From positions 1 through 64,000 of IMG/VR virus record IMGVR_UViG_3300035181_000471: a DNA stretch of 64,000 bases. One strand, 5' to 3'. Positions within the stretch are counted from its first letter, which is position 1, and the number at the start of each line of letters is the position of its first letter. Below the pieces are notes generated by a model that made no database searches, was not told where the DNA came from, and worked only from the letters and a program-made list of their open reading frames with translations. Positions 1 to 64,000 of this stretch are shown here, piece after piece. The translations under genes were made by a program, and so were the position numbers.

Positions 1-33
1 CTGGAAAAACGGGGTTCATTTAACATTTTCATG

Positions 34-438
34 TTACCCCCCTCCCCCCCCCCCATTGTCAGTAGAGGGATTTACTTTAACATTTTCTTTCATCCACTCC
101 GATAAAAGTGTATCGCACACGGCTAGATGGTTCACGAGCGCCAATCTAAGGGCTTCAATGGCTTCCTCTGAGTCCATCCCACGCTCTAAAAGCTTGGTGA
201 TAGATAGAGTAAAGCTATTATGAGAACGAATATGTTCATCTCTAGCCTTAGCAGGGTAGCTGATCTCATACATCAAGGTCTCTTCATGTTTGAAGTGATC
301 CAAGGCGTATTCCATCAGTGTAGATGCAATTCTCCCCAAGTTGGCCTTATCATTGGAGATCTGGAGCAAGAACATCATAATGTCTCTATGCTCATAGTCC
401 AGAGGGACCGTCAAATGAGGCAACTTGGGGAAATTCAT
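34..438 (-). CDS. bacteriohemerythrin-like protein
   Basis: EH...HFKHEETLM..ISYP...EHIRSH...HL..CD motif; start trimmed to ATG 438 after GGAG. Confidence 0.85.
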   Translation of the reverse strand: MNFPKLPHLTVPLDYEHRDIMMFLLQISNDKANLGRIASTLMEYALDHFKHEETLMYEISYPAKARDEHIRSHNSFTLSITKLLERGMDSEEAIEALRLALVNHLAVCDTLLSEWMKENVKVNPSTDNGGGGGG

Positions 439-581
439 TACACTAGTCTCCAACCGTAAAGAACAGCCATCTGAATGAGGTGAGCGGCCGTACCAGCGGC
501 AACGGAGTAAACTCCCACCCAGAAACAAAACTTAGCGGTCTTCCAGGCCATGTGGCCCACTTCGTAGAAAAAATACTTCAT
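438..581 (-). CDS. small hydrophobic protein, 47 aa (MKYFFYEVGHMAWKTAKFCFWVGVYSVAAGTAAHLIQMAVLYGWRLV)
   Basis: Below the ORF-track size cut-off; fills the gap exactly with TAATG overlaps at both ends. Confidence 0.65.
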   Translation of the reverse strand: MKYFFYEVGHMAWKTAKFCFWVGVYSVAAGTAAHLIQMAVLYGWRLV

Positions 582-1537
582 TATAGCTCCTTTTCGATTG
601 CAAGAGTTTGAGCGCCGACATACCAGGATTCCAAAAACTCTGTGTCGGACTTCTCAGGGAGTTTGGAGGTTAGGAAGAGGGCGTCACCCTCTTCCATGAG
701 CTTATCAATGATACAGGAAATCTCCCCGTTGGTCAGTTTCCCCGTTCTGATATCCATCAGAAGTTCAGCTTCAGGACGAGGGTAGGTGATCGTCCCATCC
801 TTTAGAATCTCATTCATTTCGGAGCAAATACGAACGGCATGGTAGAGAGCCTTGAGGTCCATACCATTAGACTCCTTGGCCTCTAGAGCGCGAGATCCGT
901 AAGTCTTGCGGAGGTTGATGAGAGGCTCCAGCCAGTTTTTGATTGCGGTAGTTTCTCCGAAGGATCGACCACAGACTTCCATTAGGCGAGTGTCAACTCC
1001 ACCCTTGGTGTCAACCCAGAAACGAACTCCAGGCTTGCCGTCATAGTGCTGTACCATGTGGTCCCAGTAAGGAGACATGATATGGTTTGGAACCCTGTGA
1101 AGAGAGTGCTGTTCGAGGTACTGAAGATCCTGAATGATCATGTCTAGGGTGCTGAGCTTCTCACCCTTGATGGAGTACTTCTGAGCCTGGGAACGAGCGT
1201 AGCCAACAAAAGGCTTGAGCATCTTGGAGACTACTCGGTGCTTGTTAAGACGCAAAAATTCCCATGCGGCGGAAGTTTCCAGAATCATATTGTCAGGTGC
1301 AAATAGCATGGAGTAGGCCACCGTCTGACCACCAGACAGGAGGTCGATGTAACGCTTGGCGTAATACATCTCATGCTCTTCGTTCTTCTCTTCGTCCTTC
1401 CACTGAACATTGTCGGCCTTACGGCGAATCAGTTCATCCAGGGAGAACAGGAAAATACCCTTGTAGTCCTTGTCGGACTTAGGCGTGGCACAACCATAGA
1501 GATGGCTACCGTATAGGCATTTGAATAGTGTCTGCAT
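581..1537 (-). CDS. Pol-beta-superfamily nucleotidyltransferase (T4 NrdC.11/RlaP-like)
   Basis: GSHLYG..TPKSDKD (GS..DxD) and C-terminal KALYHAVR. Confidence 0.85.
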   Translation of the reverse strand: MQTLFKCLYGSHLYGCATPKSDKDYKGIFLFSLDELIRRKADNVQWKDEEKNEEHEMYYAKRYIDLLSGGQTVAYSMLFAPDNMILETSAAWEFLRLNKHRVVSKMLKPFVGYARSQAQKYSIKGEKLSTLDMIIQDLQYLEQHSLHRVPNHIMSPYWDHMVQHYDGKPGVRFWVDTKGGVDTRLMEVCGRSFGETTAIKNWLEPLINLRKTYGSRALEAKESNGMDLKALYHAVRICSEMNEILKDGTITYPRPEAELLMDIRTGKLTNGEISCIIDKLMEEGDALFLTSKLPEKSDTEFLESWYVGAQTLAIEKEL

Positions 1538-1554
1538 TATTAACCCTCCACTAC

Positions 1555-1585
1555 ATTATACTGGAGGTTGGCTGATTTTCTTACT
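1555..1585 (-). promoter_or_regulatory. putative phage promoter AGTAAGAAAA-N13-AGTATAAT
   Basis: Motif recurs upstream of at least 7 minus-strand genes; here followed by GGAGG and ATG. Confidence 0.65.
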
Positions 1586-1934
1586 ACATCACCCAAGCTA
1601 GGGTCTGCTTGTCTTCAAGGCGGATCTCATATCCGAATAATTCAGCATCATTAGGCACATAGCCGTTATCTTTTAAGAATTCTAGAGTATCCCAGTAGGC
1701 TTCAGCCATGTCATATACTTTATCGGCTTTTAACAGTACTGATATAGACTCAACAAAATCACCCTCAAACCCAAAAGTACTAGCTAACAATAGCGAACTC
1801 AGATGTTTCGGTTTGTCCGTTTCATACCATAGTTCAACTTTAATTCGATCCCTCATATACACAGACTGTTGTAAAGTCTCGGCTACATTAAGGGTTACGG
1901 TTAGCTTTGGAGAGGTGAGTGTCGCAGTAGGCAT
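1584..1934 (-). CDS. hypothetical protein
   Basis: ORF in gene-dense operon. Confidence 0.6.
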   Translation of the reverse strand: MPTATLTSPKLTVTLNVAETLQQSVYMRDRIKVELWYETDKPKHLSSLLLASTFGFEGDFVESISVLLKADKVYDMAEAYWDTLEFLKDNGYVPNDAELFGYEIRLEDKQTLAWVM

Positions 1935-1935
1935 C

Positions 1936-2778
1936 TTAAGACCCCAATAGTCCTTCGATAGTTGTAGCGAGTTCGCGGCCCGTTAGACCCACACCCTCAC
2001 TGGCAACCTCTTGGGCATCAATGTTTAGTTTACTAGAAATAAGTCTAGCGGCGGCTCCTGTCCCACCGGATACTTGAATTAGGTAGCCACTTAGGTCAGA
2101 GGCAGACCATAGGAAGAATTCGGATTCTGGAGTGTCAGCGTGATCTTCGGCCAATCGGTGAAGAAGTTGCATTAGCTCTTCAACTGACCAGCTTTCAATA
2201 TTTGAATCGGCCCAGATCTTAATGATCTTGCCTGGAGGTAGCGATGAGGACTTAACCACTTCGGGTTCCTCGGATACTAAGCCGCCGTGTTCACTATCTT
2301 CTAAATTGTGTGCGTGTTCAACTGCATCTTCAGTTCTATCAACTTCCCCGCCCTTGTTCTCGTTGATGGCTTCAGGATTCTCTAGCTTGAAATAACGATC
2401 CATCCAAGAATCAGAGCTTGATAGGGCTAACTTGGTGAAGGAGCTTAGGGTTACCACTGGCTCTTGATCAGCTTCCCCAAATACTGAGGTTCTTAGCTCT
2501 CCACCAGAGGCATATAGGAAAGCTTCACGCTTCAAGGCATAACCGGACCCGGTTAAGTAGTAAAGTGCATCGGTGCTTATTGGGATGGCAACCACACCAG
2601 CGGTGACACTCTGCCCGGTTTCGGACTTCATTGCTGCAATTACAGGTGAATTCTGATCCACCATTCCGTATAGGAACAAGGCGTTCTGATCAATATCTTC
2701 GCCCCAGATTTGGAACAAAAGTTCGATAACAGGACGCATATCTTCTACTTGCTGGCGTGACACATTGACATAATACAC
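1936..2778 (-). CDS. hypothetical protein
   Basis: 280-aa ORF, GTG start after AAGGAG. Confidence 0.65.
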   Translation of the reverse strand: MYYVNVSRQQVEDMRPVIELLFQIWGEDIDQNALFLYGMVDQNSPVIAAMKSETGQSVTAGVVAIPISTDALYYLTGSGYALKREAFLYASGGELRTSVFGEADQEPVVTLSSFTKLALSSSDSWMDRYFKLENPEAINENKGGEVDRTEDAVEHAHNLEDSEHGGLVSEEPEVVKSSSLPPGKIIKIWADSNIESWSVEELMQLLHRLAEDHADTPESEFFLWSASDLSGYLIQVSGGTGAAARLISSKLNIDAQEVASEGVGLTGRELATTIEGLLGS

Positions 2779-2842
2779 TGGGAACTCCTTACATATAAGA
2801 GAGGCTTATTCTGTTTTCTCTACCAGTAGATAATACTGAGTG

Positions 2843-3400
2843 TCAAGAGAGATTAGAGGAGTCCTGTGCCATCTCCTTGACTCTTTCATACTCACTTTTG
2901 ATGCCATCAACATGGTTATCAAGAACGATAACCTTTCTTAGCAGAGGAGCAAAGTGTGATGGAATCCTCATATCCGAGCCATTTTTTGACTTGGTGGTGA
3001 AGGCACACATAGAAATGGAGAACTTGTTCTTATACTTCAATAGGATGTCTTCGAAGCGGGTATTATGGAACCCAATCAAGACGATCTCTGATCCGGCTGG
3101 GAGTTCAGCAAAAATCTCATGCAGGTAAGTCGAGGGCTTATAGAAGACCCCTCCAATGTTCAATCTTGACTCAATGGGGGTCATTCTGATAACTTTGGTT
3201 CCAGTCTTTTCTACTGCGGCTGTATATTTTTCAGCCTGGAGGTCTTTTGTTGATCCGAATAAGACCCAACTTCCGCCTTTTTCTGCTCTAAATACTTCTC
3301 TATTCAAGTAGTTAATAACATCCACGACATACAGTTGAGCCGAAAAAATCTCCCCAGCACGAAACAGGTGTGAGGCTTCCACGATATAGTAGGTGATCAT
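2843..3400 (-). CDS. hypothetical protein, possible degenerate NYN/PIN fold
   Basis: N-terminal YIVEASHL and strand/helix pattern recall NYN domains, but catalytic Asp residues are absent. Confidence 0.4.
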   Translation of the reverse strand: MITYYIVEASHLFRAGEIFSAQLYVVDVINYLNREVFRAEKGGSWVLFGSTKDLQAEKYTAAVEKTGTKVIRMTPIESRLNIGGVFYKPSTYLHEIFAELPAGSEIVLIGFHNTRFEDILLKYKNKFSISMCAFTTKSKNGSDMRIPSHFAPLLRKVIVLDNHVDGIKSEYERVKEMAQDSSNLS

Positions 3401-3463
3401 TCCCTAGCTCCTTAATACTTCAAAGAAAGAATCAAGAAGCTAGTTTAATGACTAGTTACGCTA

Positions 3464-4195
3464 CTAGTTACCGATAAAGACTCCTGGGTCCACTTTATCC
3501 TGAATATCCTGAAACAAAACTGGCACTAAGGTCATCATCAATCTGAGGATCTCTCTGGCGACCACTTGCATGTCTGGGTGAGCCGAAGAAGCCGTCCTCA
3601 AAAGTAAGAAATTTCTCAAAGTTCTGAGATTCATGGTCATGACGATCTCGGTCTTCAAGTCATTGGTCAGAAGACCCCTGGCGTCCTGAGGCTTCCACTT
3701 GTACTCGTCTAGAGCGGTAGCATAGTCAACGATGCTGCGCTCTTGAGAGTCAAACCAGAAGTTGATCTCATTGTCAGAGCGGTTGATTAGATGCCAAGGG
3801 AGGATGATCTTAGCTGGTTTCTTGCCGTAATTGACATAACGGGTGGATTCCTGGGTGTAGGAAGCGATACGATGCCTCACAAGCTCGTGGGTCACACCTC
3901 TGGAGGTGATGATTCTGAAGGAAATAGCCACATGCTCCAAAGTGCTTTCATGCTTCAAGCTTAGGATATGCTTCAGGATCTTAACATGACTTCCCTCCTT
4001 AATTGCGTCCTCGCTCTTGTAGGCTGTGCGGATTGCCTCCTCTAGATGACGCATGATGGTTTCACCATCTGGAATCATGCCGATCATCTCAACAGAAGGA
4101 GCTACAAGCTTGACTTTATGCCCTTGCCAGATGGGGTCTTTCATGCGGTTAGTCATGAATTCTAGGGGATTTTTATACTCGTATGGTTCAGCCAT
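3464..4195 (-). CDS. thyX: FAD-dependent thymidylate synthase
   Basis: HESTLEH and RGVTHELVRHRIASYTQESTRY ThyX signature. Confidence 0.97.
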   Translation of the reverse strand: MAEPYEYKNPLEFMTNRMKDPIWQGHKVKLVAPSVEMIGMIPDGETIMRHLEEAIRTAYKSEDAIKEGSHVKILKHILSLKHESTLEHVAISFRIITSRGVTHELVRHRIASYTQESTRYVNYGKKPAKIILPWHLINRSDNEINFWFDSQERSIVDYATALDEYKWKPQDARGLLTNDLKTEIVMTMNLRTLRNFLLLRTASSAHPDMQVVAREILRLMMTLVPVLFQDIQDKVDPGVFIGN

Positions 4196-4422
4196 TATTT
4201 TAACCTCATGAGAACATCTACATCTACTACATTGACGCCTTCGAACAGGAGGGAATCAACAACGCTTCTGGCCTTCTTAGGGTCTTTGCCACTTGACACA
4301 GAATCACATACCAGTGAAATAAAATCGGACTTAACTGAGTAATTCTCAGCACAAAGCTCTCTCCACCCACTTTCCTTGCGAGTGGAGAGTTTAGCTTGAA
4401 TTATTTCTTTAAGACTTGACAT
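4195..4422 (-). CDS. hypothetical protein
   Basis: Short ORF coupled to neighbours. Confidence 0.5.
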   Translation of the reverse strand: MSSLKEIIQAKLSTRKESGWRELCAENYSVKSDFISLVCDSVSSGKDPKKARSVVDSLLFEGVNVVDVDVLMRLK

Positions 4423-5305
4423 AGGGGGTTAGCAGTTTCTTCTGGAGTAGAAGATCTAGAGCTTCACTATCTCCGTTCTTCATAATGAGGAGTGACTCGT
4501 AACGAGGAACGATGTGCTTGATCGCAGGCTCATCAATTAATACTGTAACCAGGTACCTAGCGGCTAGAGATTTGTTTAGTATATCTCCACCTGACTCAGA
4601 GTGAACAGGGTAGGACAACCCATCAGCAACAAACCCGCAGCCTCCCTCCAGGCTATCGGCCATTCTCAAACCAGTGTAGGCTCCGACAGTAGCATGATCA
4701 AACATGAATAGCTCCCCACCAGTCAGATATGGAGTCAAAGCAATGGGAGACATAGATGATAGGTTGTTCAGGTCTGCCAAAGCAGGTGTCTTACCAATGT
4801 GGGTCACACGGTAGGAATTCATCCCAGGTTGCATTTCAGATGCAAACTTTAAGTTCTTAACGAGGGCCAGTGCCGCGTTAAAAGCGGAGTCCTCATCGTT
4901 GCTGACCTGACGATACTTGGCTTTCTTAGCCAACGGCGAGTCACCCTCAGGGGGATACTTAGACTGGAGATCCTTGAAATCTTCCGCCATTTTACCCACA
5001 TTGAAAGATGGACAGCCTTCCTGTAGATTGAGGCGAATTTGACTGTAGATATTGAAATCACAGATTCCCTGTCTTGCGGCCTTAGCGGTCTCGATGCGGT
5101 CTTTCTGGATGATGGACCCTGAGTTGAATCCAGCGTGAACAAGTGCCTCATCCACCACTTTAGTCACCAGTCTTTTAGCCCTAGTAGTGCGATCAAGGTC
5201 AGTGTGTGCCTTCTCCTTGAACCAGGAGGCCATGTCTTCTTCACTGTTCCAAACTTCACGGACTAGGGTTGCTAGATGTTGCCCCGCTTTGGTGTAAACT
5301 TCCAT
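4409..5305 (-). CDS. hypothetical protein
   Basis: 298-aa ORF with TAATG coupling. Confidence 0.65.
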   Translation of the reverse strand: MEVYTKAGQHLATLVREVWNSEEDMASWFKEKAHTDLDRTTRAKRLVTKVVDEALVHAGFNSGSIIQKDRIETAKAARQGICDFNIYSQIRLNLQEGCPSFNVGKMAEDFKDLQSKYPPEGDSPLAKKAKYRQVSNDEDSAFNAALALVKNLKFASEMQPGMNSYRVTHIGKTPALADLNNLSSMSPIALTPYLTGGELFMFDHATVGAYTGLRMADSLEGGCGFVADGLSYPVHSESGGDILNKSLAARYLVTVLIDEPAIKHIVPRYESLLIMKNGDSEALDLLLQKKLLTPYVKS

Positions 5306-5985
5306 TACTTTCTCCCTAATGCGGCTTGTAGCCGAGCGCCCAGTTCGTTATGACAGACCTCAACCTCGTGAGGTAGAACATGCCAACGAAATCTCTGAGA
5401 CAATTTTGATAGAGTGTCTGTAGCTAAGTAGGCGTGAACCTCGTCCTCTACAACGCTTGGTCCGTAGCAACCCCAACTCAACAGGCGATCATGCACGGAT
5501 TGACGATACTTCTCTGGTAGTTTAGCGATGATCTCTCGCTGACCAGCCTTGTAATCTTCATCGAGATACCATAAGGCGTGAGCTAGCTCGTGGTCTCCGG
5601 CCTTCCAAGACGCCTTCTTAGCAGCCTTGTCAGCCGATCCAATAAGGTAGTAGCGGGAGGGTAGATCTAGACTCTTTAGGTGCTTCTGTACGGTTAGTTC
5701 TGCGGAGGTAATTGCGGGAAACTTTTCATAGAACCCATCGACATAATGACCAGGGATATTGAAGCCTGTGTAGGTCCAATAGGGGTTTGCTCTACCGTTC
5801 CTAGAGGTGGTGGATCTGAAGCACCTCATATACTTCTTGAGTCGGGAAGTAGTGAACACCTGATCCTGGAACTTTGGGGATTCAGCGTACTCCTGTGGGC
5901 GAATCAAAGCCTTACCTAAATTGGTGAAGGTGTCGAAGTCTATATGCACCAATCCGGGGACTGGTTGGGTAGAGGTGAAAGCCAT
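5305..5985 (-). CDS. zincin-like (HExxH) hypothetical protein
   Basis: DHELAHAL and downstream DEVHAY. Confidence 0.55.
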   Translation of the reverse strand: MAFTSTQPVPGLVHIDFDTFTNLGKALIRPQEYAESPKFQDQVFTTSRLKKYMRCFRSTTSRNGRANPYWTYTGFNIPGHYVDGFYEKFPAITSAELTVQKHLKSLDLPSRYYLIGSADKAAKKASWKAGDHELAHALWYLDEDYKAGQREIIAKLPEKYRQSVHDRLLSWGCYGPSVVEDEVHAYLATDTLSKLSQRFRWHVLPHEVEVCHNELGARLQAALGRK

Positions 5986-6176
5986 GTCTGTTCCTTTAAA
6001 GGTGCAGTGTTGGTGAGAACCACTGTATTTACTATTACTGGTTTATCACAGTTGCAGGATGGGGCTATGAACCAACCTAATTCGTTCCTCTTCAGGGTCT
6101 CAGGCATACCACACTTACCACAACGGCGATAAGCGTAGCTAGAGTAGGACGCACAGCCCAGGCTAGTCAGCGTCAT
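5940..6176 (-). CDS. small Cys-rich (Zn-ribbon) protein
   Basis: CGKC...CNC; overlaps neighbours. Confidence 0.4.
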   Translation of the reverse strand: MTLTSLGCASYSSYAYRRCGKCGMPETLKRNELGWFIAPSCNCDKPVIVNTVVLTNTAPLKEQTWLSPLPNQSPDWCI

Positions 6177-6642
6177 ACAAACCCTCTTGCCAGAGAAGGA
6201 GCTTTAGGTCATTGATGAAATCGTCTAGATTGTCCCACACCGTAACACCGTTGCGCTCACAACAGATATCAACATTACCCTTACGGTAGAAGCCTTCAGG
6301 ACAACACACTAGAACATCGTCCTTCATATGCATCCCTAGCTCAAGGAAGGTAATTGGAGCCTTGGAGTCCTTGGTGAACACTACTAGAATTAGATCCGCG
6401 ATCTCAAGAGCATCCTGCTCCCAATTTACCTGTTCAGAAAACTGTGGATCGTCCTTCGTCTGCTTCCAGGAGGAGTCCCAGTCATCTCTGCGAGGATTGA
6501 GAATGAGAATATCAAACTCACTCAAAGCCTCGGAGATTTTAGTCTGCCAGTCCTCGGCTTCCCCCATATCAATAGCTCCAGCTAGGAAGATGGCGAACTT
6601 ATCCTTTGTGTATTTCGCGGGTGCCTTTACAATAGTTGCCAT
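6163..6642 (-). CDS. nucleoside 2-deoxyribosyltransferase-like protein
   Basis: IFLAGAID, NPRRDDWDSSW, QVNWE, PITFLELG. Confidence 0.85.
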   Translation of the reverse strand: MATIVKAPAKYTKDKFAIFLAGAIDMGEAEDWQTKISEALSEFDILILNPRRDDWDSSWKQTKDDPQFSEQVNWEQDALEIADLILVVFTKDSKAPITFLELGMHMKDDVLVCCPEGFYRKGNVDICCERNGVTVWDNLDDFINDLKLLLWQEGLYDAD

Positions 6643-7650
6643 TTAATACTCACATAGTTCCTTGACCAATTCAGCCAGCTTGGGTTCTTCTAAGCACAAT
6701 GCTTCAATCACAGTAATGGGGTCACCACTGGAAATACCATCAACGGAATCCTGCATGTCATTGAAGAACTTCTTAACTTCAGCATTGTCCTTGACGGTTT
6801 CCACCTTTTTATCCTCGATTCTGAACACCTGTTCAATGGGGAGGACAGGGATCTCTACTTCTTTAATACGGGCTTTTTCGGCTCCCAGTGTAATTACTGT
6901 AGCCGCTACTTTTCTCTCCACTTCATCCATAGATAAGGCGGCTCTAGCAATTGACCCCAAGTTAATGTGGGTGACATTTCCAACCGTTTCAGTTTCAGTT
7001 CTTGAGTGGTCATGACCCCAAAGCAAGATGTCGAAGTCTATATTTTTCAACTGATTGTAGCCGATTAACCAATCATTAAAGAACTCCTTGGAGTTCCCTG
7101 ATACCCCAGATGCGTGGACTATGCCTATTCTGTAGTCAACCCCATCTTGGCGTTCGCCGGAGCCTAAGAGGGCGGCTTGAGTTTCCACCCCTGAGGCGAA
7201 ATCGAAAGTCTCTACAGACACATTTACGGAGCCATCTTCGTTAGTGAAGATGAGTGGCTCTCGATTAAGACAGTGGCACACACCAGCCTCCATCAGAACC
7301 CCAATGGGCTGAGAGGGGATTGTGTCCATACGGTCGAACTGGATATCGTGATTTCCTACTGCTGTATAGATCTTTCCAGTGGGGAACGACCCAAAGGTTC
7401 GAATGGCTTCATTGATCATATTCAAGGAATTGGCCTTGGAGTGGCTACCCTTGATATGAAAAATGTCCCCGCCACATAAACATACGCCATTGACTGTGTG
7501 AGTTAGCGCGTTGACAAACTGGAGCTTCTTAAAAATTTGGGAACGGTAGGCGTCAGATCTACGGCCTGGAGCAATGGCTGATAAATGGATGTCAGTCATC
7601 CATGTAAACACTACATCCTTGTTGGGGATCACTACTTTCCTGTAAGCCAT
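6643..7650 (-). CDS. Mre11/SbcD/gp47-like metallophosphoesterase nuclease
   Basis: DIH, GDIFH, GNHD, GHDH, NLGS motifs; near Rad50 N-half. Confidence 0.85.
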   Translation of the reverse strand: MAYRKVVIPNKDVVFTWMTDIHLSAIAPGRRSDAYRSQIFKKLQFVNALTHTVNGVCLCGGDIFHIKGSHSKANSLNMINEAIRTFGSFPTGKIYTAVGNHDIQFDRMDTIPSQPIGVLMEAGVCHCLNREPLIFTNEDGSVNVSVETFDFASGVETQAALLGSGERQDGVDYRIGIVHASGVSGNSKEFFNDWLIGYNQLKNIDFDILLWGHDHSRTETETVGNVTHINLGSIARAALSMDEVERKVAATVITLGAEKARIKEVEIPVLPIEQVFRIEDKKVETVKDNAEVKKFFNDMQDSVDGISSGDPITVIEALCLEEPKLAELVKELCEY

Positions 7651-7655
7651 CAATT

Positions 7656-8018
7656 TCAGTCCTTATCTTTTAAATACTCCATAAACTTCTCGTCCTCAAG
7701 AAGAATGTGGTCTAAAATGCGGTGTTTGAGTTCTTCAAGGGCTTCAAGTTGGTCCTCTATAGGGGTCATGGCAGTTAGCATACCAACTAGCTGGTCCTGG
7801 ATCTTTTCATGCATAACTTCATGGTTTTCAGTATTAGGATAGCCGTAAACTCTCATGCAAGATTCTTCATCTCTGAAGTGGGTGGTCAAATGTTCAATAA
7901 TGCCTGAAACTAGAGTCTCGTTACCAGCTTTTGTAGGGTGGGTTAGGAGTTCAAGATCCTTAACCATAGCCTTGTGGTCAAAATGGATCTTGCTGACCAT
8001 CTCCATTTTGCTCTTCAT
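7656..8018 (-). CDS. second hemerythrin-like protein
   Basis: DH...HFRDEESCM..YGYP..ENHEVMH...HILLED. Confidence 0.85.
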   Translation of the reverse strand: MKSKMEMVSKIHFDHKAMVKDLELLTHPTKAGNETLVSGIIEHLTTHFRDEESCMRVYGYPNTENHEVMHEKIQDQLVGMLTAMTPIEDQLEALEELKHRILDHILLEDEKFMEYLKDKD

Positions 8019-8280
8019 GTTGCTTCTCCAACTCTTTGGTCGAACATCGAGATTTTCTCTCGACCTCCTTATAAGAAGAGTCCAAAATTGAGGTTCCCAT
8101 TTTGTTTAGAAGAAAGCGTAATTGAGCTACAATTTTGAGGAAATCGGCTTCGGATATAGGGTTTTTCCTGTCGAATCTGATCTCAAGGCCAGCGGTGTCG
8201 CTACTGACCTCTTCCTTTGAAGATACTAAGGTAATTTTTCTTTTTCCTCTACGGAAATCAAGAGCTAGTTTGGTTGTCAT
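7978..8280 (-). CDS. hypothetical protein
   Basis: ORF in operon. Confidence 0.5.
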   Translation of the reverse strand: MTTKLALDFRRGKRKITLVSSKEEVSSDTAGLEIRFDRKNPISEADFLKIVAQLRFLLNKMGTSILDSSYKEVERKSRCSTKELEKQHEEQNGDGQQDPF

Positions 8281-8737
8281 TTCGGGCCTCGCAGGAGTAG
8301 TATGCCTCCACTCTCAGTTGTCTATTACGCATATTTAAATCCTTTGCGAGAAACACCAGCCAGGGGACTGATGAAACAAAGTTCTCTGTAAAGACAAATC
8401 GGTCAATGCCGACATGGTGAATTTCTTCATCAGTGGCAGAAGTTACATCTGTGAAGGCATGTGGAGCCACGGTGAAGAAAGCGTGAAGATCGAAATCATC
8501 CCCCATAGAGTCCCTACCGTGCTGGAGAGCTAGAAACTGCCAGTCCTTTGCCTCAGTGGTGACTCCTGTTTCCTCCCAATACTCTCGCACTAGGGCCTGA
8601 ATGGGGGTTTCCTTCCCTTCAGCCTTTCCACCTACACCATTGTATAGACCAGCTTGCCACTTAGGACGGTTCTTCTGAATCAGAACTACCGACTTCATGT
8701 CCTCGCTGAAGGCGAACCCTACTACATATCGAATCAT
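8258..8737 (-). CDS. NUDIX hydrolase
   Basis: GGKAEGKETPIQALVREYWEETG Nudix box. Confidence 0.92.
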   Translation of the reverse strand: MIRYVVGFAFSEDMKSVVLIQKNRPKWQAGLYNGVGGKAEGKETPIQALVREYWEETGVTTEAKDWQFLALQHGRDSMGDDFDLHAFFTVAPHAFTDVTSATDEEIHHVGIDRFVFTENFVSSVPWLVFLAKDLNMRNRQLRVEAYYSCEARNDNQTSS

Positions 8738-8821
8738 TTTATCTCCAAAGATTTCAGTGTAAACAAGTAGCTGTCGGTGGTATGCCCCGACCTTCTTCAG
8801 CCCACCCCATAAAACTCTGGT

Positions 8822-9103
8822 TCACTTGATACCGTCAAACTTAGAGTACAGGGCCTCAGCTTTTTGGAGGTTTCCGGCAAGCTTGTCCTTGGCTGTCGCT
8901 AGGGTCTGTGTCAGAGTTTCAAGAAGATCAGTTAACTGATCTTCGTCCATTTTATCAACATCGTAACCATCGGCCTTTAGAGATGCGGTGAGTTCCCCAA
9001 CCTTATGCTCCTCTACAGCCAGAAGGCGCTTTAGGTCATCCTGCTTTTTGGTCAGCAGGGCGGCTTTTCTATTCAATTCATTTAGCTCTTCAGTGAGTCC
9101 CAT
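8822..9103 (-). CDS. coiled-coil protein (possible middle segment of split Rad50)
   Basis: Heptad-rich 93 aa starting right after the Rad50 zinc hook. Confidence 0.55.
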   Translation of the reverse strand: MGLTEELNELNRKAALLTKKQDDLKRLLAVEEHKVGELTASLKADGYDVDKMDEDQLTDLLETLTQTLATAKDKLAGNLQKAEALYSKFDGIK

Positions 9104-10376
9104 GTTCTTCTCCTAGTTGAAAAAAGTGACCGCATTCAGGGCATTCAACCCCATCGGTCTTAAGTTCGCTAATACCTTCCGACACTGTTTTATACTCGTT
9201 TTTAATGGTTTTCAATTCGGACTTGATACGGGCTACTTCTTTTACTGCTTTATTATAACGATTTATGAGCTTTATCTTACTTGAGGCATCTTCGATAGCA
9301 ACTTCCAGGGTATTCCATGAGCCGATACTAAGATCTGGAATCGTTAATGATGTTACCTTGAGTTTTAGAGCAATATAAGCCCGGATATCAGCAATTGTTT
9401 TAGCTTGCTTAATGAGAGGTTCTACCTTGTCCACTACAACGGTGGTGAGACCTGACATAGCCGACACTTTAGACTTGGCCGCTATGAGGCTAGAGATGCT
9501 GTTAACAGCCTTTGACTGAGCAATCAGGGTATCCGCCTTACCAATCGGCAATCGTGTCGCCTGGGCTAAGGTAGACACGAATTCCTTGCGCTTACGGTAA
9601 GCTGACAACTGCTTACCTATGGCTAGCACCTTTTCTGCCTTAGCGGTAGACGGAATTGGTATAGAAATGACTGTGGTCAGTACACCAACGAATTCCCTGG
9701 AGGAAGCCAGAGCCTTTAGCTCCTGAATTTTTGAATCGTAACGAGCGATATTTTCACTGATAGCATCGACATCTTCTTCTAGCTCAGAGAACTCATCAGC
9801 GATGATGCGAATCTCCTCTACTTTGCTCTCAGCTTCTTGAATCTCAATGGCTAGGAACTTAGCATTGGAGTTGAATTCTACATTCTTTGCTGCTGCGGCT
9901 TTCTTGCCAGCGTTCAGCTTTTCAGTTGAAGAGAACAAACCGAAGATAGAATTGAGTTCAGAAGGACTCATCTTCAGCATGAATTGGTCATCAAACTGAT
10001 CAGCGAAAACGGGGTCCAGCTTAACCCCGTTGATGTCTACTTCATTGCATCGCATGTCAGCAATAACTGGAGGTAGACCACCATTGAGTTTAGAAAACTC
10101 CTCATCACCGATCTTGTAGTTGACGGTTTTGGCGTTCCTAGTTAACTCAATAGTTTCCTGTCCTTCTGGTTCCAGTGTTACAGAAGTTTCCTTGGACCAC
10201 CAGCTAATGTGGTTAGCTCCTACTTCGTTACGAAGGATACCACATAGAGCGCGAATAATGGCCGACTTACCTCGGTCAGAGGGTCCAACGATTACCGTGA
10301 ATCCTTTGACCGATAAATCTAGAGCCTTCCAAGACTGGAAGTTTCTAGCTGTTACCTTGAATACCTTACCCAGCAT
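9090..10376 (-). CDS. Rad50/SbcC/gp46-like ATPase, N-terminal half
   Basis: RNFQS, Walker A GPSDRGKS, Q-loop DQFD, coiled coil ending in CPEC hook; no Walker B. Confidence 0.88.
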   Translation of the reverse strand: MLGKVFKVTARNFQSWKALDLSVKGFTVIVGPSDRGKSAIIRALCGILRNEVGANHISWWSKETSVTLEPEGQETIELTRNAKTVNYKIGDEEFSKLNGGLPPVIADMRCNEVDINGVKLDPVFADQFDDQFMLKMSPSELNSIFGLFSSTEKLNAGKKAAAAKNVEFNSNAKFLAIEIQEAESKVEEIRIIADEFSELEEDVDAISENIARYDSKIQELKALASSREFVGVLTTVISIPIPSTAKAEKVLAIGKQLSAYRKRKEFVSTLAQATRLPIGKADTLIAQSKAVNSISSLIAAKSKVSAMSGLTTVVVDKVEPLIKQAKTIADIRAYIALKLKVTSLTIPDLSIGSWNTLEVAIEDASSKIKLINRYNKAVKEVARIKSELKTIKNEYKTVSEGISELKTDGVECPECGHFFQLGEEHGTH

Positions 10377-11205
10377 CAGACACCTTTATCTTTTTAATTT
10401 TACTGGGATCTGCTTCAAGTTCTTTCGCTAGATCAAGTTTGTCCAACTGTAGAGCCAACTTTAGAACTGCTACCTTGGTCCAATAGTTAGGTCTCGCCAA
10501 GTTTAGGGCCATGAGTAAGTGAGTGAAGTCCTCAGCAGGATCTTCACTAAACTCAAATTGGATTGGACTATCGTAAAGAGTAGTTGGGAACACCGTGTCA
10601 ATTCCGTATGAACAACCGAATGGATCATTTAAAAATCCCTGACGGCCACTTGACCAAGTGTGAGATCGAATGCATTGACCACCTGGGAGAGCAAAGTAGA
10701 AATCGGTCTCTTTTTTATTGGAGTAGAATCTGAATGGTAGCTTGTTTTTGATTGGCTTCTTACCAGCCATTCTTTCAGCCATCCCAATCCACGCTGAGTC
10801 TTCTGGAACTAGAAGTTGCTGGCTACCGTCCATTACGAAGCGGAAGGTTCCGGGGATGCCACCACCGGGAGTGATGCCGATACGCTTAATGATGTCTAGC
10901 ATGACACGCTCTCGCAGATCATACATACATCCGTATTGATCAACAACCTTGTAGGCTCTACCACCCTCTTCTCTGGACTCCAGATCAATGATGGAGATTT
11001 TCAATCCGCCATTAGGTCTGGTGGTGGGTCTTGGGTTATTGTTGTTTCTAGTAGTGGCCCAGTCCCTAGCTCTTTCGTTCTGCTTAGCATTCCCCGACCC
11101 CACAGCAAAGCAGGATCGGAGAGTTAGCTTACCGCACACAGGAGAGTTATAAACTCGCTCTGGCTGTGCATAGACATTCAGTAGATCAGGGTTCTTGTCG
11201 CTCAT
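10366..11205 (-). CDS. hypothetical phage protein
   Basis: 279-aa ORF. Confidence 0.65.
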   Translation of the reverse strand: MSDKNPDLLNVYAQPERVYNSPVCGKLTLRSCFAVGSGNAKQNERARDWATTRNNNNPRPTTRPNGGLKISIIDLESREEGGRAYKVVDQYGCMYDLRERVMLDIIKRIGITPGGGIPGTFRFVMDGSQQLLVPEDSAWIGMAERMAGKKPIKNKLPFRFYSNKKETDFYFALPGGQCIRSHTWSSGRQGFLNDPFGCSYGIDTVFPTTLYDSPIQFEFSEDPAEDFTHLLMALNLARPNYWTKVAVLKLALQLDKLDLAKELEADPSKIKKIKVSDAG

Positions 11206-11213
11206 AGCGATCC

Positions 11214-12452
11214 TTATAGGTCATCGTCATCGAAGTCGGTAATGCGAATGGCATCCCCACTCTCAAGGCTCTCAGAGTCGCCAGCGAGGAACTTCTCAGC
11301 CGGACTGATCTCAGCGGTGTAAGCGCCATGATCTTCGTTGACGGCATCAATCACTAGCAGACGAAGGCGACCTAGAATCTCATAATCTGGCTCAGTTACG
11401 AGGTTACGAATAGCCTCATCCTTGGAGTCAAACACGATAATAGGCTTCTCTTCATCACCGACGATATAACGCTTGCCCTTGTTAGTGATAAGGCCATACT
11501 TACGAGCTAGTTCACGAACAGAGATCCAGTCGTCAATTCCGAGACCGGGACGAAGCCAGAGGTGGAATTCACGATAACCACCAGTGGTGATCTTGTTCTT
11601 CAGAATACGAACCTTGACCTTCGTGGCAACATAGTCGCCCTTGTTATCCCCAGGCTCAAGAATGAAGGGATCATCAGCATATCCTCCAGCGCGGAAAGCC
11701 TTGGCAACATTGACTTCGATCATCTCAGAAGGGACGAAGCGAACACTGTTACCACCTGGGAGGGTGTAGTTAAGATTGGTGATAGAGGGGTACTTGGAAG
11801 CCATCATAGCTTCGTTGGTCATCTCGATTCTAGCACGAATCTGGTTAACCATCAGGAACAAGCAGTCGTACTTGATGGCGTAAGGAAGCGTGAGGTCAAA
11901 GAACTTCTGCATACCTCTGGCGTGTTCACCAACGGAAGCCTTGAAAGCAGCACCATTGAGAATTTCCTTTTCATCAACCATAGACTTCATGCGAGGGATG
12001 GAGTCGAATACGAACAGCTTGACGCCAGCCTTCATCAGAGTAATGGTCTGCTTGATTGCCTCTTCCACGGAGGAAGGACGGAAGACCACGAGAGAGCCAC
12101 GACTAGTGTCTACACCAATCTTACGGAGGTAGTCACCAGTTGCCGTGCCTTCAAAGTCGAAGATAGCCACAGGCTCGTCCTCAACTCTCTGATAGGACTT
12201 CACAGACGAATAGCAGATGGTGGATTTACCACCGTGTTCCTTGCCGTGAATGTGAATTACACGACCACCGCGAGGCATACCACGAAGACGGAGAACATCG
12301 TCAAGGACGATGGACCCGAATGGGGTAAACTTCTCTTCCGCATCACACTGTAACATTGTGGATTCGTCTAATACGCTGAGAGCTTCAAGGAAAGCGGCCT
12401 TCCTGTCTGAAGTGTTGAATTCGACATTCTTCATTGTTCTAGTTTTTGCCAT
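11214..12452 (-). CDS. recA: RecA/UvsX recombinase
   Basis: G...LD, GKEHGGKST Walker A, FVFDS, VNQIR, PGG, KNK motifs. Confidence 0.93.
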   Translation of the reverse strand: MAKTRTMKNVEFNTSDRKAAFLEALSVLDESTMLQCDAEEKFTPFGSIVLDDVLRLRGMPRGGRVIHIHGKEHGGKSTICYSSVKSYQRVEDEPVAIFDFEGTATGDYLRKIGVDTSRGSLVVFRPSSVEEAIKQTITLMKAGVKLFVFDSIPRMKSMVDEKEILNGAAFKASVGEHARGMQKFFDLTLPYAIKYDCLFLMVNQIRARIEMTNEAMMASKYPSITNLNYTLPGGNSVRFVPSEMIEVNVAKAFRAGGYADDPFILEPGDNKGDYVATKVKVRILKNKITTGGYREFHLWLRPGLGIDDWISVRELARKYGLITNKGKRYIVGDEEKPIIVFDSKDEAIRNLVTEPDYEILGRLRLLVIDAVNEDHGAYTAEISPAEKFLAGDSESLESGDAIRITDFDDDDL

Positions 12453-12461
12453 GAGTGGCTC

Positions 12462-13259
12462 CTATATGTTAACTTCAAGTTTTTCAAGACGCTTCTTAGG
12501 GGGAATCCTGGCGTCCTTAATACTAATACTGTAGGTTTTGGTCTCGTACTTGAACCAGTAGTTAGGATTGTAAAGAATCCCCTTTTTGATGATCTTCTGG
12601 TTGCGTCCTTTACCCTTTACAACATCAGAGAAGTCACACAAAGCAAGCATAACTTTCTCCGGCATGGTCTTGATATCTTGGCCTAAGAATAGATCACTAG
12701 CATGACGGCCAAACTGACCCAATAAGACTGCATCGCAGGCGTCTGAATCAATCCCTGGATACTCAATTGCATTGGCGTATTCGTGCGCCTTACGGATGTT
12801 CTCGTGTTTATTATTACCCTTCTCCACTAGGCCAAGGCAAGAGCGCAGGGTCATAGCATTGATATGCATGACACACACTTCCTTGAAGGCGTGAGTGACT
12901 GAAGGTAGGACTTTGGATTGGATGATTTTGTTTACAATGTTGAGCCAGTCGTTGCCTGGAGTTGGAGCTTCAAGTGAAATAATCAGGCCCTTCTCAGAGT
13001 CAGCGTGAGCCAGGATAGAGGTGGTGATAAAATCAGCCATCATCACAGAACGAACCCACACGGGATAACTAGAATCGGCTGGCTTCAAGGATTTAATTAG
13101 TTCCCACTTAGGGCCATCAACGGTGTTTGTCATGACCGCTAGTCCTGTTCTGCTTAGCGAGGGGTCAATGCCGACAATCACCCATTCATTCATGTCTCTT
13201 GGAGTAGGGATTTTTACTTTGTCATCGAAGGTTAGTTTTGGTTTTGCTACTCTTGCCAT
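12462..13259 (-). CDS. RuvC-like Holliday junction resolvase
   Basis: IVGIDPSLSRTG, ISLE, DACDA acidic residues. Confidence 0.8.
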   Translation of the reverse strand: MARVAKPKLTFDDKVKIPTPRDMNEWVIVGIDPSLSRTGLAVMTNTVDGPKWELIKSLKPADSSYPVWVRSVMMADFITTSILAHADSEKGLIISLEAPTPGNDWLNIVNKIIQSKVLPSVTHAFKEVCVMHINAMTLRSCLGLVEKGNNKHENIRKAHEYANAIEYPGIDSDACDAVLLGQFGRHASDLFLGQDIKTMPEKVMLALCDFSDVVKGKGRNQKIIKKGILYNPNYWFKYETKTYSISIKDARIPPKKRLEKLEVNI

Positions 13260-13277
13260 GTCTACTCCAAAAAATTA

Positions 13278-13308
13278 GGAGCTACACGACAACTCATCGT
13301 GTAGCTCC
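13278..13308 (-). terminator. intrinsic terminator after the SSB gene
   Basis: 12-bp inverted repeat GGAGCTACACGA followed by a T-tract on the minus strand. Confidence 0.7.
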
Positions 13309-13324
13309 CGGTCTTACTGAGGGA

Positions 13325-14098
13325 TCATAGATCCCCGTTATCCTCATCATCCTCAGTGGAACCCATAGAGGCGATGAGTGCCTTCCACTCGATAGGCGTT
13401 AGACGCTTACCAAGCTTCTTTGTGAGGAGAGCGCCGTCTTCAAACTTGGCACAAGCCTCTTTCACAGCAGACTCTAGGCCCTTCTTCTGCCAGCGAGTCT
13501 CGCTTGACACACGGTTGAACTTATAACCGATGCCATTCTCACGATGGGTCATCACGATGTCGAAATCGGTGACCTTCTCATCTTCCTGGACTAGCGAAGA
13601 GATATCGCTGAAGTTTGCGCGGGAGAGGTTGACGAACTTGATTTCGAAGTCCGTATCAGTCACTTCCTTGGCATACTTACCAGTCTTGGGGTTGGCGTTG
13701 GTGTAGTGAACCACCACAGCCACGAAATGAATTGCGGCCTTGGCACCCTCAATTCCGTTGAGTGCCTTACAGCAGATGCCTTCACCCTCTTCGGTGGTTA
13801 GGCAACGGAAAGTGCCCTTCTTGTCAACATAGTGGTTGACGGCCTTCTTGGGTTTGAGGTAAGGCACGATGGCGAAGCGGGAAGCCTGACCCTTCTCAGG
13901 TCGCAGACGATCCAGACCGTCACCGCGATACATCAACTTCTGATCACCGAACTCGCAATCATCTTCATCACTGACTACGACAGCTTCAGTGGCCTTCTTA
14001 CCCTTAGGGTTGAAGTCATCTTCATCGTCTTCAGGCTTGGCACCCTTCTTGGGCTTCTTAACTTCTAGTTCATCATCATCTTCAAATTGCTTAGCCAT
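13325..14098 (-). CDS. gp32-like single-stranded DNA-binding protein
   Basis: Acidic termini, H..C..CC zinc ligands, OB-like core, position beside recA/ruvC. Confidence 0.6.
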   Translation of the reverse strand: MAKQFEDDDELEVKKPKKGAKPEDDEDDFNPKGKKATEAVVVSDEDDCEFGDQKLMYRGDGLDRLRPEKGQASRFAIVPYLKPKKAVNHYVDKKGTFRCLTTEEGEGICCKALNGIEGAKAAIHFVAVVVHYTNANPKTGKYAKEVTDTDFEIKFVNLSRANFSDISSLVQEDEKVTDFDIVMTHRENGIGYKFNRVSSETRWQKKGLESAVKEACAKFEDGALLTKKLGKRLTPIEWKALIASMGSTEDDEDNGDL

Positions 14099-14125
14099 TG
14101 TCGGCCTCCTTGTGATTGTTATTAC

Positions 14126-15514
14126 TTAGAAAGCATCGTCTTCATCGAAGGAAATTACTTTCTTTTTCTTCTTGGTTTCAGGTTCTTTTGCAGGTTCTAT
14201 TGTTTCATCTTCGTCATCGTAATCGGTTTTCTTGGTAGGTTTGACAACGATTTCTGTATCGTCATCTTCGTCAAAGTCAATCTTCTTTTGCGGCTTTTTG
14301 GAAAGCGGGACTAGGGTTGCCTTCCCCTCCTTTACTAATACTGTCCCAGCAAAAGAATCTTCAAAGACTCCATCTTTTACTACTACGGTGGCTGTGGTGC
14401 CAGGGTCAAATCCGACATCCGTACCTACTACTGAGGGAGGCTCGACATTAACTGTCTCATCCTCATCTTCGAAGTGAGCTACCTCATCAACATGAGTGAA
14501 CTCTCTAGTGTGACCACGGAAATCTTCAATCTTAGCGGAGGGTTTAAAATACTCTTCTTCGGCTTCAGACTGAGGTAGCTCGGGTGGAACCTCTTGAACG
14601 AGGCTATTGCGGAATTTTGTGATACTCGCCGTTAGGTCTTCGGCGGAAACCTCTTCTTCTAAGACTGCTTCTTCTACACCACCACTGATAATCTTGTGAA
14701 TACCTTGAGGAACATCAATGTCAGTGGTCTGTCTACGCTGAATATAAGCTGGCTCTTCGAATTCTTCTCGTAGAGAAGCAATTTCCGGCAGATCTGGTGT
14801 CTCTTCTCCGAGGTCATCAAACTCTGTTGGGTCAACCTTTGGTTTTTCTTCGGTGACATTCCAGCGTTGCTTAAGCAGGGGGAAGGCATTGAGACTCTCA
14901 CCACCGTCCTTGTGACCATTGAAGGGTAGGTTGGTAAGTGAAGCATTGGCCTGATCAGTCCCTAGCTTGTATTTCTCTTGAGCTATCTTTCGCATGTCCT
15001 TGAGGTGAGTCACCATAACCTCGACAGCGGAAAGAAGCCCTTCAATGTTGATGTCCATATCCTCTAGCAGTCTGGAGAATTCGGACTCAGCTAGAGCTTT
15101 TTGGGTGGAAGCTGGGATCTTCAATTCAGCCTCTTTCAGCTTCTCAGCAATGGCTATTAGATACCAAGCGGAGAAGGTGGCTAGAAGATTGTCTTTGACA
15201 TGGAGAGCAGACTTCAGCTTACCCTGGAAATAGATGGCTCGGGTCTGTGCCATCTCAATTTTGTCTGTCACCATCTGGAGGGCCATTGATAGCTCTACTA
15301 GATAGGACTGTGCGCCTCCAGGTGGCACGGATGTTAGTAGCTCAATGCGCTCAATAGCCTTAATCTCGCTGTTAAGCACATGGAAATACTTTTCGAAATC
15401 GTGTGTGACACCATCAGTTTCGTATACAAGTAAGCCCTTGAGCTTCTGCACTTGGCTGAGAATATTAGTGTCTTTTAATATGACTTCAGCTTTCAGTTCG
15501 TCAAGAATTTTCAT
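14126..15514 (-). CDS. hypothetical protein with N-terminal coiled coil and acidic tail
   Basis: 462 aa; helical N-half, D/E-rich C-half. Confidence 0.6.
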   Translation of the reverse strand: MKILDELKAEVILKDTNILSQVQKLKGLLVYETDGVTHDFEKYFHVLNSEIKAIERIELLTSVPPGGAQSYLVELSMALQMVTDKIEMAQTRAIYFQGKLKSALHVKDNLLATFSAWYLIAIAEKLKEAELKIPASTQKALAESEFSRLLEDMDINIEGLLSAVEVMVTHLKDMRKIAQEKYKLGTDQANASLTNLPFNGHKDGGESLNAFPLLKQRWNVTEEKPKVDPTEFDDLGEETPDLPEIASLREEFEEPAYIQRRQTTDIDVPQGIHKIISGGVEEAVLEEEVSAEDLTASITKFRNSLVQEVPPELPQSEAEEEYFKPSAKIEDFRGHTREFTHVDEVAHFEDEDETVNVEPPSVVGTDVGFDPGTTATVVVKDGVFEDSFAGTVLVKEGKATLVPLSKKPQKKIDFDEDDDTEIVVKPTKKTDYDDEDETIEPAKEPETKKKKKVISFDEDDAF

Positions 15515-15855
15515 TCAATCTCCTTGTTATCATTACTCAATTTAGCCAAAGCCTCTCTCATCTTTTTTACACGAGTTCTGGCACGAGTAATTAGTTGCAT
15601 GGCATCTGGGCCTGACAGTTCCCCAGCGGCATACTTGGCTGTGGTCACTGATTCCCACATGGCTAAATGCATATCTAGGCTCTGGTCTACTAGTTTATCG
15701 AGGCAATTAAGTGGGATGCCTGAGGAACCCTCGGGTGTTTCTGCTTTGATGTTGAAAAATCGGCTCTGTCCAGCACCATAGGACAAATCCTTAACATCAA
15801 GACTCAGCGTCATCCCCGTTATCGCTAACCGCTGTGGCGCTTGCTCTTCGCTCAT
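15511..15855 (-). CDS. hypothetical protein
   Basis: Start trimmed to MSEEQ with RBS. Confidence 0.6.
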   Translation of the reverse strand: MSEEQAPQRLAITGMTLSLDVKDLSYGAGQSRFFNIKAETPEGSSGIPLNCLDKLVDQSLDMHLAMWESVTTAKYAAGELSGPDAMQLITRARTRVKKMREALAKLSNDNKEIE

Positions 15856-16573
15856 GTAATCTTCCTTGTATGATTTTGATTCTGCTCTCAATTTCAGGCT
15901 GGATCACTAGGGCGGTCTCACTTAGACCACTCACTCCAACCCCCTGATTGAGACAAATGGAGGGTTTCTTTGATCGTTTAGTCAAACTCTGAGTCTCCAG
16001 GTATGACAGCTTGATAATCGGAAAGTTCTTCAACTGTTGCACGAAGGAGGGGGTCAGATTGTAGTTCTTATTCTCCAATACTGACTTCAGGGATCTAACG
16101 ATGATCCAGGTTGGTGTATTCCTGCCGTTTCGGGTGCTTATGACATACTCATGCTGGATGGCAGCTTTCTCATAGAAGGGAAAGGCCGGAGCGTTAATGA
16201 TGAGAAGGTCAGGCTCATAGAGTTTATTAGCCATAGCTGAGAAGTGAAGCTCCATCAACTCGTTTGGATACACCATCTTCCACGATTTAGTGATGTCTTT
16301 ACGCAGTATCAACGCAGATTTAATGTGGGCTCCGGCCACTCTAGGGTCTTCACATTCAATAATTATGCTCTGTCTGGACTTCAGAGGTCCAAGTAGCTTG
16401 GTCCCGGTCAGCATGTCGAATCTCTGAAACTCTCCTGCGTAAGCCTTAAGCTTGGCTACAATTAGGCAGGTACACTCCTCCATTACATTGTCTTTACCTT
16501 TTACTGGAACCAGCCCTTGATCGTTACACAGGGGGCACTTATCAACACTCAGGTTAAATACGGAAGGAATCAT
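15797..16573 (-). CDS. DnaC/DnaI-like helicase-loader homologue with degenerate ATPase
   Basis: CPLC...CTC zinc site, PDLLII, R...PTWI; no Walker A; TGATG coupling. Confidence 0.5.
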   Translation of the reverse strand: MIPSVFNLSVDKCPLCNDQGLVPVKGKDNVMEECTCLIVAKLKAYAGEFQRFDMLTGTKLLGPLKSRQSIIIECEDPRVAGAHIKSALILRKDITKSWKMVYPNELMELHFSAMANKLYEPDLLIINAPAFPFYEKAAIQHEYVISTRNGRNTPTWIIVRSLKSVLENKNYNLTPSFVQQLKNFPIIKLSYLETQSLTKRSKKPSICLNQGVGVSGLSETALVIQPEIESRIKIIQGRLHERRASATAVSDNGDDAES

Positions 16574-18543
16574 CAAAAGTCCCACTTGCCGAGATCGGCA
16601 TCACTTACTGATACTTTCTTTTTCTCTTTTTTCTCGGCCCCAACTTCGAATGCCATCTTGTAGTCCTTGTCGTTGGCGGCTTCTTTGACCTGAGAGCCGT
16701 CAATAAAGGCTCCCATTTTCATCACTTTAACATGAGCCTTTAGAAGTTTTCTGAACTCGGCATCATCATTGATTTTGTCCATGCCAGCGGCTAGATCCAA
16801 ATCGTTGGAGTCGTTGAGTAGACCAGAGGAGTAGGACTCACCCAGGATAATCTCAAATAGCTCTCCCTTACCCTTTAGCGTGTCAATGGCGTACTCGTCA
16901 ATGGTTCCCTTGGCTGGGAGGATATGAAGCGTACAGGCACTATGGGGGCTTGCCATTCGCACCATGCGTCCAACTAGCTGAATAAGGACTCCCCAGGACC
17001 AGGGGACATCTAGAAGAACCATGTGCGCGGCTTGCTGGAGGTTAACACCTTCAGCGGCGGCAGTATTAATGAACAGAAGGTTGTAGTCAGGGTCATTCTG
17101 GAACTTCTGCTTGTTCTCTTCTCTTTGCTTTTCACTCTCAGCACCAGTAATGCGGAGGAACTTACGATCTCCGTAGTGTCCAGCCTTGGACAAGCCTTCA
17201 AAGCGGTCAATCCAAGTGCGGAACTTGGTGAATACGATTACCTTCTCTCCGGCTAACTCACCGTCAAGAAGTTCCAGTAGGTCGTCTTCTTTAGGGGATA
17301 GGGTTTTGGAGAAGAACTTGGTTGGTTCATCCTTGAAGAGAAGATTGGGGTTGTTGGCGATCATCTGAGTGACGGCTAGCATGGTCATCATGTTGTCAGG
17401 ATCGCGCTCCTTCTCGTAGATCTCGCCTTCTGCGTTCTTCTTCATAATTGGAGGTAGAACGAACTTTTTAGCCTTGATATCTTCCAGCATCTTAGTCTGA
17501 ATTTTATCCAGATCAACGGGGTGATACTGTGTGGAAAGCTTAGGTAGGGGCTCCTTTACCTGGGCCTGCGATCTACCGTAATAGAAGGGTCTCATCTCAG
17601 TTTTGAACAGCTTGACATTCTTGTAGCCGATCAACTGTGGCATGTGCTTTCCCTTACCAACATGAACCATTTTATACTTACAGAAATTTTCTCTGAACTG
17701 TTTCATGGGGCCAAATGGACGCACACCAATAGCCACAGAAATGGAGTAAAATTCATCTAGGCTATTTTGAATAATCGTTGCAGTCATGGCCCAAATCACG
17801 GCGATATGAGGCTGAATTTTTAAAAGCATTCTGCGATTTTGAGAGGTCGTGGACTTGAACTTCTGGCATTCATCAAGAATCAGAATTACATTGTGTCCAT
17901 GTTTCTTCATGATAGCTTCAAGGAGAAGCACTTCAGGCGAATATTCCTCTTTTTGGCCCTCGCTGATGGGGTTACCATCTGCATCGAACTCTCCCTCAAG
18001 CGTCCTTCTTCGGCCTACAAGGGAGGTATACTTGGCGATAAGGACATCTCGGTCCTTGGACACCATAAAGTCTTCAATTTGCTTTAAACGAGCCTCAGAG
18101 CCTTTTAGCCCCTCATACTTATCTTGAAGAACTTGAGCGTTCAGTGTGGAGAAGTTTTCATACTCGGTTTTCCACTGATAGGTGGTGGATTTTGTGCCTA
18201 AGACGATCACCTTCATTCCCGGCTTTTTATTCATCAAGTAGGCTGAAGCTGTGATGGCGCAAATGGTCTTACCCAGACCCACCGCATGACCATCCATATA
18301 GCGATGCATCTTGATCATGTGGGCTATGGATTGAGTCTGGTAGTTTCTGGGGGCAAATGGCTTACCCGCCTTTGTGATCGTTCTGATCTGAGGCGGGATA
18401 GTCACTGGAATGGGGCCTTCTTCTGGATCATGCTCTCTGACTCGATAGAGTAGTTCCATAGTCTTGTCAGCAAGACCCAGTTTTCTCGTATAGTCTGTAA
18501 TTAGAGGACAAGGCTCTTCCTCTTCTTCTAGATAAGTTGTCAT
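16573..18543 (-). CDS. SNF2-family helicase
   Basis: GLGKT, ILDECQ, MTAT, EGVNLQ, QLVGRMVR. Confidence 0.93.
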   Translation of the reverse strand: MTTYLEEEEEPCPLITDYTRKLGLADKTMELLYRVREHDPEEGPIPVTIPPQIRTITKAGKPFAPRNYQTQSIAHMIKMHRYMDGHAVGLGKTICAITASAYLMNKKPGMKVIVLGTKSTTYQWKTEYENFSTLNAQVLQDKYEGLKGSEARLKQIEDFMVSKDRDVLIAKYTSLVGRRRTLEGEFDADGNPISEGQKEEYSPEVLLLEAIMKKHGHNVILILDECQKFKSTTSQNRRMLLKIQPHIAVIWAMTATIIQNSLDEFYSISVAIGVRPFGPMKQFRENFCKYKMVHVGKGKHMPQLIGYKNVKLFKTEMRPFYYGRSQAQVKEPLPKLSTQYHPVDLDKIQTKMLEDIKAKKFVLPPIMKKNAEGEIYEKERDPDNMMTMLAVTQMIANNPNLLFKDEPTKFFSKTLSPKEDDLLELLDGELAGEKVIVFTKFRTWIDRFEGLSKAGHYGDRKFLRITGAESEKQREENKQKFQNDPDYNLLFINTAAAEGVNLQQAAHMVLLDVPWSWGVLIQLVGRMVRMASPHSACTLHILPAKGTIDEYAIDTLKGKGELFEIILGESYSSGLLNDSNDLDLAAGMDKINDDAEFRKLLKAHVKVMKMGAFIDGSQVKEAANDKDYKMAFEVGAEKKEKKKVSVSDADLGKWDF

Positions 18544-18548
18544 TGTTC

Positions 18549-19034
18549 CTACTTGGAGGGGGCAGTGTAGAGTTCCTGGTAAGACTTAGTTTCGAACTCG
18601 GTGTGGTACTCGTGGTAACGATCCCAGTCCTTGCTGTTATTCACTCGCATGATGCGAAGGTCGCCCTTGATGGTAAGGACATTACCCTGCTCATCCTGGA
18701 ACACTCCGCCCTCAACATAGACATTGCGAAGTTTCCAGACATCCATGATCTTGCCACCCGAATCGTTACGAATGATGTAATCACCCTTGTAGGTGCCGAT
18801 AATGCCGCCATCATGAGCTATCTGATTAGACCAGCCAGCGCAGCCGACACTCAAAAGAGCGACAGAGAGGGCAGTAACGCTAAGAATCTTCATCAGCCAA
18901 GTTCGTTCGGCTGTGGTGAAGGGGTGGCGCTTACAGCCTGCGGTAACAATCTCCACCCCTTCAGGCGGGATGGACGGTGGCTGTGTGGGTTTAAGCTCCC
19001 CGGCGATGGATTGGAAGCCTCCAGTGTGGTTCAT
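18549..19034 (-). CDS. hypothetical protein, possible lipoprotein
   Basis: Hydrophobic stretch with LSVGC lipobox; start uncertain. Confidence 0.5.
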   Translation of the reverse strand: MNHTGGFQSIAGELKPTQPPSIPPEGVEIVTAGCKRHPFTTAERTWLMKILSVTALSVALLSVGCAGWSNQIAHDGGIIGTYKGDYIIRNDSGGKIMDVWKLRNVYVEGGVFQDEQGNVLTIKGDLRIMRVNNSKDWDRYHEYHTEFETKSYQELYTAPSK

Positions 19035-19184
19035 GCGGTTCTCCTTCAAAGCCAAATACCACCAATGTAGGTCGCTAGGGTCGGTGGTCGGTCCCCTATG
19101 TTAAATACTGATTAGTTGATGATCTTCGTGTCAACCATCACAATGACGATCTTCCATGTGCGCTGACCGAAACTCCGTTACAGC

Positions 19185-19213
19185 ATTATACTGGAGAGAG
19201 TCCTGTTTTTACT
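19185..19213 (-). promoter_or_regulatory. putative phage promoter (AGTAAAAA-N13-AGTATAAT)
   Basis: Copy of the recurring motif. Confidence 0.55.
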
Positions 19214-19445
19214 CGTAAACTTCCCTAGCTACAAGAAGTTGATTTATGAATGATCCCAATGAGATGCGCTTCCATCTACCCTGGTCCCTCATCTCCACAA
19301 GCATCTCACTAGTGACAGTGAAGGGTCCATAGACTCTATCGACCACCTCTAGATCGTACTTGTAGGCGTGAGCAAGCGGCACCTTCTTGACCTCAACCTT
19401 ATTAAACTCAATTCCGCAAACTCGGAGTTGGACAGGGGTAGCCAT
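19209..19445 (-). CDS. hypothetical protein
   Basis: Start trimmed to MATPVQ. Confidence 0.5.
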   Translation of the reverse strand: MATPVQLRVCGIEFNKVEVKKVPLAHAYKYDLEVVDRVYGPFTVTSEMLVEMRDQGRWKRISLGSFINQLLVAREVYE

Positions 19446-19446
19446 C

Positions 19447-19680
19447 TTAGTTCCAGGTACCTTTCTCAGCTTCCTCAGTCCCCTCTTTAGTGATTTCAAA
19501 GAGACATTCTCCAGTTTCTTCGACAACCCCAGTAACCTTAAGGAACCCACGCTGAGTTAGTCTGTGCATAACAAGCTGATCGTTATAAGGCAACTTCCCT
19601 TCTCGGATGCCTTGTGGGTGGAAGTCCCTAACACGCTCAAGGACTCGGATTGCTTTTGCCTCTATGGTCGTGTGGGCCAT
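19447..19680 (-). CDS. small winged-helix-like protein
   Basis: L..RGFL...FEITKEG pattern. Confidence 0.45.
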   Translation of the reverse strand: MAHTTIEAKAIRVLERVRDFHPQGIREGKLPYNDQLVMHRLTQRGFLKVTGVVEETGECLFEITKEGTEEAEKGTWN

Positions 19681-19755
19681 CTGTGCTACCTCTACTCAAG
19701 GCATCGGAACATAAGTCTCGTTAGAGACTTTAATGGATTAAAACCTTAGTAAATA

Positions 19756-19998
19756 CTAACTACGAGGGTCTAGCAACTTTTTGGCGGCACTAATGGAGCC
19801 GAAGTTAAAGTCCAGCATGTCTTTGATTGCCTGCTTTAATCTAAAGTTTTCCAACTCCAAATTAGTTATTTTAATTTGAGTCTCATTGGCCTCTTCATGG
19901 GCCTTGTCTCTATAGTCCTGGAAGGACTTTTCCATGCGCCTCAATTCATCACTCATGATGAGGCATTCGTTAAAAAGCTGCTGAGGGTCTTCGGTCAT
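19756..19998 (-). CDS. hypothetical coiled-coil protein
   Basis: ORF in small-gene cluster. Confidence 0.5.
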   Translation of the reverse strand: MTEDPQQLFNECLIMSDELRRMEKSFQDYRDKAHEEANETQIKITNLELENFRLKQAIKDMLDFNFGSISAAKKLLDPRS

Positions 19999-20000
19999 GC

Positions 20001-20210
20001 CTACCTTGATTTCATAACGATAAAAGGCTTACGGATAGTGCCTAGTTTGTCTACTTCAGAGATCGCCACAGTAAACTTAGGCTTGGATAGCTCTGGGGTC
20101 ACATACATACTGATCCGGTAGGTGGGAGCATACTTATTGCCATGAATATAGGTCATTCTATCAGCGGTATAGATAAAAGCCACCTTCACCACAAGGGATG
20201 TCAAAATCAT
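20001..20210 (-). CDS. hypothetical protein
   Basis: ATGA coupling. Confidence 0.45.
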   Translation of the reverse strand: MILTSLVVKVAFIYTADRMTYIHGNKYAPTYRISMYVTPELSKPKFTVAISEVDKLGTIRKPFIVMKSR

Positions 20211-20554
20211 CGTAGCCCCACATAGTTGAGGTGAGGCTCAATTTCTCCAGTCTTAACTTTCTGAGCCTGATCTAGCCATAGTTTAGCGTTGTCCAGCCTT
20301 GCTTGGATGATACCAATTTGCTTGTTCTTTCTAATGATGTAGGAGTCGATGGCTAGCTCTTTAGTGGGATAGGCAAAACGCTTTTTCCCGCTATCGAGAA
20401 CAAACTTAGGTCTCATCCAGGGACATGCATTGTAAGGTTGAATCCAAGACCCGCACGGTGTCTGCTTAACCACTACAAATTCCTCCAGTAGCGGAGGGTA
20501 GAACCGGGGATTTGAGTTGTCCCTATACCTATACATGCTAGTCCCTATGATCAT
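20207..20554 (-). CDS. hypothetical phage protein
   Basis: ATGA coupling. Confidence 0.6.
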   Translation of the reverse strand: MIIGTSMYRYRDNSNPRFYPPLLEEFVVVKQTPCGSWIQPYNACPWMRPKFVLDSGKKRFAYPTKELAIDSYIIRKNKQIGIIQARLDNAKLWLDQAQKVKTGEIEPHLNYVGLR

Positions 20555-20952
20555 ACTTTCCCCTTCTCCTGAAGATACTCATAAAGCTCCTTTAAATCCA
20601 CATACTTGACAGCGTAGCTGTAGTAGTTTCCGTAGTACTCGTTGTCACAGTAATCGGTGGACTTGATGAGGGTCTGAACCATGCGCTTGTAGGCCATGAA
20701 AGAGATCTCAGGGTAGAACTTCTCCAGGATGGTGTCTAGGGCCTCAAACTCAGGTTCAGGTGAAGAATCTATGGCATAGTGGCGGCCTTCCTTACCGTCA
20801 TTCCAACAGCTACCGCCAGTCTGACCTCCGGTACACCAAGAGATCTGAATGAAATCACCCTGAATGGTGTTACGGCGATACGAAGGTGCAAGGGCCTTGT
20901 CGATGTAAACATCACAATCCTCAACAGCCTTTAGAAATTCCGTGTAGTCCAT
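20551..20952 (-). CDS. hypothetical phage protein
   Basis: WCTGGQTGGSCW motif; downstream of a promoter copy. Confidence 0.6.
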   Translation of the reverse strand: MDYTEFLKAVEDCDVYIDKALAPSYRRNTIQGDFIQISWCTGGQTGGSCWNDGKEGRHYAIDSSPEPEFEALDTILEKFYPEISFMAYKRMVQTLIKSTDYCDNEYYGNYYSYAVKYVDLKELYEYLQEKGKV

Positions 20953-20993
20953 GACAACCCCAAATGCAAAGAGCGAGGTTGCCCCCGCTCTCC

Positions 20994-21023
20994 ATTATAC
21001 TGAGTTGTATGAAGTTTTCTACT
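20994..21023 (-). promoter_or_regulatory. putative phage promoter (AGTAGAAAA-N13-AGTATAAT)
   Basis: Copy of the recurring motif. Confidence 0.6.
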
Positions 21024-21259
21024 TAAGCAATTAGTTCAGAGAGGCCATGTAAGCATTGATTTGTGCGTAATCGTAGTAAGCTCTTGAAGTTAGATACCGG
21101 GACGGTTGACCAATTAAAAGTTCTCATGTCTTTCATCAGGACATCCCCATCTTTTTGATCAAATGGTTGAAGGTTGAACTGAGCATCTCTTAGTTCCACA
21201 TCTCCCTTGGGGGTTATAAAGGCTAGAAATTCTTTCTCATCCATTTTTACCATAAGCAT
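21023..21259 (-). CDS. hypothetical protein
   Basis: 78-aa ORF with RBS. Confidence 0.5.
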   Translation of the reverse strand: MLMVKMDEKEFLAFITPKGDVELRDAQFNLQPFDQKDGDVLMKDMRTFNWSTVPVSNFKSLLRLRTNQCLHGLSELIA

Positions 21260-21351
21260 ATTGAGTTCCTTTAGATTTACATAAAACCGAACTTCGTAAA
21301 TTGTACCAGATAGTTGATAAACATCACAGGTTTACTGTGGGTGATGATGAC

Positions 21352-24300
21352 CTACTCATCCTCTTTTTCTGACTGATCGTCAGCGTCATAGCAAGAATCA
21401 CTACAGAATACTTCCATATCTCCACTTCTGACTAGCACTTCAGAAGGATTTAGAATGGGTTTGTTACAATAATGGCAAGTTGGGTATTCATCCCTAGCCC
21501 ATTCCAAGGTGGGTTCAGATAGATCCTGCAAGGACCAAGTGTCTACGAGATCTTCGAATAGAGTTAGAGGATCGACATGGTTGGTGCGAGTAACATAATC
21601 CCAGCTAATCTGCTTTGGATCAGTGAAAATAATTCCTCTGGTTAGGACTTTTTCTAGTTTCGGGTCCACATTGGCTGTTTCCATCGCGTTAGTAAATTCT
21701 TTGTAGTTTTCTGGGGTCAGGTAAATGAGGCTGTCATATTGACGAGGTTCCAGCTTGAAAAGACGGAGGCTATGAGTTAGAAATTCAGAAGATGCGTAAC
21801 TATCATAGGCCCAAAGGCTATCTAGCCATGTTGGGCAGAGCTTAAAGGCATCAACTAGAGTGAACGAAGGCTTAGCTCTCTTTACATCTTCGATGAGGGT
21901 AGCTCCGAAAGAGGTCTTCCATACAGCTCTAGACATATCGTCAATTAGGTCTTTCACCTTATGGTAGATGAACCCGCCTTTAATAAGGCGATTAACCTCA
22001 GGGTCATGTTCTCCTACAAACTGCATGTATTCCCAGTAAGTATCGTTAGCAACCCAGTAGGCTTGAACATCTTCACCGTATTCCCCGACATAAATTCTAT
22101 CTCCGAGATCTCCGCTCTTGGTATTTTGGCACTCAATATAGTCAAGATCAGGGCAATAGATTTGAGCTAGTTTATCAGAAGTATCGTCTGCGGGTGCAGT
22201 AGGGTCAGCATCTTGGGTGATTACATAAAGAGGGCCGGATTCTAAGTAATTCCTGGAGGTTCTTTCACCTTGAGTACACCAATTGGTGCCTTGTGACATG
22301 ATAACAGAAGCCTCGGGAGTAGTGATTCTGTAGAGAATGAGATCCCCTCTGCGTCCGACTACTTCGCATCCTTCTCTAAAGTATTTATCCCTCTGTCTGT
22401 CGATCTCTTTTCTCTGCTCGTTCTTAGATAGATCAGATCTTGTAGCGGAGGCTACTGCGTTGACTAGAGACTCGTAGTGATACTGATTGATGTCCCCGGA
22501 ATTGAGTTCTCTAAATGGAGTGCCTGGACGCTTGAGCATCGAGAATCTCTCAAGGAGGGCCGTAACCTCCCCAGCATTAGGAGCGTTGGGGTTCACGATG
22601 GAGCGAAGGGCCAATCTCTTGTTTTTATACTCTCTGCATAGCCAATCAACATACTCTCCATTAGGAGATGAGTCGATGCTATCCATTGCACCAACAACGG
22701 ATTCAGGAATGCCATACTTCTTCACTAGGGCATCATGCTTAGCCTTAGAGATAGCGGCCATTTTCTTACGAGAGGTCTTTGCAGAAGTTACCTTGAATGT
22801 GAAATCGGGATTGAGGTACCCGCCACGAACTAGTGAAGCTTTGATGTCACGGATACCCCAGCTAGACTCAAATTCTCCCTGAACATAGTCAAAGGCCCCA
22901 TCACGGAAATCCGACTCACCATCCTGATTGATAGCTTCGACTAGTGGAGCCACAAGATCTCTGGCCTTTTCAAACAAGTCCAGTGGGACACCGGGGTATA
23001 GTGACTCTCTTCTTGCATCTCCAGCACGAATAGCGCCGTTGATTGAGCTAAGATGCCATCTGATGTCTACGGTATCGAGGTCGATAGGAGCTTCGGTGTG
23101 GCTTTCATTATAAATGTCCACAGCCCTTTTTGTCACTTCAAAATACTTCTTCAGCGGTGACCCAGGTGAAGTCTTCAACTTCTCCCACTCTTTTTGTGCT
23201 TTTTCAGCTTTATCCTTGAATTCCTTGCTTTCTTTAGCTTCTTCTTGTTCAATTACATCGGAGAACGGAGCGAAGATCTCATCAATAGACTCCTTAATGA
23301 ATTCATCTCTAACCTCATCCCAACAGCTATCGCAATAGGATTCTCCAGCAGCTTGTAAAAAGTGCATATCATCGGAATCATAGCTCTCGCCACAACGAGG
23401 GCAATACTCTCTCTGAGCATCATTATAGCAATCGTCACACAGCATCTCGCCATTGTACTCGTTTAGGTCACGAGCCTCAAATTCACCCCCACAGTTATCG
23501 CAAGTAGCCTCATCCCTAGGGATTTCATCTCTGTTCTGAGAGATGGTGTGATCACTAATGTAGTCATTGATTATCTCGTCATGATGCGATAAGAATTCAA
23601 AGAACTTCCAGTATTCTGGCTTGTTGACCCAGTATCCACCACCTACATTACGACCTACATCTCGGCCATCTACATCCTGAGCTTCAATGCGACTTGGCTC
23701 ATCAGGAACGAAAATCTGAAGGAACTTGTCATCGTTATAGCTATTTTTGGCTTCACTCCCAGGCAGAGTAAAGATGTAAAGCGGGGCCATAGCTAGGTAG
23801 CCTGGACCATAGGCGGTTCCTCGGGTACACCAGTGAGTGTTCTTGCCTAGAATTTCAGAGGCTTGCATGGTGGTAACCCTGAAACAAAGATACCCACCCT
23901 CTACTTCACCTAAATATTCGCTGCCTTCTGTCAGATATTTTTGCTTGTTCTTTTCTATGTCTTCTTTGCGCTTGCGCTCCTGTTCCTTCTTGGACATATC
24001 TTCATTCGTAGTGGCCTCCATAGCAGCCACAAGAGTTGAAACGGTGTAGGAGTTGATATCACCTGAATTGGTCTGTCTAAAGGGGGTTCCTGGCCTCTTT
24101 ACGATACTGAATCTCTGAAGAACGGAAGTGATGTAGTCCTCTCTCGCACCAGAGGATGCAATTTCACCCCTACTTTGGGCCTTGCAGAGCCAGTCGGTAT
24201 ACTCCCCATTGGGTGTTGGATCAATATTAGACAAGGTTTCAACCAGAACGGGGTCTAGCTTGTATTTTTTAGCCAGGGCGTCTTTCTTAGCCTGGGATGC

Positions 24301-26040
24301 GGCTGCGTCTTTGATCAGAAGTCCGTTGTTCCAGGAGGATTCCTTGAGATGAAAGGTTCCATCCTCATTTAGATAGTCATACAACACCAAGATAGATCTG
24401 ATGTCTCTGTTTTTAGAATCAAAATCTCTTTTCACATCATCAATGGCTTCATCAACTAGATGCTCAAAGTTTTCCTCAATTCGTGTATACAGGGGATTCA
24501 GGGTATCATAGACTTTGACAAATTCTTCTTCGGAGATTCCAGGGTAGATTCTAGCTCTGTTCTCATTTGATGTCCAGGACGCAGAACGAGCGGTGGCTAA
24601 TTGCCAACTAATTCGTGCCATAATTTCAGGTGAGATTTTATCATAGATAGCTCTACGACCATTTAGATCTTTAACTATATCTCTGATTTTCTGGAAGTAG
24701 CTAGCTAAGGGGGAGTCTGGGCTATTGTATAGATTATCCCACTCTTCTTCGGCCTCCTCGCTATCTGCGTTCACTTGTGGTTCAAAGGGGGATAGGAGAC
24801 TGACCACAGTCTCCTTAATATAATCGTAATTGGCGTCTTTGAAGCACTCTTCTGAGCAAAAAGTCTTATGAGTTCTACTGTCTGGGACTCCATCTTCCAG
24901 TCTAAAGGTACTATCACAATAGTCACATACTTTTCTCCCATCCCAGTAGTCTTCCTCTGTTTTACAGATGGTGTTGTCTTCGATGTAATTTTTGATGACT
25001 GGATCAAACTTAGCGATGAATTCAAAAAGTTCCCAGAATTCACTTCTGGACACTATATACCCATCGTCTAGGTGTTCACCCAAGTCATCGCCATTGATGT
25101 CCTGGCATTCAATTCTGTCAGGGTGATGGCTTGGTGCAAAGATCTGGCAGAACTTATCACTAGCATAGTCTTCGTTGTCTTCACCAGGAGTTGTGACTAC
25201 ATAAAGAGGACCGTACTTTAGATAGCTAGCGGCGTAGCCCTCCCCCTTTGTACACCAGTGGGTGTCCTTGGATAGCACCTGAGATGCTTCCACGGTGGTA
25301 ACCTTGTAAACTCGGAATGGTCCGGTATCACCTAGAAGCTGACTCCCTTCAAGTGCATATTTATCCTGGTTTTGGTTCAAGTCCCTTTCTTTTTCTTTCT
25401 TGGAAAGATCGGCTCTGGAGGCAAGATCCATCTGGCGAAGGAACTCAGCAATGCTGTAGCGGTTAATGTCGGTCTGGTTCCCTAGTCTCCACTGAGGACT
25501 GTTCTTTAGCTTTTCAAATAACTCTAGCTTGCCCCTCAAGTCAGCCTTGAGAGTATCTGGTGTCTCGTTGTGACTGATGTAGTATTTGTACGCCTTACAA
25601 ATCCATTCCGTATAAGCACCATTAGCTGTTGGATCAATGTCAGCGATGAAATCAAGCTCGTCTTTAGATAGCCTGTATTTTGTCATCAGGGCGTTCTTCT
25701 TGGCGTCTGAAGCGGCGGCTAGAATAATGTGAGAAGCGGTCTTCTCTACGAGCTTCCCAGCATTGGAGCCGACTCGGGTCATCTCAAAGTCGTATTCGGC
25801 TAGATTGGCTCCGATTTCAGCCACATCTCCAAGGGTCCTGTTGTAGAAAGGTAGAGTCTTAAGCTCTCTAATTGCGACACCTACAATAACTGAACTCCTG
25901 AAGATTCTAGGAATAGAGCCGTTATTATACAAGTGCTGAACCCAGTAATAAAGGAATTGGGGCAGCACACTGGGATCGGTAACTTTGAACTTAATCGTGT
26001 TTCCGATAGCCGTAGCTAGTTTTGATTCAAATTCTAACAT
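21352..26040 (-). CDS. large triple-repeat protein with Zn ribbons
   Basis: Three copies of IDP/S..NG.Y..W.C...DIN.Y...TT..AS......T.WCT.G...YL..[GA]PLY...QI...IE.Q, separated by CxxC clusters. Confidence 0.75.
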   Translation of the reverse strand: MLEFESKLATAIGNTIKFKVTDPSVLPQFLYYWVQHLYNNGSIPRIFRSSVIVGVAIRELKTLPFYNRTLGDVAEIGANLAEYDFEMTRVGSNAGKLVEKTASHIILAAASDAKKNALMTKYRLSKDELDFIADIDPTANGAYTEWICKAYKYYISHNETPDTLKADLRGKLELFEKLKNSPQWRLGNQTDINRYSIAEFLRQMDLASRADLSKKEKERDLNQNQDKYALEGSQLLGDTGPFRVYKVTTVEASQVLSKDTHWCTKGEGYAASYLKYGPLYVVTTPGEDNEDYASDKFCQIFAPSHHPDRIECQDINGDDLGEHLDDGYIVSRSEFWELFEFIAKFDPVIKNYIEDNTICKTEEDYWDGRKVCDYCDSTFRLEDGVPDSRTHKTFCSEECFKDANYDYIKETVVSLLSPFEPQVNADSEEAEEEWDNLYNSPDSPLASYFQKIRDIVKDLNGRRAIYDKISPEIMARISWQLATARSASWTSNENRARIYPGISEEEFVKVYDTLNPLYTRIEENFEHLVDEAIDDVKRDFDSKNRDIRSILVLYDYLNEDGTFHLKESSWNNGLLIKDAAASQAKKDALAKKYKLDPVLVETLSNIDPTPNGEYTDWLCKAQSRGEIASSGAREDYITSVLQRFSIVKRPGTPFRQTNSGDINSYTVSTLVAAMEATTNEDMSKKEQERKRKEDIEKNKQKYLTEGSEYLGEVEGGYLCFRVTTMQASEILGKNTHWCTRGTAYGPGYLAMAPLYIFTLPGSEAKNSYNDDKFLQIFVPDEPSRIEAQDVDGRDVGRNVGGGYWVNKPEYWKFFEFLSHHDEIINDYISDHTISQNRDEIPRDEATCDNCGGEFEARDLNEYNGEMLCDDCYNDAQREYCPRCGESYDSDDMHFLQAAGESYCDSCWDEVRDEFIKESIDEIFAPFSDVIEQEEAKESKEFKDKAEKAQKEWEKLKTSPGSPLKKYFEVTKRAVDIYNESHTEAPIDLDTVDIRWHLSSINGAIRAGDARRESLYPGVPLDLFEKARDLVAPLVEAINQDGESDFRDGAFDYVQGEFESSWGIRDIKASLVRGGYLNPDFTFKVTSAKTSRKKMAAISKAKHDALVKKYGIPESVVGAMDSIDSSPNGEYVDWLCREYKNKRLALRSIVNPNAPNAGEVTALLERFSMLKRPGTPFRELNSGDINQYHYESLVNAVASATRSDLSKNEQRKEIDRQRDKYFREGCEVVGRRGDLILYRITTPEASVIMSQGTNWCTQGERTSRNYLESGPLYVITQDADPTAPADDTSDKLAQIYCPDLDYIECQNTKSGDLGDRIYVGEYGEDVQAYWVANDTYWEYMQFVGEHDPEVNRLIKGGFIYHKVKDLIDDMSRAVWKTSFGATLIEDVKRAKPSFTLVDAFKLCPTWLDSLWAYDSYASSEFLTHSLRLFKLEPRQYDSLIYLTPENYKEFTNAMETANVDPKLEKVLTRGIIFTDPKQISWDYVTRTNHVDPLTLFEDLVDTWSLQDLSEPTLEWARDEYPTCHYCNKPILNPSEVLVRSGDMEVFCSDSCYDADDQSEKEDE

Positions 26041-26054
26041 TCATCCACCTAAAA

Positions 26055-26080
26055 ATTGGCCCCTCGTAAAAGGGGCCAAT
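26055..26080 (-). terminator. intrinsic terminator
   Basis: ATTGGCCCCT/AGGGGCCAAT 10-bp stem plus T-tract. Confidence 0.7.
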
Positions 26081-26101
26081 AGTCAATTTCCTGCAAGGGC
26101 G

Positions 26102-26863
26102 TTACTTGGCTACACCTTTGCCTACGAAGAACCCGAGGACCACAGCGGCTACAGCTTTAACATTTCCATTGAACTTCTCGCGCTTAACCTGTTTATCTGT
26201 CTCTTTTACGATGACTTCAAGGTTAGCCTCACGCTCTACATGCCTGGTGATTACAGTGCCTTGTTGAAGGATAATCTCGTTACCCTTGTCGCGCTCCAGC
26301 ACCAAACCCTTAACTTGCGTTGTTAGGCTAGTAGATAGGCCAAGCTGTGTGCTATAAGCGGTCTCAAGACCTGGGACTCTCTGACTTTCCTTATACCATG
26401 TCCAAATAGTAGGGGCATTCCCAGCAGGGGAAGCGATGGTTCCCAGCTTGTAGGGGTCATCCCCCAACTTAGGAACAGTGAGGGTGAATTTAACCCCGGA
26501 TTCTCCGATCTGATTGATGGCGTCGCCGATGTCTTTGGGAGGGTCCCCCACTGGCTTAGGGGGGGGATTTCTTAGGGCCTTCTCTTTCCAAACTTCAACT
26601 TCAGAGGCAAGGGTGTCGTTCTTAACGGCTAGCTCTGCCTTCTGCTTCTTAACCTCGTCTAACTGATCAGTGAGGATTCTTAGTTCGGTTTTGCGCTTGA
26701 TATCTTCTTCTTGTCTGGCATTGTTCTGATTGGTCTGGTACCTGTCATAAGCCTTCCAGCCCTGCCAACACACACCTAGAACAACTACAGCGATGATGAT
26801 ATTTAGGTATTTTTGGATGACATCCCCCACGCCACCTAAACTCTTAGTGAAGTTATCTAACAT
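26102..26863 (-). CDS. membrane coiled-coil protein (spanin-like)
   Basis: N-terminal TM, coiled coil, Pro-rich linker, C-terminal hydrophobic segment. Confidence 0.45.
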   Translation of the reverse strand: MLDNFTKSLGGVGDVIQKYLNIIIAVVVLGVCWQGWKAYDRYQTNQNNARQEEDIKRKTELRILTDQLDEVKKQKAELAVKNDTLASEVEVWKEKALRNPPPKPVGDPPKDIGDAINQIGESGVKFTLTVPKLGDDPYKLGTIASPAGNAPTIWTWYKESQRVPGLETAYSTQLGLSTSLTTQVKGLVLERDKGNEIILQQGTVITRHVEREANLEVIVKETDKQVKREKFNGNVKAVAAVVLGFFVGKGVAK

Positions 26864-26868
26864 AGATC

Positions 26869-27954
26869 CTACTTTCTCTGTCCTAGAATTCGGACGAAGT
26901 TGAGACAGCCAGTGGCAGTAGAGTCAAGAGGAGTGGCTGACTGACGAGCCTCAGGATTGACTTTGAAGCGAACATCGAGATTAGACATGAAGACCTCATT
27001 GAAGAGTTTCATGAAGCCGGGAGCCTTAGTGGTGCCACCAGAGATAACAACTGGAATAGTTTCAGGAATCTCGGTGCGGTTACCATTCATGGCGAAGAAA
27101 GTATTGACTGCGGCAGTCAGCTTAGCTAGAAGCTCCTGATACATCATTCCAATGGCTTCGGCCTGACGATCAGTCTTGGTGTCATCGGAATCAGCCTTGG
27201 TAGTCACCTTACCAGTATAGGCATCAACACCACGCTCCTTCAGGAGAGTAATGTGAGACACCACGGAATCAGTGGCTTGTGCGGCAGAATTGTCGATAAA
27301 GTCACCACCAAAAGGTAGCGAGAACGAACGAACTGGTAGACCCTTGTAGAGTAAGCAGACATTCGTCATGCCAGCACCGAAAGAGATGAAAAGTCCGGTC
27401 AGCGGAATCTCACCCTTCTTAGGCGTGACGGTTTCAGCGTAGCCAATTGCGGCGGCTTCATTCAATGGCTTAGCGGTGAACCCTAGTTCAGTAATAAGGC
27501 TTTTGAAGAAGCTGGTGTGGAATGCTAGGCCAGTGTCGTTGCTTGGTTTCCAGCCCTCAGGCTTCTCGTAGTCAAAAATGGGGCCAGGAACGGAAAAGGC
27601 CACTAGTTCTTTATCCACTTCAGGCTTACCTAGAATCTGGGATAGGATAAGCTGTAGGATCTCCTTGCCGTCCTCTTCCTTGGGGCTAATGAAGCCCTTG
27701 GATAGTGGTCTACGGAGTTCACCACCCAGCACACCAACTAGGTTGATGGCATCGTTACCCACAACAAATAGCTCATTGGAGCCTTCGATGTATTCCACAC
27801 CGGAGATATCCAGGGTGGAGGAATGCTCTAGGGGGAGAGCAAGGAAGCAGTCTCTCACGGAAGACAGATTAACAGTCTTCTTCTGGTCAGACTTAGCGGA
27901 TACGATATAGGCAGTTCCGATATCGACACCACGACCATTAATTACTTCAGCCAT
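26869..27954 (-). CDS. actin-like ATPase (MreB/FtsA/ParM superfamily)
   Basis: GVDIGT, PLNEAAA, SFGAGMTN, GGD, ISGGT motifs. Confidence 0.88.
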   Translation of the reverse strand: MAEVINGRGVDIGTAYIVSAKSDQKKTVNLSSVRDCFLALPLEHSSTLDISGVEYIEGSNELFVVGNDAINLVGVLGGELRRPLSKGFISPKEEDGKEILQLILSQILGKPEVDKELVAFSVPGPIFDYEKPEGWKPSNDTGLAFHTSFFKSLITELGFTAKPLNEAAAIGYAETVTPKKGEIPLTGLFISFGAGMTNVCLLYKGLPVRSFSLPFGGDFIDNSAAQATDSVVSHITLLKERGVDAYTGKVTTKADSDDTKTDRQAEAIGMMYQELLAKLTAAVNTFFAMNGNRTEIPETIPVVISGGTTKAPGFMKLFNEVFMSNLDVRFKVNPEARQSATPLDSTATGCLNFVRILGQRK

Positions 27955-27956
27955 TT

Positions 27957-29057
27957 TTATTTCTCCTTAGAAGGGCTCACTACACCATCTTTTACATCTA
28001 GTTTAATTACGGAATTGCGCTTGGATGCCTTAGGGTCACTCTCGGATTTGAGGGGGATCATATCATCCGTGTCTAGTTCTTTAATACTCTTTGGGGAGAT
28101 CCTCCATTGCTCACCATACAAAGAAATTACATCTTTATACGACTTGACCTTTGGGTCATCCTTAAATAAAGTCTCCATAATGATCTGTTTGAGAACGAAG
28201 TAGAGTATGAAAATACTTTTTGGCTTTTTGATGTTTTGGTTCTTAATCTCATCGAGTATGGCGAGGATCATGACCTTGGGGTCTTTCACACCATCATACA
28301 TCAGTCTCTTAGCAATGGCTGTGATGGTCTTTTGGCGACCATACTTGATCTTCTTTTCTTCAACATTGTCCTCTGTATCTTCTTCAAAGACAGGAACTTC
28401 CAACTTAAATTTAAGGTCTTGCTGAAGCATCAATAGGGCTTCTTCCTCGTATTCCTGAACATACTCTTTCACCACATCCGAGTAGTAGAACACTTGCTGT
28501 TCAGGTGGGACACTTGACAAATCCTTGAGATTGTGAATGGGGGTCTCAATGAGAAGCCTGCGGGTCTTTAGCTCCACCATAACAAGGGCGTAATCCCTTT
28601 CAAGACTAACGACCTTACCACAGAAGCCACGGTCTAAGCCGTCAAGGATACGGACGAATGATCCGACTGAGATGCCTGTTGGGGCCATTCTAAAGGAGTC
28701 TTCACACTCTTTGATGAGTCCCTGTACATACTCGTCATCCACGGTTAGGGCCTTATCAATCCTCTGTTGTTCCCCATCACACAGGATTCCAAGCACACCA
28801 GTAATGGTACGGAACTTGGTAAGCTCCTTCTTGGAGGTAGAACGAATGAAGATATAGCTGGAAGTCTTTAGGGTATACACACCTAAATCACGCTCACCAA
28901 CAGGAATGAACACCTCACAGGCACCATCTTTAATGATGTCCTGGAGGGAGTTACCTATTCGTCTAAGGATGTTTTCGGCGGTCTTTTCGGAGCGAATCTC
29001 CATTAAGTGCCATTTTTGGCCCTGTAACTTGCTAACATCGCCATAAGTTAAAATCAT
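27957..29057 (-). CDS. NusG/RfaH-family factor with C-terminal extension
   Basis: NGN (WHL..EVFIP..SYIFI..ITGV) plus KOW (VGSFVRILDG..GF.GKV). Confidence 0.8.
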   Translation of the reverse strand: MILTYGDVSKLQGQKWHLMEIRSEKTAENILRRIGNSLQDIIKDGACEVFIPVGERDLGVYTLKTSSYIFIRSTSKKELTKFRTITGVLGILCDGEQQRIDKALTVDDEYVQGLIKECEDSFRMAPTGISVGSFVRILDGLDRGFCGKVVSLERDYALVMVELKTRRLLIETPIHNLKDLSSVPPEQQVFYYSDVVKEYVQEYEEEALLMLQQDLKFKLEVPVFEEDTEDNVEEKKIKYGRQKTITAIAKRLMYDGVKDPKVMILAILDEIKNQNIKKPKSIFILYFVLKQIIMETLFKDDPKVKSYKDVISLYGEQWRISPKSIKELDTDDMIPLKSESDPKASKRNSVIKLDVKDGVVSPSKEK

Positions 29058-29059
29058 TA

Positions 29060-30085
29060 TTACTCCACTACTTCAGCATTACATAGTCTAGCAAACTCCG
29101 ATGCTCCAACTTCCCATACGGGCTGTTGTTTTTTGGTTGCAACCTGAGTAGTTACACCAGTTTGACTGGACGCTACTACTTCATCAGATTCAGCTAGCTC
29201 CTTCAAAAGAAGGGGGAGACAGTTAGAAGGGAGGGAGACTCCGCTCTTCCATTTGAGGAATATGTCTGTCATCTTTCTATAATTACTCAGATTTGAACAA
29301 ATTCCTTCGAATATAGGGGAATCATTTCTATTGAAAACAGCATTTGAGTAAGCCGAAAGCAGACCATCAATGATGTCCGTAGTAGAGTAGGATAACTCTA
29401 GTTTGTCTAAGGCGTTGATGGCACCAGAGAAATTGGGGACCAATCTGGAAAGAATGGCGTTACACCCCGCCTCAAGTTCTACGGGAGCTACGGCGGAAAC
29501 TGACTCAGCGGTAATCGGACCCTGTAGGCTTACTGCCTGAAGAAATTTTATTCCCTCTTTAGGTACCCCTTTTGTCAACTTGGCAATGGCCCCTAACGCA
29601 CTCAACTCGTAAGAGATGTCGTGTTCAGCACAAATCCTAGACAAGAACCCCATCATCTCGTCCTGAGTCAGTTTGGATAACTGGACTCTATAAGCACGGG
29701 TTTTGATTTGAGGTGGAAGCTTGAAATAGTCTGAAGTGATGAAAACAAAAACAGGGTGAGGTTTAGTCCCATCGTGAATATTACAGATGGTGTCCCAGGA
29801 TTCTTTTGGAATACGAACCGCTTCTTCGAAAATGATTGGTGAAGATCCAAGATCTCCCCACTCTGGAATTTCACTATAAGCATTAGGATTGAATTTCTTT
29901 GGAGCCGTCCCAGTCAGTTCTTTCAGGAAGAACTTAGCCAGCGCAGTTTTACCCACGCCACTGGCACCTTCAAAAATATAAAGCTGGGGAGCCATGTCCT
30001 TCTTGTCAAGAATAGCCCTAAGTGTATTGAGGGCTACCTTGTTGCCGACCATATCACTTAGGGTTTTTGGTTCGAAAAAGCTCAT
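29060..30085 (-). CDS. DnaX/RFC-like clamp-loader subunit
   Basis: PKTLSDMVG, GASGVGKT, FIT, IKTR sensor; start trimmed to MSFF (TAATG). Confidence 0.82.
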   Translation of the reverse strand: MSFFEPKTLSDMVGNKVALNTLRAILDKKDMAPQLYIFEGASGVGKTALAKFFLKELTGTAPKKFNPNAYSEIPEWGDLGSSPIIFEEAVRIPKESWDTICNIHDGTKPHPVFVFITSDYFKLPPQIKTRAYRVQLSKLTQDEMMGFLSRICAEHDISYELSALGAIAKLTKGVPKEGIKFLQAVSLQGPITAESVSAVAPVELEAGCNAILSRLVPNFSGAINALDKLELSYSTTDIIDGLLSAYSNAVFNRNDSPIFEGICSNLSNYRKMTDIFLKWKSGVSLPSNCLPLLLKELAESDEVVASSQTGVTTQVATKKQQPVWEVGASEFARLCNAEVVE

Positions 30086-31386
30086 TAGCTCTCCATTACT
30101 TCCTTGACCAAGTTCAGATAGCGGAACAAGGAGGTGTTCATTCCGTAATACCACATTTGCCAGTAAGTCTTGATGTCAAGAGCTTCATCATTTTCCTTCA
30201 GGTATTGCTTGAGGGTGTGCTTGAAGTTTTCCAGATTAATACCCTTAACGATGAAGCCAGGACACTCAGAGATGTAGGTATTACTAGTAACTTCGATGGA
30301 GAAGTCCTTGACCAGCACTTGCTTGGTCCCAGTGGCCGTAGTCTTGTCAAACAAGCGGCAGAAGGTCATAGGCGCACTGGAAAGCAGTAGCTCCTGGTTG
30401 TCGTCGTTGAGAAGCTCAGTGGCCTCGTAGGGGGTTCTGAGGGTCACTGTGGAGGCTACGGTAGGGGCCAGACGAACTGCGAGAGGGCCACCAAAGGCTA
30501 GGAACTCCTCTGAGTTACCTTCATCCATAGGAGTGAAGGCAAAGAAGTTCTTGAGGATCTTCTCAAGAGCGGGGGACTCATTAGGCTCAACACCCTGGAC
30601 TCCGTGCATCTTGATCTCAGCGGCTCTGGCGTTAAATTCGTCCTGATAGATGGTCTTGTCTACCTGCTTGCGTAGGAAAGTCTCAGTCCACTGTGGCTGT
30701 TCAATGCCGTAGTCTTCTTCAGGACGATAGTCGAGGAGGGGGACATCCAGTGAAGCCAGGACCGCAATGAGGTCCACTACAGCGTTCTTAGAAGCGGAAT
30801 TGAACCACACACGCTTGAGGTTGAAGTCGATGATAACCTGATACTGCTTTCTGACGATAGTGTCAGGGTCTTCCACGGATTCTGAAATCTGTTTCTTGAC
30901 CTCGGCTGGCTGGAACTTAAATGGAGAACCATAGGAGTAAGCCTGGGCCTCACGCTTGGAATTCATGTCATGAACATCTTCCCAATCAAAGTTTACGAAC
31001 CAGAGAGCGTACACACCCTCAGCAATCTTCCAGTTGTCGGTGTTGCCATCCCACAATGCATTCTCAGTGAGATCCAGGCTACCATGAGTATCAGAGATGG
31101 TGTTGGTAGCTTCATCATAGAGCCACTCGCGGCTATGGAACGAAGTGAGTAGAGCCTCAATGGGAGTGGGGTCGGTGGACTTCTTGAAGAGGACTTCTTC
31201 GACATCACCAAGACGAGGAGAGTAGAAAGGTGCGATGCCGAGAGCATGGCCCTTAGTAATGCGGGATTCAGACTTAGCCATAGTAGGCATGAGTGCGAAG
31301 CCATCAGAAGCCAGCTTCTGCTTGAAGGCATCTTCCTCAGATTCGATATTGAACACCGTCCAGGTGCCTTTTGAAAACATAGTCAT
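30085..31386 (-). CDS. RdgC-like recombination-associated protein
   Basis: N-terminal F..W.VF...KLA...F and IIDF...VWFNSAS..A.DL...L resemble RdgC as recalled. Confidence 0.5.
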   Translation of the reverse strand: MTMFSKGTWTVFNIESEEDAFKQKLASDGFALMPTMAKSESRITKGHALGIAPFYSPRLGDVEEVLFKKSTDPTPIEALLTSFHSREWLYDEATNTISDTHGSLDLTENALWDGNTDNWKIAEGVYALWFVNFDWEDVHDMNSKREAQAYSYGSPFKFQPAEVKKQISESVEDPDTIVRKQYQVIIDFNLKRVWFNSASKNAVVDLIAVLASLDVPLLDYRPEEDYGIEQPQWTETFLRKQVDKTIYQDEFNARAAEIKMHGVQGVEPNESPALEKILKNFFAFTPMDEGNSEEFLAFGGPLAVRLAPTVASTVTLRTPYEATELLNDDNQELLLSSAPMTFCRLFDKTTATGTKQVLVKDFSIEVTSNTYISECPGFIVKGINLENFKHTLKQYLKENDEALDIKTYWQMWYYGMNTSLFRYLNLVKEVMES

Positions 31387-31421
31387 TTACTTCTCCTTAG
31401 ATGGTAGTGCGGGGGAGTGAC

Positions 31422-32135
31422 CTACTCCAGTCCTTCTAATACTCGTTGAAGGGCGTCTTTTTTCACTCTGGTTTGAAGACAGTCGGATGGATCAGAGGCA
31501 GGACACTCCAATGGGACTACCTGCATGGTCTTAATGATGTTAGACAATACACCCATAGATTTCTTGCCAGCTTCATCATTATCGTAAAGGAGATAAGTGG
31601 TCCTAACTCCAAGAATACGAAGGTATTCCTCATGCTTGCGGCCAATAGACTTAGTGAGAGAAGACATGATGGGAATGCCGGGTGCCACGGCTCTTGCGGC
31701 TAGGATATCAAACGGCCCTTCGACCAGAACGACATACCCCTTTTCAAGAATCAATTTCAAGGTTTCTTCATCGTTACCAAGCCAAATGGGTCCAGCGAAA
31801 TCTTCTCGCTTAGCTCCGATTGAATAGTATTTACCTGGACCAAACATTGTGTGAAGTGGCTTGGTCTGCGCTCTCAGAAGTCCGTCTACATCAACCTCTG
31901 GAAATAGGAACATAGGGCCGGGGAACATCTTTTTAGGAACATAAAGGACCCCTAAATCTTTGATCACCGGCATAAGCTGTTCGGGTTTGATCACCCAAGA
32001 CCTCTCTTCGATGATTCTGGTGGCGGTAATCAAAATGGGGTCTTTTTCCAGCTTGGTATAGATCGCCACTGTCTTCTCGATCAGCTTAGCGATATCCTGC
32101 CACCAACCTTCTTCAGCTTTAAGTTTTAGGGGCAT
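31422..32135 (-). CDS. DNA primase TOPRIM/catalytic part
   Basis: KY, LVEGPFD, YDNDEAG, DPSD; no zinc-binding domain. Confidence 0.85.
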   Translation of the reverse strand: MPLKLKAEEGWWQDIAKLIEKTVAIYTKLEKDPILITATRIIEERSWVIKPEQLMPVIKDLGVLYVPKKMFPGPMFLFPEVDVDGLLRAQTKPLHTMFGPGKYYSIGAKREDFAGPIWLGNDEETLKLILEKGYVVLVEGPFDILAARAVAPGIPIMSSLTKSIGRKHEEYLRILGVRTTYLLYDNDEAGKKSMGVLSNIIKTMQVVPLECPASDPSDCLQTRVKKDALQRVLEGLE

Positions 32136-32184
32136 CAAATCCTCTCATTTTAATGAGACATTCCTTTAAACCCGATCTCTGTCA

Positions 32185-32619
32185 TTAAACACCTTCCAGT
32201 TGATCAGGAATATTTCGTTGCTCTACATTGGCGATTAGATTCTCTTTGGTGCTTTCGTATTCTGCTGGGTCGTCAAACTGACTTAACACCCATAGGAGCG
32301 TAGCGACATCACGGTATTCCCGGAGCATTCTCTGTGTGTTTCGGATGTCATCTGCGAAGTCCTGGGAAAGCTCTTCTTTCGTCCTGGAGGGGTGGAACAA
32401 GCTAGCATTGAGACAGTTGTCAGGGTCAGTAGTGCCACATTTAGTGCATTTGTAGCAATCAAGTTCTTCATTGTAGACCACATAGGCACAGTTCTCCCCT
32501 TTAGGTTTTAGCTTGTTTTTATAGAATCTCTTACGGTGGCGCGAGATTAGATCCTTCAATCTGGTTAGGATTTCCTTCGCGGTCTTAACCTTGATTCTTA
32601 TGGGTGGATTTGAGTTCAT
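32185..32619 (-). CDS. hypothetical Cys-rich protein
   Basis: C..C.C..C..C cluster. Confidence 0.6.
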   Translation of the reverse strand: MNSNPPIRIKVKTAKEILTRLKDLISRHRKRFYKNKLKPKGENCAYVVYNEELDCYKCTKCGTTDPDNCLNASLFHPSRTKEELSQDFADDIRNTQRMLREYRDVATLLWVLSQFDDPAEYESTKENLIANVEQRNIPDQLEGV

Positions 32620-33238
32620 CTAGTTCTTCCTGGCGAAGCTCTCTGAGGAGCGGCCCGTTTTCGACTACATAGACGCGATCTGCTGAGACAGCGAGTCCAT
32701 GCGCTTGTGTGATGGACATTACACAATACCCATAATCATCACAAAGCGTTTTGATCATTTCTGAAACTTTTGGTAGGAATTCCGGGCTTACATTGTTGAA
32801 TGATTCATCTAAGACGATGAGTTTAGCCAACTTAAATCGCTGGATCATGATCACACGGAGCAGAAAAGAAATTACATTAACGATTCCGCCACCCACGGTT
32901 CCGATTGGGGGAGCTACGAAGCCGTCCTTCTCCAACATGATTCTATAGGAATCTCCCTTAGCACCCTCTTTTCGTTCAATGATTAACTTGTAATCTGAGT
33001 CGAAAATGAGCTTAAGTCCGTCTGACACAACTGTTTCGATCTTTCCGATGCCGTTGGCAGAGATGATCTGAATGGCTTTATCCATTACTCCGATGGCCTT
33101 GACATGCGCCGCCTTACTAGCTTCTATACCTTTTATTTTGAGCCTGTTACGAGCAATGAGGGCTTCTTGGCTAGTCAGCATCGACAGCACTTCGGCCTTC
33201 CTAGCCTTAAATTCAGCTACTTCTTCCTTGCAATACAT
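32585..33238 (-). CDS. Rad50/SbcC/gp46-like ATPase, C-terminal half
   Basis: Short coil, signature VGGG, Walker B LIVLDESF, H-switch ITQ, ADRVY. Confidence 0.85.
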   Translation of the reverse strand: MYCKEEVAEFKARKAEVLSMLTSQEALIARNRLKIKGIEASKAAHVKAIGVMDKAIQIISANGIGKIETVVSDGLKLIFDSDYKLIIERKEGAKGDSYRIMLEKDGFVAPPIGTVGGGIVNVISFLLRVIMIQRFKLAKLIVLDESFNNVSPEFLPKVSEMIKTLCDDYGYCVMSITQAHGLAVSADRVYVVENGPLLRELRQEELDELKSTHKNQG

Positions 33239-33260
33239 AGCTACCTCTAGTCTATAATAC

Positions 33261-36113
33261 TCAGACTAGGGTGGTTTCCGCAGAATAAGGTGAGTAACCG
33301 TCTGGATTTAGGGAGCGCATACGAAGTCCGTAGGGCTTGGAGCTTGGAGATATTTGAGATAGCTCTGTGGATAGAATAACACCTGAATTGATGCGCTGAA
33401 TGACGGTCCAATCGGTGGCTCCGTTTGGCTTAGCCTCAATGTCATAGGAGGAGATAAGGTCAGGTCTTGTAACCGACCAAGACATAATGTATACTCCGTC
33501 AACTTCAGTTACGGTCACAACTGGGGTAGAGGGTAGGCCAGTGTACCCGACTGGCTTAGCGGTCAGGATTTCTCCAGTGGATACTACGGTGTTGATTCTG
33601 ACGGTCTTGTCCCAAACTCCGGTTACAGAGCGAACACTCAGATCAAACAGGGTTTCGTAGTATTCGTCACCTTGCAGGGTTCCGACTAGGACTTCGCCCT
33701 TGTGGAGACTCTCAACTCCAACAAATCTGACAAATTGAACATCATTTGCACCATACATGGTGAAGTCTTCAACCGATAGCTTGATGGTGGATTCAACCTG
33801 GAACGCAGACTCCTTGAACTGGAGAAGTAGCAGCCCCTCTGTAGTGTGAATTCCGATGACTCGTCTGTCCTTCACAACCCCATTGACTGTAATTCTCTTG
33901 ATGGAGTCCCCAGACACATAGTTATGCAGATTTATACTTCTCTGGGGAGCATCAGAGCAATTATCTGGGCCTGGAATCTCGTAGCGATACAGCATTCCAG
34001 TGTTGGTTAGAACTACGGTGAAATCGTTATCAGTATGCCAAGCATCCACGATACCAGGAGTGGCGTTAGGGAGAAGGCGTTTTCTGTAGAAGGTTGAATT
34101 CTCCCCGGTCACTAGGACTGAAGAGCTTGAAATCATAGTTTGTCTATCCCCGCCTAGACTGGAAGTGGAAGTTCTCATTCTGAAAAAGTCAGAGGACAAG
34201 GATCTATGGGGGTCAGTCCAGGCATTAGGCTGGTTCCTAAATACCAAAGTTTTGGGGGTAGAGACAGCCTGTGGATCACTAGTCCAGAACACTCTGGATA
34301 GACGATTGACATCCAAAAACTCCTGCTGAACGCTAGGAACCGATACATTGATGGAAGCTACAGTGGGGACATTGATGGAGTCGGAAACTGTAAGTTCGAA
34401 GGTTAGGACTTCGCCTAAAACCTTTGCTCCTACTAGGTTAACTTCAAGTGTAGCAGATTCAGTCCCTCCAATAACAGGCATATCAGTGCCAGAGGTTTGA
34501 CGCCAAGAGTAGGTCAACTCATTATTTTCGATGTCGGTAATTACTGGAGCAATCACTACTGAAGAATTTCTTGTCCCAACGATTAGGGGGATGGGCCAAG
34601 TTACCACTGGAGCAGCATTACTTGGAAGGGTGGCTACCGAAGTTACTACGCTCGGTGGGTTCAAGGGTGCTGATGTTGTGCTAAGATCCTGTACAGAAAC
34701 CTGAACAGTGATAGTCCTAGGTAGGGGTCCAATGGACTTGGATACCACTAATTCCGCAGTTTTACGCTCTGTGCCAAGTGGGGTGATAGTGTAGGGAGTT
34801 GGACCGAAAAATGGTGGAGAAATAGTGACTGACCAATTATAGGTCATGTCATCTAAGTCAGGATCAGAACTTGCGCTAGCGTCAAAAATGAATGGGACAC
34901 CACGCTGGATTACTGGAGCTTGTGGGGTCAGCTTGGCGATTGGAGCGGTGTTTAACTCAGAGATGTACAGTGGTGTAAATTGACCGGATATTGCCGTTGG
35001 AACTGAGCCAACAACTCCCCATTCTGTGTCATCATCAACTACATTTTTGGTGCCTCTGAGCCACTGAAAGCTGAGGGTATTGTAGTGTCCAGGTCTTTCC
35101 GTCAGATTTAAATTGGATTTGTCTATCTGGAAAACTCGGAGCTTTCCGGTTGCATCACTAACAAGGTCTTTGTCTAGGTAAGCTAAGTAGATGTCATCGT
35201 TAACTTTAACGGTTAGTGTCGGTTCTGAGATAGGGGAATCAATTTCTCTAAATGCCCAAATAGCACCATCAAAATAGCCTAAAACTAGAACGCTCTTTAG
35301 AGTTCTTTTGAATTTTTTGTAGTAGAGATGCGTAAATACTCTAGCTGTATTAATCCCAATAACTGTAAATTTATCATCAATAAAATCGCCAATGTAGGAA
35401 TAAACTGTAGTAGAACTGCTGTCCCAGACTCCGCCTACACTTCTAACACGCTTTTTAATAGAGTGTTGAGTGGGGGTGTCGGGTACAGATTTTGTGTGTG
35501 AAGTATAGTAAAGTTCTACAGACCCATCAGGGTTTCCGATTAAGCTGATACCACCATGGGTGTTACCAGAACGAAGGTTTGGACTGGAGGTAATTGGCAC
35601 AATAGCATAAACTTGCGTAAACTCTGCGCTTAGGTGAATACTCATCATTGTGTAGCCAGTGATGGAAGGGCTAGAGGAGTCTAGAACAGAGGATACGAGA
35701 ATATAGGAGCCATCGGGTAGCTCAATGAGATCGTAGGATGAGCGGATCTTAGAACCGGAAATAACGACAAAGGGTGAAGATAGAGTGAGGGTGTTGAGAT
35801 TGAAGGTGAATACTACAATGTCGAATAGAACGGAATTCAAAGGATTTACCTGAGATCCGATGATGTGGATACGACCCATAGTTGCATCGTAGTAAATAGC
35901 AGGGTCAAATCCGTTGTTTGGTGTTGGGAACTGGTAAGATTGCACAGTAACAAAGGACAACCCGTTATCAGCAGACCTGTACACATGGAAGGTGTTGTCA
36001 GTCTGCACATTGGAGACCACATAGATCTCCCCTGCTACCTGAACGAAGCAGGAGTTACCTGTCAAGTCAGATTTAGTCCAGGGCTGATTTGCTGGGGAAA
36101 TCCTTGTTATCAT
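33261..36113 (-). CDS. virion structural protein with PKD/Ig-like and FN3 domains
   Basis: DASASSDPD...YNW, N.AP, TYSWRQTSG...TFELTVSD; C-terminal FN3 (W..Y.I..Y.LR.R..N..G.SPYS). Confidence 0.75.
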   Translation of the reverse strand: MITRISPANQPWTKSDLTGNSCFVQVAGEIYVVSNVQTDNTFHVYRSADNGLSFVTVQSYQFPTPNNGFDPAIYYDATMGRIHIIGSQVNPLNSVLFDIVVFTFNLNTLTLSSPFVVISGSKIRSSYDLIELPDGSYILVSSVLDSSSPSITGYTMMSIHLSAEFTQVYAIVPITSSPNLRSGNTHGGISLIGNPDGSVELYYTSHTKSVPDTPTQHSIKKRVRSVGGVWDSSSTTVYSYIGDFIDDKFTVIGINTARVFTHLYYKKFKRTLKSVLVLGYFDGAIWAFREIDSPISEPTLTVKVNDDIYLAYLDKDLVSDATGKLRVFQIDKSNLNLTERPGHYNTLSFQWLRGTKNVVDDDTEWGVVGSVPTAISGQFTPLYISELNTAPIAKLTPQAPVIQRGVPFIFDASASSDPDLDDMTYNWSVTISPPFFGPTPYTITPLGTERKTAELVVSKSIGPLPRTITVQVSVQDLSTTSAPLNPPSVVTSVATLPSNAAPVVTWPIPLIVGTRNSSVVIAPVITDIENNELTYSWRQTSGTDMPVIGGTESATLEVNLVGAKVLGEVLTFELTVSDSINVPTVASINVSVPSVQQEFLDVNRLSRVFWTSDPQAVSTPKTLVFRNQPNAWTDPHRSLSSDFFRMRTSTSSLGGDRQTMISSSSVLVTGENSTFYRKRLLPNATPGIVDAWHTDNDFTVVLTNTGMLYRYEIPGPDNCSDAPQRSINLHNYVSGDSIKRITVNGVVKDRRVIGIHTTEGLLLLQFKESAFQVESTIKLSVEDFTMYGANDVQFVRFVGVESLHKGEVLVGTLQGDEYYETLFDLSVRSVTGVWDKTVRINTVVSTGEILTAKPVGYTGLPSTPVVTVTEVDGVYIMSWSVTRPDLISSYDIEAKPNGATDWTVIQRINSGVILSTELSQISPSSKPYGLRMRSLNPDGYSPYSAETTLV

Positions 36114-38404
36114 TACATTCCCTCGCCAGATCCCTCAATTTCACCCTCATTGGATTCCTTTTCCTTCAGACCTAGAGTAGTTCTAATACGGTCCATGAGG
36201 TCAGTGGCATTCTTAAGGTTTTCATCAGAGCCGATAGAAGCGTATAGGCTCTCCAAGAACGAATTGAACTTGGAATCATTAACTGAGAATAGGTCGGCTT
36301 CTAGGGCCTTCTTACAAGCCTCGGGATCAACATCCAAGAGTTCAAGGATGATGGACACAGGTAGCGAACCCTTCTGATAAAGATCGAATAACATCTGGTA
36401 AACATCGCCAGAATTTCTTAGGGCCATTCTTCCGAAGGTGACGGTGGGGTAGATCCAACGAGGACGGCCATATTTATCGGTCTCGTAGAAACCCTTCTTC
36501 ATTGCGATAGGCTTGAAAATCAATTCCTGAACAATGTAGGAGATCAAGTCACGATACTGAACATAGGTAGTGCTTAGGATTTCTAGCTGAATCTTGGTTC
36601 CAGAATACAGACCCTCACCATTTAGAATGTCTGGAGAGAATCCTAGGCCGATGGCTAGATCATTGGCGGTGTGTTGCCACTCATTGTCTAGAGATAGAAG
36701 TCTACCCTCAGACCCGATTTCGTCCCAACGAGCTTCGTAGCTGACTACGATAGTGTAATCTGGATCGCTCTTAGCTTCGTCAGCGTGTGCGCGAAGGGTT
36801 AGAACTTCATTAGGAGAAATGCCAGGAGCAACGATGAAAGTTTTAGGAGTCATGTTGCGGCTAGCTAGAGTGGTCTGCACCTGACGGAGTTTCTCACGAT
36901 AAATAATGGTTCTCATGCAACGCTGAAGAATAGAGCGTCCGTGATCTTCGAATGGGGCCTTCTTACGAGCGAAGTGAACACAGTAAGATCCCTTGAATGG
37001 GTCATCGTTTAGAGGAATGATGCCATCAGACTGTAGAGTCTCCTTGACCTCATCTGGAGTGTCAGGATTCTGAATGTAGCCAGCCTTCTGATCTTCAGGG
37101 GGCTTGTAGTAGATTGTGGAGTCCTGACCGAATACCTCAGACTTTCTGATTTCAATATTCTCAGGAGGTAGAAGCTGGATGCGGTCGAACCCAGTGTAAT
37201 TCTTGTTCTCAATGTGTTTGAAGAGTTCGAGGTCATTGGCTCTTGCCTCTCTGACATTTTTTAGCTCTTCAAGTAGTTCTTTCTTTTTCTTGAGCAAGGA
37301 TAGGTAACGCTTTAGGTCACGAGTTTCCTTGTCTTCTAGAAGAGCAGGATCGACTTCACCCATCTCATCCCCACCCATCATAGGTTCGGGAGGAGGTAGG
37401 AGGCCACCACCGCCTAGGCTAGAACCACCGGAGTCCCCTCCGATGCCTCCTAGAGGGTCAGACTCAAGAGATGGTCCAGCATCGTCACCAATAGGCTCTT
37501 CGGTGCCACCATCAGCGGGAGCGGAATCTCCAGCATCGGCACCAGCGTCAGGAGCAGGGGGTTCATCAGCAAACTTACGAGTAACTAGCTTGGCCTTCTT
37601 TAGAAGGGCTGCTACACGGCTAATCTCCCCCTTAATGGCGTCAATATCGTCCCAAGGCTCTTTGGAGAACCCGGAGATGGCATGAGCTAGCTTTGAGAGC
37701 TTGCCTAGAGAGGAACGCTTCTCTGGCACAAGGGAAGACATGATGCTGATTTCATCGCTACCCCAAGACTGGTTATAGGACTCAAATCCGCTCAAACCAG
37801 TTCCGGCGTTACGCTTTTCATCTTTGGTCTTTGCGTTAACAAAGTCTTGAGCCTTCTTGCATGGTCTGATATCTGGATCATCCTCGACATAAAGGAAGGC
37901 TTCCCCGATAGTCCAGTATTCTCTGGAGGCATGGAGAAGGGTCTCAAATAGACGGGAGTTGGTAACTAGAGACTGGAAGAAGTCAAATACATAGTCAGCG
38001 AATGCCTCGGAGGAACACTTAGGTCTCTCTAGGTTGATCTTAGACATGGGGATTTCGGTATGTAGGTCGATTCCTCTGCCTACAATGGGGTCACGATCAT
38101 AGGCTAGACGGTAGTAGCGTAGTTCCTGCGCTCTGGACTGAGGAAGCTCTAGGGAGTCAACAGGGAATTCATAGCTGTAATAGCCAATGTTGTTAGAATC
38201 CGAGATGTTAGCCATATTGTTGGTAGGGCCAGCGAAGAAGTCTGCCTTCTTCTGGATCTTGCCAGCTTGTCTAGCAAGTCTAATCTTTTCTTGGATTCGT
38301 AGATCTTCAGGCTTACCGCCTGCTTCGTTCATAGTGGTGTAACTACCTGCCGAAAACGCCTGATGCGCCTTCGGTCTCTGTCCTGGTCTGGTTCTATTTG
38401 CCAT
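36113..38404 (-). CDS. portal protein with internal low-complexity insertion
   Basis: YD.DP.V..IDL, YW.IGEAF, LPPENIE, HF.R....GRSIL, LG.SP..L.GEG. Confidence 0.8.
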   Translation of the reverse strand: MANRTRPGQRPKAHQAFSAGSYTTMNEAGGKPEDLRIQEKIRLARQAGKIQKKADFFAGPTNNMANISDSNNIGYYSYEFPVDSLELPQSRAQELRYYRLAYDRDPIVGRGIDLHTEIPMSKINLERPKCSSEAFADYVFDFFQSLVTNSRLFETLLHASREYWTIGEAFLYVEDDPDIRPCKKAQDFVNAKTKDEKRNAGTGLSGFESYNQSWGSDEISIMSSLVPEKRSSLGKLSKLAHAISGFSKEPWDDIDAIKGEISRVAALLKKAKLVTRKFADEPPAPDAGADAGDSAPADGGTEEPIGDDAGPSLESDPLGGIGGDSGGSSLGGGGLLPPPEPMMGGDEMGEVDPALLEDKETRDLKRYLSLLKKKKELLEELKNVREARANDLELFKHIENKNYTGFDRIQLLPPENIEIRKSEVFGQDSTIYYKPPEDQKAGYIQNPDTPDEVKETLQSDGIIPLNDDPFKGSYCVHFARKKAPFEDHGRSILQRCMRTIIYREKLRQVQTTLASRNMTPKTFIVAPGISPNEVLTLRAHADEAKSDPDYTIVVSYEARWDEIGSEGRLLSLDNEWQHTANDLAIGLGFSPDILNGEGLYSGTKIQLEILSTTYVQYRDLISYIVQELIFKPIAMKKGFYETDKYGRPRWIYPTVTFGRMALRNSGDVYQMLFDLYQKGSLPVSIILELLDVDPEACKKALEADLFSVNDSKFNSFLESLYASIGSDENLKNATDLMDRIRTTLGLKEKESNEGEIEGSGEGM

Positions 38405-38406
38405 AA

Positions 38407-38910
38407 TCAACCTTCAAAAGAGGGTCTAAAAGTTTCATTTTGTGGGGGCTTAGCCATAATTGCGGCAGTTGCGGCTTCTAGCTTGGCTTTATCTAGTTTT
38501 GGCTTCTTTGGCTTGCCATGCTTCTCTTGTGCTTCTTCCTTCTTTTTATGCTCGGCTTCCAGGCTTTTCTGGTAGTCTTTTTCAGCTTTATCAAGCTCTT
38601 TCTCGTAATTATTAAGGTTTTTACCAGCTACCTCAATCTCCCTGCTCAATGCCTGGAAGATTAGAGCGGAAGATTTAGCCAACATCATCAAGGATTCCTT
38701 TTCTTGAGCCACGCTAGCTAGCACTTGTCTTGAGATACCCTTGCTGTCCTGCTCAAACTGATCATAAAATTCGATCAGATTATTAAGCTGGCTCAGCATA
38801 GCCGACATAGAAGCCCTTGATCTAGATAGCATAGTTAGCTGAGTGGTCGATTTATTGAGTAATCGACCAAGAGACACATGCTTCTTATTCCTTGAAATTA
38901 TAAGGGTCAT
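38407..38910 (-). CDS. hypothetical coiled-coil protein
   Basis: Coupled ORF. Confidence 0.6.
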   Translation of the reverse strand: MTLIISRNKKHVSLGRLLNKSTTQLTMLSRSRASMSAMLSQLNNLIEFYDQFEQDSKGISRQVLASVAQEKESLMMLAKSSALIFQALSREIEVAGKNLNNYEKELDKAEKDYQKSLEAEHKKKEEAQEKHGKPKKPKLDKAKLEAATAAIMAKPPQNETFRPSFEG

Positions 38911-41900
38911 AGTGTGTATTCTCTGGGGAGGGTGCTGATAGCCACTTTAGAGACCTTCATCACCTTACCTTTGTATTGAAAAGTCACGGTCTTATTGCCG
39001 ATCCCGAGGACCGCTATGAAGGCGTCCATTTCCAGGTTGGTGAGAGCCCTTAGATTCTGAATTACTGGATCGTGGACCTGGGTCACTGGAATTACAGATT
39101 TGGCTTCGACAACCGCTTCGGGAGTAGGTTCGGGTGCTGGCTCTTCTTTCTTTTCTTTCTTTTTGGGTGCATAGAAAACATCATCTTCGTCAAAATCTTC
39201 TTCAGCTTGGACTTGGGCAATGACTTCTTTTTCTTCTTCCTCTTCTGGCTCATTCACTTGAACCTCCTCTGTAATGGGTTGAGAAGTGTAGATTGGAGTA
39301 ACGGGAATCTCAAACCCATAGGCTGAGGCATACTCGGCTACTGATTCGTTTAAGGCGTCCTCTTCATCCTCATCAAGACGCCAGAACTCATCTAGCTGAA
39401 GCATGACGGTGATGTAACGCTTCCTACCTTCAGTGTCCGTGGACTCCTTCAAAGACTTGAGAATAGGATGAACTCTAGTGTGGAGATTTTCAGTCAGCCA
39501 CGAGACAACCTTTTCTTCCTTACCAGCCTCTAGAGATCGAATCAATTTGTCCACTAAATCAGCATCAAACCCACGAGGGATGTAGTTCTGCATCCCTGGG
39601 ACATCATACCAACCTGCGGCCTTGTGATCAGAATCTCCGGTAAGGTGATAATCAACATCCCAAGACTGACCGTATTCACAGTCTGTTTCAATAGGCACGG
39701 GCCAGTCTTTTGCCTCGTGAAGTTTTCTCAACTTCATAAACTTGTTCAGACGAGGGACAATGTAAGGGACGAACTCATTCTTAACACTGAAGTCGATTTC
39801 GTCATGAACGGTGCAATGGAGTTTGAACACTTCTTCAACACCTGGGGTGCTAGTGGCCCAAATTCTAATCTTGTTCAAAGCGGAGCGCATAAGATCACCA
39901 GCGGTCCCCTGTAGGGGGATGTTGATGCTGACTCGCTCGGCCTTACCCAAGAACCTATTGTATTCAGTGAAGTTCTTCACACCTGATTCACGATTATTAT
40001 AGATAGCATCAGCCTGTGCCTTTGTTGCAAGGAACTCTTCTTTCTGATTACTCTTTTTGAAGTTATCGGCTTGCTTAGACAGCTTCTTCCAAGTAAAGAA
40101 ATTGTCCTTATGCTTGGGAAGTGGATGATAAATGTTGAAGCCCTTCATAGCAGATTCAAAGCTGATGATTCTACCAGTTGGGGTTTTGCAAATTAGCTTG
40201 GTTCTAGCTAGCTCTCGCTTTGAGTTACAGAATGCGGAGAACACTGGAACGGAATCCCAGTATTTAGCTACGAGATCTTGGGCGTCTTCGAAGGTTACAT
40301 CGTGGCCCTCCTTGACCATGTTCTCGTAAATAGTGTAAGCTGTTCCACCGTAAAGCAAAGCGAAGTTAATGATCTTAGCCAGAGAACGGAGAGCCTTCTT
40401 TCGGCCCTTGTCTACGGTTGGGTCGGTGAATTCAGGAAACAATGCAGACGCAGTTAGCGAGTGGAAATCACCTGAACCAGTCATGAACTCTTCAATGAAA
40501 CGAGGTTCCTTTGAGCAGTTAGCGGCCACTCTCATTTCAATGTTGGAGTAGTCAGTAGTGAAGTAAGTCCACCCTGGTTTGGCGCAGAACAAGCTACGAA
40601 GGTTGATGATTTCGTTGGCGTCTACCTTACTCTTGGACCCGATGCAAGTCTTACAAGCTGGGACAACACAATATTTCTTACCGAAGTAAACGGCAATGTG
40701 ATTGTTGTGGATGTTTGGAGCCAGAGCCTTGTCTTTATTGAAGCAGGAGGGGTCCAGATCGGATGGTTGATATTTTTCAAGGGTTTCGATGTCTACATTT
40801 TGATCTTCTAAACGCTTGCCCTTGACCCACCAGTTACCACCAATCTTTTTGATGGCCTGGACATTCAATCCGCAACCACCATCCTTCTCGTAATCTCCAC
40901 CAGCGGCGGCTAGACGGCCACCAGCAACGACATTCTGCTTGAAGTAGAACCTAGCTGAATTGTCTCTGGGATCATATCTTAGATTGCCTGGGTGAAGCGC
41001 AGAGTATTCACGGAAATCAATCAGCTTGTTGAGGAAGTCATCATCGGGATAGAGCTTCTTCAACTCAGTCAGCACACCGATAGCGGTGGAGGCTTCACCA
41101 CTCTTCTCGGATACAGCAAGAGGAGTCATGCCACGCTTCTTGAATAGAACTTCACTAAGCTGTTTTGGTGATCCAGGATTAAAATCGGGAATGCCTGCTA
41201 GCTCGGCTAGTTCAACGGTGAGTTGTGCCACTCTACTGGCGTGGAATTCGATGGTAGCTCGTAGGAGATCAACATCAATGTTTACACGCTGACGCTCAAT
41301 CCAAGTTAGGGTGTCGATTAGAAGGTGGTCTACACGATGAACAGCAGCCATAGCTCTGGCCTTGTCCTTAACGAGATTCCAACCCAGCCAAGTAGTGATA
41401 GCGTCACCAGCGGCATACCACAACGCTAGTTCAATTGGGACCCAAGTGAAGGGGGCCATGACCGTTTTGATAGTGTCTTTCTGAAGCTCTTCATTCCAAA
41501 CCTTAGCCTTCACCTTAGCGAAGTCCCCCAGTTCAATTTGCTCGATGCCAAGACGAGTCTTAGCGAAATACTTCAAGCCGCCAGTCTGAAGCTGACCACC
41601 ACCCTTAGCACCAGAATCCACGCTAGCCTTTGGGTCTTCCAAATAGCTAAGAACCTGTAAATCCTCATAGTGGGGGTAGTCGCGGAAAGTCATTCCCAGT
41701 GTAATACGAAGGACTTCTCTGTCGAACTTGGCGTTAAAGAACACCAAATGTGACTTATCGAAAAGATCTTGTAGAACCCTAACTAACTCTGCTCTGTCAA
41801 TGTTTGGGCCTTGTTCGTGTCCAACTGGAATATAGATACCTTCGATGCCATCAGCAGATAAACAGATACCTGCCAGTTCAATACCTACTTTTCCATTCAC

Positions 41901-42257
41901 TACACGGGTATCTAGACCATTGGTTTCGGTGTCAACTGCGATTACAGGACAGATTGTGTCATGAAACTTGTGGTGGCGAGAGGTGTCAGCTAAGATCCCC
42001 TCAGCCCATTTGCGAAGCTCTGAGGCATCCGTAATGAGGCGGAAACTCTTCTCGGCCATCCAAGGCTTCTTAAGTGATTCAGGCGTAACTAAAGCGATAT
42101 GCTCAGTGAAGATGGTTTTCAAATCCTTCTTCACCTTAGGCTCTTTGGGAGCCTTTTCTTTTTTGGCCTTCTTAGGCTTCTTCTCTGAGAGATCTGCTAG
42201 TGTGACCTCCCCTCCCTCTAGGCTCTTGAGTTGTTCTAGTGTATCATCGTCTTTCAC
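38907..42257 (-). CDS. polA: family A DNA polymerase with 3'-5' exonuclease
   Basis: DTETNG/FNAKFD/YAAGD exo motifs; DYSNIEMR, R..AK.INF.LLYG, VHDEI. Confidence 0.96.
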   Translation of the reverse strand: MKDDDTLEQLKSLEGGEVTLADLSEKKPKKAKKEKAPKEPKVKKDLKTIFTEHIALVTPESLKKPWMAEKSFRLITDASELRKWAEGILADTSRHHKFHDTICPVIAVDTETNGLDTRVVNGKVGIELAGICLSADGIEGIYIPVGHEQGPNIDRAELVRVLQDLFDKSHLVFFNAKFDREVLRITLGMTFRDYPHYEDLQVLSYLEDPKASVDSGAKGGGQLQTGGLKYFAKTRLGIEQIELGDFAKVKAKVWNEELQKDTIKTVMAPFTWVPIELALWYAAGDAITTWLGWNLVKDKARAMAAVHRVDHLLIDTLTWIERQRVNIDVDLLRATIEFHASRVAQLTVELAELAGIPDFNPGSPKQLSEVLFKKRGMTPLAVSEKSGEASTAIGVLTELKKLYPDDDFLNKLIDFREYSALHPGNLRYDPRDNSARFYFKQNVVAGGRLAAAGGDYEKDGGCGLNVQAIKKIGGNWWVKGKRLEDQNVDIETLEKYQPSDLDPSCFNKDKALAPNIHNNHIAVYFGKKYCVVPACKTCIGSKSKVDANEIINLRSLFCAKPGWTYFTTDYSNIEMRVAANCSKEPRFIEEFMTGSGDFHSLTASALFPEFTDPTVDKGRKKALRSLAKIINFALLYGGTAYTIYENMVKEGHDVTFEDAQDLVAKYWDSVPVFSAFCNSKRELARTKLICKTPTGRIISFESAMKGFNIYHPLPKHKDNFFTWKKLSKQADNFKKSNQKEEFLATKAQADAIYNNRESGVKNFTEYNRFLGKAERVSINIPLQGTAGDLMRSALNKIRIWATSTPGVEEVFKLHCTVHDEIDFSVKNEFVPYIVPRLNKFMKLRKLHEAKDWPVPIETDCEYGQSWDVDYHLTGDSDHKAAGWYDVPGMQNYIPRGFDADLVDKLIRSLEAGKEEKVVSWLTENLHTRVHPILKSLKESTDTEGRKRYITVMLQLDEFWRLDEDEEDALNESVAEYASAYGFEIPVTPIYTSQPITEEVQVNEPEEEEEKEVIAQVQAEEDFDEDDVFYAPKKKEKKEEPAPEPTPEAVVEAKSVIPVTQVHDPVIQNLRALTNLEMDAFIAVLGIGNKTVTFQYKGKVMKVSKVAISTLPREYTL

Positions 42258-42924
42258 TGTTCACCTTCTGCCTCAGAATACGGCTGATTCTATCCTTCCC
42301 AAGGAATTTGGCGAGAGGTAGTGGGTCTTCGGTCTGCTGAGCCTTAAAGAAGGCTTCTAGCATTGCGGTGGCCTTGTCAGCGTCCTTTACTAATACTGAA
42401 GCGTAGACCAGGAACGGCTCCCTGAGATCATCAAAAGTTAGAGAGACCACTTCCCCATCTTCATCATCGTCTTCTGTGTCTTGAGCCTTAACTTCTTCCT
42501 GCAAAACGGGTAGCTTGAACTTCTTTTCTAGCCACTTCAAGGCATCCCTACGAGAGATTCCGTAGAGGGCGGATACAAATCTAACATTGTCGTAGAACTG
42601 ATTGGTAGCTGGGGGTTCACAGCCGAAACAAAAGGCAGAATTAGACCCCTGGTAAAAGTTAAAGCTGGGGGTTGAGTCTGTGCCATGGAATGGACATGAG
42701 ATTTTGCCACCCTGGTTATTTCGGAGGAGCTTGCCCTCTTCTAGAAGCGTGATAGCGAGGTCGTGGAAGTCGATCTCCCACCTTACACGGTCCCATCGTT
42801 CCATAGAGATATCTGTCGAAGACTTGTAAATCTTCTCAATCTCTTCTTTGGCCCACTCAAAATCGTCTTCAGTTGATTGAGTAATCTGGGGGTTGGTTAC
42901 TAGCAATTTCTCTGTCTCTGGCAT
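42244..42924 (-). CDS. primase CHC2 zinc-binding domain protein
   Basis: CPFHG.DSTPSF...CFGC. Confidence 0.88.
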   Translation of the reverse strand: MPETEKLLVTNPQITQSTEDDFEWAKEEIEKIYKSSTDISMERWDRVRWEIDFHDLAITLLEEGKLLRNNQGGKISCPFHGTDSTPSFNFYQGSNSAFCFGCEPPATNQFYDNVRFVSALYGISRRDALKWLEKKFKLPVLQEEVKAQDTEDDDEDGEVVSLTFDDLREPFLVYASVLVKDADKATAMLEAFFKAQQTEDPLPLAKFLGKDRISRILRQKVNSERR

Positions 42925-43249
42925 CAAAGAACTCCTTGAGTTTCTGGTTCAGGCTGGCTAGGGCGGAAACCTTCTCAGGCGGCACCTCGTTCTTTAAATA
43001 CGCAAACATCGTGTCTCTAGAAGAGAACAAAAGTTTGAGGACCGTATTCACGGAGAAAGGCGGCTGAGGGTTCTCAAGAAGTACATTGGAGATGGAGTTA
43101 TGAGCTAGAAGCTCATTCCTGAGGGAATGGTCGTGAGGCCACTTCATCAGGAAGAGGAAATCTTGAATCTGGTGGTAATTCGTCCCCATATCGTAGGGAG
43201 TTAGATGGAAATGCACCTCCGGCTGGGTTCCGTGGACTAGGATTCGCAT
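42869..43249 (-). CDS. hypothetical protein
   Basis: TAATG coupling. Confidence 0.55.
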   Translation of the reverse strand: MRILVHGTQPEVHFHLTPYDMGTNYHQIQDFLFLMKWPHDHSLRNELLAHNSISNVLLENPQPPFSVNTVLKLLFSSRDTMFAYLKNEVPPEKVSALASLNQKLKEFFDARDREIASNQPPDYSIN

Positions 43250-44061
43250 TAGGCCCCCAGGTACTGCTTTCCTAGGGTCACTAGTGCCCTACGATTGCGC
43301 TGGAACTCGGACACAGAGATGCTAAGGTGGTTCACCATGTCATCTACCTTGTCCTGGTACATGATGGCTTCTAGGGTGTCCATAAGCTCAGGGCGCTTGG
43401 CCTTGACAAAATTCAGGAACTTGTCAACGAACAACTGCTTGTATAGGTCTGATTGAACCTTGTCGCGGTTGTCGCGGAGCGGCTTGGAGTTGTCGTGGAT
43501 AAACGACTCCTTGGACTCCTGAGGTAGATTGGCATTTTCGCCAGCCTCTTCCTCAATTCCTAGAGAGAATGCGATATTGGCTAGCGCATCCTTCTTCTGC
43601 TTAGTTACGCCAGTCAGGAACTTGTTGTTGAGGCAGGTATTTACATACCCGAAGAACCTACGAGCCGATGCTCCATAAGCCCCCCAAGGGTTGAAGGCAT
43701 CAATGACATCCACGAACCCACGCTGACGCCACTTGGACTCTTGTGGAAGAGTTCGCATGTGGATGCTTAGCTCGGAGGTCCAATCCTCTACATTGGGGTC
43801 ATAGGGGTTGCTCTTGAGCTTCTTACACACCCAGTTACGAACATAGGTGGGGTAATCGCGCTCCAACTCCAGGAAGGAGTTTGGAACGACGAAACCGTCC
43901 TCCCCAACGAAGTGACCATCCTTGCTTACGAACGGCTCTCCGGTGTAGGAGGCAATTGCGGTGGAATCCCAGTTCTTGTGAAACTTCTGGTAATCCACAG
44001 ATTCCTTTGGGGTTACCACCAGAGATAGCTCTGGCTGTGCGTCTAGCTTTTCCTTTGACAT
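43249..44061 (-). CDS. sigma-factor-like protein
   Basis: Region-2-like VEDW..E..I...F.P...F.GY...C..N and C-terminal HTH-like helix pair. Confidence 0.55.
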   Translation of the reverse strand: MSKEKLDAQPELSLVVTPKESVDYQKFHKNWDSTAIASYTGEPFVSKDGHFVGEDGFVVPNSFLELERDYPTYVRNWVCKKLKSNPYDPNVEDWTSELSIHMRTLPQESKWRQRGFVDVIDAFNPWGAYGASARRFFGYVNTCLNNKFLTGVTKQKKDALANIAFSLGIEEEAGENANLPQESKESFIHDNSKPLRDNRDKVQSDLYKQLFVDKFLNFVKAKRPELMDTLEAIMYQDKVDDMVNHLSISVSEFQRNRRALVTLGKQYLGA

Positions 44062-44086
44062 ACGGCTCCTTTAGTCCCTCATATCT

Positions 44087-44112
44087 ATGATACTAAGGTT
44101 TTGTAGGTTTCA
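44087..44112 (-). promoter_or_regulatory. putative phage promoter (TGAAA-N13-AGTATCAT) upstream of the sigma-like gene
   Basis: Variant of the recurring motif. Confidence 0.5.
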
Positions 44113-44117
44113 TGCCA

Positions 44118-44765
44118 TTATTTCTTTTTGGTCGCCCTTTCCGTGGCTTCCAACTGCTCCTCTTGCTTCTGTAAGACTTCCTTGGTCTTGTCGATCAGTT
44201 CGATGACGGCCCTGCTCTTCTCAGCGGCAAGTTCTTCTCTTCCCTTGACAACTAGGTAGAAGACACCGGATAGAACTAGTGTGGTGATGAAGCTCCAGAA
44301 GGCGCTGTGTATAATTTTTGACCATCTTGAGAACTGCATGATGGCATCTGGTATTTTGTTACCCTTCTCGTCATAGCCGTTATTGGCATAAATGATCTTG
44401 ACAATACGATCAAAGTGTTCCTGTCTGGCGTCTTCCAGTTCCACTCTCTCCTTATTATACTCGCTCATGTCCACGGATGACTGCTTTAGAGTCTCCAAAG
44501 TTTCAAGTTTTTTGAACATGGCGTTGTGTTCTTGCTTGATGACCTCAAGACCCTTCATGATATCCTCAAGGTTCTTAGACACATCGTCATCACTCAGAGA
44601 ACCTTTAATGGTCTCAAGGTGTTTTAGAACGGTGTATACGGCGGCACCAATTTCTCGGTTTAGAGAAAAAATAGACTGCAAATCGTCTTTGACTGTGGCC
44701 TGTCCCGACAAATAGGACGCTCCATAGTCGGATACTCTTCTCCCAACTCTCTCTGAATTACTCAT
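44118..44765 (-). CDS. membrane protein (coiled coil plus one TM)
   Basis: TM segment AFWSFITTLVLSGVFYLVV. Confidence 0.55.
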   Translation of the reverse strand: MSNSERVGRRVSDYGASYLSGQATVKDDLQSIFSLNREIGAAVYTVLKHLETIKGSLSDDDVSKNLEDIMKGLEVIKQEHNAMFKKLETLETLKQSSVDMSEYNKERVELEDARQEHFDRIVKIIYANNGYDEKGNKIPDAIMQFSRWSKIIHSAFWSFITTLVLSGVFYLVVKGREELAAEKSRAVIELIDKTKEVLQKQEEQLEATERATKKK

Positions 44766-44767
44766 AG

Positions 44768-44950
44768 TTACCCTATCTTATTTTTGATTTCATCCAGAGA
44801 GCTTGTTAGCTTTGATAAAGACACTTGCAAATCTGTGAAAACAGCATCTCGGTAGAGACCTGAGGATTTAACCGCACCTTCAATAGCGGTGAGGCGAGTC
44901 AAAATATCTCGCTTCAAATCTTCTAGCATTTTAAGAGCATTCGGGTCCAA
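44768..44950 (-). CDS. small coiled-coil protein
   Basis: TTG start with GAGG. Confidence 0.45.
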   Translation of the reverse strand: MDPNALKMLEDLKRDILTRLTAIEGAVKSSGLYRDAVFTDLQVSLSKLTSSLDEIKNKIG

Positions 44951-44986
44951 AATAGCCTCACATAAGGGATACGCAAATTAACTTAG

Positions 44987-46843
44987 TTATCTTCTTCTAT
45001 AGGGGTTTTGAACCCCGCCATTAGCTCTCTGCATTATACGAGACTGACGATCCATAGCTCTCAATTCGTATAATGAAGCGGTCTGTAAATCTAACCCACC
45101 TTTAGGGAGTCCCATATAGAAATTATCGGGACTCCAACCGTTCATGATGTCAGCAAACTCTCTGGCACCTTCCCCGATTGACCACTGTTGAGCTACCCAG
45201 GAGGATAGAGCGGCGGCGTCACAGAGATCGTCATGAGCATTCTTTTCAGCCGGAGCTTGAACACGGATCTGGTATTTTCCAGTGTAGGAGGCTTCAACCA
45301 ACTTCAATTCTTCAATGAACACCTTTTCGTTAGGGAACTTGGTTTTCTTTTGTTCCATCAGACCTTTTAGCACTAGATACATTTGGGAGTTAATACCAGA
45401 GGTCAAGTGAACTAAGTCTAGGCCATTGATGCCGTAGCTCTGTAGAAGCTGGACTAGCATGGAGCCGCCGTGTTGGTCAGTTGCTCCCTTGTGGCATGGT
45501 AAAACTTGGTTCATCTGGAACAACCATTCAAGGATGTCCTCAAGGGGGAGTTGCTTGTGGTCTACATACTTCCCCTCCCCCACCATTAATCTGCCAATGT
45601 AGTCGTATACCAGCTTTGCTCCAGTAGCTCCCATGGGCTCCCAGTGGGAGATTGCAAGACCCGTTCCATCGTGCTGCATACCGAGATCGAGTCCCCAAAA
45701 GAACTTACGGCCAATGGATTTCTCACTGAAGGTTTCTAGATTGTATCTGTCGTGGTCAATGCAATCATCAATAGTGCTTAGACGAACATACGACTGAGCG
45801 GCCTCTAGGAAATCACCACCGTATTCAGTCATGAACACATCAGGATTTTCTCTGAATTCCTTCTTCAAGAAGCCCACATCAGAACGGGGATTCATCTCTG
45901 CGGTGGAGCAACGGAAGGCAAGGATGTCGGAGTCATTACCCATCTTCATGCCAGACTGGTAGAGGTCATAGTATTTACCGATCTTACCATTTGGTGATGT
46001 AATGATGAGAATCATGGACTCTCTTTTACCGTCACGAGTTCCACCAGCCTTGAACTGCATGGTGGCAGGAGCGGCGGCTTTGTAGATTTCGTCTGAATTG
46101 GACCCAATCTGCGCCCTGTAGAACGCAAACTCGTCTAGAGCTAGCAAGAGGGAGCTAGGACCACGGACAGCGTTAGTGGTACAAGGGAAAGACGCAACTT
46201 TAATAGATGGCGTGATGTCTCTCTTATGACGGTCAGCCTCAGATACGAAAGTCATTTCTTCTGTGTTCATGTTCTTCAAGAACGGAGCAAAGAAAGGGGC
46301 GCGGTTGACATCTTCCTTCATCTTATCGTATAGGCGCGAAGAGCCCTCGGAGTCCTGTGCCATGAAGGTGAAATCAATTGGCGATCCTGACACCAATCCA
46401 TAGTAATCCTGAGGAGATCTAATGTTCAAGAGCTTATAAAGTTTGTAGGTGGCGATAGCGGAAACCAACTGAGATTTCCCACCACGGCGACCTACAATGG
46501 CTACGATTTCGTTGTACCCATCTGGGTTGGCGTCTTGCCAACTAGAGATGTTTATTCTGCCTTTATCATGAACATACTTAATGTACTCAGTTTCTTTGAA
46601 GGTATAGAGGAGTTTTTCGCAGAAGACATCGTACACTGGAACTTCATGCTCATTTTTATCCATTGGAATGCCAAAAATGAGTTTGAGCAGGACACGCTGG
46701 ACTGGGTATAACTTGATGCCTAAACCTTGTGGGGATTCAACGAAGTCTAGTGCATCCAATAAGTTAGTGCTATCTGTAATGTGGTGTTGGATTAGCTCCC
46801 CAAAGATGGACTCTCTGGTTTTTAGATTGAATTTCTTTACCAT
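44987..46843 (-). CDS. terL: terminase large subunit
   Basis: LYPVQ, GRRGGKS, LDEFAF, ITSP, LDLG, HDDLCDA. Confidence 0.93.
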   Translation of the reverse strand: MVKKFNLKTRESIFGELIQHHITDSTNLLDALDFVESPQGLGIKLYPVQRVLLKLIFGIPMDKNEHEVPVYDVFCEKLLYTFKETEYIKYVHDKGRINISSWQDANPDGYNEIVAIVGRRGGKSQLVSAIATYKLYKLLNIRSPQDYYGLVSGSPIDFTFMAQDSEGSSRLYDKMKEDVNRAPFFAPFLKNMNTEEMTFVSEADRHKRDITPSIKVASFPCTTNAVRGPSSLLLALDEFAFYRAQIGSNSDEIYKAAAPATMQFKAGGTRDGKRESMILIITSPNGKIGKYYDLYQSGMKMGNDSDILAFRCSTAEMNPRSDVGFLKKEFRENPDVFMTEYGGDFLEAAQSYVRLSTIDDCIDHDRYNLETFSEKSIGRKFFWGLDLGMQHDGTGLAISHWEPMGATGAKLVYDYIGRLMVGEGKYVDHKQLPLEDILEWLFQMNQVLPCHKGATDQHGGSMLVQLLQSYGINGLDLVHLTSGINSQMYLVLKGLMEQKKTKFPNEKVFIEELKLVEASYTGKYQIRVQAPAEKNAHDDLCDAAALSSWVAQQWSIGEGAREFADIMNGWSPDNFYMGLPKGGLDLQTASLYELRAMDRQSRIMQRANGGVQNPYRRR

Positions 46844-46855
46844 ACTGCTTATCCT

Positions 46856-47629
46856 TTAAGGTAGAACCTTTGTGAAATCAAACATCTTTCCGTGAACCAC
46901 GCCTGTTCTGCAAGCGATAGTCCCTCTTCTAGATAGAGCGTCCCACACATACTCAGGTTTGCTGAGTAAGGCTCTCTGGTATGCGTAATGAAGTAGCAGG
47001 TTGGCTAGGGGGTCATTAGCGATGATCGGACCCCAGGCGGCAGCAGTCTTAGCTGACTTGGTTTTAGCTAGCTCTACGGCCTGTTCTGAGACAATGGTGT
47101 CCCCCTCAGCATAAGGAGCAACACTACCTCTAGAGTTTTTCATCCCACCTGACTGAGTTACGATGTCAAAGAAGAAAGCAACGACACGAGCGTTTTCTGA
47201 ACCATTGCTCACATACTGATCAGCGTAGTTAATTGCCTTCGCTAGAACGCCTGACTCAGCTAACGCAACTTGAGCGTCAACCGATGGTTGGGAGCTTAAA
47301 AATGCCTTCCACTGAGCCGTAGCTTCAGGAGAGAGTTTCATACCATCAGGTAAGAAATTGTCCATTACAAATTGCTTCTGCTCTGCTCCGCTCATTTCAA
47401 TCATGGAGGACACGGGGACAGAGAAATTAGCATCAATATCCTCAACGGAGGATAGTTCAGCGATCTTAGCTAGTAAATGGCCGAGAGAGCCTTGTCCAGC
47501 GCACCACTGAAGCACACCAACACTCATTCCTTGACCATCAAAATTTCCTGTTAGACCATCATACGCAGGGCTTCCATTTTCATAAGAGCCAGTGATACGA
47601 AGGCATGTATCGAGTAATTCCTTAGACAT
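46856..47629 (-). CDS. lysozyme-like endolysin
   Basis: ITGSYE...GNFDGQGMS.G.LQW...QGSL, FFDI.TQ.G. Confidence 0.7.
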   Translation of the reverse strand: MSKELLDTCLRITGSYENGSPAYDGLTGNFDGQGMSVGVLQWCAGQGSLGHLLAKIAELSSVEDIDANFSVPVSSMIEMSGAEQKQFVMDNFLPDGMKLSPEATAQWKAFLSSQPSVDAQVALAESGVLAKAINYADQYVSNGSENARVVAFFFDIVTQSGGMKNSRGSVAPYAEGDTIVSEQAVELAKTKSAKTAAAWGPIIANDPLANLLLHYAYQRALLSKPEYVWDALSRRGTIACRTGVVHGKMFDFTKVLP

Positions 47630-47663
47630 AGCGTCACCTCACTAAAGGTGGCGAAAAGTCTAT

Positions 47664-47924
47664 TTATAGAAGTTTCTGGGCGTCTTCTGGTGAGATAGGA
47701 ATAGCCATATCACCATTTAAGGCGACCGAGACTGGCCCTTCAATGACCTGGACTTCCTTTTCAGGAGCAGGAGGAAGGTCGAATTTCTGTGGGTTGGAGA
47801 TAGCATCCCAAGTGGTGGCGGCGATCTTTAACTCGCTTGGGGGAAACATTCCGTTCTCGGAACACTTTTCAAATAGGTAGACTAGATACTCGTGCTGGGT
47901 TTCGGTGAGGATTACAGCGATCAT
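47664..47924 (-). CDS. hypothetical protein
   Basis: Start trimmed to MIAV after GGAG. Confidence 0.55.
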   Translation of the reverse strand: MIAVILTETQHEYLVYLFEKCSENGMFPPSELKIAATTWDAISNPQKFDLPPAPEKEVQVIEGPVSVALNGDMAIPISPEDAQKLL

Positions 47925-47943
47925 TAAATTCTCCAAAAAAATA

Positions 47944-47971
47944 AGGCTCCCCATATAATACTGGGGAGCCT
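47944..47971 (-). terminator. intrinsic terminator
   Basis: AGGCTCCCCA/TGGGGAGCCT stem then T-tract. Confidence 0.7.
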
Positions 47972-47989
47972 CTTGTGCCGGAATTACTA

Positions 47990-48745
47990 TTACTTCTTTT
48001 TCTTGTCCTTTTCGGCCTCTACTTTGGCTTCTGTGGCGGTCTCTTCAACATCCTGACGCTTTCGTAGCATTTCCTGGAGTGGAGTGTCCAGACGCTTCTT
48101 GTAGCTGACGGTGCGAACCATTACCTCTCTGGCATAGGAGTCACCCTTACCACAGTAGTAATACAAGGCCCACATATAGTCGTTCTTGCTGGTCTTACCC
48201 TGAATCATGGCCGCTTCGTGCTTATCAGCCAAGATCTCGATACCGATGGCGATGTTCAGAACTGGATCAAGTAGTGACTCGGGGGTAAGGGTAATGCCTC
48301 TGGCCTTGTAATACTTGATGGCGGTGTCGTACATCAACTGCATGAAGCCTGTGGCACCAGAAGGGTTTTTAGCAACAGGATTCCAGTTGGACTCCTGCTC
48401 GATCAACCCCATGACCAGTTCTGGACGGATGTCATACTTTCGGCACCCACTGTATAGTTCGAAGGACATTCTAGACTTTACATCCGAAGAAAGCTTGTCC
48501 CCCACCTTCTCTTCGATGATGTCACGGATGACCTGTTGCTCGTTTATGACTCGGAGATTGGCAAGCATCATCTCCTGAGTATTCTTAAATTCGTTCTGGT
48601 TCTTGAGAAGCTGGTAGCCACCGACACTAGCAACTCCTACAACAGCCAACAAAGCCGCGACCACGAGTACGAAAGATGATCCTACCACCTTCGTAAGCCA
48701 AGTCGGGATTTGCCAATGTTTTACTGCGCTTTTTCCTTCTTCCAT
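47990..48745 (-). CDS. membrane-anchored SLT lytic transglycosylase
   Basis: TM, then IEQES..NP.A...GATGFMQLM, DP.LNI.IG. Confidence 0.9.
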   Translation of the reverse strand: MEEGKSAVKHWQIPTWLTKVVGSSFVLVVAALLAVVGVASVGGYQLLKNQNEFKNTQEMMLANLRVINEQQVIRDIIEEKVGDKLSSDVKSRMSFELYSGCRKYDIRPELVMGLIEQESNWNPVAKNPSGATGFMQLMYDTAIKYYKARGITLTPESLLDPVLNIAIGIEILADKHEAAMIQGKTSKNDYMWALYYYCGKGDSYAREVMVRTVSYKKRLDTPLQEMLRKRQDVEETATEAKVEAEKDKKKK

Positions 48746-48795
48746 GATTTCTCCTTTAGAAAATAGGAATATGGCATGGGTTACCCCCACACCAT

Positions 48796-48821
48796 ATTAT
48801 ACTGGGTTGGCCCCAGTTTCA
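48796..48821 (-). promoter_or_regulatory. putative phage promoter (TGAAA-N13-AGTATAAT)
   Basis: Copy of the recurring motif. Confidence 0.55.
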
Positions 48822-48879
48822 TACCATTACAGCACTCCGCTCACTCGGCACTGGAGAGCAAATGCAGTAATAATAAATG

Positions 48880-49203
48880 TTAGATTTCGTCAAAATTAAG
48901 ATGCTCAACTAGCTGGGTAATGACCTCGTTCATGGTTTGAGTTCTGAGCTTGACATCATTCTCCAGAAGATTCTCAGACTTATCCATCTTACCGTCAATT
49001 AGGCCATTAATATGATCCTTGATTCTAGGATCAACCCCATCGTGGAATACATTGTTCATGAAAAAGGTGGATCTGTCCTCGCTAGATAGGTTGTTCCACT
49101 GAATCTTATTCATGTTTTTGAATTGCAAAGCTCCGTCTAGGTTGGTAAGCAGTTGCTTAGCCAAGTCCCTCGTTAGGAGATCTGATTTCTTTCTTGTTCT
49201 CAT
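48880..49203 (-). CDS. hypothetical protein
   Basis: TAATG coupling to the Dps gene. Confidence 0.55.
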   Translation of the reverse strand: MRTRKKSDLLTRDLAKQLLTNLDGALQFKNMNKIQWNNLSSEDRSTFFMNNVFHDGVDPRIKDHINGLIDGKMDKSENLLENDVKLRTQTMNEVITQLVEHLNFDEI

Positions 49204-49697
49204 TACCCCGCCTGGACGATTTTCTGAGTGTGGGCTTCAATCTTCCAAAGCCACTTCTCAGCCTCTCTCGCTAGTTCAATGCAAATATCATTAGTGGAGG
49301 GGTCTTCCTGACTAACCTGGACACCTGCTAAATACTGAGCGGCAACACCCTCACCCATTTCCATAATACTGATTAGAAGGGTCATTTCGTCACCTATCAT
49401 GGGACCGCCAGCGGGATTAGCTATGGCCTGACCATCAAGCTGAACAATTCTCTCGGCTATTAGGTCAGCGGCGTCAATAAGAAAGTCGTAAAAGCCTCCA
49501 AATAGCTCGTGTAGAGAGCCAAAGTTCTCCCCCTTGGCATTCCAGTGGGCTTCCTGAGTGCGATTAGCTAGAGATAGAGTAGAGGTCAAAGCAGCCTGAA
49601 GCGCCTGTAGGACGGCTGGGGTATTTGGAAATAGTTCAGATAAAGACATAGTTACTCCTGTTCCTACTACAGAATCAGATATTTCGTTTTCGTACAT
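49203..49697 (-). CDS. dps: Dps/ferritin-like DNA protection protein
   Basis: HWN.KG.NF..LHELF and D.IAERI. Confidence 0.9.
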   Translation of the reverse strand: MYENEISDSVVGTGVTMSLSELFPNTPAVLQALQAALTSTLSLANRTQEAHWNAKGENFGSLHELFGGFYDFLIDAADLIAERIVQLDGQAIANPAGGPMIGDEMTLLISIMEMGEGVAAQYLAGVQVSQEDPSTNDICIELAREAEKWLWKIEAHTQKIVQAG

Positions 49698-49745
49698 GAC
49701 GCACGACCCCCATGAAGAGGGCCGTGCGTTTAAGGAGGGAGCTAA

Positions 49746-50162
49746 TTAGGCTCCGATGATTCCAGCGGCAGTTAGGTCTGCGATTAGGGCTAGAAGAGCA
49801 TTGTTGGTTGCGCCCTGAGTAGAGGCGGTGGAAGTCAATCCGGCTCTAGCAGAAGCGAACTGACCAGCGGTCCAACCAGTTATGGCGGTCCAACCAGCGG
49901 CAACACCCTTTCCACCGGGGACCCCAGAGAAAGTGGTATTGGCAGTTAGCCAGCCAGCGGTCACTAGGGCGGTAGCCTGTGCGGAGGTGAGGGGGAAAGA
50001 TGGACCAGTCTGGACGCCAGAACGGTATAGGGTTCCTACCTTGGAAACGGAGTCAAGAATGACTACATCATTGATGTCGCCAGCGATATCACCAGTAGAA
50101 TTGTCCTGTGGGGTAGCGGCGAAGTGAACTTTCTGAGCAAGAGTGTAAGCAGTAATAGCCAT
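49746..50162 (-). CDS. virion decoration/head-fibre-like protein
   Basis: A/T/G-rich; C-terminal NALLALIADL.AAGII. Confidence 0.55.
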   Translation of the reverse strand: MAITAYTLAQKVHFAATPQDNSTGDIAGDINDVVILDSVSKVGTLYRSGVQTGPSFPLTSAQATALVTAGWLTANTTFSGVPGGKGVAAGWTAITGWTAGQFASARAGLTSTASTQGATNNALLALIADLTAAGIIGA

Positions 50163-50201
50163 GAATGGTCTCCCTTATACTATGGAGTATAGAAGTTTCT
50201 T

Positions 50202-51101
50202 TTATTTTTTACTTAAGCTGATTTCCTTTTGCTTTTGAGCCACCGGATTACCCTCCGTCTTAAGGATGGCATCGAAACAAACTATGCTGTCTTCTACTCT
50301 ACCAAGATCTCGTAAGGCCATTCCAGCCGCCAAATAAATAACAGCCGGAGCCTCCCCCCCAGAGAGTTGAAGGTAGCTTTTTACGGCTTTCATTACTATT
50401 TGTGGTTCCCCGGCTATCAAAGCCTGCTGAGCCACATTATACCATGATCTAGTGCTTGGATTGAGTTCGCTCTCTTTTAGGGCTAAATCTAGGTAAAAGG
50501 CAGATTTAGCTATCTCTTTTTCAAACAGCATCTTGCCAGCATGATGAATAACTGCGTCTGTCTCCCCTATTCTCAACTTGTGAGCTAGGAAATAGTCATC
50601 CACTGTTTCGTGTATATGGCCGGAGTAAACGCCTTTGATGTTTCTGAATAGCCTGATGGCATTGTGAACACCGTAGAATTCGTAGCATCCTCCAATGATT
50701 TCCTTTCCAAAATTGGGGTTATCATGGATGGTCTTATCCATAAAAAGCATGTCTTTGGTAGGTAAGTAATTCCAAATTGGGATATTTAGAGCATCGTAAT
50801 CGGAGTTTATAGACTTCAAAATCTTAGCATGATCCGAAGAGTCAATAGCTTCATCAGCGTCCAATACCAAAACCCAGTCGGAAGTGCAATGATCTAGACT
50901 TTCATTTCTAGCCTTGGCGAAGTCATTACACCAGGGGAAGTCAAAAACCTTAGCTCCAACGCTCTTAGCAATAAGTTTGGTGTGGTCTATTGATCCTGTA
51001 TCTACTACGACTATTTCATCAACCAAACCTCGGACGGAGGTAAGGCAGTCCCCTATGATATGCTCCTCGTTCTTTGCAATCATAGCTAGGGATAGGGTCA
51101 T
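50202..51101 (-). CDS. GT2 glycosyltransferase with TPR tail
   Basis: MIAKNEE, VDTGS.D, DF..ARN, LDADE, IHE; start trimmed (ATGA overlap). Confidence 0.92.
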   Translation of the reverse strand: MTLSLAMIAKNEEHIIGDCLTSVRGLVDEIVVVDTGSIDHTKLIAKSVGAKVFDFPWCNDFAKARNESLDHCTSDWVLVLDADEAIDSSDHAKILKSINSDYDALNIPIWNYLPTKDMLFMDKTIHDNPNFGKEIIGGCYEFYGVHNAIRLFRNIKGVYSGHIHETVDDYFLAHKLRIGETDAVIHHAGKMLFEKEIAKSAFYLDLALKESELNPSTRSWYNVAQQALIAGEPQIVMKAVKSYLQLSGGEAPAVIYLAAGMALRDLGRVEDSIVCFDAILKTEGNPVAQKQKEISLSKK

Positions 51102-52207
51102 AACTGGCCTACTCCGTGTAGGGTAGAGATCTGACGGTTCACCTTGACAAAGGTGGCGCACTTTGGTAGATCCTTCAGGGATAGAGCGCCGGAGTAGGTG
51201 CAGGCTGATCTGAGACCACCGAGAAGATCCTGAATGGTGGGTTCTACTGGCCCCTTATAGGGGACTCGTAGCACTCGGCCCTCACTGGCTCGATAGTTCT
51301 TTAGTGAACTACCGTGGGCCTCTTGAGCCTTCTTTGAACTCATGCCATAGAACTCTACGAACTGTTGCATATCAATTCTTTCATGATACTTCGGAGTGTC
51401 TAGGCCAGTTAATGAGCCAGTAACGGTGGTATTTCCGATGACATTGCTCTTAACTAATTCGTGAGTCACCTTCCCGCCACCTTCGGTGTGACCCGCAAAC
51501 ATAGTTCCGATCATAACAAAGTCAGCGCCAGCGGCGAATGCTTTAGCGGCATCCCCCGGAGAAGTAATTCCACCATCACCCACAATCCAACCACCGATTC
51601 CGTGAGCGGCGTCAGCGCATTCAATGATAGCCGATAGCTGAGGGTAGCCGACTCCGGTCTTGATGCGAGTTGAACAGGCATTCCCAGGTCCAATGCCCAC
51701 CTTAACAATGTCTGCACCGTCTAGGAGAAGTTGATTGGTCATGTCTGGAGTAGCTACATTTCCCGCCATTAAAATAATGTGGGGATACTTGTCTCTGAAT
51801 CTCTTAATGAAGTCCGAGAATTTGCTAGTGTAGCCGTTAGCTACATCTACACAGACAAAGTTAGCACGAACCTGATCATACTTTTCTACATCCTCAGCGG
51901 TCATCCCCATGCTGTAGATTGCGTAGTCTGAGGACGGAGTTTTATAGAATAGCTTCAGTTCATTTACATCATAGTGCTTGGTTAGGCAGGTAGAAATACA
52001 CTGGTTGCCTAGAGCTTCGGCCATTTCAAATGTTCCTACTCCGTCCATGTTGGCGGCAACAATAGGAATCCCACAGAAGCTCAAATCACTATGTTTGAAT
52101 TGGAAGGTGCGTTGGAGGACTACCTCAGATCTGGATTCTAGCTCGGATCTTTTTGGAACAAGTAAGACATCAGCAAAATCTAGCTTTACATCTTCAATAA
52201 TTCTCAT
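51098..52207 (-). CDS. guaC: GMP reductase
   Basis: DVLL.PKRS.L.SRS, AANMDGVG, DVANGY, KVGIGPG..C.TR, YGMSS, YRASEG. Confidence 0.95.
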   Translation of the reverse strand: MRIIEDVKLDFADVLLVPKRSELESRSEVVLQRTFQFKHSDLSFCGIPIVAANMDGVGTFEMAEALGNQCISTCLTKHYDVNELKLFYKTPSSDYAIYSMGMTAEDVEKYDQVRANFVCVDVANGYTSKFSDFIKRFRDKYPHIILMAGNVATPDMTNQLLLDGADIVKVGIGPGNACSTRIKTGVGYPQLSAIIECADAAHGIGGWIVGDGGITSPGDAAKAFAAGADFVMIGTMFAGHTEGGGKVTHELVKSNVIGNTTVTGSLTGLDTPKYHERIDMQQFVEFYGMSSKKAQEAHGSSLKNYRASEGRVLRVPYKGPVEPTIQDLLGGLRSACTYSGALSLKDLPKCATFVKVNRQISTLHGVGQL

Positions 52208-52698
52208 GAAAATTTCCCTTGATTACAGAGAGCAACAAGCTCGTTGATGGTGGTCATAGCGGATTTATGAAGTATACCATGGCCCCCTTTAGCCTTCCAT
52301 TGAGCAATGTTCTTTTCATTGTCATCAATGAGGATATCACCGGGGGTGCAATGCTTCTGTTTGTCAATAGCGTATGGTCCAATATTGAACTCTACCCACT
52401 CACCAAGATTAACCCTTACCCACTCAGCCTTATCTGCTTCTGCGGTAGGGATTGACACTCTACGAGGAATTCCTGTAAGGATTCGTGGCTCATAGCCATG
52501 AACAACGAGATAGCCCCATAATTCTCCGGCATCAGGCATGGGCTTAAGCTGACGGTAGAACCCGGCACCGTTGCTGTTCTTTATCAAAAGATCCCACATT
52601 TCCTGATCTGATACCTCATTTGGATAGCGTCCTGTTAGGTGTTTAAAGCCATTGTCATAATCTGCTACCACACCATCTAGGTCTACGAATGTTTTCAT
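52204..52698 (-). CDS. HAD 5'(3')-deoxyribonucleotidase
   Basis: DLDGV.AD, K..W, ILIDD...N...W. Confidence 0.88.
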   Translation of the reverse strand: MKTFVDLDGVVADYDNGFKHLTGRYPNEVSDQEMWDLLIKNSNGAGFYRQLKPMPDAGELWGYLVVHGYEPRILTGIPRRVSIPTAEADKAEWVRVNLGEWVEFNIGPYAIDKQKHCTPGDILIDDNEKNIAQWKAKGGHGILHKSAMTTINELVALCNQGKFS

Positions 52699-52792
52699 TT
52701 CACTCTCCAGTTACTATTACTTGTTTTCAGTTACTTTCATTGAAGTAAAAAAATAGATGGACTACGAACATGAATTGTAAGGGAGATTTTCA

Positions 52793-53536
52793 ATGAGAAA
52801 ATATACTTGGAAACCAGACATACCAGATTTTAGAGATCGTGCCTACAGCACAGTAGCTCCGACTGTTCTGCCGCCTTCGATAGACCTGAGGGCGTCATTT
52901 CCACCTTGTTATGATCAGGGTCAGCTAGGTTCATGCACAAGCAATGCTATCGCAGGAGATTGTGAATTTAATATGATTTTGCAGAAAGAGGACTCGTTTA
53001 CCCCTGCAAGACTGGGAATTTACTACTTAGAAAGAAGGCTAGAGGGGACTGTAAATCAGGATTCCGGGGCTCAGATCCGTGATGGAATTAAAGTTGTGGC
53101 TAAATATGGAGTATGGCCAGAAACGATGCAGCCCTACAATATTACCAAATTCAAAAAGGCACCCACAAATGCTATGTTGAAAATTGGGGCCACTCACCAA
53201 GCCCTCACTTACGAAAGATTAGATGGGAGTCTTCTTCAGATGAAGACTCGTTTGGCCTCGGGATTTCCTTTTGTCTTCGGGTTCACTGTATATGAGTCTT
53301 TTGAGTCTGCCACGGTTGCTAAGACAGGCATCGTCCCAATGCCCAAACCCACTGAAAGTGTTCTAGGAGGCCACGCTGTTTTGGCTGTTGGATATGATGA
53401 TTCCAAAAATGCGGTCCTGGTTAGAAATTCCTGGGGTTCTGGGTGGGGACTAAACGGCTATTTCTGGCTACCATATGATTACATCACTAATCCCAATTTA
53501 GCAGATGATATGTGGGCCATTTCCAGGATGAAGTAA
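52793..53536 (+). CDS. papain-like C1A cysteine protease (xylellain-like)
   Basis: DQG.LGSC, GGHAV..VGY, RNSWG..WG..GY. Confidence 0.93.
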   Translation: MRKYTWKPDIPDFRDRAYSTVAPTVLPPSIDLRASFPPCYDQGQLGSCTSNAIAGDCEFNMILQKEDSFTPARLGIYYLERRLEGTVNQDSGAQIRDGIKVVAKYGVWPETMQPYNITKFKKAPTNAMLKIGATHQALTYERLDGSLLQMKTRLASGFPFVFGFTVYESFESATVAKTGIVPMPKPTESVLGGHAVLAVGYDDSKNAVLVRNSWGSGWGLNGYFWLPYDYITNPNLADDMWAISRMK

Positions 53537-53561
53537 TTACTTTATACAGCTTTGAATGGAC

Positions 53562-53610
53562 CAAGTGTCCCTGACTCGGGTGTCGGTTAATCTGGAGTCA
53601 GGGACACTTG
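53562..53610. terminator. 16-bp perfect inverted repeat between convergent units
   Basis: CAAGTGTCCCTGACTC / GAGTCAGGGACACTTG. Confidence 0.7.
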
Positions 53611-53654
53611 ATTTTTAGTTGAGAATTTCATGACGGCCCCACTATTTATAGAAT

Positions 53655-53729
53655 TGGCGGGGGATGAGAGATTCGAACTCCCAGGCGTGGATTTGGAGTC
53701 CACTCGTTTAGCCATTAACGGAATCCCCC
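53655..53729 (-). tRNA. tRNA-Trp(CCA)
   Basis: Cloverleaf, loop CT CCA AA, G73, CCA. Confidence 0.9.
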
Positions 53730-53754
53730 GTAACTAAATAAGAATAACATGAAT

Positions 53755-53829
53755 TGGAGCCTAAGGAGGGAGTTGAACCCTCTTTCCATCCTTACCAAAG
53801 ATGTGTAATAGCCGTTATACTACAGAGGC
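53755..53829 (-). tRNA. tRNA-Thr(GGT), two acceptor mismatches
   Basis: Loop TT GGT AA; acceptor GCCTCTG/CTTAGGC. Confidence 0.8.
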
Positions 53830-53835
53830 ATTGAG

Positions 53836-53856
53836 GTGAGGGGACTGCCCCCTCAC
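53836..53856 (-). terminator. GC-rich hairpin after the Pth-like gene
   Basis: GTGAGGGG/CCCCTCAC. Confidence 0.5.
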
Positions 53857-53862
53857 TAGGGA

Positions 53863-54474
53863 TTACAGAAGTTCGAAGTTTCTGTGGTACCAGAAACCGT
53901 CTTGGAAAGTGTTCATAATGGCAACAGCGGTAATCTTGTTGTCCATGTCTGGCTCTCTCCAAATTGTTTTGTATTCGCCAGGACCAGTCTTCCCAGAGAG
54001 ATCTTTGCTACTGGCGTAAGGACTAGTGTCCTTTTTAGGAGTCATTAGGATGAGAGTCCCATTGGTCCAAGGAGCGAGTGGATGCTCCTTTTGAAACTGT
54101 GCGGCGGCGTGACTAGCCTGGACAACCTTTTGTGAGGTCGAGAGACTTGGATCGACAACGATGTAAAGCTTTTTGGCTCCAGGGTTGTTGAGGTAGGTCT
54201 TGAAGTGTTGAATCCCGGCCTGCATTGGGGCTAGAAGGGCCTTGTATTCTCTTTGCTTGCCTTCGGTATAGGGTAGGGTCTCACAAGGGCCTTTAGCCTT
54301 GTGTCCCGCTAATCCGCGAATCAGAGCGCGATGCTCACTGAGAGCGATATGGAGCATTCTGATTTCGGTTCTAAGGCCACCTTGCTTCTTGTGCTTTTCG
54401 ATAAGCAGTCTGAGCAAGAGTCTAGCGTTGAAGTAAGCTTCTTTTTGTTCCTGAGTGTAAGTGACATAAGCCAT
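53863..54474 (-). CDS. Pth2-like peptidyl-tRNA hydrolase with N-terminal extension
   Basis: KLYIVV...LS..Q...Q.SHA and WREPD....TAVA; start trimmed to MAYV. Confidence 0.72.
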   Translation of the reverse strand: MAYVTYTQEQKEAYFNARLLLRLLIEKHKKQGGLRTEIRMLHIALSEHRALIRGLAGHKAKGPCETLPYTEGKQREYKALLAPMQAGIQHFKTYLNNPGAKKLYIVVDPSLSTSQKVVQASHAAAQFQKEHPLAPWTNGTLILMTPKKDTSPYASSKDLSGKTGPGEYKTIWREPDMDNKITAVAIMNTFQDGFWYHRNFELL

Positions 54475-54551
54475 GTTTTTCTCCTTTAGAATGGTTGGCT
54501 GGTTTGTTAGCGGCAACTTCTAAGGATGGCTTATGGTGAGCGTGATGGCAC

Positions 54552-54575
54552 CTAGAGGTGATTTCTCCCGGTCAT
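54552..54575 (-). promoter_or_regulatory. uORF MTGRNHL-amber upstream of the Pth-like gene
   Basis: AAGGAG-N6-ATG, TAG stop; next in-frame stop TAA at 54531. Confidence 0.5.
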
Positions 54576-54602
54576 ATTATACTCCTTTATGGTTAAGTAA
54601 AA

Positions 54603-54680
54603 TGGTGCCCTCGGAGGAATTCGAATCCCCGATCAAGGTTTTAGAGACCCCAGCTTTAGGCCAGACTAAGCTACGAGGGC
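54603..54680 (-). tRNA. amber suppressor tRNA (anticodon CTA)
   Basis: Perfect acceptor GCCCTCG/CGAGGGC, A73, loop CT CTA AA, TTCGAAT, CCA. Confidence 0.88.
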
Positions 54681-54687
54681 TAGTAAC

Positions 54688-55050
54688 CTAGACTTCTGGG
54701 ATGATTAGAGGCTCAATCTGGCTTAGATCATTGGGAGTCAACTTGACATCACCAAAGGCGGCAAGAGGGAGTGGTTCGAAGGGGACTTCAATCTCAGTGG
54801 TTAGAAGCTCGGTCATTGCGGCGGTAAAACCAGGACCATCTTCAGGTGAAAAGACGAACTGGGTCTTGTCATCATTCAACACACCGTTGAACTTCTCAAT
54901 GAGCTTCTGTCTTTCCGTGTCGAAAGTAGCCATCTCAGCGATCAGCACCTTGGCTAAACGAGAGATCTGGTATGATGTCTTAGTAGGGAACACCTTGTCG
55001 TAAATGGTTGAACCTAGAATGGACTGAATTTCTTGAATCTTTAGCTTCAT
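54688..55050 (-). CDS. hypothetical phage protein (DUF1617-like)
   Basis: P.K.SY.ISRL.K....E...F..ER.KLI.K pattern. Confidence 0.6.
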   Translation of the reverse strand: MKLKIQEIQSILGSTIYDKVFPTKTSYQISRLAKVLIAEMATFDTERQKLIEKFNGVLNDDKTQFVFSPEDGPGFTAAMTELLTTEIEVPFEPLPLAAFGDVKLTPNDLSQIEPLIIPEV

Positions 55051-55075
55051 GTTAACTCCTAAAATATGATACTGC

Positions 55076-55573
55076 TTAAACTGGTCTTTCTGGTCTCATA
55101 CCTTTAAATTTCTCTGGGTATGTTTTCAAAAGGAATTTTCTGGTTTCGGCTTCTTGCTTAAGCGCGCTTTTTTCAAGAGTTCGATCTTTCCAAGGAAGGT
55201 CTTTCTCTTCGTCTACAATGGAGATAAATCTATCAACTCCAAAAACTATATATGCATCGAAGGCGTGGTCTAGTTCGTGAGCGATAATTGGTTCAAGTTT
55301 TTCACGCTTCAAATTGATCTCGTTCCAGTCGAAAGTAATCTCGGCTCTATCATGGAAAATGGCGGTCTGGGCTAGTGTGTTACCCTTTAAATCCCCGATC
55401 TTCCAAGTGATAGGCACGGGAATGGCCTTTAATCTGGCGTTATCAGCGGGTGATAGCTGAAGTAGAGTTTCTAAAGCGGTCTGAATTTGTTGCTGTGGAG
55501 TAGGCTGAGGCTTACAAGTCACTAAAAGAAGGACCGTAAGGGTCGCCAGACATAGCTTGCTGAGTGTGTGCAT
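55076..55573 (-). CDS. putative lipoprotein with HExxH motif
   Basis: LLVTC lipobox; IAHELDH...LE..A. Confidence 0.6.
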   Translation of the reverse strand: MHTLSKLCLATLTVLLLVTCKPQPTPQQQIQTALETLLQLSPADNARLKAIPVPITWKIGDLKGNTLAQTAIFHDRAEITFDWNEINLKREKLEPIIAHELDHAFDAYIVFGVDRFISIVDEEKDLPWKDRTLEKSALKQEAETRKFLLKTYPEKFKGMRPERPV

Positions 55574-55613
55574 ATGAGCCTCAACATAGAAATAGAAATT
55601 AGTTATTTTTTTT

Positions 55614-55699
55614 TGGCGGAAGCGATAGGAATTGAACCTACAACCCTGTTACGGGCGACAGTTTTCGAGACTGCTTGTCATGCCAGTGACCACGCTTCC
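55614..55699 (-). tRNA. tRNA-Ser(CGA)
   Basis: Loop CT CGA AA, long V arm, G73. Confidence 0.9.
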
Positions 55700-55705
55700 G
55701 TGATA

Positions 55706-55888
55706 TTGTGACTCCACCGGACACGGTATTTCGCGCCAACCTAGTCCGAATCGAACGGATTATAGCCCCGAAAAGCTCTTTGGTTCTCCCGTAAGGAGTC
55801 AAGGCGTGAATGGACTTAGGAGGTCTGAATCGCATCTTATAGCCGTCTGCTAAACTGCATCTATTCAGTTCGTTCGTTCAGGTCACAA
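55706..55888 (-). ncRNA. unknown structured RNA, about 183 nt
   Basis: Terminal TTGTGAC/GTCACAA helix, internal hairpins including TCCG-TTCGATT-CGGA; fills the tRNA spacer. Confidence 0.55.
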
Positions 55889-55890
55889 AT

Positions 55891-55964
55891 TGGAGCGGGA
55901 TAGGGGGCTTGAACCCCTGACACTAGCTCGGCAAGCTAAAGTTTTACCACTAAACTAATCCCGC
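55891..55964 (-). tRNA. tRNA-Gly(GCC)
   Basis: Loop TT GCC GA, U73. Confidence 0.9.
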
Positions 55965-55966
55965 AA

Positions 55967-56054
55967 TGGCGGAAGATAAGGGAATCGAACCCTTTAGGCT
56001 GTTATACCTTCACTTTAGCAAAGTGACGCACCTCTCCAACTGTGCCGATCTTCC
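55967..56054 (-). tRNA. tRNA-Ser(GCT)
   Basis: Loop TT GCT AA, long V arm. Confidence 0.9.
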
Positions 56055-56060
56055 ATGATT

Positions 56061-56138
56061 TGGTAATCCCAGCGGGATTTGAACCCGCATTCTCACCTTG
56101 AGAGGGTGGCGTCCTGGCCTGAGTTAGACGATGGGACT
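56061..56138 (-). tRNA. tRNA-Glu(CTC)
   Basis: Loop CT CTC AA. Confidence 0.88.
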
Positions 56139-56142
56139 GTCG

Positions 56143-56964
56143 TTACTGGTGTATCTTGTGTCGCCTATCATTAAAGGAGAACTCAATATACTCTACTTTC
56201 TGGTTACCAGTGAATTTAGTCTTGAATTGTTCAATATATTTATTAGCTTTGCCCTTTTTGACATATGCTATTGTAGTATGAGGCGCATAGTCAGGGAATG
56301 AATTGGCGTTATCTGGGTAGACTTCATTGCAATAATCGAATAAATCCTGGAGTTCTGGACTCTTTTCAACCTTTATAATGAGAACATCGTATGGTGCATC
56401 AGCGGGAGTGAACTGGCTTAAACCTAACCACTCAACCGACTTGACTTCTAGGCTTGGGTTGAACTTGTCTGGTGTTTGGTCCTTAATTCCGTAGAGACAA
56501 GTAATGTGGGGGTAGTCCTCTTTTCCCTTGATCTCTCCATCGGTGTAGACATCCTCTGGATCAACACTTTCAACGAACTCTAGAATTTTCTTAGTGACCT
56601 CTGGAGCGTAAGTCAACTGCACTGTGCTGTAGTCGTAAGCGGCTTGCTTTGTAAGGAGTCTGGCGAAAAAGGTTAGGAACCCCTTTTTACCACCTTGGCC
56701 GTAAGCTCTATCGTGATCGCCTTGAACACTAAGAATGAACAAAACTCCTTCATCAACCTTACACACGGCTCTTATTCCTTGGGATACTCGGATGGAAAGG
56801 AAGCCTGGGTTAGACTTAATTGGTTCTAAGTGGGTTCCTGCCCCATCTCTTAGCTGTTGTTCAGTGGCCTCAGTGACTTTAATCCTCAGAGCATCAAGAA
56901 GACGCTTTATATTCGGATTCTTTTTTGCCTGTTTAGTAGCGTCTTTTCCAAGTTCCATTTGCAT
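56143..56964 (-). CDS. RelE/HigB-like domain fused to a 2H phosphoesterase (Acb1/T4 57B-like)
   Basis: N: HLEP....GFLSIRV..GIRAV.......H..Y; C: PHITCLYG and FPDY.PHTTIAY. Confidence 0.8.
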   Translation of the reverse strand: MQMELGKDATKQAKKNPNIKRLLDALRIKVTEATEQQLRDGAGTHLEPIKSNPGFLSIRVSQGIRAVCKVDEGVLFILSVQGDHDRAYGQGGKKGFLTFFARLLTKQAAYDYSTVQLTYAPEVTKKILEFVESVDPEDVYTDGEIKGKEDYPHITCLYGIKDQTPDKFNPSLEVKSVEWLGLSQFTPADAPYDVLIIKVEKSPELQDLFDYCNEVYPDNANSFPDYAPHTTIAYVKKGKANKYIEQFKTKFTGNQKVEYIEFSFNDRRHKIHQ

Positions 56965-56975
56965 GTAAAGCCCTC

Positions 56976-57131
56976 TTATTCAGCGATGTAGCCAGCCTTG
57001 CGAAGAGCCTGCTTACCGCCAGCCTTGCGAAGAGCCTTGTAATCTTCGATTTCCTTGTTGTAACGAGCAACCTGCTCAGCGGTCAGAACGATCTCAGGCT
57101 CAGCGGTCTTCTTGTTCTTTTCGTTGGTCAT
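56976..57131 (-). CDS. small basic protein, 51 aa, with an ALRKAG duplication
   Basis: Promoter copy plus GGAGG RBS; 20-bp direct repeat. Confidence 0.65.
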   Translation of the reverse strand: MTNEKNKKTAEPEIVLTAEQVARYNKEIEDYKALRKAGGKQALRKAGYIAE

Positions 57132-57147
57132 GTGTCCCTCCACTATT

Positions 57148-57178
57148 ATTATACCAGAGTTAAGTTGATTCTCTTACT
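57148..57178 (-). promoter_or_regulatory. putative phage promoter (AGTAAGAGAA-N13-GGTATAAT)
   Basis: Copy of the recurring motif. Confidence 0.6.
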
Positions 57179-57190
57179 AGAATTGAGAAG

Positions 57191-57358
57191 TTATTTGTTC
57201 CTGTGGGTCTTTTTCTTTCTGACCCCATGCCTAGGTTTGCGGGAAGCATTTTCATTGCGATGCCACTTGCAGTAGGGGCAACTGGCTTCTAGTTCTTTAT
57301 GCCTTTTGGCCCAGACCGTAGAGTTTTCGGTAGTGTCTAGTTCATTTTTGGCTTTCAT
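57191..57358 (-). CDS. small basic Zn-finger-like protein, 55 aa
   Basis: AGGAG RBS; CPYC..H; K/R-rich tail. Confidence 0.6.
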   Translation of the reverse strand: MKAKNELDTTENSTVWAKRHKELEASCPYCKWHRNENASRKPRHGVRKKKTHRNK

Positions 57359-57374
57359 AAAGCTCCTGGAATAA

Positions 57375-57465
57375 TGGGTCCGTCCTAGGGGAGTCGAACC
57401 CCTTGTGCGTAAAATTACGCTGTGGTTTAAAAGACCACGGCCTGAACCGTGCGGCAAAGGACGGA
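57375..57465 (-). tRNA. atypical tRNA, anticodon TTT (Lys), long variable arm, 8-bp acceptor
   Basis: GTGGT-CT TTT AA-ACCAC; V arm GCGTAA/TTACGC; TCCGTCCT/AGGACGGA. Confidence 0.8.
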
Positions 57466-57486
57466 TAATGGTGCTATTTGTGTTTT

Positions 57487-57560
57487 TGGTAGCCACTTGC
57501 AGAATCGAACTGCAAACTCTTCCATGTCGAAGAAGCGGTATCCCACTTACCTAAGCGGCT
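57487..57560 (-). tRNA. tRNA-Val(GAC), C33
   Basis: Loop TC GAC AT. Confidence 0.8.
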
Positions 57561-57645
57561 ATTTTAATTCACTGGGTAGTTGCATTCACCCATCCGGTAG
57601 GGACACCTGTTTTCAAAATCCCGGCTTGTCAAGCTCCTTTAATAG

Positions 57646-57730
57646 TGGTGCGGATAGAGGGAGTCGAACCCCCATGCCGTTAGGCGCTGGCTTCTAAGAC
57701 CAGTTTGTCTACCAATTCCAACATACCCGC
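57646..57730 (-). tRNA. tRNA-Leu(TAG)
   Basis: Loop CT TAG AA, long V arm. Confidence 0.92.
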
Positions 57731-57736
57731 ATCGAA

Positions 57737-57811
57737 TGGAGCCTCTAAGGGGAATCGAACCCCTATCGTCTGATTACGAAACAGACATAATTGCCATTAT
57801 ACTACAGAGGC
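57737..57811 (-). tRNA. tRNA-Thr(CGT)
   Basis: Loop TT CGT AA; T31-T39 mismatch. Confidence 0.88.
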
Positions 57812-57841
57812 AAGAAGTAATTTAGTTGTCCAGTTAAATGT

Positions 57842-57917
57842 TGGTGTGACATGGGGGTTATGATCCCCCTCCGCGACTTTCACAGAGTCGTGTGCATCCG
57901 ATTACACCTATGTCACC
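57842..57917 (-). tRNA. tRNA-His(GTG) with non-canonical T loop
   Basis: Loop CT GTG AA; encoded G-1 opposite A73; T loop ATCATAA. Confidence 0.8.
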
Positions 57918-57959
57918 GTCTGGGGAATGAAGGACCACCTGTCCTAAATTCCGATTCTA

Positions 57960-58038
57960 TGGCGGTTCGTACGGGATTTGAACCCGTGATCTTTTGCGTG
58001 ACAGGCAAATGGGGACGGCCAGACTCCCCTAACGAACC
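57960..58038 (-). tRNA. tRNA-Asp(GTC)
   Basis: Loop CT GTC AC, G73. Confidence 0.9.
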
Positions 58039-58040
58039 AT

Positions 58041-58117
58041 TGGTACCCCCGGTAGGACTCAAACCTACATAATTCACCGTGTAAAGATGATGCCTAATCT
58101 CTCGGCGTCACAGGGGC
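58041..58117 (-). tRNA. tRNA-Val(TAC)
   Basis: Loop TT TAC AC. Confidence 0.85.
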
Positions 58118-58125
58118 ATTGATGT

Positions 58126-58201
58126 TGGAGCCGAATATCAGAATTGAACTGATCTCTCTGCGTTACAAGGGCAGAATAATTATCCACTATACTAATCCGG
58201 C
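58126..58201 (-). tRNA. tRNA-Thr(TGT)
   Basis: Loop CT TGT AA; C31-C39 mismatch. Confidence 0.85.
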
Positions 58202-58208
58202 ATGATAT

Positions 58209-58279
58209 TGGAAGGGCTGTAGGGAATCGAACCCTATCTGTTCGCTTCAAAGGCGAATCTGTCATCCTGTCTCAACCCT
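58209..58279 (-). tRNA. tRNA-Gln(TTG) with degenerate D arm
   Basis: TTCGC-CT TTG AA-GCGAA, good T arm, no clear D stem. Confidence 0.7.
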
Positions 58280-58280
58280 A

Positions 58281-58378
58281 TGGTTTCACACCTGAGCCGT
58301 CAAGCCCCAATCTCCCTAGCCCATCAAGCCGTATGGAAGACAATCGCTAGACTGATGAGATCCGTGCGATAGTGTGAA
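58281..58378 (-). ncRNA. CCA-ended tRNA-like RNA without an anticodon arm
   Basis: TTCACAC/GTGTGAA plus ACCA; nested helices ATCTC/GAGAT, CTAGC/GCTAG, CCAT/ATGG. Confidence 0.6.
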
Positions 58379-58460
58379 TGGCTCTCCATGTAGGAATCGA
58401 ACCTACTTAGCTTGCGCGACTGGTTAACAGCCAGTTACCGACCCGGACAGTATATGGAGA
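58379..58460 (-). tRNA. atypical tRNA-Asn(GTT) with extended variable arm
   Basis: ACTGG-CT GTT AA-CCAGT; V region with GC-GCAA-GC. Confidence 0.78.
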
Positions 58461-58525
58461 ATGAATTTCTTAGATAGTGGCCGTTGATCCACTTACGCTC
58501 TGTCGCTCAGTGCAGAGTATCTGTT

Positions 58526-58601
58526 TGGTGCCTCAGATGGGAGTCGAACCCACAACCAATAGAGTAAGAGTCTACTGCTCGACCAATTGAGCTTCTGAAG
58601 C
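58526..58601 (-). tRNA. tRNA-Lys(CTT)
   Basis: Loop CT CTT AC, conventional fold. Confidence 0.88.
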
Positions 58602-58671
58602 ATAAATACAGCACCCGGCACACTGGCTCTTTTACGCATACGCGACCTGTAGCCTGACGGTGTTGTGATTT

Positions 58672-58733
58672 TGGTGGATACAGTGGGTATTGAACCCACC
58701 TAGGGAGCTACCCTACTCGCCTTGAGTGTACCC
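58672..58733 (-). ncRNA. 62-nt mini-tRNA with Ala identity
   Basis: GGGTACA/TGTATCC (G3.U70), A73, CCA, T arm TTCAATA, 5-nt loop TAGCT. Confidence 0.7.
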
Positions 58734-58738
58734 ATGAT

Positions 58739-58825
58739 CGGTGATCCCAAGGGGAGTCGAACCCCTACAGTCGAGGACGCCTGGGTAAGAGCCAGGGGTG
58801 GTAGCCAGTTGCCACTATTGGGACC
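58739..58825 (-). tRNA. atypical tRNA, anticodon CTT (Lys), long V arm, foldable as 8/4, no encoded CCA
   Basis: CCTGG-CT CTT AC-CCAGG; V arm GTC/GAC; GGTCCCAA/TTGGGATC; ends ACCG. Confidence 0.75.
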
Positions 58826-58902
58826 GTAATTTGCGGCTCTAGGAACCCATCTTCCTAAATTTGATCCTGTCATGCAGGAACCGCCTATTTTTAAAGTTGC
58901 CA

Positions 58903-59259
58903 CTATTTCCAGAGTTTAAAGTTGGTAATTTCATCTTCCGCATTGGAAAGAGCATCCTCAAGGGAGGAGACTTCGGTTTCAAGATGAGAGATACGGCCTT
59001 CAAGAACTGAGAGAACTATTGCAAGACGCTCGGAAACCGTTCCATTCCAAATACCTGGAGTGTCGGGGAACATCCCACAGAGGGGGAGAATCAAGTCACT
59101 GCACTTGGTAAAGTCAGCGTAGACGGCATCTACTTCGTCCAGGGCGACCATTGCTTCCTTGGTGAAGAGTAGCATCTCGTTGGACTCAGGGTCAAAACGA
59201 GTGAGATCCTTGATGTTCTCATCAAGAGCTTCTCGGATCAGTGCAAGCTTTTCGGACAT
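58903..59259 (-). CDS. hypothetical protein
   Basis: Promoter copy plus GGAGG; start trimmed to MSEK. Confidence 0.65.
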   Translation of the reverse strand: MSEKLALIREALDENIKDLTRFDPESNEMLLFTKEAMVALDEVDAVYADFTKCSDLILPLCGMFPDTPGIWNGTVSERLAIVLSVLEGRISHLETEVSSLEDALSNAEDEITNFKLWK

Positions 59260-59275
59260 GAGTGCCTCCATAGTT

Positions 59276-59306
59276 ATTATACTCGGAAGCTTCGTGTTTT
59301 CTTACT
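59276..59306 (-). promoter_or_regulatory. putative phage promoter (AGTAAGAAAA-N13-AGTATAAT)
   Basis: Same boxes and spacing as the copy at 1555. Confidence 0.65.
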
Positions 59307-59313
59307 GTTTATT

Positions 59314-59387
59314 TGGTGGAGCCGGGGAGAATCGAACTCCCGATATCTGGATGCAAACCAGAGGTTATCCCTCTTAACTACGACCCC
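59314..59387 (-). tRNA. tRNA-Ala(TGC)
   Basis: Loop TT TGC AT, G3.U70. Confidence 0.9.
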
Positions 59388-59392
59388 AAAGC

Positions 59393-59473
59393 TAGACACA
59401 TTGTTGGCATTCTTTGAAGAGGAACACGCCAAGACTCTTGTTCAGGGGTTATGGGTTGCTGTTGATGTGTCTA
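59393..59473 (-). ncRNA. ACAGCAAC hairpin element, copy A
   Basis: TAGACACAT/ATGTGTCTA closing stem then CAACAGCAAC. Confidence 0.55.
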
Positions 59474-59499
59474 AGGGCTTAAGCACTACACTTAGGCTT

Positions 59500-59573
59500 T
59501 GGAGCGGGTTACGAGATTCGAACTCGTTTCGACAGCTTGGAAGGCTGAGGCACAACCCATATACCAAACCCGC
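59500..59573 (-). tRNA. tRNA-Gly(TCC)
   Basis: Loop CT TCC AA. Confidence 0.9.
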
Positions 59574-59583
59574 TTAGGCTACT

Positions 59584-60282
59584 TCACTTCTTAATACTCA
59601 ACTTATCAAGCTCTCGATGAAGAGCTTTCAACTTTTTTGCGACTGCTGGAGCTTCCTCTTCCATAGTGTGTTCATGCCACTCTTGGCTAGGACTACTGTG
59701 TGAGTTAGTATTAAGATCCCACCACTTCTCAAGCTCGTCGATTTTAGCTTTAATTTTTTCGATCTTGTCTTTTCGAACCTCAGGGAATTCTTGGAAGGTG
59801 ATGGCGTAATCGTCCTTGTCACCCACATAGGTTCTTCCAAAGTTTACCCAGTTCTCAACATTTCTGAGTTCTTTGTAGTGTTGACCCCAGATGTAGTCTA
59901 CACCCAGCTTCTCAGGGATGGATCTTAGTTGTCTTCCTGCTCCGTAAGCACGGTATTCAGGTAGAACAAAGATTGCAACACCTTTGATACCAGTCTTGTT
60001 TTCCAAGCCGTGGACGCCTAGCTCAACTAAATCAGAGGCGGGTTTCTTCTCTTTCTTCAAGAAGTAGCCACCAATAATCTGTCCATCAGCAAGCGCAACA
60101 TAACAATTACTGAAGTTATTGCCCATTTCTTCTTTGATTTCAGTCTTTACATCCTCTTCTGATAGCCCTAAGGACTCTTTAAAGGACTTAAAACAGACAT
60201 TTAAAGCTTCAGCTACTTCGCTACGCTTCATCTTTCTGATCTGGATATCAAAGGCTGTCTTGGTGAGTAAGGTGGAAATCAT
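59584..60282 (-). CDS. GNAT-family acetyltransferase
   Basis: YVA..DGQIIG, IFVLPEYRAYGAGRQL motif A; start trimmed to MISTLL. Confidence 0.82.
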   Translation of the reverse strand: MISTLLTKTAFDIQIRKMKRSEVAEALNVCFKSFKESLGLSEEDVKTEIKEEMGNNFSNCYVALADGQIIGGYFLKKEKKPASDLVELGVHGLENKTGIKGVAIFVLPEYRAYGAGRQLRSIPEKLGVDYIWGQHYKELRNVENWVNFGRTYVGDKDDYAITFQEFPEVRKDKIEKIKAKIDELEKWWDLNTNSHSSPSQEWHEHTMEEEAPAVAKKLKALHRELDKLSIKK

Positions 60283-60319
60283 TGTGTTCTCTCTATTGAG
60301 AAATAGAAAGTTAAAAGAT

Positions 60320-60396
60320 TGGTAGTCCCAACGGGATTCGAACCCGTGATAGCCACATTGAAAGTGTGGTGCCTTAAGCCGCTTGGCTATGAGACT
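60320..60396 (-). tRNA. tRNA-Glu(TTC)
   Basis: Loop CT TTC AA. Confidence 0.9.
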
Positions 60397-60405
60397 ACGA
60401 ATTTG

Positions 60406-60505
60406 ATCATCTGGATGGAGTCGAACCATCGGCCACCCGGAGTCCCCTGCAATTTGGTCCTTAACCGTGAGAGGTGGTGCGCTCTGACCGCTGAGCTACA
60501 AATGA
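60406..60505 (-). ncRNA. tRNA-like RNA with expanded anticodon domain
   Basis: Canonical acceptor, D and T arms; about 50 nt between D and T arms; no CCA. Confidence 0.65.
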
Positions 60506-60506
60506 T

Positions 60507-60586
60507 TGGTGTCCGTGGTCGGATTCGAACCGACAGTCACGACCTTCTGAGGATCGTTGCGTTGCCAGAGATTAGCATACACGGAC
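60507..60586 (-). tRNA. tRNA-Leu(CAG) with short variable loop
   Basis: Loop CT CAG AA; V loop TGACT. Confidence 0.85.
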
Positions 60587-60591
60587 ATGAT

Positions 60592-60665
60592 TGGCGAGAG
60601 TGCCAGGGGTCAAACCGGGGCCAAAGATTTTGGAGACCTTCATGCTATCGTAACACCTCACTCCC
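60592..60665 (-). tRNA. tRNA-Trp(CCA), second copy, irregular T arm
   Basis: Loop CT CCA AA; T loop TTTGACC. Confidence 0.72.
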
Positions 60666-60754
60666 ATGAGTAAATTTTGCAGAGTTATTGGCATATCTGC
60701 AACCTCCTTATGCAAAACCTACTGCGATCCCTACTGGGATTCTAGGTGGAGTAT

Positions 60755-60831
60755 TGGTCGGCCACAAGTGATTCGAACACTTGACCCCTTGCTCCCGAAG
60801 CAAGTGCGCTACCAGACTGCGCCAGTGGCCG
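60755..60831 (-). tRNA. tRNA-Pro(CGG)
   Basis: Loop TT CGG GA. Confidence 0.92.
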
Positions 60832-60841
60832 TTAATTTTAT

Positions 60842-60928
60842 TGGTCGGTGTGACAGGAATCGAACCTGCGTTTGTCCCTAATGGACCTAGCACCCCAAGC
60901 TAGTGGTCAACCATTGACCCACACACCG
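60842..60928 (-). tRNA. atypical tRNA-Pro(GGG) with long variable arm
   Basis: Loop TT GGG GT; V arm GTCC-ATTAG-GGAC. Confidence 0.85.
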
Positions 60929-60957
60929 AATTTCGTAACTCTGAATGAAATTTGAAT

Positions 60958-61032
60958 TGGTCGGGGTGAGAGGAATTGAACCTCCTACTACTCCCATCCA
61001 AAGAGAGGCGTCTACCGATGACTTACACCCCG
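60958..61032 (-). tRNA. tRNA-Pro(TGG)
   Basis: Loop TT TGG AT. Confidence 0.85.
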
Positions 61033-61144
61033 GTATTTTTAAGATGAATGGGGACTTTTTAGTCTTTGGATTAGTTTTAGACCATCCACATTCACAACAC
61101 ACTGGCCCATGTTTTTTAATGAGCAAAGTTCTTTCATAGTTCAA
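61033..61144 (-). pseudogene. truncated HNH-endonuclease remnant
   Basis: R..LI.KHG..C.ECGW...NP.T.K.P resembles the segment preceding an HNH core; the frame runs into tRNA-Pro. Confidence 0.55.
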
Positions 61145-61154
61145 CCTACTTTAT

Positions 61155-61229
61155 TGGTAGCCCTACCTGGGATCGAACCAGAATCTAACGATTATCGGTC
61201 GTTTGCACTAGCCATTGTGCTATAGGGCC
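61155..61229 (-). tRNA. tRNA-Ile(GAT), C33
   Basis: Loop CC GAT AA. Confidence 0.85.
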
Positions 61230-61278
61230 AATTTGGAGGCGGTCCCTCCAGCAAAGAGGGCGCTTATCCGGCGTTGGC

Positions 61279-61354
61279 TGGTGGAGCCATCGGGAGTTCA
61301 ACCCGATCCACTAGACTGCGAAACTAGTATGCCACGCCTCAACACTTTGGCCCC
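61279..61354 (-). tRNA. tRNA-Ala(CGC)
   Basis: Loop TT CGC AG, G3.U70, T31-T39 mismatch. Confidence 0.8.
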
Positions 61355-61356
61355 AT

Positions 61357-61432
61357 TGGAGCGTCTGACCGGACTTGAACCGGCTCCCTGAGTTTGGAAG
61401 ACTCTAGTGCTACCATTAAACACCACAGACGC
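61357..61432 (-). tRNA. tRNA-Gly(TCC), second copy
   Basis: Loop CT TCC AA. Confidence 0.88.
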
Positions 61433-61440
61433 ATTGAAAT

Positions 61441-61516
61441 TGGTGGATCTGACAGGGATCGAACCTGCCACCTACTGGATGCAAACCAGTCGCTCTCCCA
61501 AATGAGCTACAGACCC
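61441..61516 (-). tRNA. tRNA-Ala(TGC), second copy
   Basis: Loop TT TGC AT, G3.U70. Confidence 0.92.
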
Positions 61517-61531
61517 GTGTTTGTCTCTTAT

Positions 61532-61610
61532 TGGTGCAGGTAACGGGAGTCGAACCCGCAAAAACACAGCCTTCTCAGAACTGCCGCAATACCAAATAGC
61601 GTATACCTGC
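61532..61610 (-). tRNA. tRNA-Leu(GAG) with short variable loop
   Basis: Loop CT GAG AA; V loop TGTTTTT. Confidence 0.83.
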
Positions 61611-61617
61611 ATAGATA

Positions 61618-61696
61618 CAAGACTCTCTTTTTTCAAGGCAGGATTACCTGCGGCATCCCCATTAACAGGAGAATTTTGGTTGCTGTAAGAGTCTTG
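61618..61696 (-). ncRNA. ACAGCAAC hairpin element, copy B
   Basis: CAAGACTCT/AGAGTCTTG stem then TACAGCAAC; two inner hairpins. Confidence 0.6.
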
Positions 61697-61770
61697 GTGC
61701 CTTAGGTTGGAGTTGAACCAACCACACAAGGATTTTCAGTCCTTTGCTCTACCACCTGAGCTACTAAGGC
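61695..61770 (-). tRNA. tRNA-Phe(GAA)
   Basis: Loop CT GAA AA. Confidence 0.93.
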
Positions 61771-61848
61771 ATGATAAAAATTTGCGAGTGTGACTTACAT
61801 TGACTCCCAAGGTCACACAGACTGTAAGCCTACCTTTTTTCACAAAAT

Positions 61849-61927
61849 TGGTGGAGGATACCGGAATCGAACCGATTTCTATTCCTTTTCAGGGAATCGC
61901 TGGAATGACCACACTAGCTCACCCTCC
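61849..61927 (-). tRNA. tRNA-Phe(GAA), second copy
   Basis: Loop CT GAA AA; large D loop. Confidence 0.82.
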
Positions 61928-61944
61928 ATGATATTTAGATGAAT

Positions 61945-62029
61945 TGGTGGAACATGATGGGAATCGAACCCATAACCTCTGCACGGCATTGCGCCCAAAC
62001 AGTGTGCTTACCAAAGCCACTTCAGCCCC
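61945..62029 (-). ncRNA. tRNA-like RNA with Ala-type acceptor and elongated anticodon arm
   Basis: GGGGCTG acceptor with bulge, G3.U70, ACCA, good T arm; no 7-nt anticodon loop. Confidence 0.65.
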
Positions 62030-62035
62030 ATATAT

Positions 62036-62110
62036 TGGTGGAGCTACGGGGAGTCGAACCCCGAACTTTTGGATGCCGTCCAAATGTGTTCCCGCTAGCA
62101 CTATAGCCCC
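62036..62110 (-). tRNA. tRNA-Ala(GGC), C33
   Basis: Loop AC GGC AT, G3.U70. Confidence 0.85.
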
Positions 62111-62117
62111 ATGATGC

Positions 62118-62191
62118 TGGCTCCAAAAAGGGGAATCGAACCCCTGTCTCTGACTTAACAGGTCAGCATCCTACCATTGGATGATTTTGGA
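62118..62191 (-). tRNA. tRNA-Asn(GTT), conventional
   Basis: Loop CT GTT AA, G73. Confidence 0.9.
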
Positions 62192-62270
62192 ATAGTAAGG
62201 TCTCTCCCTTGTCAAGCCTGGATGATTAGCGGCTTTCCCTCCGAGGTTGGGTTGGACAGTGAATCGTTTT

Positions 62271-62981
62271 TTAGATTGCCTTCACTATCTCATTCGCCTG
62301 ATTTTTACAAACCCAGGTGTCCAACTTTTTAAGGACTAATTGTCCATGATCAAATTCCCAATGACAGTTGGGGCAAAGACCAACCAGATTATCGGGGGCA
62401 TTGATTTCTTTCAGTGTAGCGGAATCTGGGAAACTCATTACTGCTTGAATATGGCAGACCTCCACATGCTTACTATACCCACAATTAAAACAAGAATCGG
62501 TCTTGTGGCAAACACTAGCTATTCTTTGAGCGTGTTTTGTTATAACAGACCTAGCTCTCTGCCAATTAGTGCCACCGGATTCAGATTTCCCAAATAACTC
62601 TAACTTTGTTACATGGTCTCTTTTCCCTTTTAGGGGGTCTTTCTCTGCTTTAATCTTAACTACTTTTTCCTTTTTAGGTCTAAGTTTGTTATTGTAAGAG
62701 GCCGCGCAAGAGGTGGAACAGAAAATCCCGCTTTTAGTCTGAGATGGGACTCTGTGAAACTGCTTGGAACAGTTAAAACAAGAGACCTCTAATCGAGTTA
62801 TGTTATGATCGTGAAAGCATCGTTGGGAGCAGAATAATTTGATTTGCCCTCGTCTTTTCGATATAATTAAGTTGGCCTTAGATTGAGTGGTCTCTTTCCC
62901 ACACTGCTCACAAACTACAGGAATGCGATCTTTGTATTTCTTGTCCTTATATTCGATCAGCAGCGTTTCTAGTTGAGTCAT
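62271..62981 (-). CDS. HNH homing endonuclease with N-terminal Zn ribbons
   Basis: CxxC/FCSxxC repeats; C..CGY...EVCHI...N..NL..LCPNCH. Confidence 0.88.
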   Translation of the reverse strand: MTQLETLLIEYKDKKYKDRIPVVCEQCGKETTQSKANLIISKRRGQIKLFCSQRCFHDHNITRLEVSCFNCSKQFHRVPSQTKSGIFCSTSCAASYNNKLRPKKEKVVKIKAEKDPLKGKRDHVTKLELFGKSESGGTNWQRARSVITKHAQRIASVCHKTDSCFNCGYSKHVEVCHIQAVMSFPDSATLKEINAPDNLVGLCPNCHWEFDHGQLVLKKLDTWVCKNQANEIVKAI

Positions 62982-63020
62982 AATTTCTCCCTCTATAATC
63001 AAGAGTTAGAAAGTCGATTT

Positions 63021-63097
63021 TGGTTGCGGGAGGTGGAATCGAACCACGCTTTCACTATGAGCTTATGAGACTCTAGGCCAACCTCTGGCCCCGCTAT
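63021..63097 (-). tRNA. tRNA(CAT), initiator-like 1:72 mismatch, irregular
   Basis: Loop CT CAT AA; A1/A72; lacks the three GC pairs of initiators. Confidence 0.68.
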
Positions 63098-63105
63098 AAT
63101 TTTAT

Positions 63106-63180
63106 TGGTCCTCCAGGCAGGAATTGAACCCGCACTTCATGGTTCGAAGCCATGTGTTCTATCCGTTATACTACTGGAAG
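63106..63180 (-). tRNA. tRNA-Arg(TCG)
   Basis: Loop CT TCG AA. Confidence 0.88.
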
Positions 63181-63189
63181 ATAATTTCT

Positions 63190-63307
63190 CGGCCTTGGGG
63201 TTGTGGCCCCTCGCTTGCGTCTGACTCCCTGCCATCAGTCAGAACCGTGTATAGAGCCGCTAAGTCTTCCTACCTACTCCATACGGAGAGGGGCTCTCTT
63301 GTGCGGC
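63190..63307 (-). ncRNA. candidate structured RNA, about 120 nt
   Basis: On the + strand: GGGG/CCCC, TCTGACT/AGTCAGA, AGAGCC/GGCTCT enclosing CTCC-ATAC-GGAG. Confidence 0.45.
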
Positions 63308-63308
63308 A

Positions 63309-63396
63309 TGGCGGAAGATACAGGAATCGAACCTGCTTGCCTTTGACAGCCCATGCTTTCCAGGCATGTGTGACGCTCCTACTTCACCGATCTTCC
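63309..63396 (-). tRNA. tRNA-Ser(GGA)
   Basis: Loop CT GGA AA, long V arm. Confidence 0.9.
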
Positions 63397-63525
63397 ATTC
63401 TATACTAGATACTGAAAGTTTTTCAATATCGTTTGGTGGTAATTTTAGAATTATTTTTTGTAAACAACTCAGACCTTTGCTCTTATTATCGGGCGGTCCG
63501 GCGAGAACCAATCTTCGTCTTTATG

Positions 63526-63603
63526 TGGCGAGGCATAGGGGATTCGAACCCCTGATCTCTTCGTAGACAGCGAAGCGGGAACTCCGGACTTCCCCAATAC
63601 CCC
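63526..63603 (-). tRNA. tRNA-Asp(GTC), second copy
   Basis: Loop CT GTC TA, G73. Confidence 0.87.
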
Positions 63604-63611
63604 ATGATAAT

Positions 63612-63686
63612 TGGTGCCAACAAAGGGATTCGAACCCTTGACAAGAAGCTTATGAGACTTCCCCCTCACCTTTCGGGCTTGCTGGC
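63612..63686 (-). tRNA. tRNA(CAT), elongator Met or Ile2
   Basis: Loop CT CAT AA. Confidence 0.82.
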
Positions 63687-63745
63687 AAAGTGAGAGTTTT
63701 TAACTACCCAGTGGCTCTCACACTGGTCCTGGCCGTCCAAGTCAT

Positions 63746-63832
63746 TGGTACTCCTGACAGGATTCGAACCTGCGTTGGGCTTTCGCCGCACGGTTTCGTA
63801 GACCGTTACTAATCCATCTCAGTTACAGGAGC
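63746..63832 (-). tRNA. atypical tRNA-Arg(ACG) with long variable arm
   Basis: Loop CT ACG AA; V arm GGC-GAAA-GCC. Confidence 0.85.
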
Positions 63833-63840
63833 ATAGAATC

Positions 63841-63898
63841 AAGACTCGTCTTTTAGTTTCATCTTAAGTGAAAGGTTTTTAGTTGCTGTGAGAGTCTT
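63841..63898 (-). ncRNA. ACAGCAAC hairpin element, copy C
   Basis: AAGACTC/GAGTCTT stem, CACAGCAAC, inner TTTCA-CTTAAGA-TGAAA. Confidence 0.6.
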
Positions 63899-63992
63899 TG
63901 GTGACGCATGTAGGAATCGAACCTACTCAGGGCTTACTTGTGTGCCAACGGTTTTACAGACCGCCTCCGCTCTCCTACTCGGACGATGCGCC
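63899..63992 (-). tRNA. tRNA-Tyr(GTA)
   Basis: Loop CT GTA AA, long V arm, A73. Confidence 0.9.
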
Positions 63993-64000
63993 ATAGACGA

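What the first reader, a model, noticed from the sequence alone, without database searches (positions are those of the whole stretch)
53863..54680. Candidate amber-readthrough switch: suppressor tRNA, amber uORF, RBS-hiding hairpin, peptidyl-tRNA hydrolase
Seen, in transcript order: tRNA(CUA); 27 nt later the ATG of AAGGAG-N6-ATG ACC GGG AGA AAT CAC CTC TAG; seven codons on, an in-frame TAA (54531-33); 4 nt later a hairpin TCCTTAGAA-GTTG..GCT/AGC-CAAC..TTCTAAAGGA whose 3' arm contains the Shine-Dalgarno of the Pth2-like gene. Known: ribosomes melt about 10 nt ahead of the A site, and Pth recycles dropped-off peptidyl-tRNA. Inference: termination at UAG leaves the Pth RBS closed, whereas readthrough (suppressor active or RF1 limiting) brings the ribosome onto the hairpin and turns Pth on. 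I know of no described system of this form.
Basis: partly seen in the sequence, partly recalled or inferred. Interest (0 to 1): 0.85.

Follow-up and report, generated by a model that had tools for sequence, protein, structure and literature searches.

The report
Amber-suppression-gated leader for phage Pth2-like gene
A jumbo phage places a tiny upstream reading frame with an in-frame UAG stop codon in front of a peptidyl-tRNA-hydrolase-like gene, so that the gene's ribosome-binding site is probably freed only when the phage's own amber-suppressor tRNA reads through that stop; the design is conserved in dozens of other phages and I found no description of it.

Summary
On the minus strand lie tRNA(CUA) (54680-54603), an SD plus 7-codon uORF ending in TAG (54554-52), six more in-frame codons ending Ser-Pro-TAA (54533-31), and a hairpin (54535-54465) that pairs the TAA region with the SD and AUG of a 203-aa gene whose C-terminal domain has a Pth2 fold. 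About 29 distinct relatives (protein identity down to ~35%) keep the design: SD-ATG, 1-8 codons, TAG, 4-6 codons always ending X-Pro-stop, then an anti-SD hairpin 51-68 nt before the gene. Arg is written CGN or AGA and Pro CCA/CCC/CCT, so the part after the TAG looks translated. The anti-SD arm lies inside the footprint of a ribosome at the second stop and outside that of one at TAG, and the arms covary. More distant relatives carry the stop codon inside the gene, 1-8 codons after the ATG; it is TGA in two loci, one next to a tRNA(UCA) and one next to an atypical tRNA whose loop contains UCA. 63 of 79 loci carry a suppressor tRNA. Best reading: a translational attenuator that makes the protein only when suppression is active, helped by slow termination at Pro-stop. 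Nothing here is experimental. The product's role is inferred.

The parts
54603..54680 (-). Amber-suppressor tRNA, anticodon CUA, class I, discriminator A73, encoded CCA
   Evidence: ARAGORN; Rfam tRNA 55.4 bits. It is not a recent copy of any other window tRNA: identity is at most 69%.
54582..54587 (-). Shine-Dalgarno AAGGAG of the leader ORF, 6 nt before its ATG
   Evidence: Sequence. An SD-like motif precedes the uORF ATG in all related leaders.
54531..54575 (-). Leader ORF MTGRNHL-[UAG]-VPSRSP-UAA: ATG 54575-73, in-frame TAG 54554-52, second stop TAA 54533-31
   Evidence: The same peptide is encoded in L002 with 4 synonymous codon changes after the TAG. The pattern is unique in the window.
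54552..54554 (-). The sensed amber codon, followed by G
   Evidence: A TAG is present in every related leader and is followed by a purine in all but one. CAC CTC TAG GT is invariant in six leaders.
54534..54542 (-). Arg-Ser-Pro codons just before the second stop (conserved R/K-x-P-stop motif; putative slow-termination signal)
   Evidence: The last codon is CCN in all ~29 distinct leaders, against 1 of 61 window genes ending in Pro. Arg is encoded by CGC/CGT/CGA or AGA.
54465..54535 (-). Hairpin that sequesters the SD and AUG of the Pth2-like gene; its 5' arm overlaps and follows the TAA
   Evidence: MFE and centroid fold, z=-3.46 for the leader and -5.2 for the hairpin. Cost of opening SD..AUG: 13.7 kcal/mol free, 13.7 with a ribosome at TAG, 4.1 with a ribosome at TAA. 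Arm covariation across the family.
54481..54486 (-). Shine-Dalgarno AAGGAG of the Pth2-like gene, inside the 3' arm of the hairpin
53863..54474 (-). 203-aa protein: N-terminal three-helix domain (about residues 1-96) plus a C-terminal Pth2-fold domain (about 97-203)
   Evidence: AF2 model, pLDDT 82. Foldseek PDB top hits 2zv3 and 1rlk (Pth2) and 2gax, prob 0.99/0.99/0.84. BFVD top hits include phage proteins annotated 'peptidyl-tRNA hydrolase', among them Myrna, RaK2, VH7D and Atu_ph07. Atlas structural TM 0.70-0.78 to PTH2 clusters. No Pfam hit above threshold.

Best explanation
This is a translational attenuator whose input is nonsense suppression.

The mRNA of the Pth2-like gene folds so that its SD and AUG are paired with the stretch at and just after the second stop codon of a short leader ORF. 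Ribosomes start on the leader's own strong SD.

- If release factor 1 terminates them at the in-frame UAG, their leading edge stays at least ~18 nt short of the anti-SD arm. The hairpin stays closed and the gene stays off.
- If the phage's tRNA(CUA) decodes the UAG, the ribosome translates 4-6 more codons and reaches the second stop. Its footprint (about -2..+13 nt around that stop) then covers the anti-SD arm. The conserved X-Pro-stop ending is expected to slow peptide release, so the ribosome dwells there, the downstream SD/AUG is exposed, and a second ribosome initiates.

The protein, a divergent Pth2-fold (aminoacyl/peptidyl)-tRNA hydrolase-like protein with a helical N-domain, is therefore made only when, and in proportion as, suppression is active.

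Shown: the anatomy, its conservation, amino-acid-level selection on the leader, the geometry, arm covariation, linkage to suppressor tRNAs, and the alternative 'stop inside the ORF' design in relatives.

Inferred: readthrough by this tRNA, the Pro-stop pause, the on/off outcome, and the enzyme's activity and role. My guess for the role is coping with, or limiting, the consequences of suppression, for example recycling peptidyl-tRNA from ribosomes that read through normal UAG stops.
For: 1. Conservation. Every locus of two protein subfamilies (39-84% and ~35-45% identity) has SD-ATG, 1-8 codons, TAG, 4-6 codons, X-Pro-stop, then 51-68 nt to the gene. The same pattern occurs once in 128 kb of window strands, and only twice elsewhere in 679 kb of loci.

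2. The post-TAG part looks translated. Window vs L002: the same VPSRSP peptide with 4 synonymous codon changes and none non-synonymous. Arg is CGC/CGT/CGA or AGA, and the final Pro is CCA/CCC/CCT. Before the TAG, MTGRxHL also varies synonymously.

3. Hairpin. Leader fold z=-3.46. Across 15 leaders, mean z is -3.1. The mean cost of opening SD..AUG is 9.9 kcal/mol free, 9.8 with a ribosome at TAG and 5.0 with a ribosome at stop 2. In 23 of 24 leaders, at least 5 SD/AUG nucleotides pair with the stop-2 footprint. The anti-SD arm spans about -2..+13 from stop 2 and starts at least +18 from the TAG in ~21 of 25. Cognate arm duplexes average -13.5 kcal/mol against -8.2 for non-cognate, permutation p<=5e-5.

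4. A second design with the same logic. Distant single-domain relatives have the stop inside the ORF 1-8 codons after the ATG, in several loci preceded by an SD. It is TAG where the neighbouring tRNA is CUA (L025, L030, L068-72, L076, Ralstonia phage RsoM2USA). It is TGA in L065, next to a tRNA(UCA), and in L077, next to an atypical tRNA whose 8-nt loop contains UCA and whose anticodon ARAGORN could not name.

5. Linkage. 63 of 79 loci carry a suppressor tRNA in the flank. This includes cultured mycobacteriophage Alice, where gp150 'peptidyl-tRNA hydrolase' is followed by an annotated tRNA-suppressor(cta).

6. TAG is an ordinary stop in the window: 10 of 61 genes, with no interrupted genes seen. 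The leader's TAG therefore is not simply a recoded sense codon.

7. Pro-stop is rare otherwise: 1 of 61 window genes. That C-terminal Pro slows release and triggers tmRNA tagging is from my own knowledge (Hayes, Bose and Sauer 2002), not checked here.
Against: - There are no transcript, ribosome or protein data. No RNA run was listed.
- It is unknown whether the tRNA is charged, and with what.
- In a few leaders (L010, L011, L039, L041) the predicted pairing or the energy difference is weak or in another register.
- In the shortest leaders the TAG-to-stop-2 distance is only 15 nt, so a ribosome at the TAG may touch the arm.
- The shuffle control that kept the stop-2 region fixed was significant for few individual leaders (3 of 24 at 0.05). 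The family-level tests carry the argument.
- The sequences are related, so the permutation p-value overstates independence.
- The putative catalytic Lys of the Pth2 motif is replaced by E or Q in 3 of 22 homologs, and the Pfam PTH2 threshold is not reached.
- For the 'stop inside the ORF' relatives I could not rule out that those genomes are recoded as a whole.
Confidence: 0.72

Rival explanations
1. The leader is a Pro-stop arrest peptide that senses something else, such as termination or peptidyl-tRNA hydrolysis capacity, EF-P or prolyl-tRNA. The UAG is read efficiently whenever the phage is active, so it acts as a timer or licence (phage present, tRNA made) rather than as a graded switch.
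For: The X-Pro-stop ending is invariant and the whole peptide is conserved. The product has a peptidyl-tRNA-hydrolase fold, which would allow feedback on a stalled peptidyl-tRNA(Pro).
Against: The TAG is just as invariant as the Pro-stop. Relatives that lack both leader and Pro-stop still carry the stop codon in the ORF, so dependence on suppression is the common denominator. This rival is compatible with the main model and differs only in which step is rate-limiting.
Confidence: 0.15
2. The leader ORF really ends at the UAG. The downstream conserved stretch is RNA structure only. Coupling works by termination at UAG followed by re-initiation or scanning, or the hairpin serves mRNA stability or processing after the tRNA is cut out.
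For: The leader directly follows a tRNA or tRNA-like element in both subfamilies, so processing must create an mRNA 5' end nearby. The hairpin is stable.
Against: The frame from TAG to stop 2 is always open and always ends CCN-stop. Arg alternates between CGN and AGA, and the changes between the window and L002 are all synonymous. RNA-only constraint does not predict this. The 51-68 nt to the AUG is long for re-initiation. The anti-SD arm is placed relative to stop 2, not to the TAG.
Confidence: 0.06
3. AGTATAAT is a -10 box and transcription starts downstream of the uORF ATG, so the uORF is never translated.
For: TATAAT lies between the SD and the ATG in the window and in L002.
Against: It is absent from all other leaders (TAACATC, GACTCG, GAGCT and others), whereas SD plus ATG plus TAG are kept. 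The consensus promoter scan found no site there.
Confidence: 0.02
4. The element next to the tRNA is a self-cleaving ribozyme (theta/HDV-like) or another known RNA, not a coding leader.
For: Theta ribozymes are reported next to phage tRNAs, a fifth of which are suppressors (PMC10879173).
Against: Rfam finds only the tRNA in 54380-54720 at E<=10. The codon-level conservation argues for translation. Rfam may not hold theta ribozymes, so this is not a complete test.
Confidence: 0.02

Closest known systems
Leader-peptide translational attenuation (ermC/ermB, cat/cmlA type)
   Same: A short leader ORF with its own SD. A hairpin sequesters the SD of the downstream gene. A ribosome held at a defined leader position melts the 5' arm and frees the SD.
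   Different: There the ribosome is held by an antibiotic plus the nascent peptide. Here the ribosome's position is set by whether a stop codon is read through by a suppressor tRNA, and the hold is a Pro-stop ending. (The erm and cat mechanisms are from my own knowledge.)
prfB (RF2) autoregulatory in-frame UGA
   Same: An early in-frame stop codon serves as a sensor of the balance between termination and an alternative decoding event, and this sets the output of a translation-factor gene.
   Different: RF2 uses a +1 frameshift within one ORF and senses its own product. Here the event is readthrough by a dedicated tRNA, the signal passes through an RNA hairpin to a separate ORF, and feedback by the product is not shown. 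(From my own knowledge.)
PepNL arrest peptide of E. coli (PMC11890864)
   Same: A short leader whose behaviour depends on stop-codon readthrough: Trp-tRNA reading UGA moves ribosomes to a downstream stop. It also has termination-stage arrest.
   Different: In PepNL, arrest occurs at the first stop and readthrough by a normal near-cognate tRNA relieves it. Here the first stop is the 'off' exit, a dedicated suppressor tRNA is the input, and the putative pause is at the second stop.
Phage 'code-change modules' and suppressor tRNAs of recoded phages (Borges et al., bioRxiv 10.1101/2021.08.26.457843)
   Same: A phage-encoded suppressor tRNA clustered with translation factors. The idea that suppression gates the expression of particular genes.
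   Different: Those modules hold aaRS and release factors and act on recoded late genes. No hydrolase is mentioned in that paper (0 occurrences). The present window uses TAG as a normal stop, and the gated target is a single regulatory leader.
Pth2 (PF01981) and phage 'peptidyl-tRNA hydrolase' genes in tRNA arrays
   Same: The fold, and the N-terminal motif (hydrophobic strand, D-L, then K-x-V-Q-x-x-H-A). A PTH2-like gene in the tRNA arrays of cluster C mycobacteriophages is already noted (PMC5966550).
   Different: Sequence scores are below Pfam's cut-off. There is an extra helical N-domain. In the texts I searched, no published link to suppressor tRNAs or to stop-codon gating turned up.

Membership tests
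Pth2 peptidyl-tRNA hydrolase (Pfam PF01981) | Sequence match above Pfam's gathering score | tested here: not met
   0 families for the window protein. PTH2 at E=0.18 in 2 of 22 homologs. Single-domain relatives score 13-20 bits against a cut-off of 23.
Pth2 peptidyl-tRNA hydrolase (Pfam PF01981) | Pth2 alpha/beta fold | tested here: met
   Foldseek PDB top hits 2zv3 and 1rlk, prob 0.99, TM by target 0.50-0.56. Atlas TM 0.70-0.78. BFVD hits to phage proteins annotated peptidyl-tRNA hydrolase, E 6e-5 to 7e-3.
Pth2 peptidyl-tRNA hydrolase (Pfam PF01981) | Catalytic residues (Lys of the G-K motif, Asp of the C-terminal motif; recalled from memory) | tested here: inconclusive
   K116 aligns with the Lys of a solved hydrolase's motif in a relative but is E or Q in 3 of 22 homologs. 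Q119, H122 and D176 are invariant.
Pth2 peptidyl-tRNA hydrolase (Pfam PF01981) | Hydrolysis of peptidyl-tRNA | not testable with these tools
   Needs an enzyme assay or complementation of a pth(ts) strain.
Leader-peptide translational attenuator | Short uORF with its own SD directly upstream of the regulated gene | tested here: met
Leader-peptide translational attenuator | Conserved hairpin that sequesters the downstream SD/AUG, with its 5' arm inside the footprint of a ribosome at a defined leader codon | tested here: met
Leader-peptide translational attenuator | Ribosome position in the leader changes downstream translation | not testable with these tools
   Needs reporter fusions and toeprinting.
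Termination-stage ribosome arrest peptides (TnaC, PepNL, Pro-stop) | Peptide sequence conserved at the amino-acid level, with Pro in the P site at a stop codon | tested here: met
   X-Pro-stop in all ~29 leaders. Synonymous codon variation. 1 of 61 window genes ends in Pro.
Termination-stage ribosome arrest peptides (TnaC, PepNL, Pro-stop) | Demonstrated stall at the stop codon | not testable with these tools
   Needs toeprinting, peptidyl-tRNA detection or ribosome profiling.
Nonsense-suppressor tRNA | Canonical cloverleaf with an anticodon complementary to a stop codon | tested here: met
   46 distinct suppressor tRNAs in related loci.
Nonsense-suppressor tRNA | Aminoacylated and active in decoding UAG | not testable with these tools
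   Indirect support only: coding conservation after the TAG, and the pairing of stop codon type with the neighbouring tRNA's anticodon.
Stop-codon-recoded phage genome (code 15) | In-frame TAG in many genes; TAG avoided as a terminator | tested here: not met
   10 of 61 window genes end in TAG. Coding is dense under the standard code and no split genes were seen.
tRNA-associated theta (HDV-like) ribozyme | Match to an HDV-like ribozyme model next to the tRNA | tested here: inconclusive
   No Rfam hit other than tRNA at E<=10. Rfam's coverage of theta ribozymes is unknown to me.

The most novel reading that the evidence does not exclude
The module is a closed-loop homeostat for nonsense suppression. 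The ribosome paused on peptidyl-tRNA(Pro) at the second stop is itself resolved, directly or indirectly, by the encoded Pth2-like protein. Alternatively, the protein deacylates or recycles the suppressor tRNA. Either way its synthesis would feed back on the readthrough that induced it, much as RF2 controls its own frameshift. Pth2-like proteins would then be a general, so far unrecognised component of phage genetic-code-switching machinery.
Probability: 0.2. Interest if true: 0.95.

Novelty: new variant of a known kind. Interest (0 to 1): 0.87.

Why it matters
**A target for orphan suppressor tRNAs.** Suppressor tRNAs are repeatedly reported in standard-code jumbo phages with no identifiable target, for example XacN1 (PMC5852040) and RsoM2USA (PMC8504454). 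This module supplies a concrete, conserved target and a testable logic. The phage measures its own suppression activity and couples a tRNA-hydrolase-like protein to it.

**A natural suppression sensor.** As far as I could find, it would be the first natural cis-regulatory element whose input is nonsense suppression by a dedicated tRNA.

**A candidate new player in code switching.** It points to Pth2-like proteins as companions of suppressor tRNAs in many phage lineages, including the TAG-recoded Lak megaphages and more than 200 cultured mycobacteriophages.

**A compact tool.** The element is about 110 nt and could serve as a sensor of amber-suppression efficiency in genetic-code-expansion work.

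**Better annotation.** It explains why some of these genes go unannotated. The RsoM2USA homolog lies in an unannotated gap because of its in-frame TAG.

Tried and rejected
- **Nucleotide search** of the phage collection with the locus found only tRNA-sized hits.
- **Sequence searches of the protein.** A single-protein search of viral contigs found only the source contig. Searching PDB by sequence, with the protein or with the family profile, gave nothing meaningful.
- **Consensus structure.** RNAalifold on MAFFT alignments of the leaders predicted no consensus structure, because the arms are misaligned. I replaced it with per-sequence folding, footprint-constrained partition functions and a cognate versus non-cognate arm permutation test.
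- **Pair-type table.** The table from duplexfold is descriptive only, since the pairs are complementary by construction.
- **Ochre version.** I looked for a leader with TAA next to the tRNA(UUA) loci (L028, Lak phages) and found none.
- **Bacterial and archaeal genomes.** The scan of reference genomes found no relative.
- **Expression data.** No RNA-seq run holds the locus.
- **tRNA origin.** The suppressor tRNA is not a recent duplicate of another window tRNA. Its amino-acid identity stays unknown.
- **Readthrough of window genes ending in TAG** gave one in-frame fusion candidate, which may be chance.
- **Recoding of the distant relatives.** Tests of whether neighbours of the 'stop inside the ORF' relatives are recoded were inconclusive.
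Full report
**Source and setting**

The window is part of IMG/VR contig UViG_3300035181_000471, 221 kb. It appears to be a jumbo phage from sediment or microbial-mat metagenomes. GC is 46%. Genes lie almost entirely on the minus strand, and 36 tRNA genes are found between 53.6 and 64 kb. TAG ends 10 of 61 confidently sized ORFs and coding is dense under the standard code. This is therefore not a TAG-recoded genome, at least in this window.

**The observation**

- tRNA(CUA) at 54680-54603: ARAGORN and Rfam tRNA 55.4 bits.
- 27 nt later, AAGGAG-N6-ATG (ATG at 54575).
- Seven sense codons, then TAG (54554-52).
- Six further in-frame codons, then TAA (54533-31).
- A hairpin that hides the SD of the next gene.

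An outer stem pairs the TAA region (CAUAAGCCAU) with the main start (AUGGCUUAUG), so both SD and AUG are sequestered over 54535-54465. The 143-nt leader folds at -34 kcal/mol, z=-3.46, with 0 of 200 shuffles as stable. The hairpin segment alone has z=-5.2. The full composite pattern occurs once in both strands of the window.

**Conservation**

The 203-aa protein has 22 database homologs. Scans with their alignment returned 76 further loci. Every locus of the two-domain subfamily 1 has a tRNA(CUA) immediately upstream, followed by a leader of the same design:
- MTGRNHL*VPSRSP (window and L002)
- MTGRSHL*VLARSP, MTGRTHL*VVSRSP, MTGRTHL*VDNRGP, MTGKHL*VDSRSP
- MFMSFNHL*VVSRSP, MFKSLNGL*VLINSP
- MKKL*VSTRPP, MKTL*VSPRAP, MREIIW*VADSSP
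- MS*TRPP, MS*NRSP, MKY*QRPP, ML*IHSPP

A second subfamily has a different N-domain and proteins of 185-189 aa. It has the same kind of leader (MR*ILRPP, MT*VSKPP, MS*ITGPP, MN*VCKPP, ML*VSKPP, MRFS*VDKPP and others), but its tRNA(CUA) lies just downstream of the gene.

The invariants are:
- an SD before the uORF ATG;
- a TAG followed by a purine (one exception);
- 4-6 more codons, the last always Pro;
- a second stop (TAA, TGA, once TAG);
- 51-68 nt to the main ATG.

**The part after the TAG looks translated**

Between the window and L002 (68% protein identity, differing tRNA stems), the six codons after the TAG differ at four codons, all synonymous, including CGC to AGA. Across the family, the Arg at -3 is written CGC, CGT, CGA or AGA, and the last Pro is CCA, CCC or CCT. 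Before the TAG, Thr-Gly-Arg also varies synonymously, while CAC CTC TAG GT is invariant in six leaders. RNA-only constraint does not predict this pattern. Only 1 of 61 window genes ends in Pro.

**Hairpin and geometry**

In 23 of 24 leaders, the MFE pairs at least 5 nt of the SD/AUG region with nucleotides in the footprint of a ribosome whose A site holds the second stop. All 24 are more stable than the mean of their shuffled controls.

I computed partition functions with footprint positions forced single-stranded. The mean cost of opening SD..AUG is 9.9 kcal/mol in free RNA, 9.8 with a ribosome at the TAG and 5.0 with a ribosome at the second stop. For the window the values are 13.7, 13.7 and 4.1.

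The anti-SD arm spans about -2..+13 from the first base of the second stop and begins at least 18 nt after the TAG in ~21 of 25 leaders. The arms covary. Each leader's 5' arm pairs better with its own SD region than with those of other leaders: -13.5 vs -8.2 kcal/mol, permutation p<=5e-5. The sequences are related, so that p-value is generous.

MAFFT-based RNAalifold failed on these indel-rich leaders. No U tract follows the hairpin, so transcription attenuation is unlikely.

**An independent line: the stop inside the ORF**

More distant single-domain relatives (~95-125 aa) lack the leader. Many of them carry a stop codon in frame 1-8 codons after an ATG that in several loci has its own SD, with no alternative start before the conserved first strand:
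- ATG ACT TAG (L025/26/63)
- ATG AAA AAG CAY TAG (L068/70/71)
- ATG ACG TAG (L072)
- ATG TTG TAG (L076)
- eight codons then TAG (L030/69)

The cultured Ralstonia jumbo phage RsoM2USA has AAGGAG-N8-ATG TTG TAG. Its gene lies in an unannotated gap in GenBank.

In L065 the neighbouring tRNA has anticodon UCA and the in-frame stop is TGA. L077 also has TGA. Its neighbouring tRNA is atypical, with an 8-nt loop that contains UCA, and ARAGORN could not name its anticodon. Two architectures therefore impose the same dependence on the cognate suppressor.

Caveat: I could not exclude genome-wide recoding in those short contigs.

**Linkage**

- 63 of 79 loci hold a suppressor tRNA in the fetched flank, 46 distinct ones.
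- In mycobacteriophage Alice, gp150 'peptidyl-tRNA hydrolase' is followed 250 nt later by an annotated tRNA-suppressor(cta). Myrna is similar. tblastn finds relatives of this protein in 206 Mycobacterium phage records.
- Lak megaphages have a homolog ~600 nt from a tRNA(UUA).
- No relative was found in reference bacterial or archaeal genomes with the patterns used.
- The profile finds 794 clusters at E<=1e-3.

**The protein**

AF2 (pLDDT 82) gives three long helices followed by an alpha/beta domain.
- Foldseek's best PDB hits are archaeal Pth2 (2zv3, 1rlk) and Atu0240.
- Most of the best BFVD hits are phage proteins annotated peptidyl-tRNA hydrolase.
- The ESM Atlas places the C-domain among viral clusters in which about 30% of members carry PF01981, with TM 0.70-0.78.
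- PTH2 is the recurrent sub-threshold Pfam hit among single-domain relatives, and the N-terminal motif aligns with a solved hydrolase.

Pfam's cut-off is not met, and the motif Lys is not invariant. 'Pth2-like fold, activity unknown' is therefore the honest label.

**Mechanism**

RF1 termination at the UAG releases the ribosome before it reaches the anti-SD arm, and the gene stays off. Decoding of the UAG by the suppressor carries the ribosome to the second stop. There the Pro-stop ending should slow release (own knowledge: C-terminal Pro impairs termination), the arm is held single-stranded, and the SD/AUG 40-55 nt downstream becomes available.

Why the product should be tied to suppression is inference. 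Possibilities are:
- it recycles peptidyl-tRNA generated when ribosomes run through normal UAG stops (16% of this phage's genes);
- it limits or tunes the suppressor;
- it resolves the paused leader ribosome itself, which would be feedback.

**What is known**

- PTH2-like genes in phage tRNA arrays are on record (PMC5966550).
- Suppressor tRNAs without known targets are reported in jumbo phages (PMC5852040, PMC8504454).
- Code-change modules are described in recoded phages, without any hydrolase.
- Theta ribozymes occur next to phage tRNAs.
- PepNL is a leader modulated by UGA readthrough.

Seven full-text searches found no description of a stop-codon-gated Pth2-like gene or of a suppression-sensing leader.

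**Verdict**

This is a real, conserved, previously undescribed variant of leader-peptide translational attenuation whose input is nonsense suppression. Confidence in the gating logic is about 0.7. The role of the product remains open.

Noticed in passing
window 12462-13259 (-) and 11214-12452 (-): A 265-aa gene of unknown function ends in TAG+G. It is in frame, 9 nt apart with no stop, with the following RecA/UvsX-like gene. Amber readthrough would fuse the two. This could be chance (roughly 0.3).
   Followed up: partly
window 54688-54690 (-): The gene just upstream (55050-54688, PHROG 1401, unknown function) ends in TAG only 7 nt before the tRNA(CUA). Its readthrough frame stays open for 36 codons through the tRNA gene. 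This is not conserved in L002, where the stop is TAA.
   Followed up: partly
L046:1770-1890: The tRNA(CUA) gene lies inside the leader ORF, between ATG AAC AAG TTT ACG TAG and CGT CCT CCT TGA, and the frame is kept open across the tRNA. Processing of the tRNA would cut the leader in two. This is unexplained.
   Followed up: partly
L013, L014, L015, L019, L020, L022: about 2550-2640: In subfamily 2 the leader is preceded by TGGTATAAT and a tRNA-like element. The element has an acceptor stem, T arm and ACCA but an aberrant, variable anticodon arm. ARAGORN calls it Phe(aaa) or 'taaa', or finds nothing, and there is no Rfam hit. It may be a processing signal that creates the mRNA 5' end.
   Followed up: partly
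L083:1150-1540 (Ralstonia phage RsoM2USA MG752970, about 68.9-69.3 kb): An unannotated Pth2-like ORF beginning AAGGAG-N8-ATG TTG TAG ATT. It was probably missed by annotation because of the in-frame TAG. The phage has one tRNA(CUA) with no known target.
   Followed up: partly
L080:2470-2500 (phage Alice) and L081:1165-1200 (phage Myrna): The annotated GTG start of the cluster C mycobacteriophage 'peptidyl-tRNA hydrolase' is directly preceded, in frame, by ATG TAG (Alice) or GTG TAG (Myrna). The SD is spaced for the GTG, so the meaning is unclear.
   Followed up: no
L027, L031, L054, L064 (200 nt before the match): The equivalent of the subfamily-2 N-domain is encoded as a separate ORF in another frame, overlapping the start of the Pth2-like ORF. 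The two domains therefore occur both fused and split.
   Followed up: no
L078 and L079 (Prevotella Lak megaphages): Lak phages, known to be TAG-recoded, encode a homolog of the Pth2-like domain ~600 nt downstream of a tRNA with anticodon UUA.
   Followed up: partly
window 54552-54562 (-), and alignment A3: CAC CTC TAG GT is identical at the nucleotide level in six diverged 'MTGRxHL' leaders, although neighbouring codons vary synonymously. It is possibly a decoding context that favours suppression over RF1.
   Followed up: no
window 53836-53856 (-): A GC-rich hairpin (8-bp stem) lies right after the Pth2-like gene and before tRNA-Thr, with no U tract. It may be a processing or stability element.
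   Followed up: no
window 52204-53536 and 56143-56964: Neighbours include an NT5C-type 5'-nucleotidase (52204-52698, -), a papain-like C1 peptidase on the opposite strand (52793-53536, +), and a 273-aa protein with sub-threshold Acb1 / 2'-5' RNA ligase (2H phosphoesterase) matches (56143-56964, -).
   Followed up: no

What the first reader, a model, noticed from the sequence alone, without database searches (positions are those of the whole stretch)
54603..54680. Amber suppressor tRNA in a phage that still uses TAG as a stop
Seen: an intact cloverleaf with CUA; genes are full length under code 11 and several (thyX, actin, TOPRIM, 1562-aa) end in TAG. The GCC start, A73 and large D loop resemble Leu tRNAs; the loop is one base from Leu-CAA, which is absent from this window. 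Inference: a Leu-inserting suppressor for regulated readthrough or interference with host termination.
Basis: partly seen in the sequence, partly recalled or inferred. Interest (0 to 1): 0.65.

Follow-up and report, generated by a model that had tools for sequence, protein, structure and literature searches.

The report
Amber tRNA, leader and hydrolase cassette
The amber-reading tRNA is real, sits in a large phage that keeps the standard genetic code, and is one part of a conserved three-part unit (tRNA, a tiny leader gene ending in TAG, and a peptidyl-tRNA-hydrolase-like gene) that probably senses and handles read-through of TAG instead of recoding the phage's genes.

Summary
A cloverleaf tRNA with anticodon CUA lies at 54603-54680 (-). 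Assembled contigs from three sequencing runs match it exactly. The 221-kb phage record and three relatives use the standard code with TAG as a true stop.

Leu identity is unproven. I found no phage protein gene with a conserved extension past TAG.

The main result is new context. In all nine lineages of this clade the tRNA is followed on the same strand by two elements:
- A mini-ORF with a Shine-Dalgarno site that always ends in TAG. Its in-frame continuation is conserved as peptide (V-x-x-R-x-P-stop, or x-R-P-P-stop).
- A ~200-aa protein whose C-terminal half has the PTH2 peptidyl-tRNA hydrolase fold.

A hairpin starting just after the second stop pairs with the hydrolase gene's ribosome-binding site.

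PTH2-like genes next to stop-anticodon tRNAs recur well beyond this clade: in 7 of 8 sampled distant relatives, in Lak megaphages, in a 735-kb phage, and in mycobacteriophages Bxz1 and Myrna.

Best reading: a functional amber decoder wired into a read-through-sensing leader that switches on a hydrolase acting on acylated tRNA. Suppressor tRNAs in standard-code jumbo phages are already known. I did not find this cassette described in the papers I could search.

The parts
54603..54680 (-). tRNA with anticodon CUA (anticodon is plus-strand TAG at 54642-54644). Class I tRNA with G1-C72, A73, A36-A37-A38 and an encoded CCA.
   Evidence: ARAGORN; Rfam 55.4 bits; contigs of three runs identical; CUA invariant and stems covary across nine lineages.
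54582..54588 (-). Shine-Dalgarno sequence (AAAGGAG) of the leader mini-ORF
   Evidence: Read from the sequence. A Shine-Dalgarno site stands in front of the mini-ORF in all nine lineages.
54552..54575 (-). Leader mini-ORF: ATG ACC GGG AGA AAT CAC CTC TAG (MTGRNHL then amber). The TAG is at 54552-54554.
   Evidence: All nine lineages have a 2-8 codon mini-ORF here and all nine end in TAG. The motif occurs once per genome in a whole-genome scan.
54531..54551 (-). In-frame continuation past the amber codon: GTG CCA TCA CGC TCA CCA TAA (VPSRSP then stop). It ends in an R-x-P-stop motif like RAPP/RAGP arrest peptides.
   Evidence: The peptide is conserved while codons vary (Arg CGC/CGT/AGA; Pro CCA/CCG/CCT/CCC; stop TAA/TGA). 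For the arrest motifs see PMC10951233, PMC7897499 and PMC12992588.
54469..54533 (-). Predicted hairpin. The bases just 3' of the second stop (anti-SD CCUU) pair with the Shine-Dalgarno/AUG region of the hydrolase-like gene.
   Evidence: MFE -16.0 kcal/mol, z -3.57, 1 of 200 shuffles as stable. The same arrangement appears in six other lineages with z -1.1 to -3.1.
53863..54474 (-). 203-aa protein: N-terminal three-helix domain (aa 1-97) plus C-terminal PTH2-fold peptidyl-tRNA-hydrolase-like domain (aa 100-203). ATG at 54472-54474, Shine-Dalgarno AAGGAG at 54481-54486, stop TAA.
   Evidence: AF2 model pLDDT 82.7. VIA-align Z 10.2-8.7 to six PTH2 structures, next unrelated hit 5.7. Domain profile hits PDB Pth2 at E 1.7e-5 and 2.3e-5. 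27 of 30 nearest ESM Atlas clusters carry PF01981. Family alignment A3.

Best explanation
The tRNA is a working UAG decoder, but it is not there to recode or extend the phage's proteins. It is the first element of a three-part cassette that is probably one transcript: tRNA(CUA), a Shine-Dalgarno-led mini-ORF ending in UAG, and a gene for a PTH2-type hydrolase with an extra N-terminal helical domain.

Proposed working (inferred):
- If release factor 1 stops the leader at UAG, the ribosome leaves well short of a downstream hairpin, and the hydrolase gene's ribosome-binding site stays paired.
- If tRNA(CUA) wins at the UAG, the ribosome adds four or six more residues ending in R-x-P and reaches a second stop. 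This sequence resembles known arrest motifs and should terminate slowly.
- The paused ribosome melts the hairpin arm that starts right after that stop. This frees the ribosome-binding site, and the hydrolase is made.

Hydrolase output would therefore follow the balance between amber suppression and RF1 termination. The hydrolase then most likely cleaves the ester bond of acylated tRNA. The substrate could be the charged or peptidyl form of the neighbouring tRNA(CUA), which would make a negative feedback that keeps suppression low enough for TAG to remain a stop. It could instead be peptidyl-tRNAs that build up when termination at UAG fails.

Shown here: the tRNA, the standard code, conservation of the cassette, the PTH2 fold, peptide-level conservation after the UAG, and the predicted hairpins. 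Inferred: read-through itself, the stall, the unmasking of the ribosome-binding site, the hydrolase's substrate, and which amino acid the tRNA carries.
For: The tRNA is real and CUA is fixed. It has the A36-A37-A38 loop typical of tRNAs that read UNN codons.

G000, G003, G004 and G005 all use the standard code.

Every homologue of the partner protein that I examined has a CUA tRNA 90-200 nt upstream on the same strand: window, G005, G004, G003, L072-L077 and L081-L088. The flanking genes and tRNAs differ among these loci, and in L074 the pair stands alone.

All nine leader mini-ORFs end in TAG, and the conserved continuation ends R-x-P-stop with synonymous codon variation. This pattern occurs exactly once per genome, at the cassette. 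The same pattern with TAA or TGA in the middle gives 3 hits in 851 kb.

In seven lineages a hairpin pairs the ribosome-binding site or AUG with the bases just after the second stop, with z -3.57 to -1.10.

PTH2 homology is supported by fold, profile and Atlas searches. An invariant Glu aligns with the Asp of the RDAG motif of M. jannaschii Pth2.

The link extends beyond the clade. Of 8 sampled distant PTH2-like genes, 7 have a stop-anticodon tRNA within 2 kb. The same holds for Lak phages (tRNA-UUA), Bxz1 and Myrna (tRNA-CUA), and the 735-kb phage LR756501, which also has a leader reading MS-TAG-SRPP-stop.

None of the 20 partner genes ends in TAG.

Precedents: RAPP-like arrest peptides (PMC10951233, PMC12992588) and a leader whose stall depends on stop-codon read-through (PepNL, PMC11890864).
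Against: There is no expression, charging or ribosome data, and no RNA run holds the locus.

The R-x-P-stop stall is inferred by analogy. Known RAPP and RAGP arrests have Pro-tRNA, not a release factor, in the A site.

Hairpin z-scores are weak in four of the seven lineages.

The nine lineages share ancestry, so they are not independent events.

The strict leader motif was not found beside the stand-alone PTH2-like genes of Bxz1, Myrna, Lak or the eight sampled relatives, so the sensor part may be specific to this clade.

In LR756501 the leader precedes a 150-aa ORF that shows no similarity to the partner protein.

The Lys of the Pth2 GKGK motif is not conserved across the superfamily, so hydrolase activity is not assured.

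The Pfam PTH2 model itself scores below its threshold.
Confidence: 0.5

Rival explanations
1. A stand-alone amber suppressor. It would insert Leu or another residue at TAG to make C-terminally extended phage proteins at a regulated rate, or to disturb host termination. The neighbouring hydrolase would be just another translation accessory gene in the tRNA region.
For: The tRNA looks like a competent decoder. TAG ends 13-20% of conserved genes, so targets exist. Cultured jumbo phages XacN1 and RsoM2USA also carry CUA tRNAs under the standard code (PMC5852040, PMC8504454). A73 and the clade's short Leu tRNAs leave Leu possible.
Against: Among 132 TAG-terminated ORFs of four genomes with extensions of at least 10 codons, none has an extension conserved in a relative. 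Orthologues end at the same place with TAA, TGA or TAG. The two long in-frame TAG junctions join separate genes: RuvC-like to UvsX, and radical SAM to an unknown ORF. There is no TAG-specific excess of back-up stops. This reading does not explain the strict linkage to the amber-ended leader and the PTH2-like gene. The XacN1 authors also found nothing behind amber stops (PMC5852040).
Confidence: 0.15
2. The tRNA and hydrolase form an RF1-independent release or rescue device. The tRNA brings UAG recognition, the PTH2-like protein cuts the nascent chain from tRNA, and together they clear ribosomes waiting at UAG when RF1 is scarce.
For: The pairing of a stop-anticodon tRNA with a peptidyl-tRNA-hydrolase fold holds across very different phages, including TAG-recoded Lak phages where the neighbour is tRNA-UUA. 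The same phages carry other rescue parts: tmRNA in G004 and G005, and a 195-aa RF-1-domain ORF in G004. TAG remains a true stop. No RF1 or RF2 is encoded in G000, G005 or G006.
Against: No known PTH2 acts on the ester bond inside a 70S ribosome. The conserved peptide after the leader UAG argues that the tRNA donates an amino acid and translation continues. In Lak, a UUA tRNA would also meet the sense TAG codons by wobble.
Confidence: 0.12
3. This is a transitional state on the way to TAG recoding. The suppressor would have been acquired before in-frame TAG codons accumulate, as in the Borges et al. model.
For: Suppressor tRNAs occur in standard-code relatives of recoded phages (10.1101/2021.08.26.457843). 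A homologous PTH2-like gene with a stop-anticodon tRNA is present in TAG-recoded Lak phages.
Against: TAG is not depleted: 40 of 213 stops in G000, 87 of 381 in G004 and 42 of 229 in G005. GC content is 42-50%, not low. The standard-code state with the cassette persists across lineages whose UvsX proteins are only 54-72% identical and whose partner proteins are 39-49% identical. That pattern indicates a stable arrangement.
Confidence: 0.08
4. The tRNA serves as a stop-anticodon (orthogonal) carrier of an amino acid for a non-ribosomal reaction carried out by the PTH2-like protein. Alternatively it is a decoy or target in a conflict with host tRNA-directed defences.
For: The acceptor stem sequence is free to vary apart from G1-C72 and mostly A73, which is unusual for a tRNA tied to one synthetase. 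The N-terminal domain of the partner is highly conserved with no known fold match. RNA-repair-type genes lie nearby: a 2H phosphoesterase-like ORF at 56143-56964 and RNA ligase in L075.
Against: The amber-ended leader with a translated continuation points to ribosomal decoding. No transferase-like domain is present.
Confidence: 0.08

Closest known systems
Suppressor tRNA(CUA) genes of standard-code jumbo phages (Xanthomonas phage XacN1, Ralstonia phage RsoM2USA; also Sup-UCA of Agrobacterium phage Atu_ph07 and Sup-UUA of phage G)
   Same: A stop-anticodon tRNA among dozens of phage tRNAs, standard code, and no identified read-through targets (PMC5852040, PMC8504454, PMC6102473, PMC12484599). 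XacN1 and Atu_ph07 also encode peptidyl-tRNA hydrolases.
   Different: Those papers treat the tRNA as an isolated curiosity. Here it is tied to an amber-ended leader and a PTH2-like gene. I did not test whether XacN1 or RsoM2USA have the same cassette.
Suppressor tRNAs of TAG-recoded phages (Lak megaphages, crAss-like phages; genetic code 15)
   Same: Phage-encoded CUA tRNA acting in a standard-code host. Lak phages carry a homologue of the PTH2-like domain (E 2e-9) just downstream of a stop-anticodon tRNA.
   Different: Recoded phages have many in-frame TAG codons in late genes, and this phage and its relatives have none. In Lak the adjacent tRNA is UUA, and the N-terminal part is a separate ORF.
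PTH2 peptidyl-tRNA hydrolases (Pfam PF01981; archaeal Pth2, human PTRH2/Bit1), including the 'peptidyl tRNA hydrolase' of cluster C mycobacteriophages (Bxz1 gp154, Myrna gp84)
   Same: Same fold over the whole domain (Z 8.7-10.2, rmsd 2.5-2.7 A over 94-96 residues). The AVQ..HA motif and the C-terminal LKLL are shared. Bxz1 and Myrna have a CUA tRNA as a close neighbour.
   Different: The catalytic-site motif RDAG.TQ is replaced by R/x-E-P-D-x-x-N, and the Pfam model scores below its cut-off. This clade adds a conserved 97-aa helical domain. Activity is untested.
Arrest-peptide leaders that control a downstream gene by ribosome stalling (SecM-secA, RAPP peptides ApdA/ApdP, TnaC, ErmCL) and the read-through-sensitive leader PepNL
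   Same: A short upstream ORF with an R-x-P type C-terminus, a stall next to a hairpin that hides the next gene's ribosome-binding site, and (as in PepNL) an outcome set by competition between a release factor and a tRNA at a stop codon (PMC10951233, PMC7897499, PMC11890864).
   Different: Here the arrest-like part is reached only after an amber codon is read by a dedicated phage tRNA encoded immediately upstream. The regulated gene is a tRNA hydrolase. Stalling itself is not shown.
Autoregulation of release factor 2 (prfB) through an in-frame UGA
   Same: A translation-termination component is regulated by how a stop codon in its own leader or reading frame is decoded. I recall this from established knowledge and did not test it here.
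   Different: prfB uses a +1 frameshift within the gene. Here a separate leader, read-through and probably a stall are used.

Membership tests
tRNA (Rfam RF00005), elongator type | Cloverleaf scoring above the family threshold, with 7-bp acceptor stem, T loop and 7-nt anticodon loop | tested here: met
   55.4 bits against a gathering score of 29; ARAGORN structure; 14 of 17 pairs covary in nine lineages.
Amber suppressor tRNA | Anticodon CUA in a normal anticodon loop | tested here: met
   Loop C-U-C-U-A-A-A. CUA is identical in contigs of three runs and invariant in nine lineages.
Amber suppressor tRNA | Inserts an amino acid at UAG in vivo | not testable with these tools
   There is only indirect support: the peptide-level conservation of the codons after the leader's UAG.
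Bacterial tRNA-Leu | Long variable arm (class II), A73, Leu-type D-loop architecture | tested here: inconclusive
   The variable loop is 4-5 nt, so the class II feature is not met, while A73 is met. However, this clade's own Leu-anticodon tRNAs include 77-80 nt forms without a long arm. The nearest database tRNAs are Sup, Met, Trp and Gln, not Leu.
Bacterial tRNA-Gln (E. coli GlnRS rules, recalled from the literature) | U1-A72, G2-C71, G3-C70, G73, U35 | tested here: not met
   The acceptor stem is G1-C72, C2-G71, C3-G70 with A73. Only U35 fits. The anticodon arm is nevertheless identical to a T5-like tRNA-Gln(CUG) apart from position 36.
Stop-codon-recoded phage (genetic code 15) | In-frame TAG in conserved genes; higher coding density when TAG is read as sense | tested here: not met
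   Coding coverage is 94.6% under code 11 and 95.5% with TAG read as sense, with no longer genes. No alignment to a relative spans a TAG.
PTH2 peptidyl-tRNA hydrolase (PF01981) | PTH2 alpha/beta fold over the whole domain | tested here: met
   Z 10.2, 9.7, 9.6, 9.6, 9.4 and 8.7 to 1q7s, 1wn2, 2zv3, 1xty, 1rlk and 3erj, with the next unrelated chain at 5.7. Atlas TM 0.79 to a viral PTH2 cluster.
PTH2 peptidyl-tRNA hydrolase (PF01981) | Sequence match above Pfam's curated threshold | tested here: not met
   Best score is 15.9 bits against a cut-off of 23, and only 3 of 28 members hit. A profile of 33 domains does reach PDB Pth2 sequences at E 1.7e-5 and 2.3e-5.
PTH2 peptidyl-tRNA hydrolase (PF01981) | Catalytic residues and esterase activity on peptidyl-tRNA | tested here: inconclusive
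   The invariant Q and H of AVQ..HA are kept. An invariant Glu stands where M. jannaschii Pth2 has the Asp of RDAG. The Lys of GKGK is not conserved. Activity cannot be tested here.
Ribosome-arrest leader peptides (RAPP/RAGP type) | Conserved C-terminal R-A/G-P-P/G-like motif in a short ORF upstream of the regulated gene | tested here: inconclusive
   The extension ends RSP, RGP, RAP or RPP followed by a stop in 9 of 9 lineages. In known members the last position is a Pro codon, not a stop (PMC10951233).
Ribosome-arrest leader peptides (RAPP/RAGP type) | Stall demonstrated, and stall-dependent opening of the downstream ribosome-binding site | not testable with these tools
   Only predicted hairpins that pair the ribosome-binding site or AUG with bases next to the second stop.

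The most novel reading that the evidence does not exclude
Large phages carry a self-contained device for controlling amber decoding. It consists of a dedicated tRNA(CUA), a leader peptide that reports the tRNA-versus-RF1 contest at one UAG through a read-through-dependent arrest, and a divergent PTH2 hydrolase made in response, which acts on the acylated suppressor or on peptidyl-tRNAs. The wider pairing of PTH2-like genes with stop-anticodon tRNAs spans about 830 protein clusters, Lak megaphages and some 200 cluster C mycobacteriophages. It would be a general, so far undescribed module that explains why standard-code phages keep suppressor tRNAs, and it may be the raw material from which recoding evolved.
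Probability: 0.4. Interest if true: 0.85.

Novelty: new variant of a known kind. Interest (0 to 1): 0.78.

Why it matters
Suppressor tRNAs in phages that keep the standard code have been reported several times with no function found. This locus offers a concrete, testable answer. The tRNA belongs to a conserved unit with its own amber-ended sensor ORF and a tRNA hydrolase.

If the model holds, it would:
- add a new kind of translational feedback circuit, in which a stop-codon contest is read out by an arrest peptide;
- give a function to a large family of unannotated phage proteins;
- link standard-code and TAG-recoded phages through a shared module.

The same gene pair occurs in cultured mycobacteriophages such as Bxz1, so it can be tested at the bench. 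The parts (a natural amber tRNA with a built-in regulator) may also interest people who engineer genetic codes.

Tried and rejected
- Sequencing error or a mutated Leu-CAA: rejected.
- Recoding of TAG, TGA or TAA: rejected by coding density in four genomes.
- Conserved read-through extensions of protein genes: a first all-frame search was swamped by shadow frames. The search restricted to called genes found none.
- The two long TAG junctions (12462-13259 to 11214-12452; 135882-137249 to 137262-138701) join separate genes. Three small TAG-separated ORFs at 219559-220431 each have their own start and were judged separate genes.
- TAG avoidance in late genes: the late block avoids TGA even more, so the effect is not TAG-specific. 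Back-up stops after TAG: no signal.
- Exact-pattern search for the tRNA in IMG/VR: no match. Searches with single proteins next to the tRNA found no relatives. Relatives came through UvsX and through the family alignment.
- Sequence searches of the partner protein against Pfam, PHROGs and PDB gave nothing significant, until the fold search and a broader domain profile were used.
- A word-index search with the C-terminal domain alone found one protein only.
- PF01981 in the phage's own genome by six-frame search: no hit.
- Release factor and GlnRS/GluRS genes: none in G000.
- Rfam families (for example ribozymes) in the spacer: none.
- The 150-aa ORF behind the LR756501 leader shows no similarity to the partner family (hhalign probability 0.2%).
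- The strict leader motif was not found beside the PTH2-like genes of Bxz1, Myrna, Lak or the eight sampled relatives.
- Promoter and terminator scans were at chance level.
- TAG=Q was named only for the Lak locus, whose recoding is published. In scripts, TAG was read as X.
- Complex prediction was not used, because it does not take RNA.
Full report
**1. The observation**

ARAGORN finds 36 tRNA genes on the minus strand between 53.6 and 64 kb of the window. One of them, at 54603-54680, has anticodon CUA. Rfam's tRNA model scores it 55.4 bits, well above the gathering score of 29.

The sequence gives the following features:
- a 7-bp acceptor stem (GCCCUCG/CGAGGGC);
- a 4-bp D stem with an 11-nt loop;
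- anticodon loop C-U-C-U-A-A-A;
- a short variable loop (GAUC), a normal T arm, A73 and an encoded CCA.

The window is the first 64 kb of a 221,217-bp IMG/VR virus record estimated to be 77% complete. Logan contigs of three metagenome runs (microbial mat and sediment) cover the tRNA without any difference. Two of these runs may be the source samples and one is a different sample. These are contigs and not raw reads, so a read-level check is still outstanding.

**2. Genetic code**

Stop-to-stop ORFs under table 11 already cover 93.6% of the record. A greedy gene call gives 213 genes covering 94.6%, with stops TAA 130, TGA 43 and TAG 40. Reading TAG, TGA or TAA as sense adds almost nothing. Three related records behave the same way: G003 (106 kb), G004 (314 kb, complete) and G005 (211 kb).

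Among genes with a homologue in another lineage, TAG ends 17 of 126 in G000.

**3. Is read-through of phage genes selected?**

I extended every TAG-terminated gene of the four genomes to the next TAA or TGA and compared the product with the proteins of the other genomes. No alignment runs across a TAG apart from one weak paralogue hit. Orthologues end at the same residue with TAA, TGA or TAG interchangeably.

Two cases have a long in-frame downstream ORF, but these are separate genes that are also separate in the relatives: RuvC-like followed by UvsX, and radical SAM followed by an unknown ORF. Back-up stops are not enriched after TAG. The late-gene block avoids TGA at least as much as TAG. 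TAG is therefore an ordinary stop for the phage's proteins.

**4. Identity of the tRNA**

The tRNA has no long variable arm. By blastn its nearest relatives in the phage collection are:
- a CUA tRNA of the 735-kb phage LR756501;
- Met-CAU tRNAs of gut phages;
- Trp-CCA of Rhodococcus phage Peregrin;
- Gln tRNAs of a Vibrio phage and of T5-like phages.

Its anticodon arm equals that of a T5-like tRNA-Gln(CUG) except at position 36. Its acceptor stem does not fit the E. coli rules for Gln, which I recall from the literature.

Relatives G004 and G005 hold both a CAA tRNA and a CUA tRNA, and these are no more than 72% alike. The CUA tRNA is therefore not a recently mutated Leu-CAA.

This clade has unusual tRNAs, including Leu-anticodon tRNAs of only 77-80 nt with A73. 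That weakens the argument that a missing long arm rules out Leu. I leave the amino acid open, with Leu, Gln, Lys and Tyr all conceivable.

**5. The tRNA is part of a cassette**

Relatives were found through the UvsX-like recombinase, at 54-72% identity. G003, G004 and G005 each carry one CUA tRNA near their large tRNA arrays.

In G005 the gene directly downstream of the CUA tRNA is a homologue (39% identity) of the ORF directly downstream of the window's tRNA. That ORF is 53863-54474 on the minus strand, 203 aa, with a good Shine-Dalgarno site. It belongs to a family of about 200-aa proteins with no annotation.

I fetched every member I could with its DNA context, and each has a CUA tRNA 90-200 nt upstream on the same strand:
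- four lineages from assembly look-ups;
- eight IMG/VR loci, including G003 and G004, where my gene caller had picked the opposite strand.

The surrounding genes and tRNAs differ from locus to locus, and in L074 the pair is the only tRNA-related feature in 8.6 kb. Across nine lineages the tRNA's stems show compensatory changes in 14 of 17 pairs while CUA never changes.

**6. The partner protein**

An AlphaFold2 model (pLDDT 82.7) shows three long N-terminal helices and a C-terminal alpha/beta domain. That domain (residues 100-203) matches solved PTH2 peptidyl-tRNA hydrolases:
- Bit1/PTRH2, Z 10.2;
- P. horikoshii PH1539, Z 9.7;
- M. jannaschii MJ0051, Z 9.6;
- S. solfataricus Pth2, Z 9.6;
- TA0108, Z 9.4;
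- AF2095, Z 8.7.

These alignments have rmsd 2.5-2.7 A over 94-96 residues, and the next unrelated chain scores 5.7.

Other searches agree:
- The ESM Atlas lists PF01981 clusters, mostly viral, for 27 of the 30 nearest neighbours.
- Pfam's own model stays below threshold.
- A profile of 33 diverse C-terminal domains reaches PDB Pth2 sequences at E 1.7e-5 and 2.3e-5. In the printed alignment the family's invariant Glu stands opposite the Asp of the RDAG motif.

The N-terminal domain is strongly conserved (FTxEQKEAW, RALHIAMSELR, HKGPIET) and has no convincing fold match.

**7. The link holds far beyond this clade**

A profile search of 1.84 billion representatives finds 830 clusters at E <= 1e-3. 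Most are stand-alone proteins of 85-110 aa. I sampled every twentieth hit plus one longer protein. Seven of the eight have a stop-anticodon tRNA within 2 kb: five CUA, one UUA and one with an odd 8-nt loop containing CUA. Most of these tRNAs lie immediately downstream of the gene. The eighth sample sits on a 1.1-kb contig.

In annotated phages:
- Lak megaphages, which read TAG as sense, have the domain just downstream of a tRNA-UUA.
- Mycobacteriophages Bxz1 and Myrna have it next to a CUA tRNA that the records label 'tRNA-OTHER' or 'tRNA-Ser'. tblastn finds the gene in 206 Mycobacterium phage records.
- The 735-kb phage LR756501 has it 2.1 kb from two CUA tRNAs.

None of the 20 partner genes I read ends in TAG. 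The recoding and jumbo-phage papers I could search do not mention this pairing. That library is incomplete, so I cannot exclude prior description.

**8. The third part: an amber-ended leader**

The 128-nt spacer of the window holds a Shine-Dalgarno site, then ATG ACC GGG AGA AAT CAC CTC TAG (54575-54552). This continues in frame as GTG CCA TCA CGC TCA CCA TAA.

All nine lineages have such a mini-ORF of 2-8 codons, and all nine end in TAG. The continuation is six codons in seven lineages and four codons in two. Written with # for the amber codon and * for the second stop, the nine leaders are:

| Lineage | Leader |
|---|---|
| window | MTGRNHL#VPSRSP* |
| L072 | MTGKHL#VDSRSP* |
| L074 | MVGRTHL#VDNRGP* |
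| L075 | MKTL#VSPRAP* |
| L077 | MKKL#VSTRPP* |
| L081 | MFMSFNHL#VVSRSP* |
| L084 (G004) | MS#TRPP* |
| L086 | MKY#QRPP* |
| L088 (G005) | MTGRSHL#VLARSP* |

The Arg, Pro and stop codons vary synonymously (CGC/CGT/AGA; CCA/CCG/CCT/CCC; TAA/TGA). Selection therefore acts on the peptide, which can only exist if the UAG is read through.

A scan of both strands of all four genomes for this pattern finds it exactly once per genome, at the cassette. The same pattern with TAA or TGA in the middle gives three hits in 851 kb. LR756501 has MS#SRPP* just upstream of its two CUA tRNAs.

R-x-P at the end of a nascent chain resembles the RAPP, RGPP and RAGP arrest motifs (PMC10951233, PMC7897499, PMC12992588). 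A leader whose stall depends on stop-codon read-through is known from E. coli PepNL (PMC11890864).

In seven lineages the minimum-energy fold pairs the bases immediately after the second stop (CCUU, UCCU, CUCC and similar) with the Shine-Dalgarno sequence or start codon of the hydrolase-like gene. The z-scores run from -3.57 to -1.10.

**9. Model and its limits**

The simplest reading has three steps:
- tRNA(CUA) and RF1 compete at the leader's UAG.
- Read-through carries the ribosome to an R-x-P-stop, where it lingers and opens the hairpin.
- The PTH2-like protein is then translated.

What that protein does next is inference. It may hydrolyse the charged or peptidyl form of the neighbouring tRNA, giving negative feedback that keeps suppression mild and compatible with TAG as a stop. 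It may instead clear peptidyl-tRNAs when termination at UAG fails.

The presence of tmRNA and an ArfB-sized RF-1-domain ORF in relatives fits a rescue theme. No release factor or Gln/Glu synthetase is encoded in the records searched.

Nothing here shows expression, charging, stalling or enzyme activity. The nine lineages are related, and the strict leader motif was not seen next to the stand-alone PTH2-like genes outside this clade and LR756501.

**10. Verdict**

The kind of feature is known, since XacN1, RsoM2USA and others carry suppressor tRNAs under the standard code. The conserved cassette of tRNA, amber-ended arrest-like leader and PTH2-like hydrolase appears to be new, and so does the general pairing of phage PTH2-like genes with stop-anticodon tRNAs. 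Both are directly testable in cultured mycobacteriophages.

Read laying was given 3,501 letters.

Noticed in passing
window 61532-61610, 57375-57465, 58740-58825; G004 15225 and 203807; G005 185717 and 187854; G003/G004 Gln-CUG: The clade's tRNAs break the usual class rules. Leu-anticodon tRNAs are only 77-80 nt long, without a long variable arm. Lys and Gln tRNAs are 82-91 nt long with long variable arms or inserts.
   Followed up: partly
L032 2527-2930 (G004), L036 2445-2783 (G005), L098 654-1012; G004 212903-213223: tmRNA genes lie inside the phage tRNA arrays. G004 has a 195-aa ORF with an RF-1 (GGQ) domain, the size of an ArfB-type rescue factor, in its tRNA array.
   Followed up: no
window 63615-63686, 58212-58279, 60406-60505, 60510-60586, 58044-58117, 60595-60665: Six tRNA matches by Rfam are missed by ARAGORN at default settings. 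By eye they include a CAU and a UUG anticodon, and one of about 100 nt with an insert. None is CAA.
   Followed up: partly
L089 3681-3753 (Bxz1 gt155); L080 4475-4546 (Myrna gene 86): These tRNAs are annotated in GenBank as 'tRNA-OTHER' and 'tRNA-Ser', but ARAGORN calls them CUA tRNAs. Each lies next to the phage's PTH2-like 'peptidyl tRNA hydrolase' gene.
   Followed up: partly
L096 874-950: A tRNA with an 8-nt anticodon loop (ARAGORN reports 'tcta') lies 230 nt downstream of a stand-alone PTH2-like gene. It could be a CUA tRNA with an odd loop or a four-base decoder.
   Followed up: no
window 56143-56964; L072 1168-1995: A 2H-phosphoesterase / Acb1-like / 2'-5' RNA-ligase-like ORF (below Pfam thresholds) sits inside the tRNA array and recurs near the cassette in another lineage.
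   Followed up: no
G000 110000-210000 (outside the window): The plus-strand late block uses TAA almost exclusively. Of 130 TAA-terminated genes, 27 are followed in the same frame by 60 or more open codons, usually the next gene. Tight packing is the likely cause, but I did not test it.
   Followed up: no
window 21352-26040: The 1562-aa protein contains three tandem copies of a unit that exists as a single 573-aa protein in G004, plus a C-terminal zf-FCS motif and a weak HNH match.
   Followed up: no
L090 5831-5860 and 5915-6367 (LR756501): In the 735-kb phage the amber leader MS-TAG-SRPP-stop precedes a 150-aa ORF that is unrelated to the partner family, and two tandem CUA tRNAs follow. The leader may regulate different genes in different phages.
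   Followed up: partly
L091 1151-1597 (Xanthomonas phage Xoo-sp13): A weak PTH2-like match in this jumbo phage has no tRNA within 3 kb, but it lies 0.9 kb downstream of a gene annotated glutamyl-tRNA amidotransferase.
   Followed up: no
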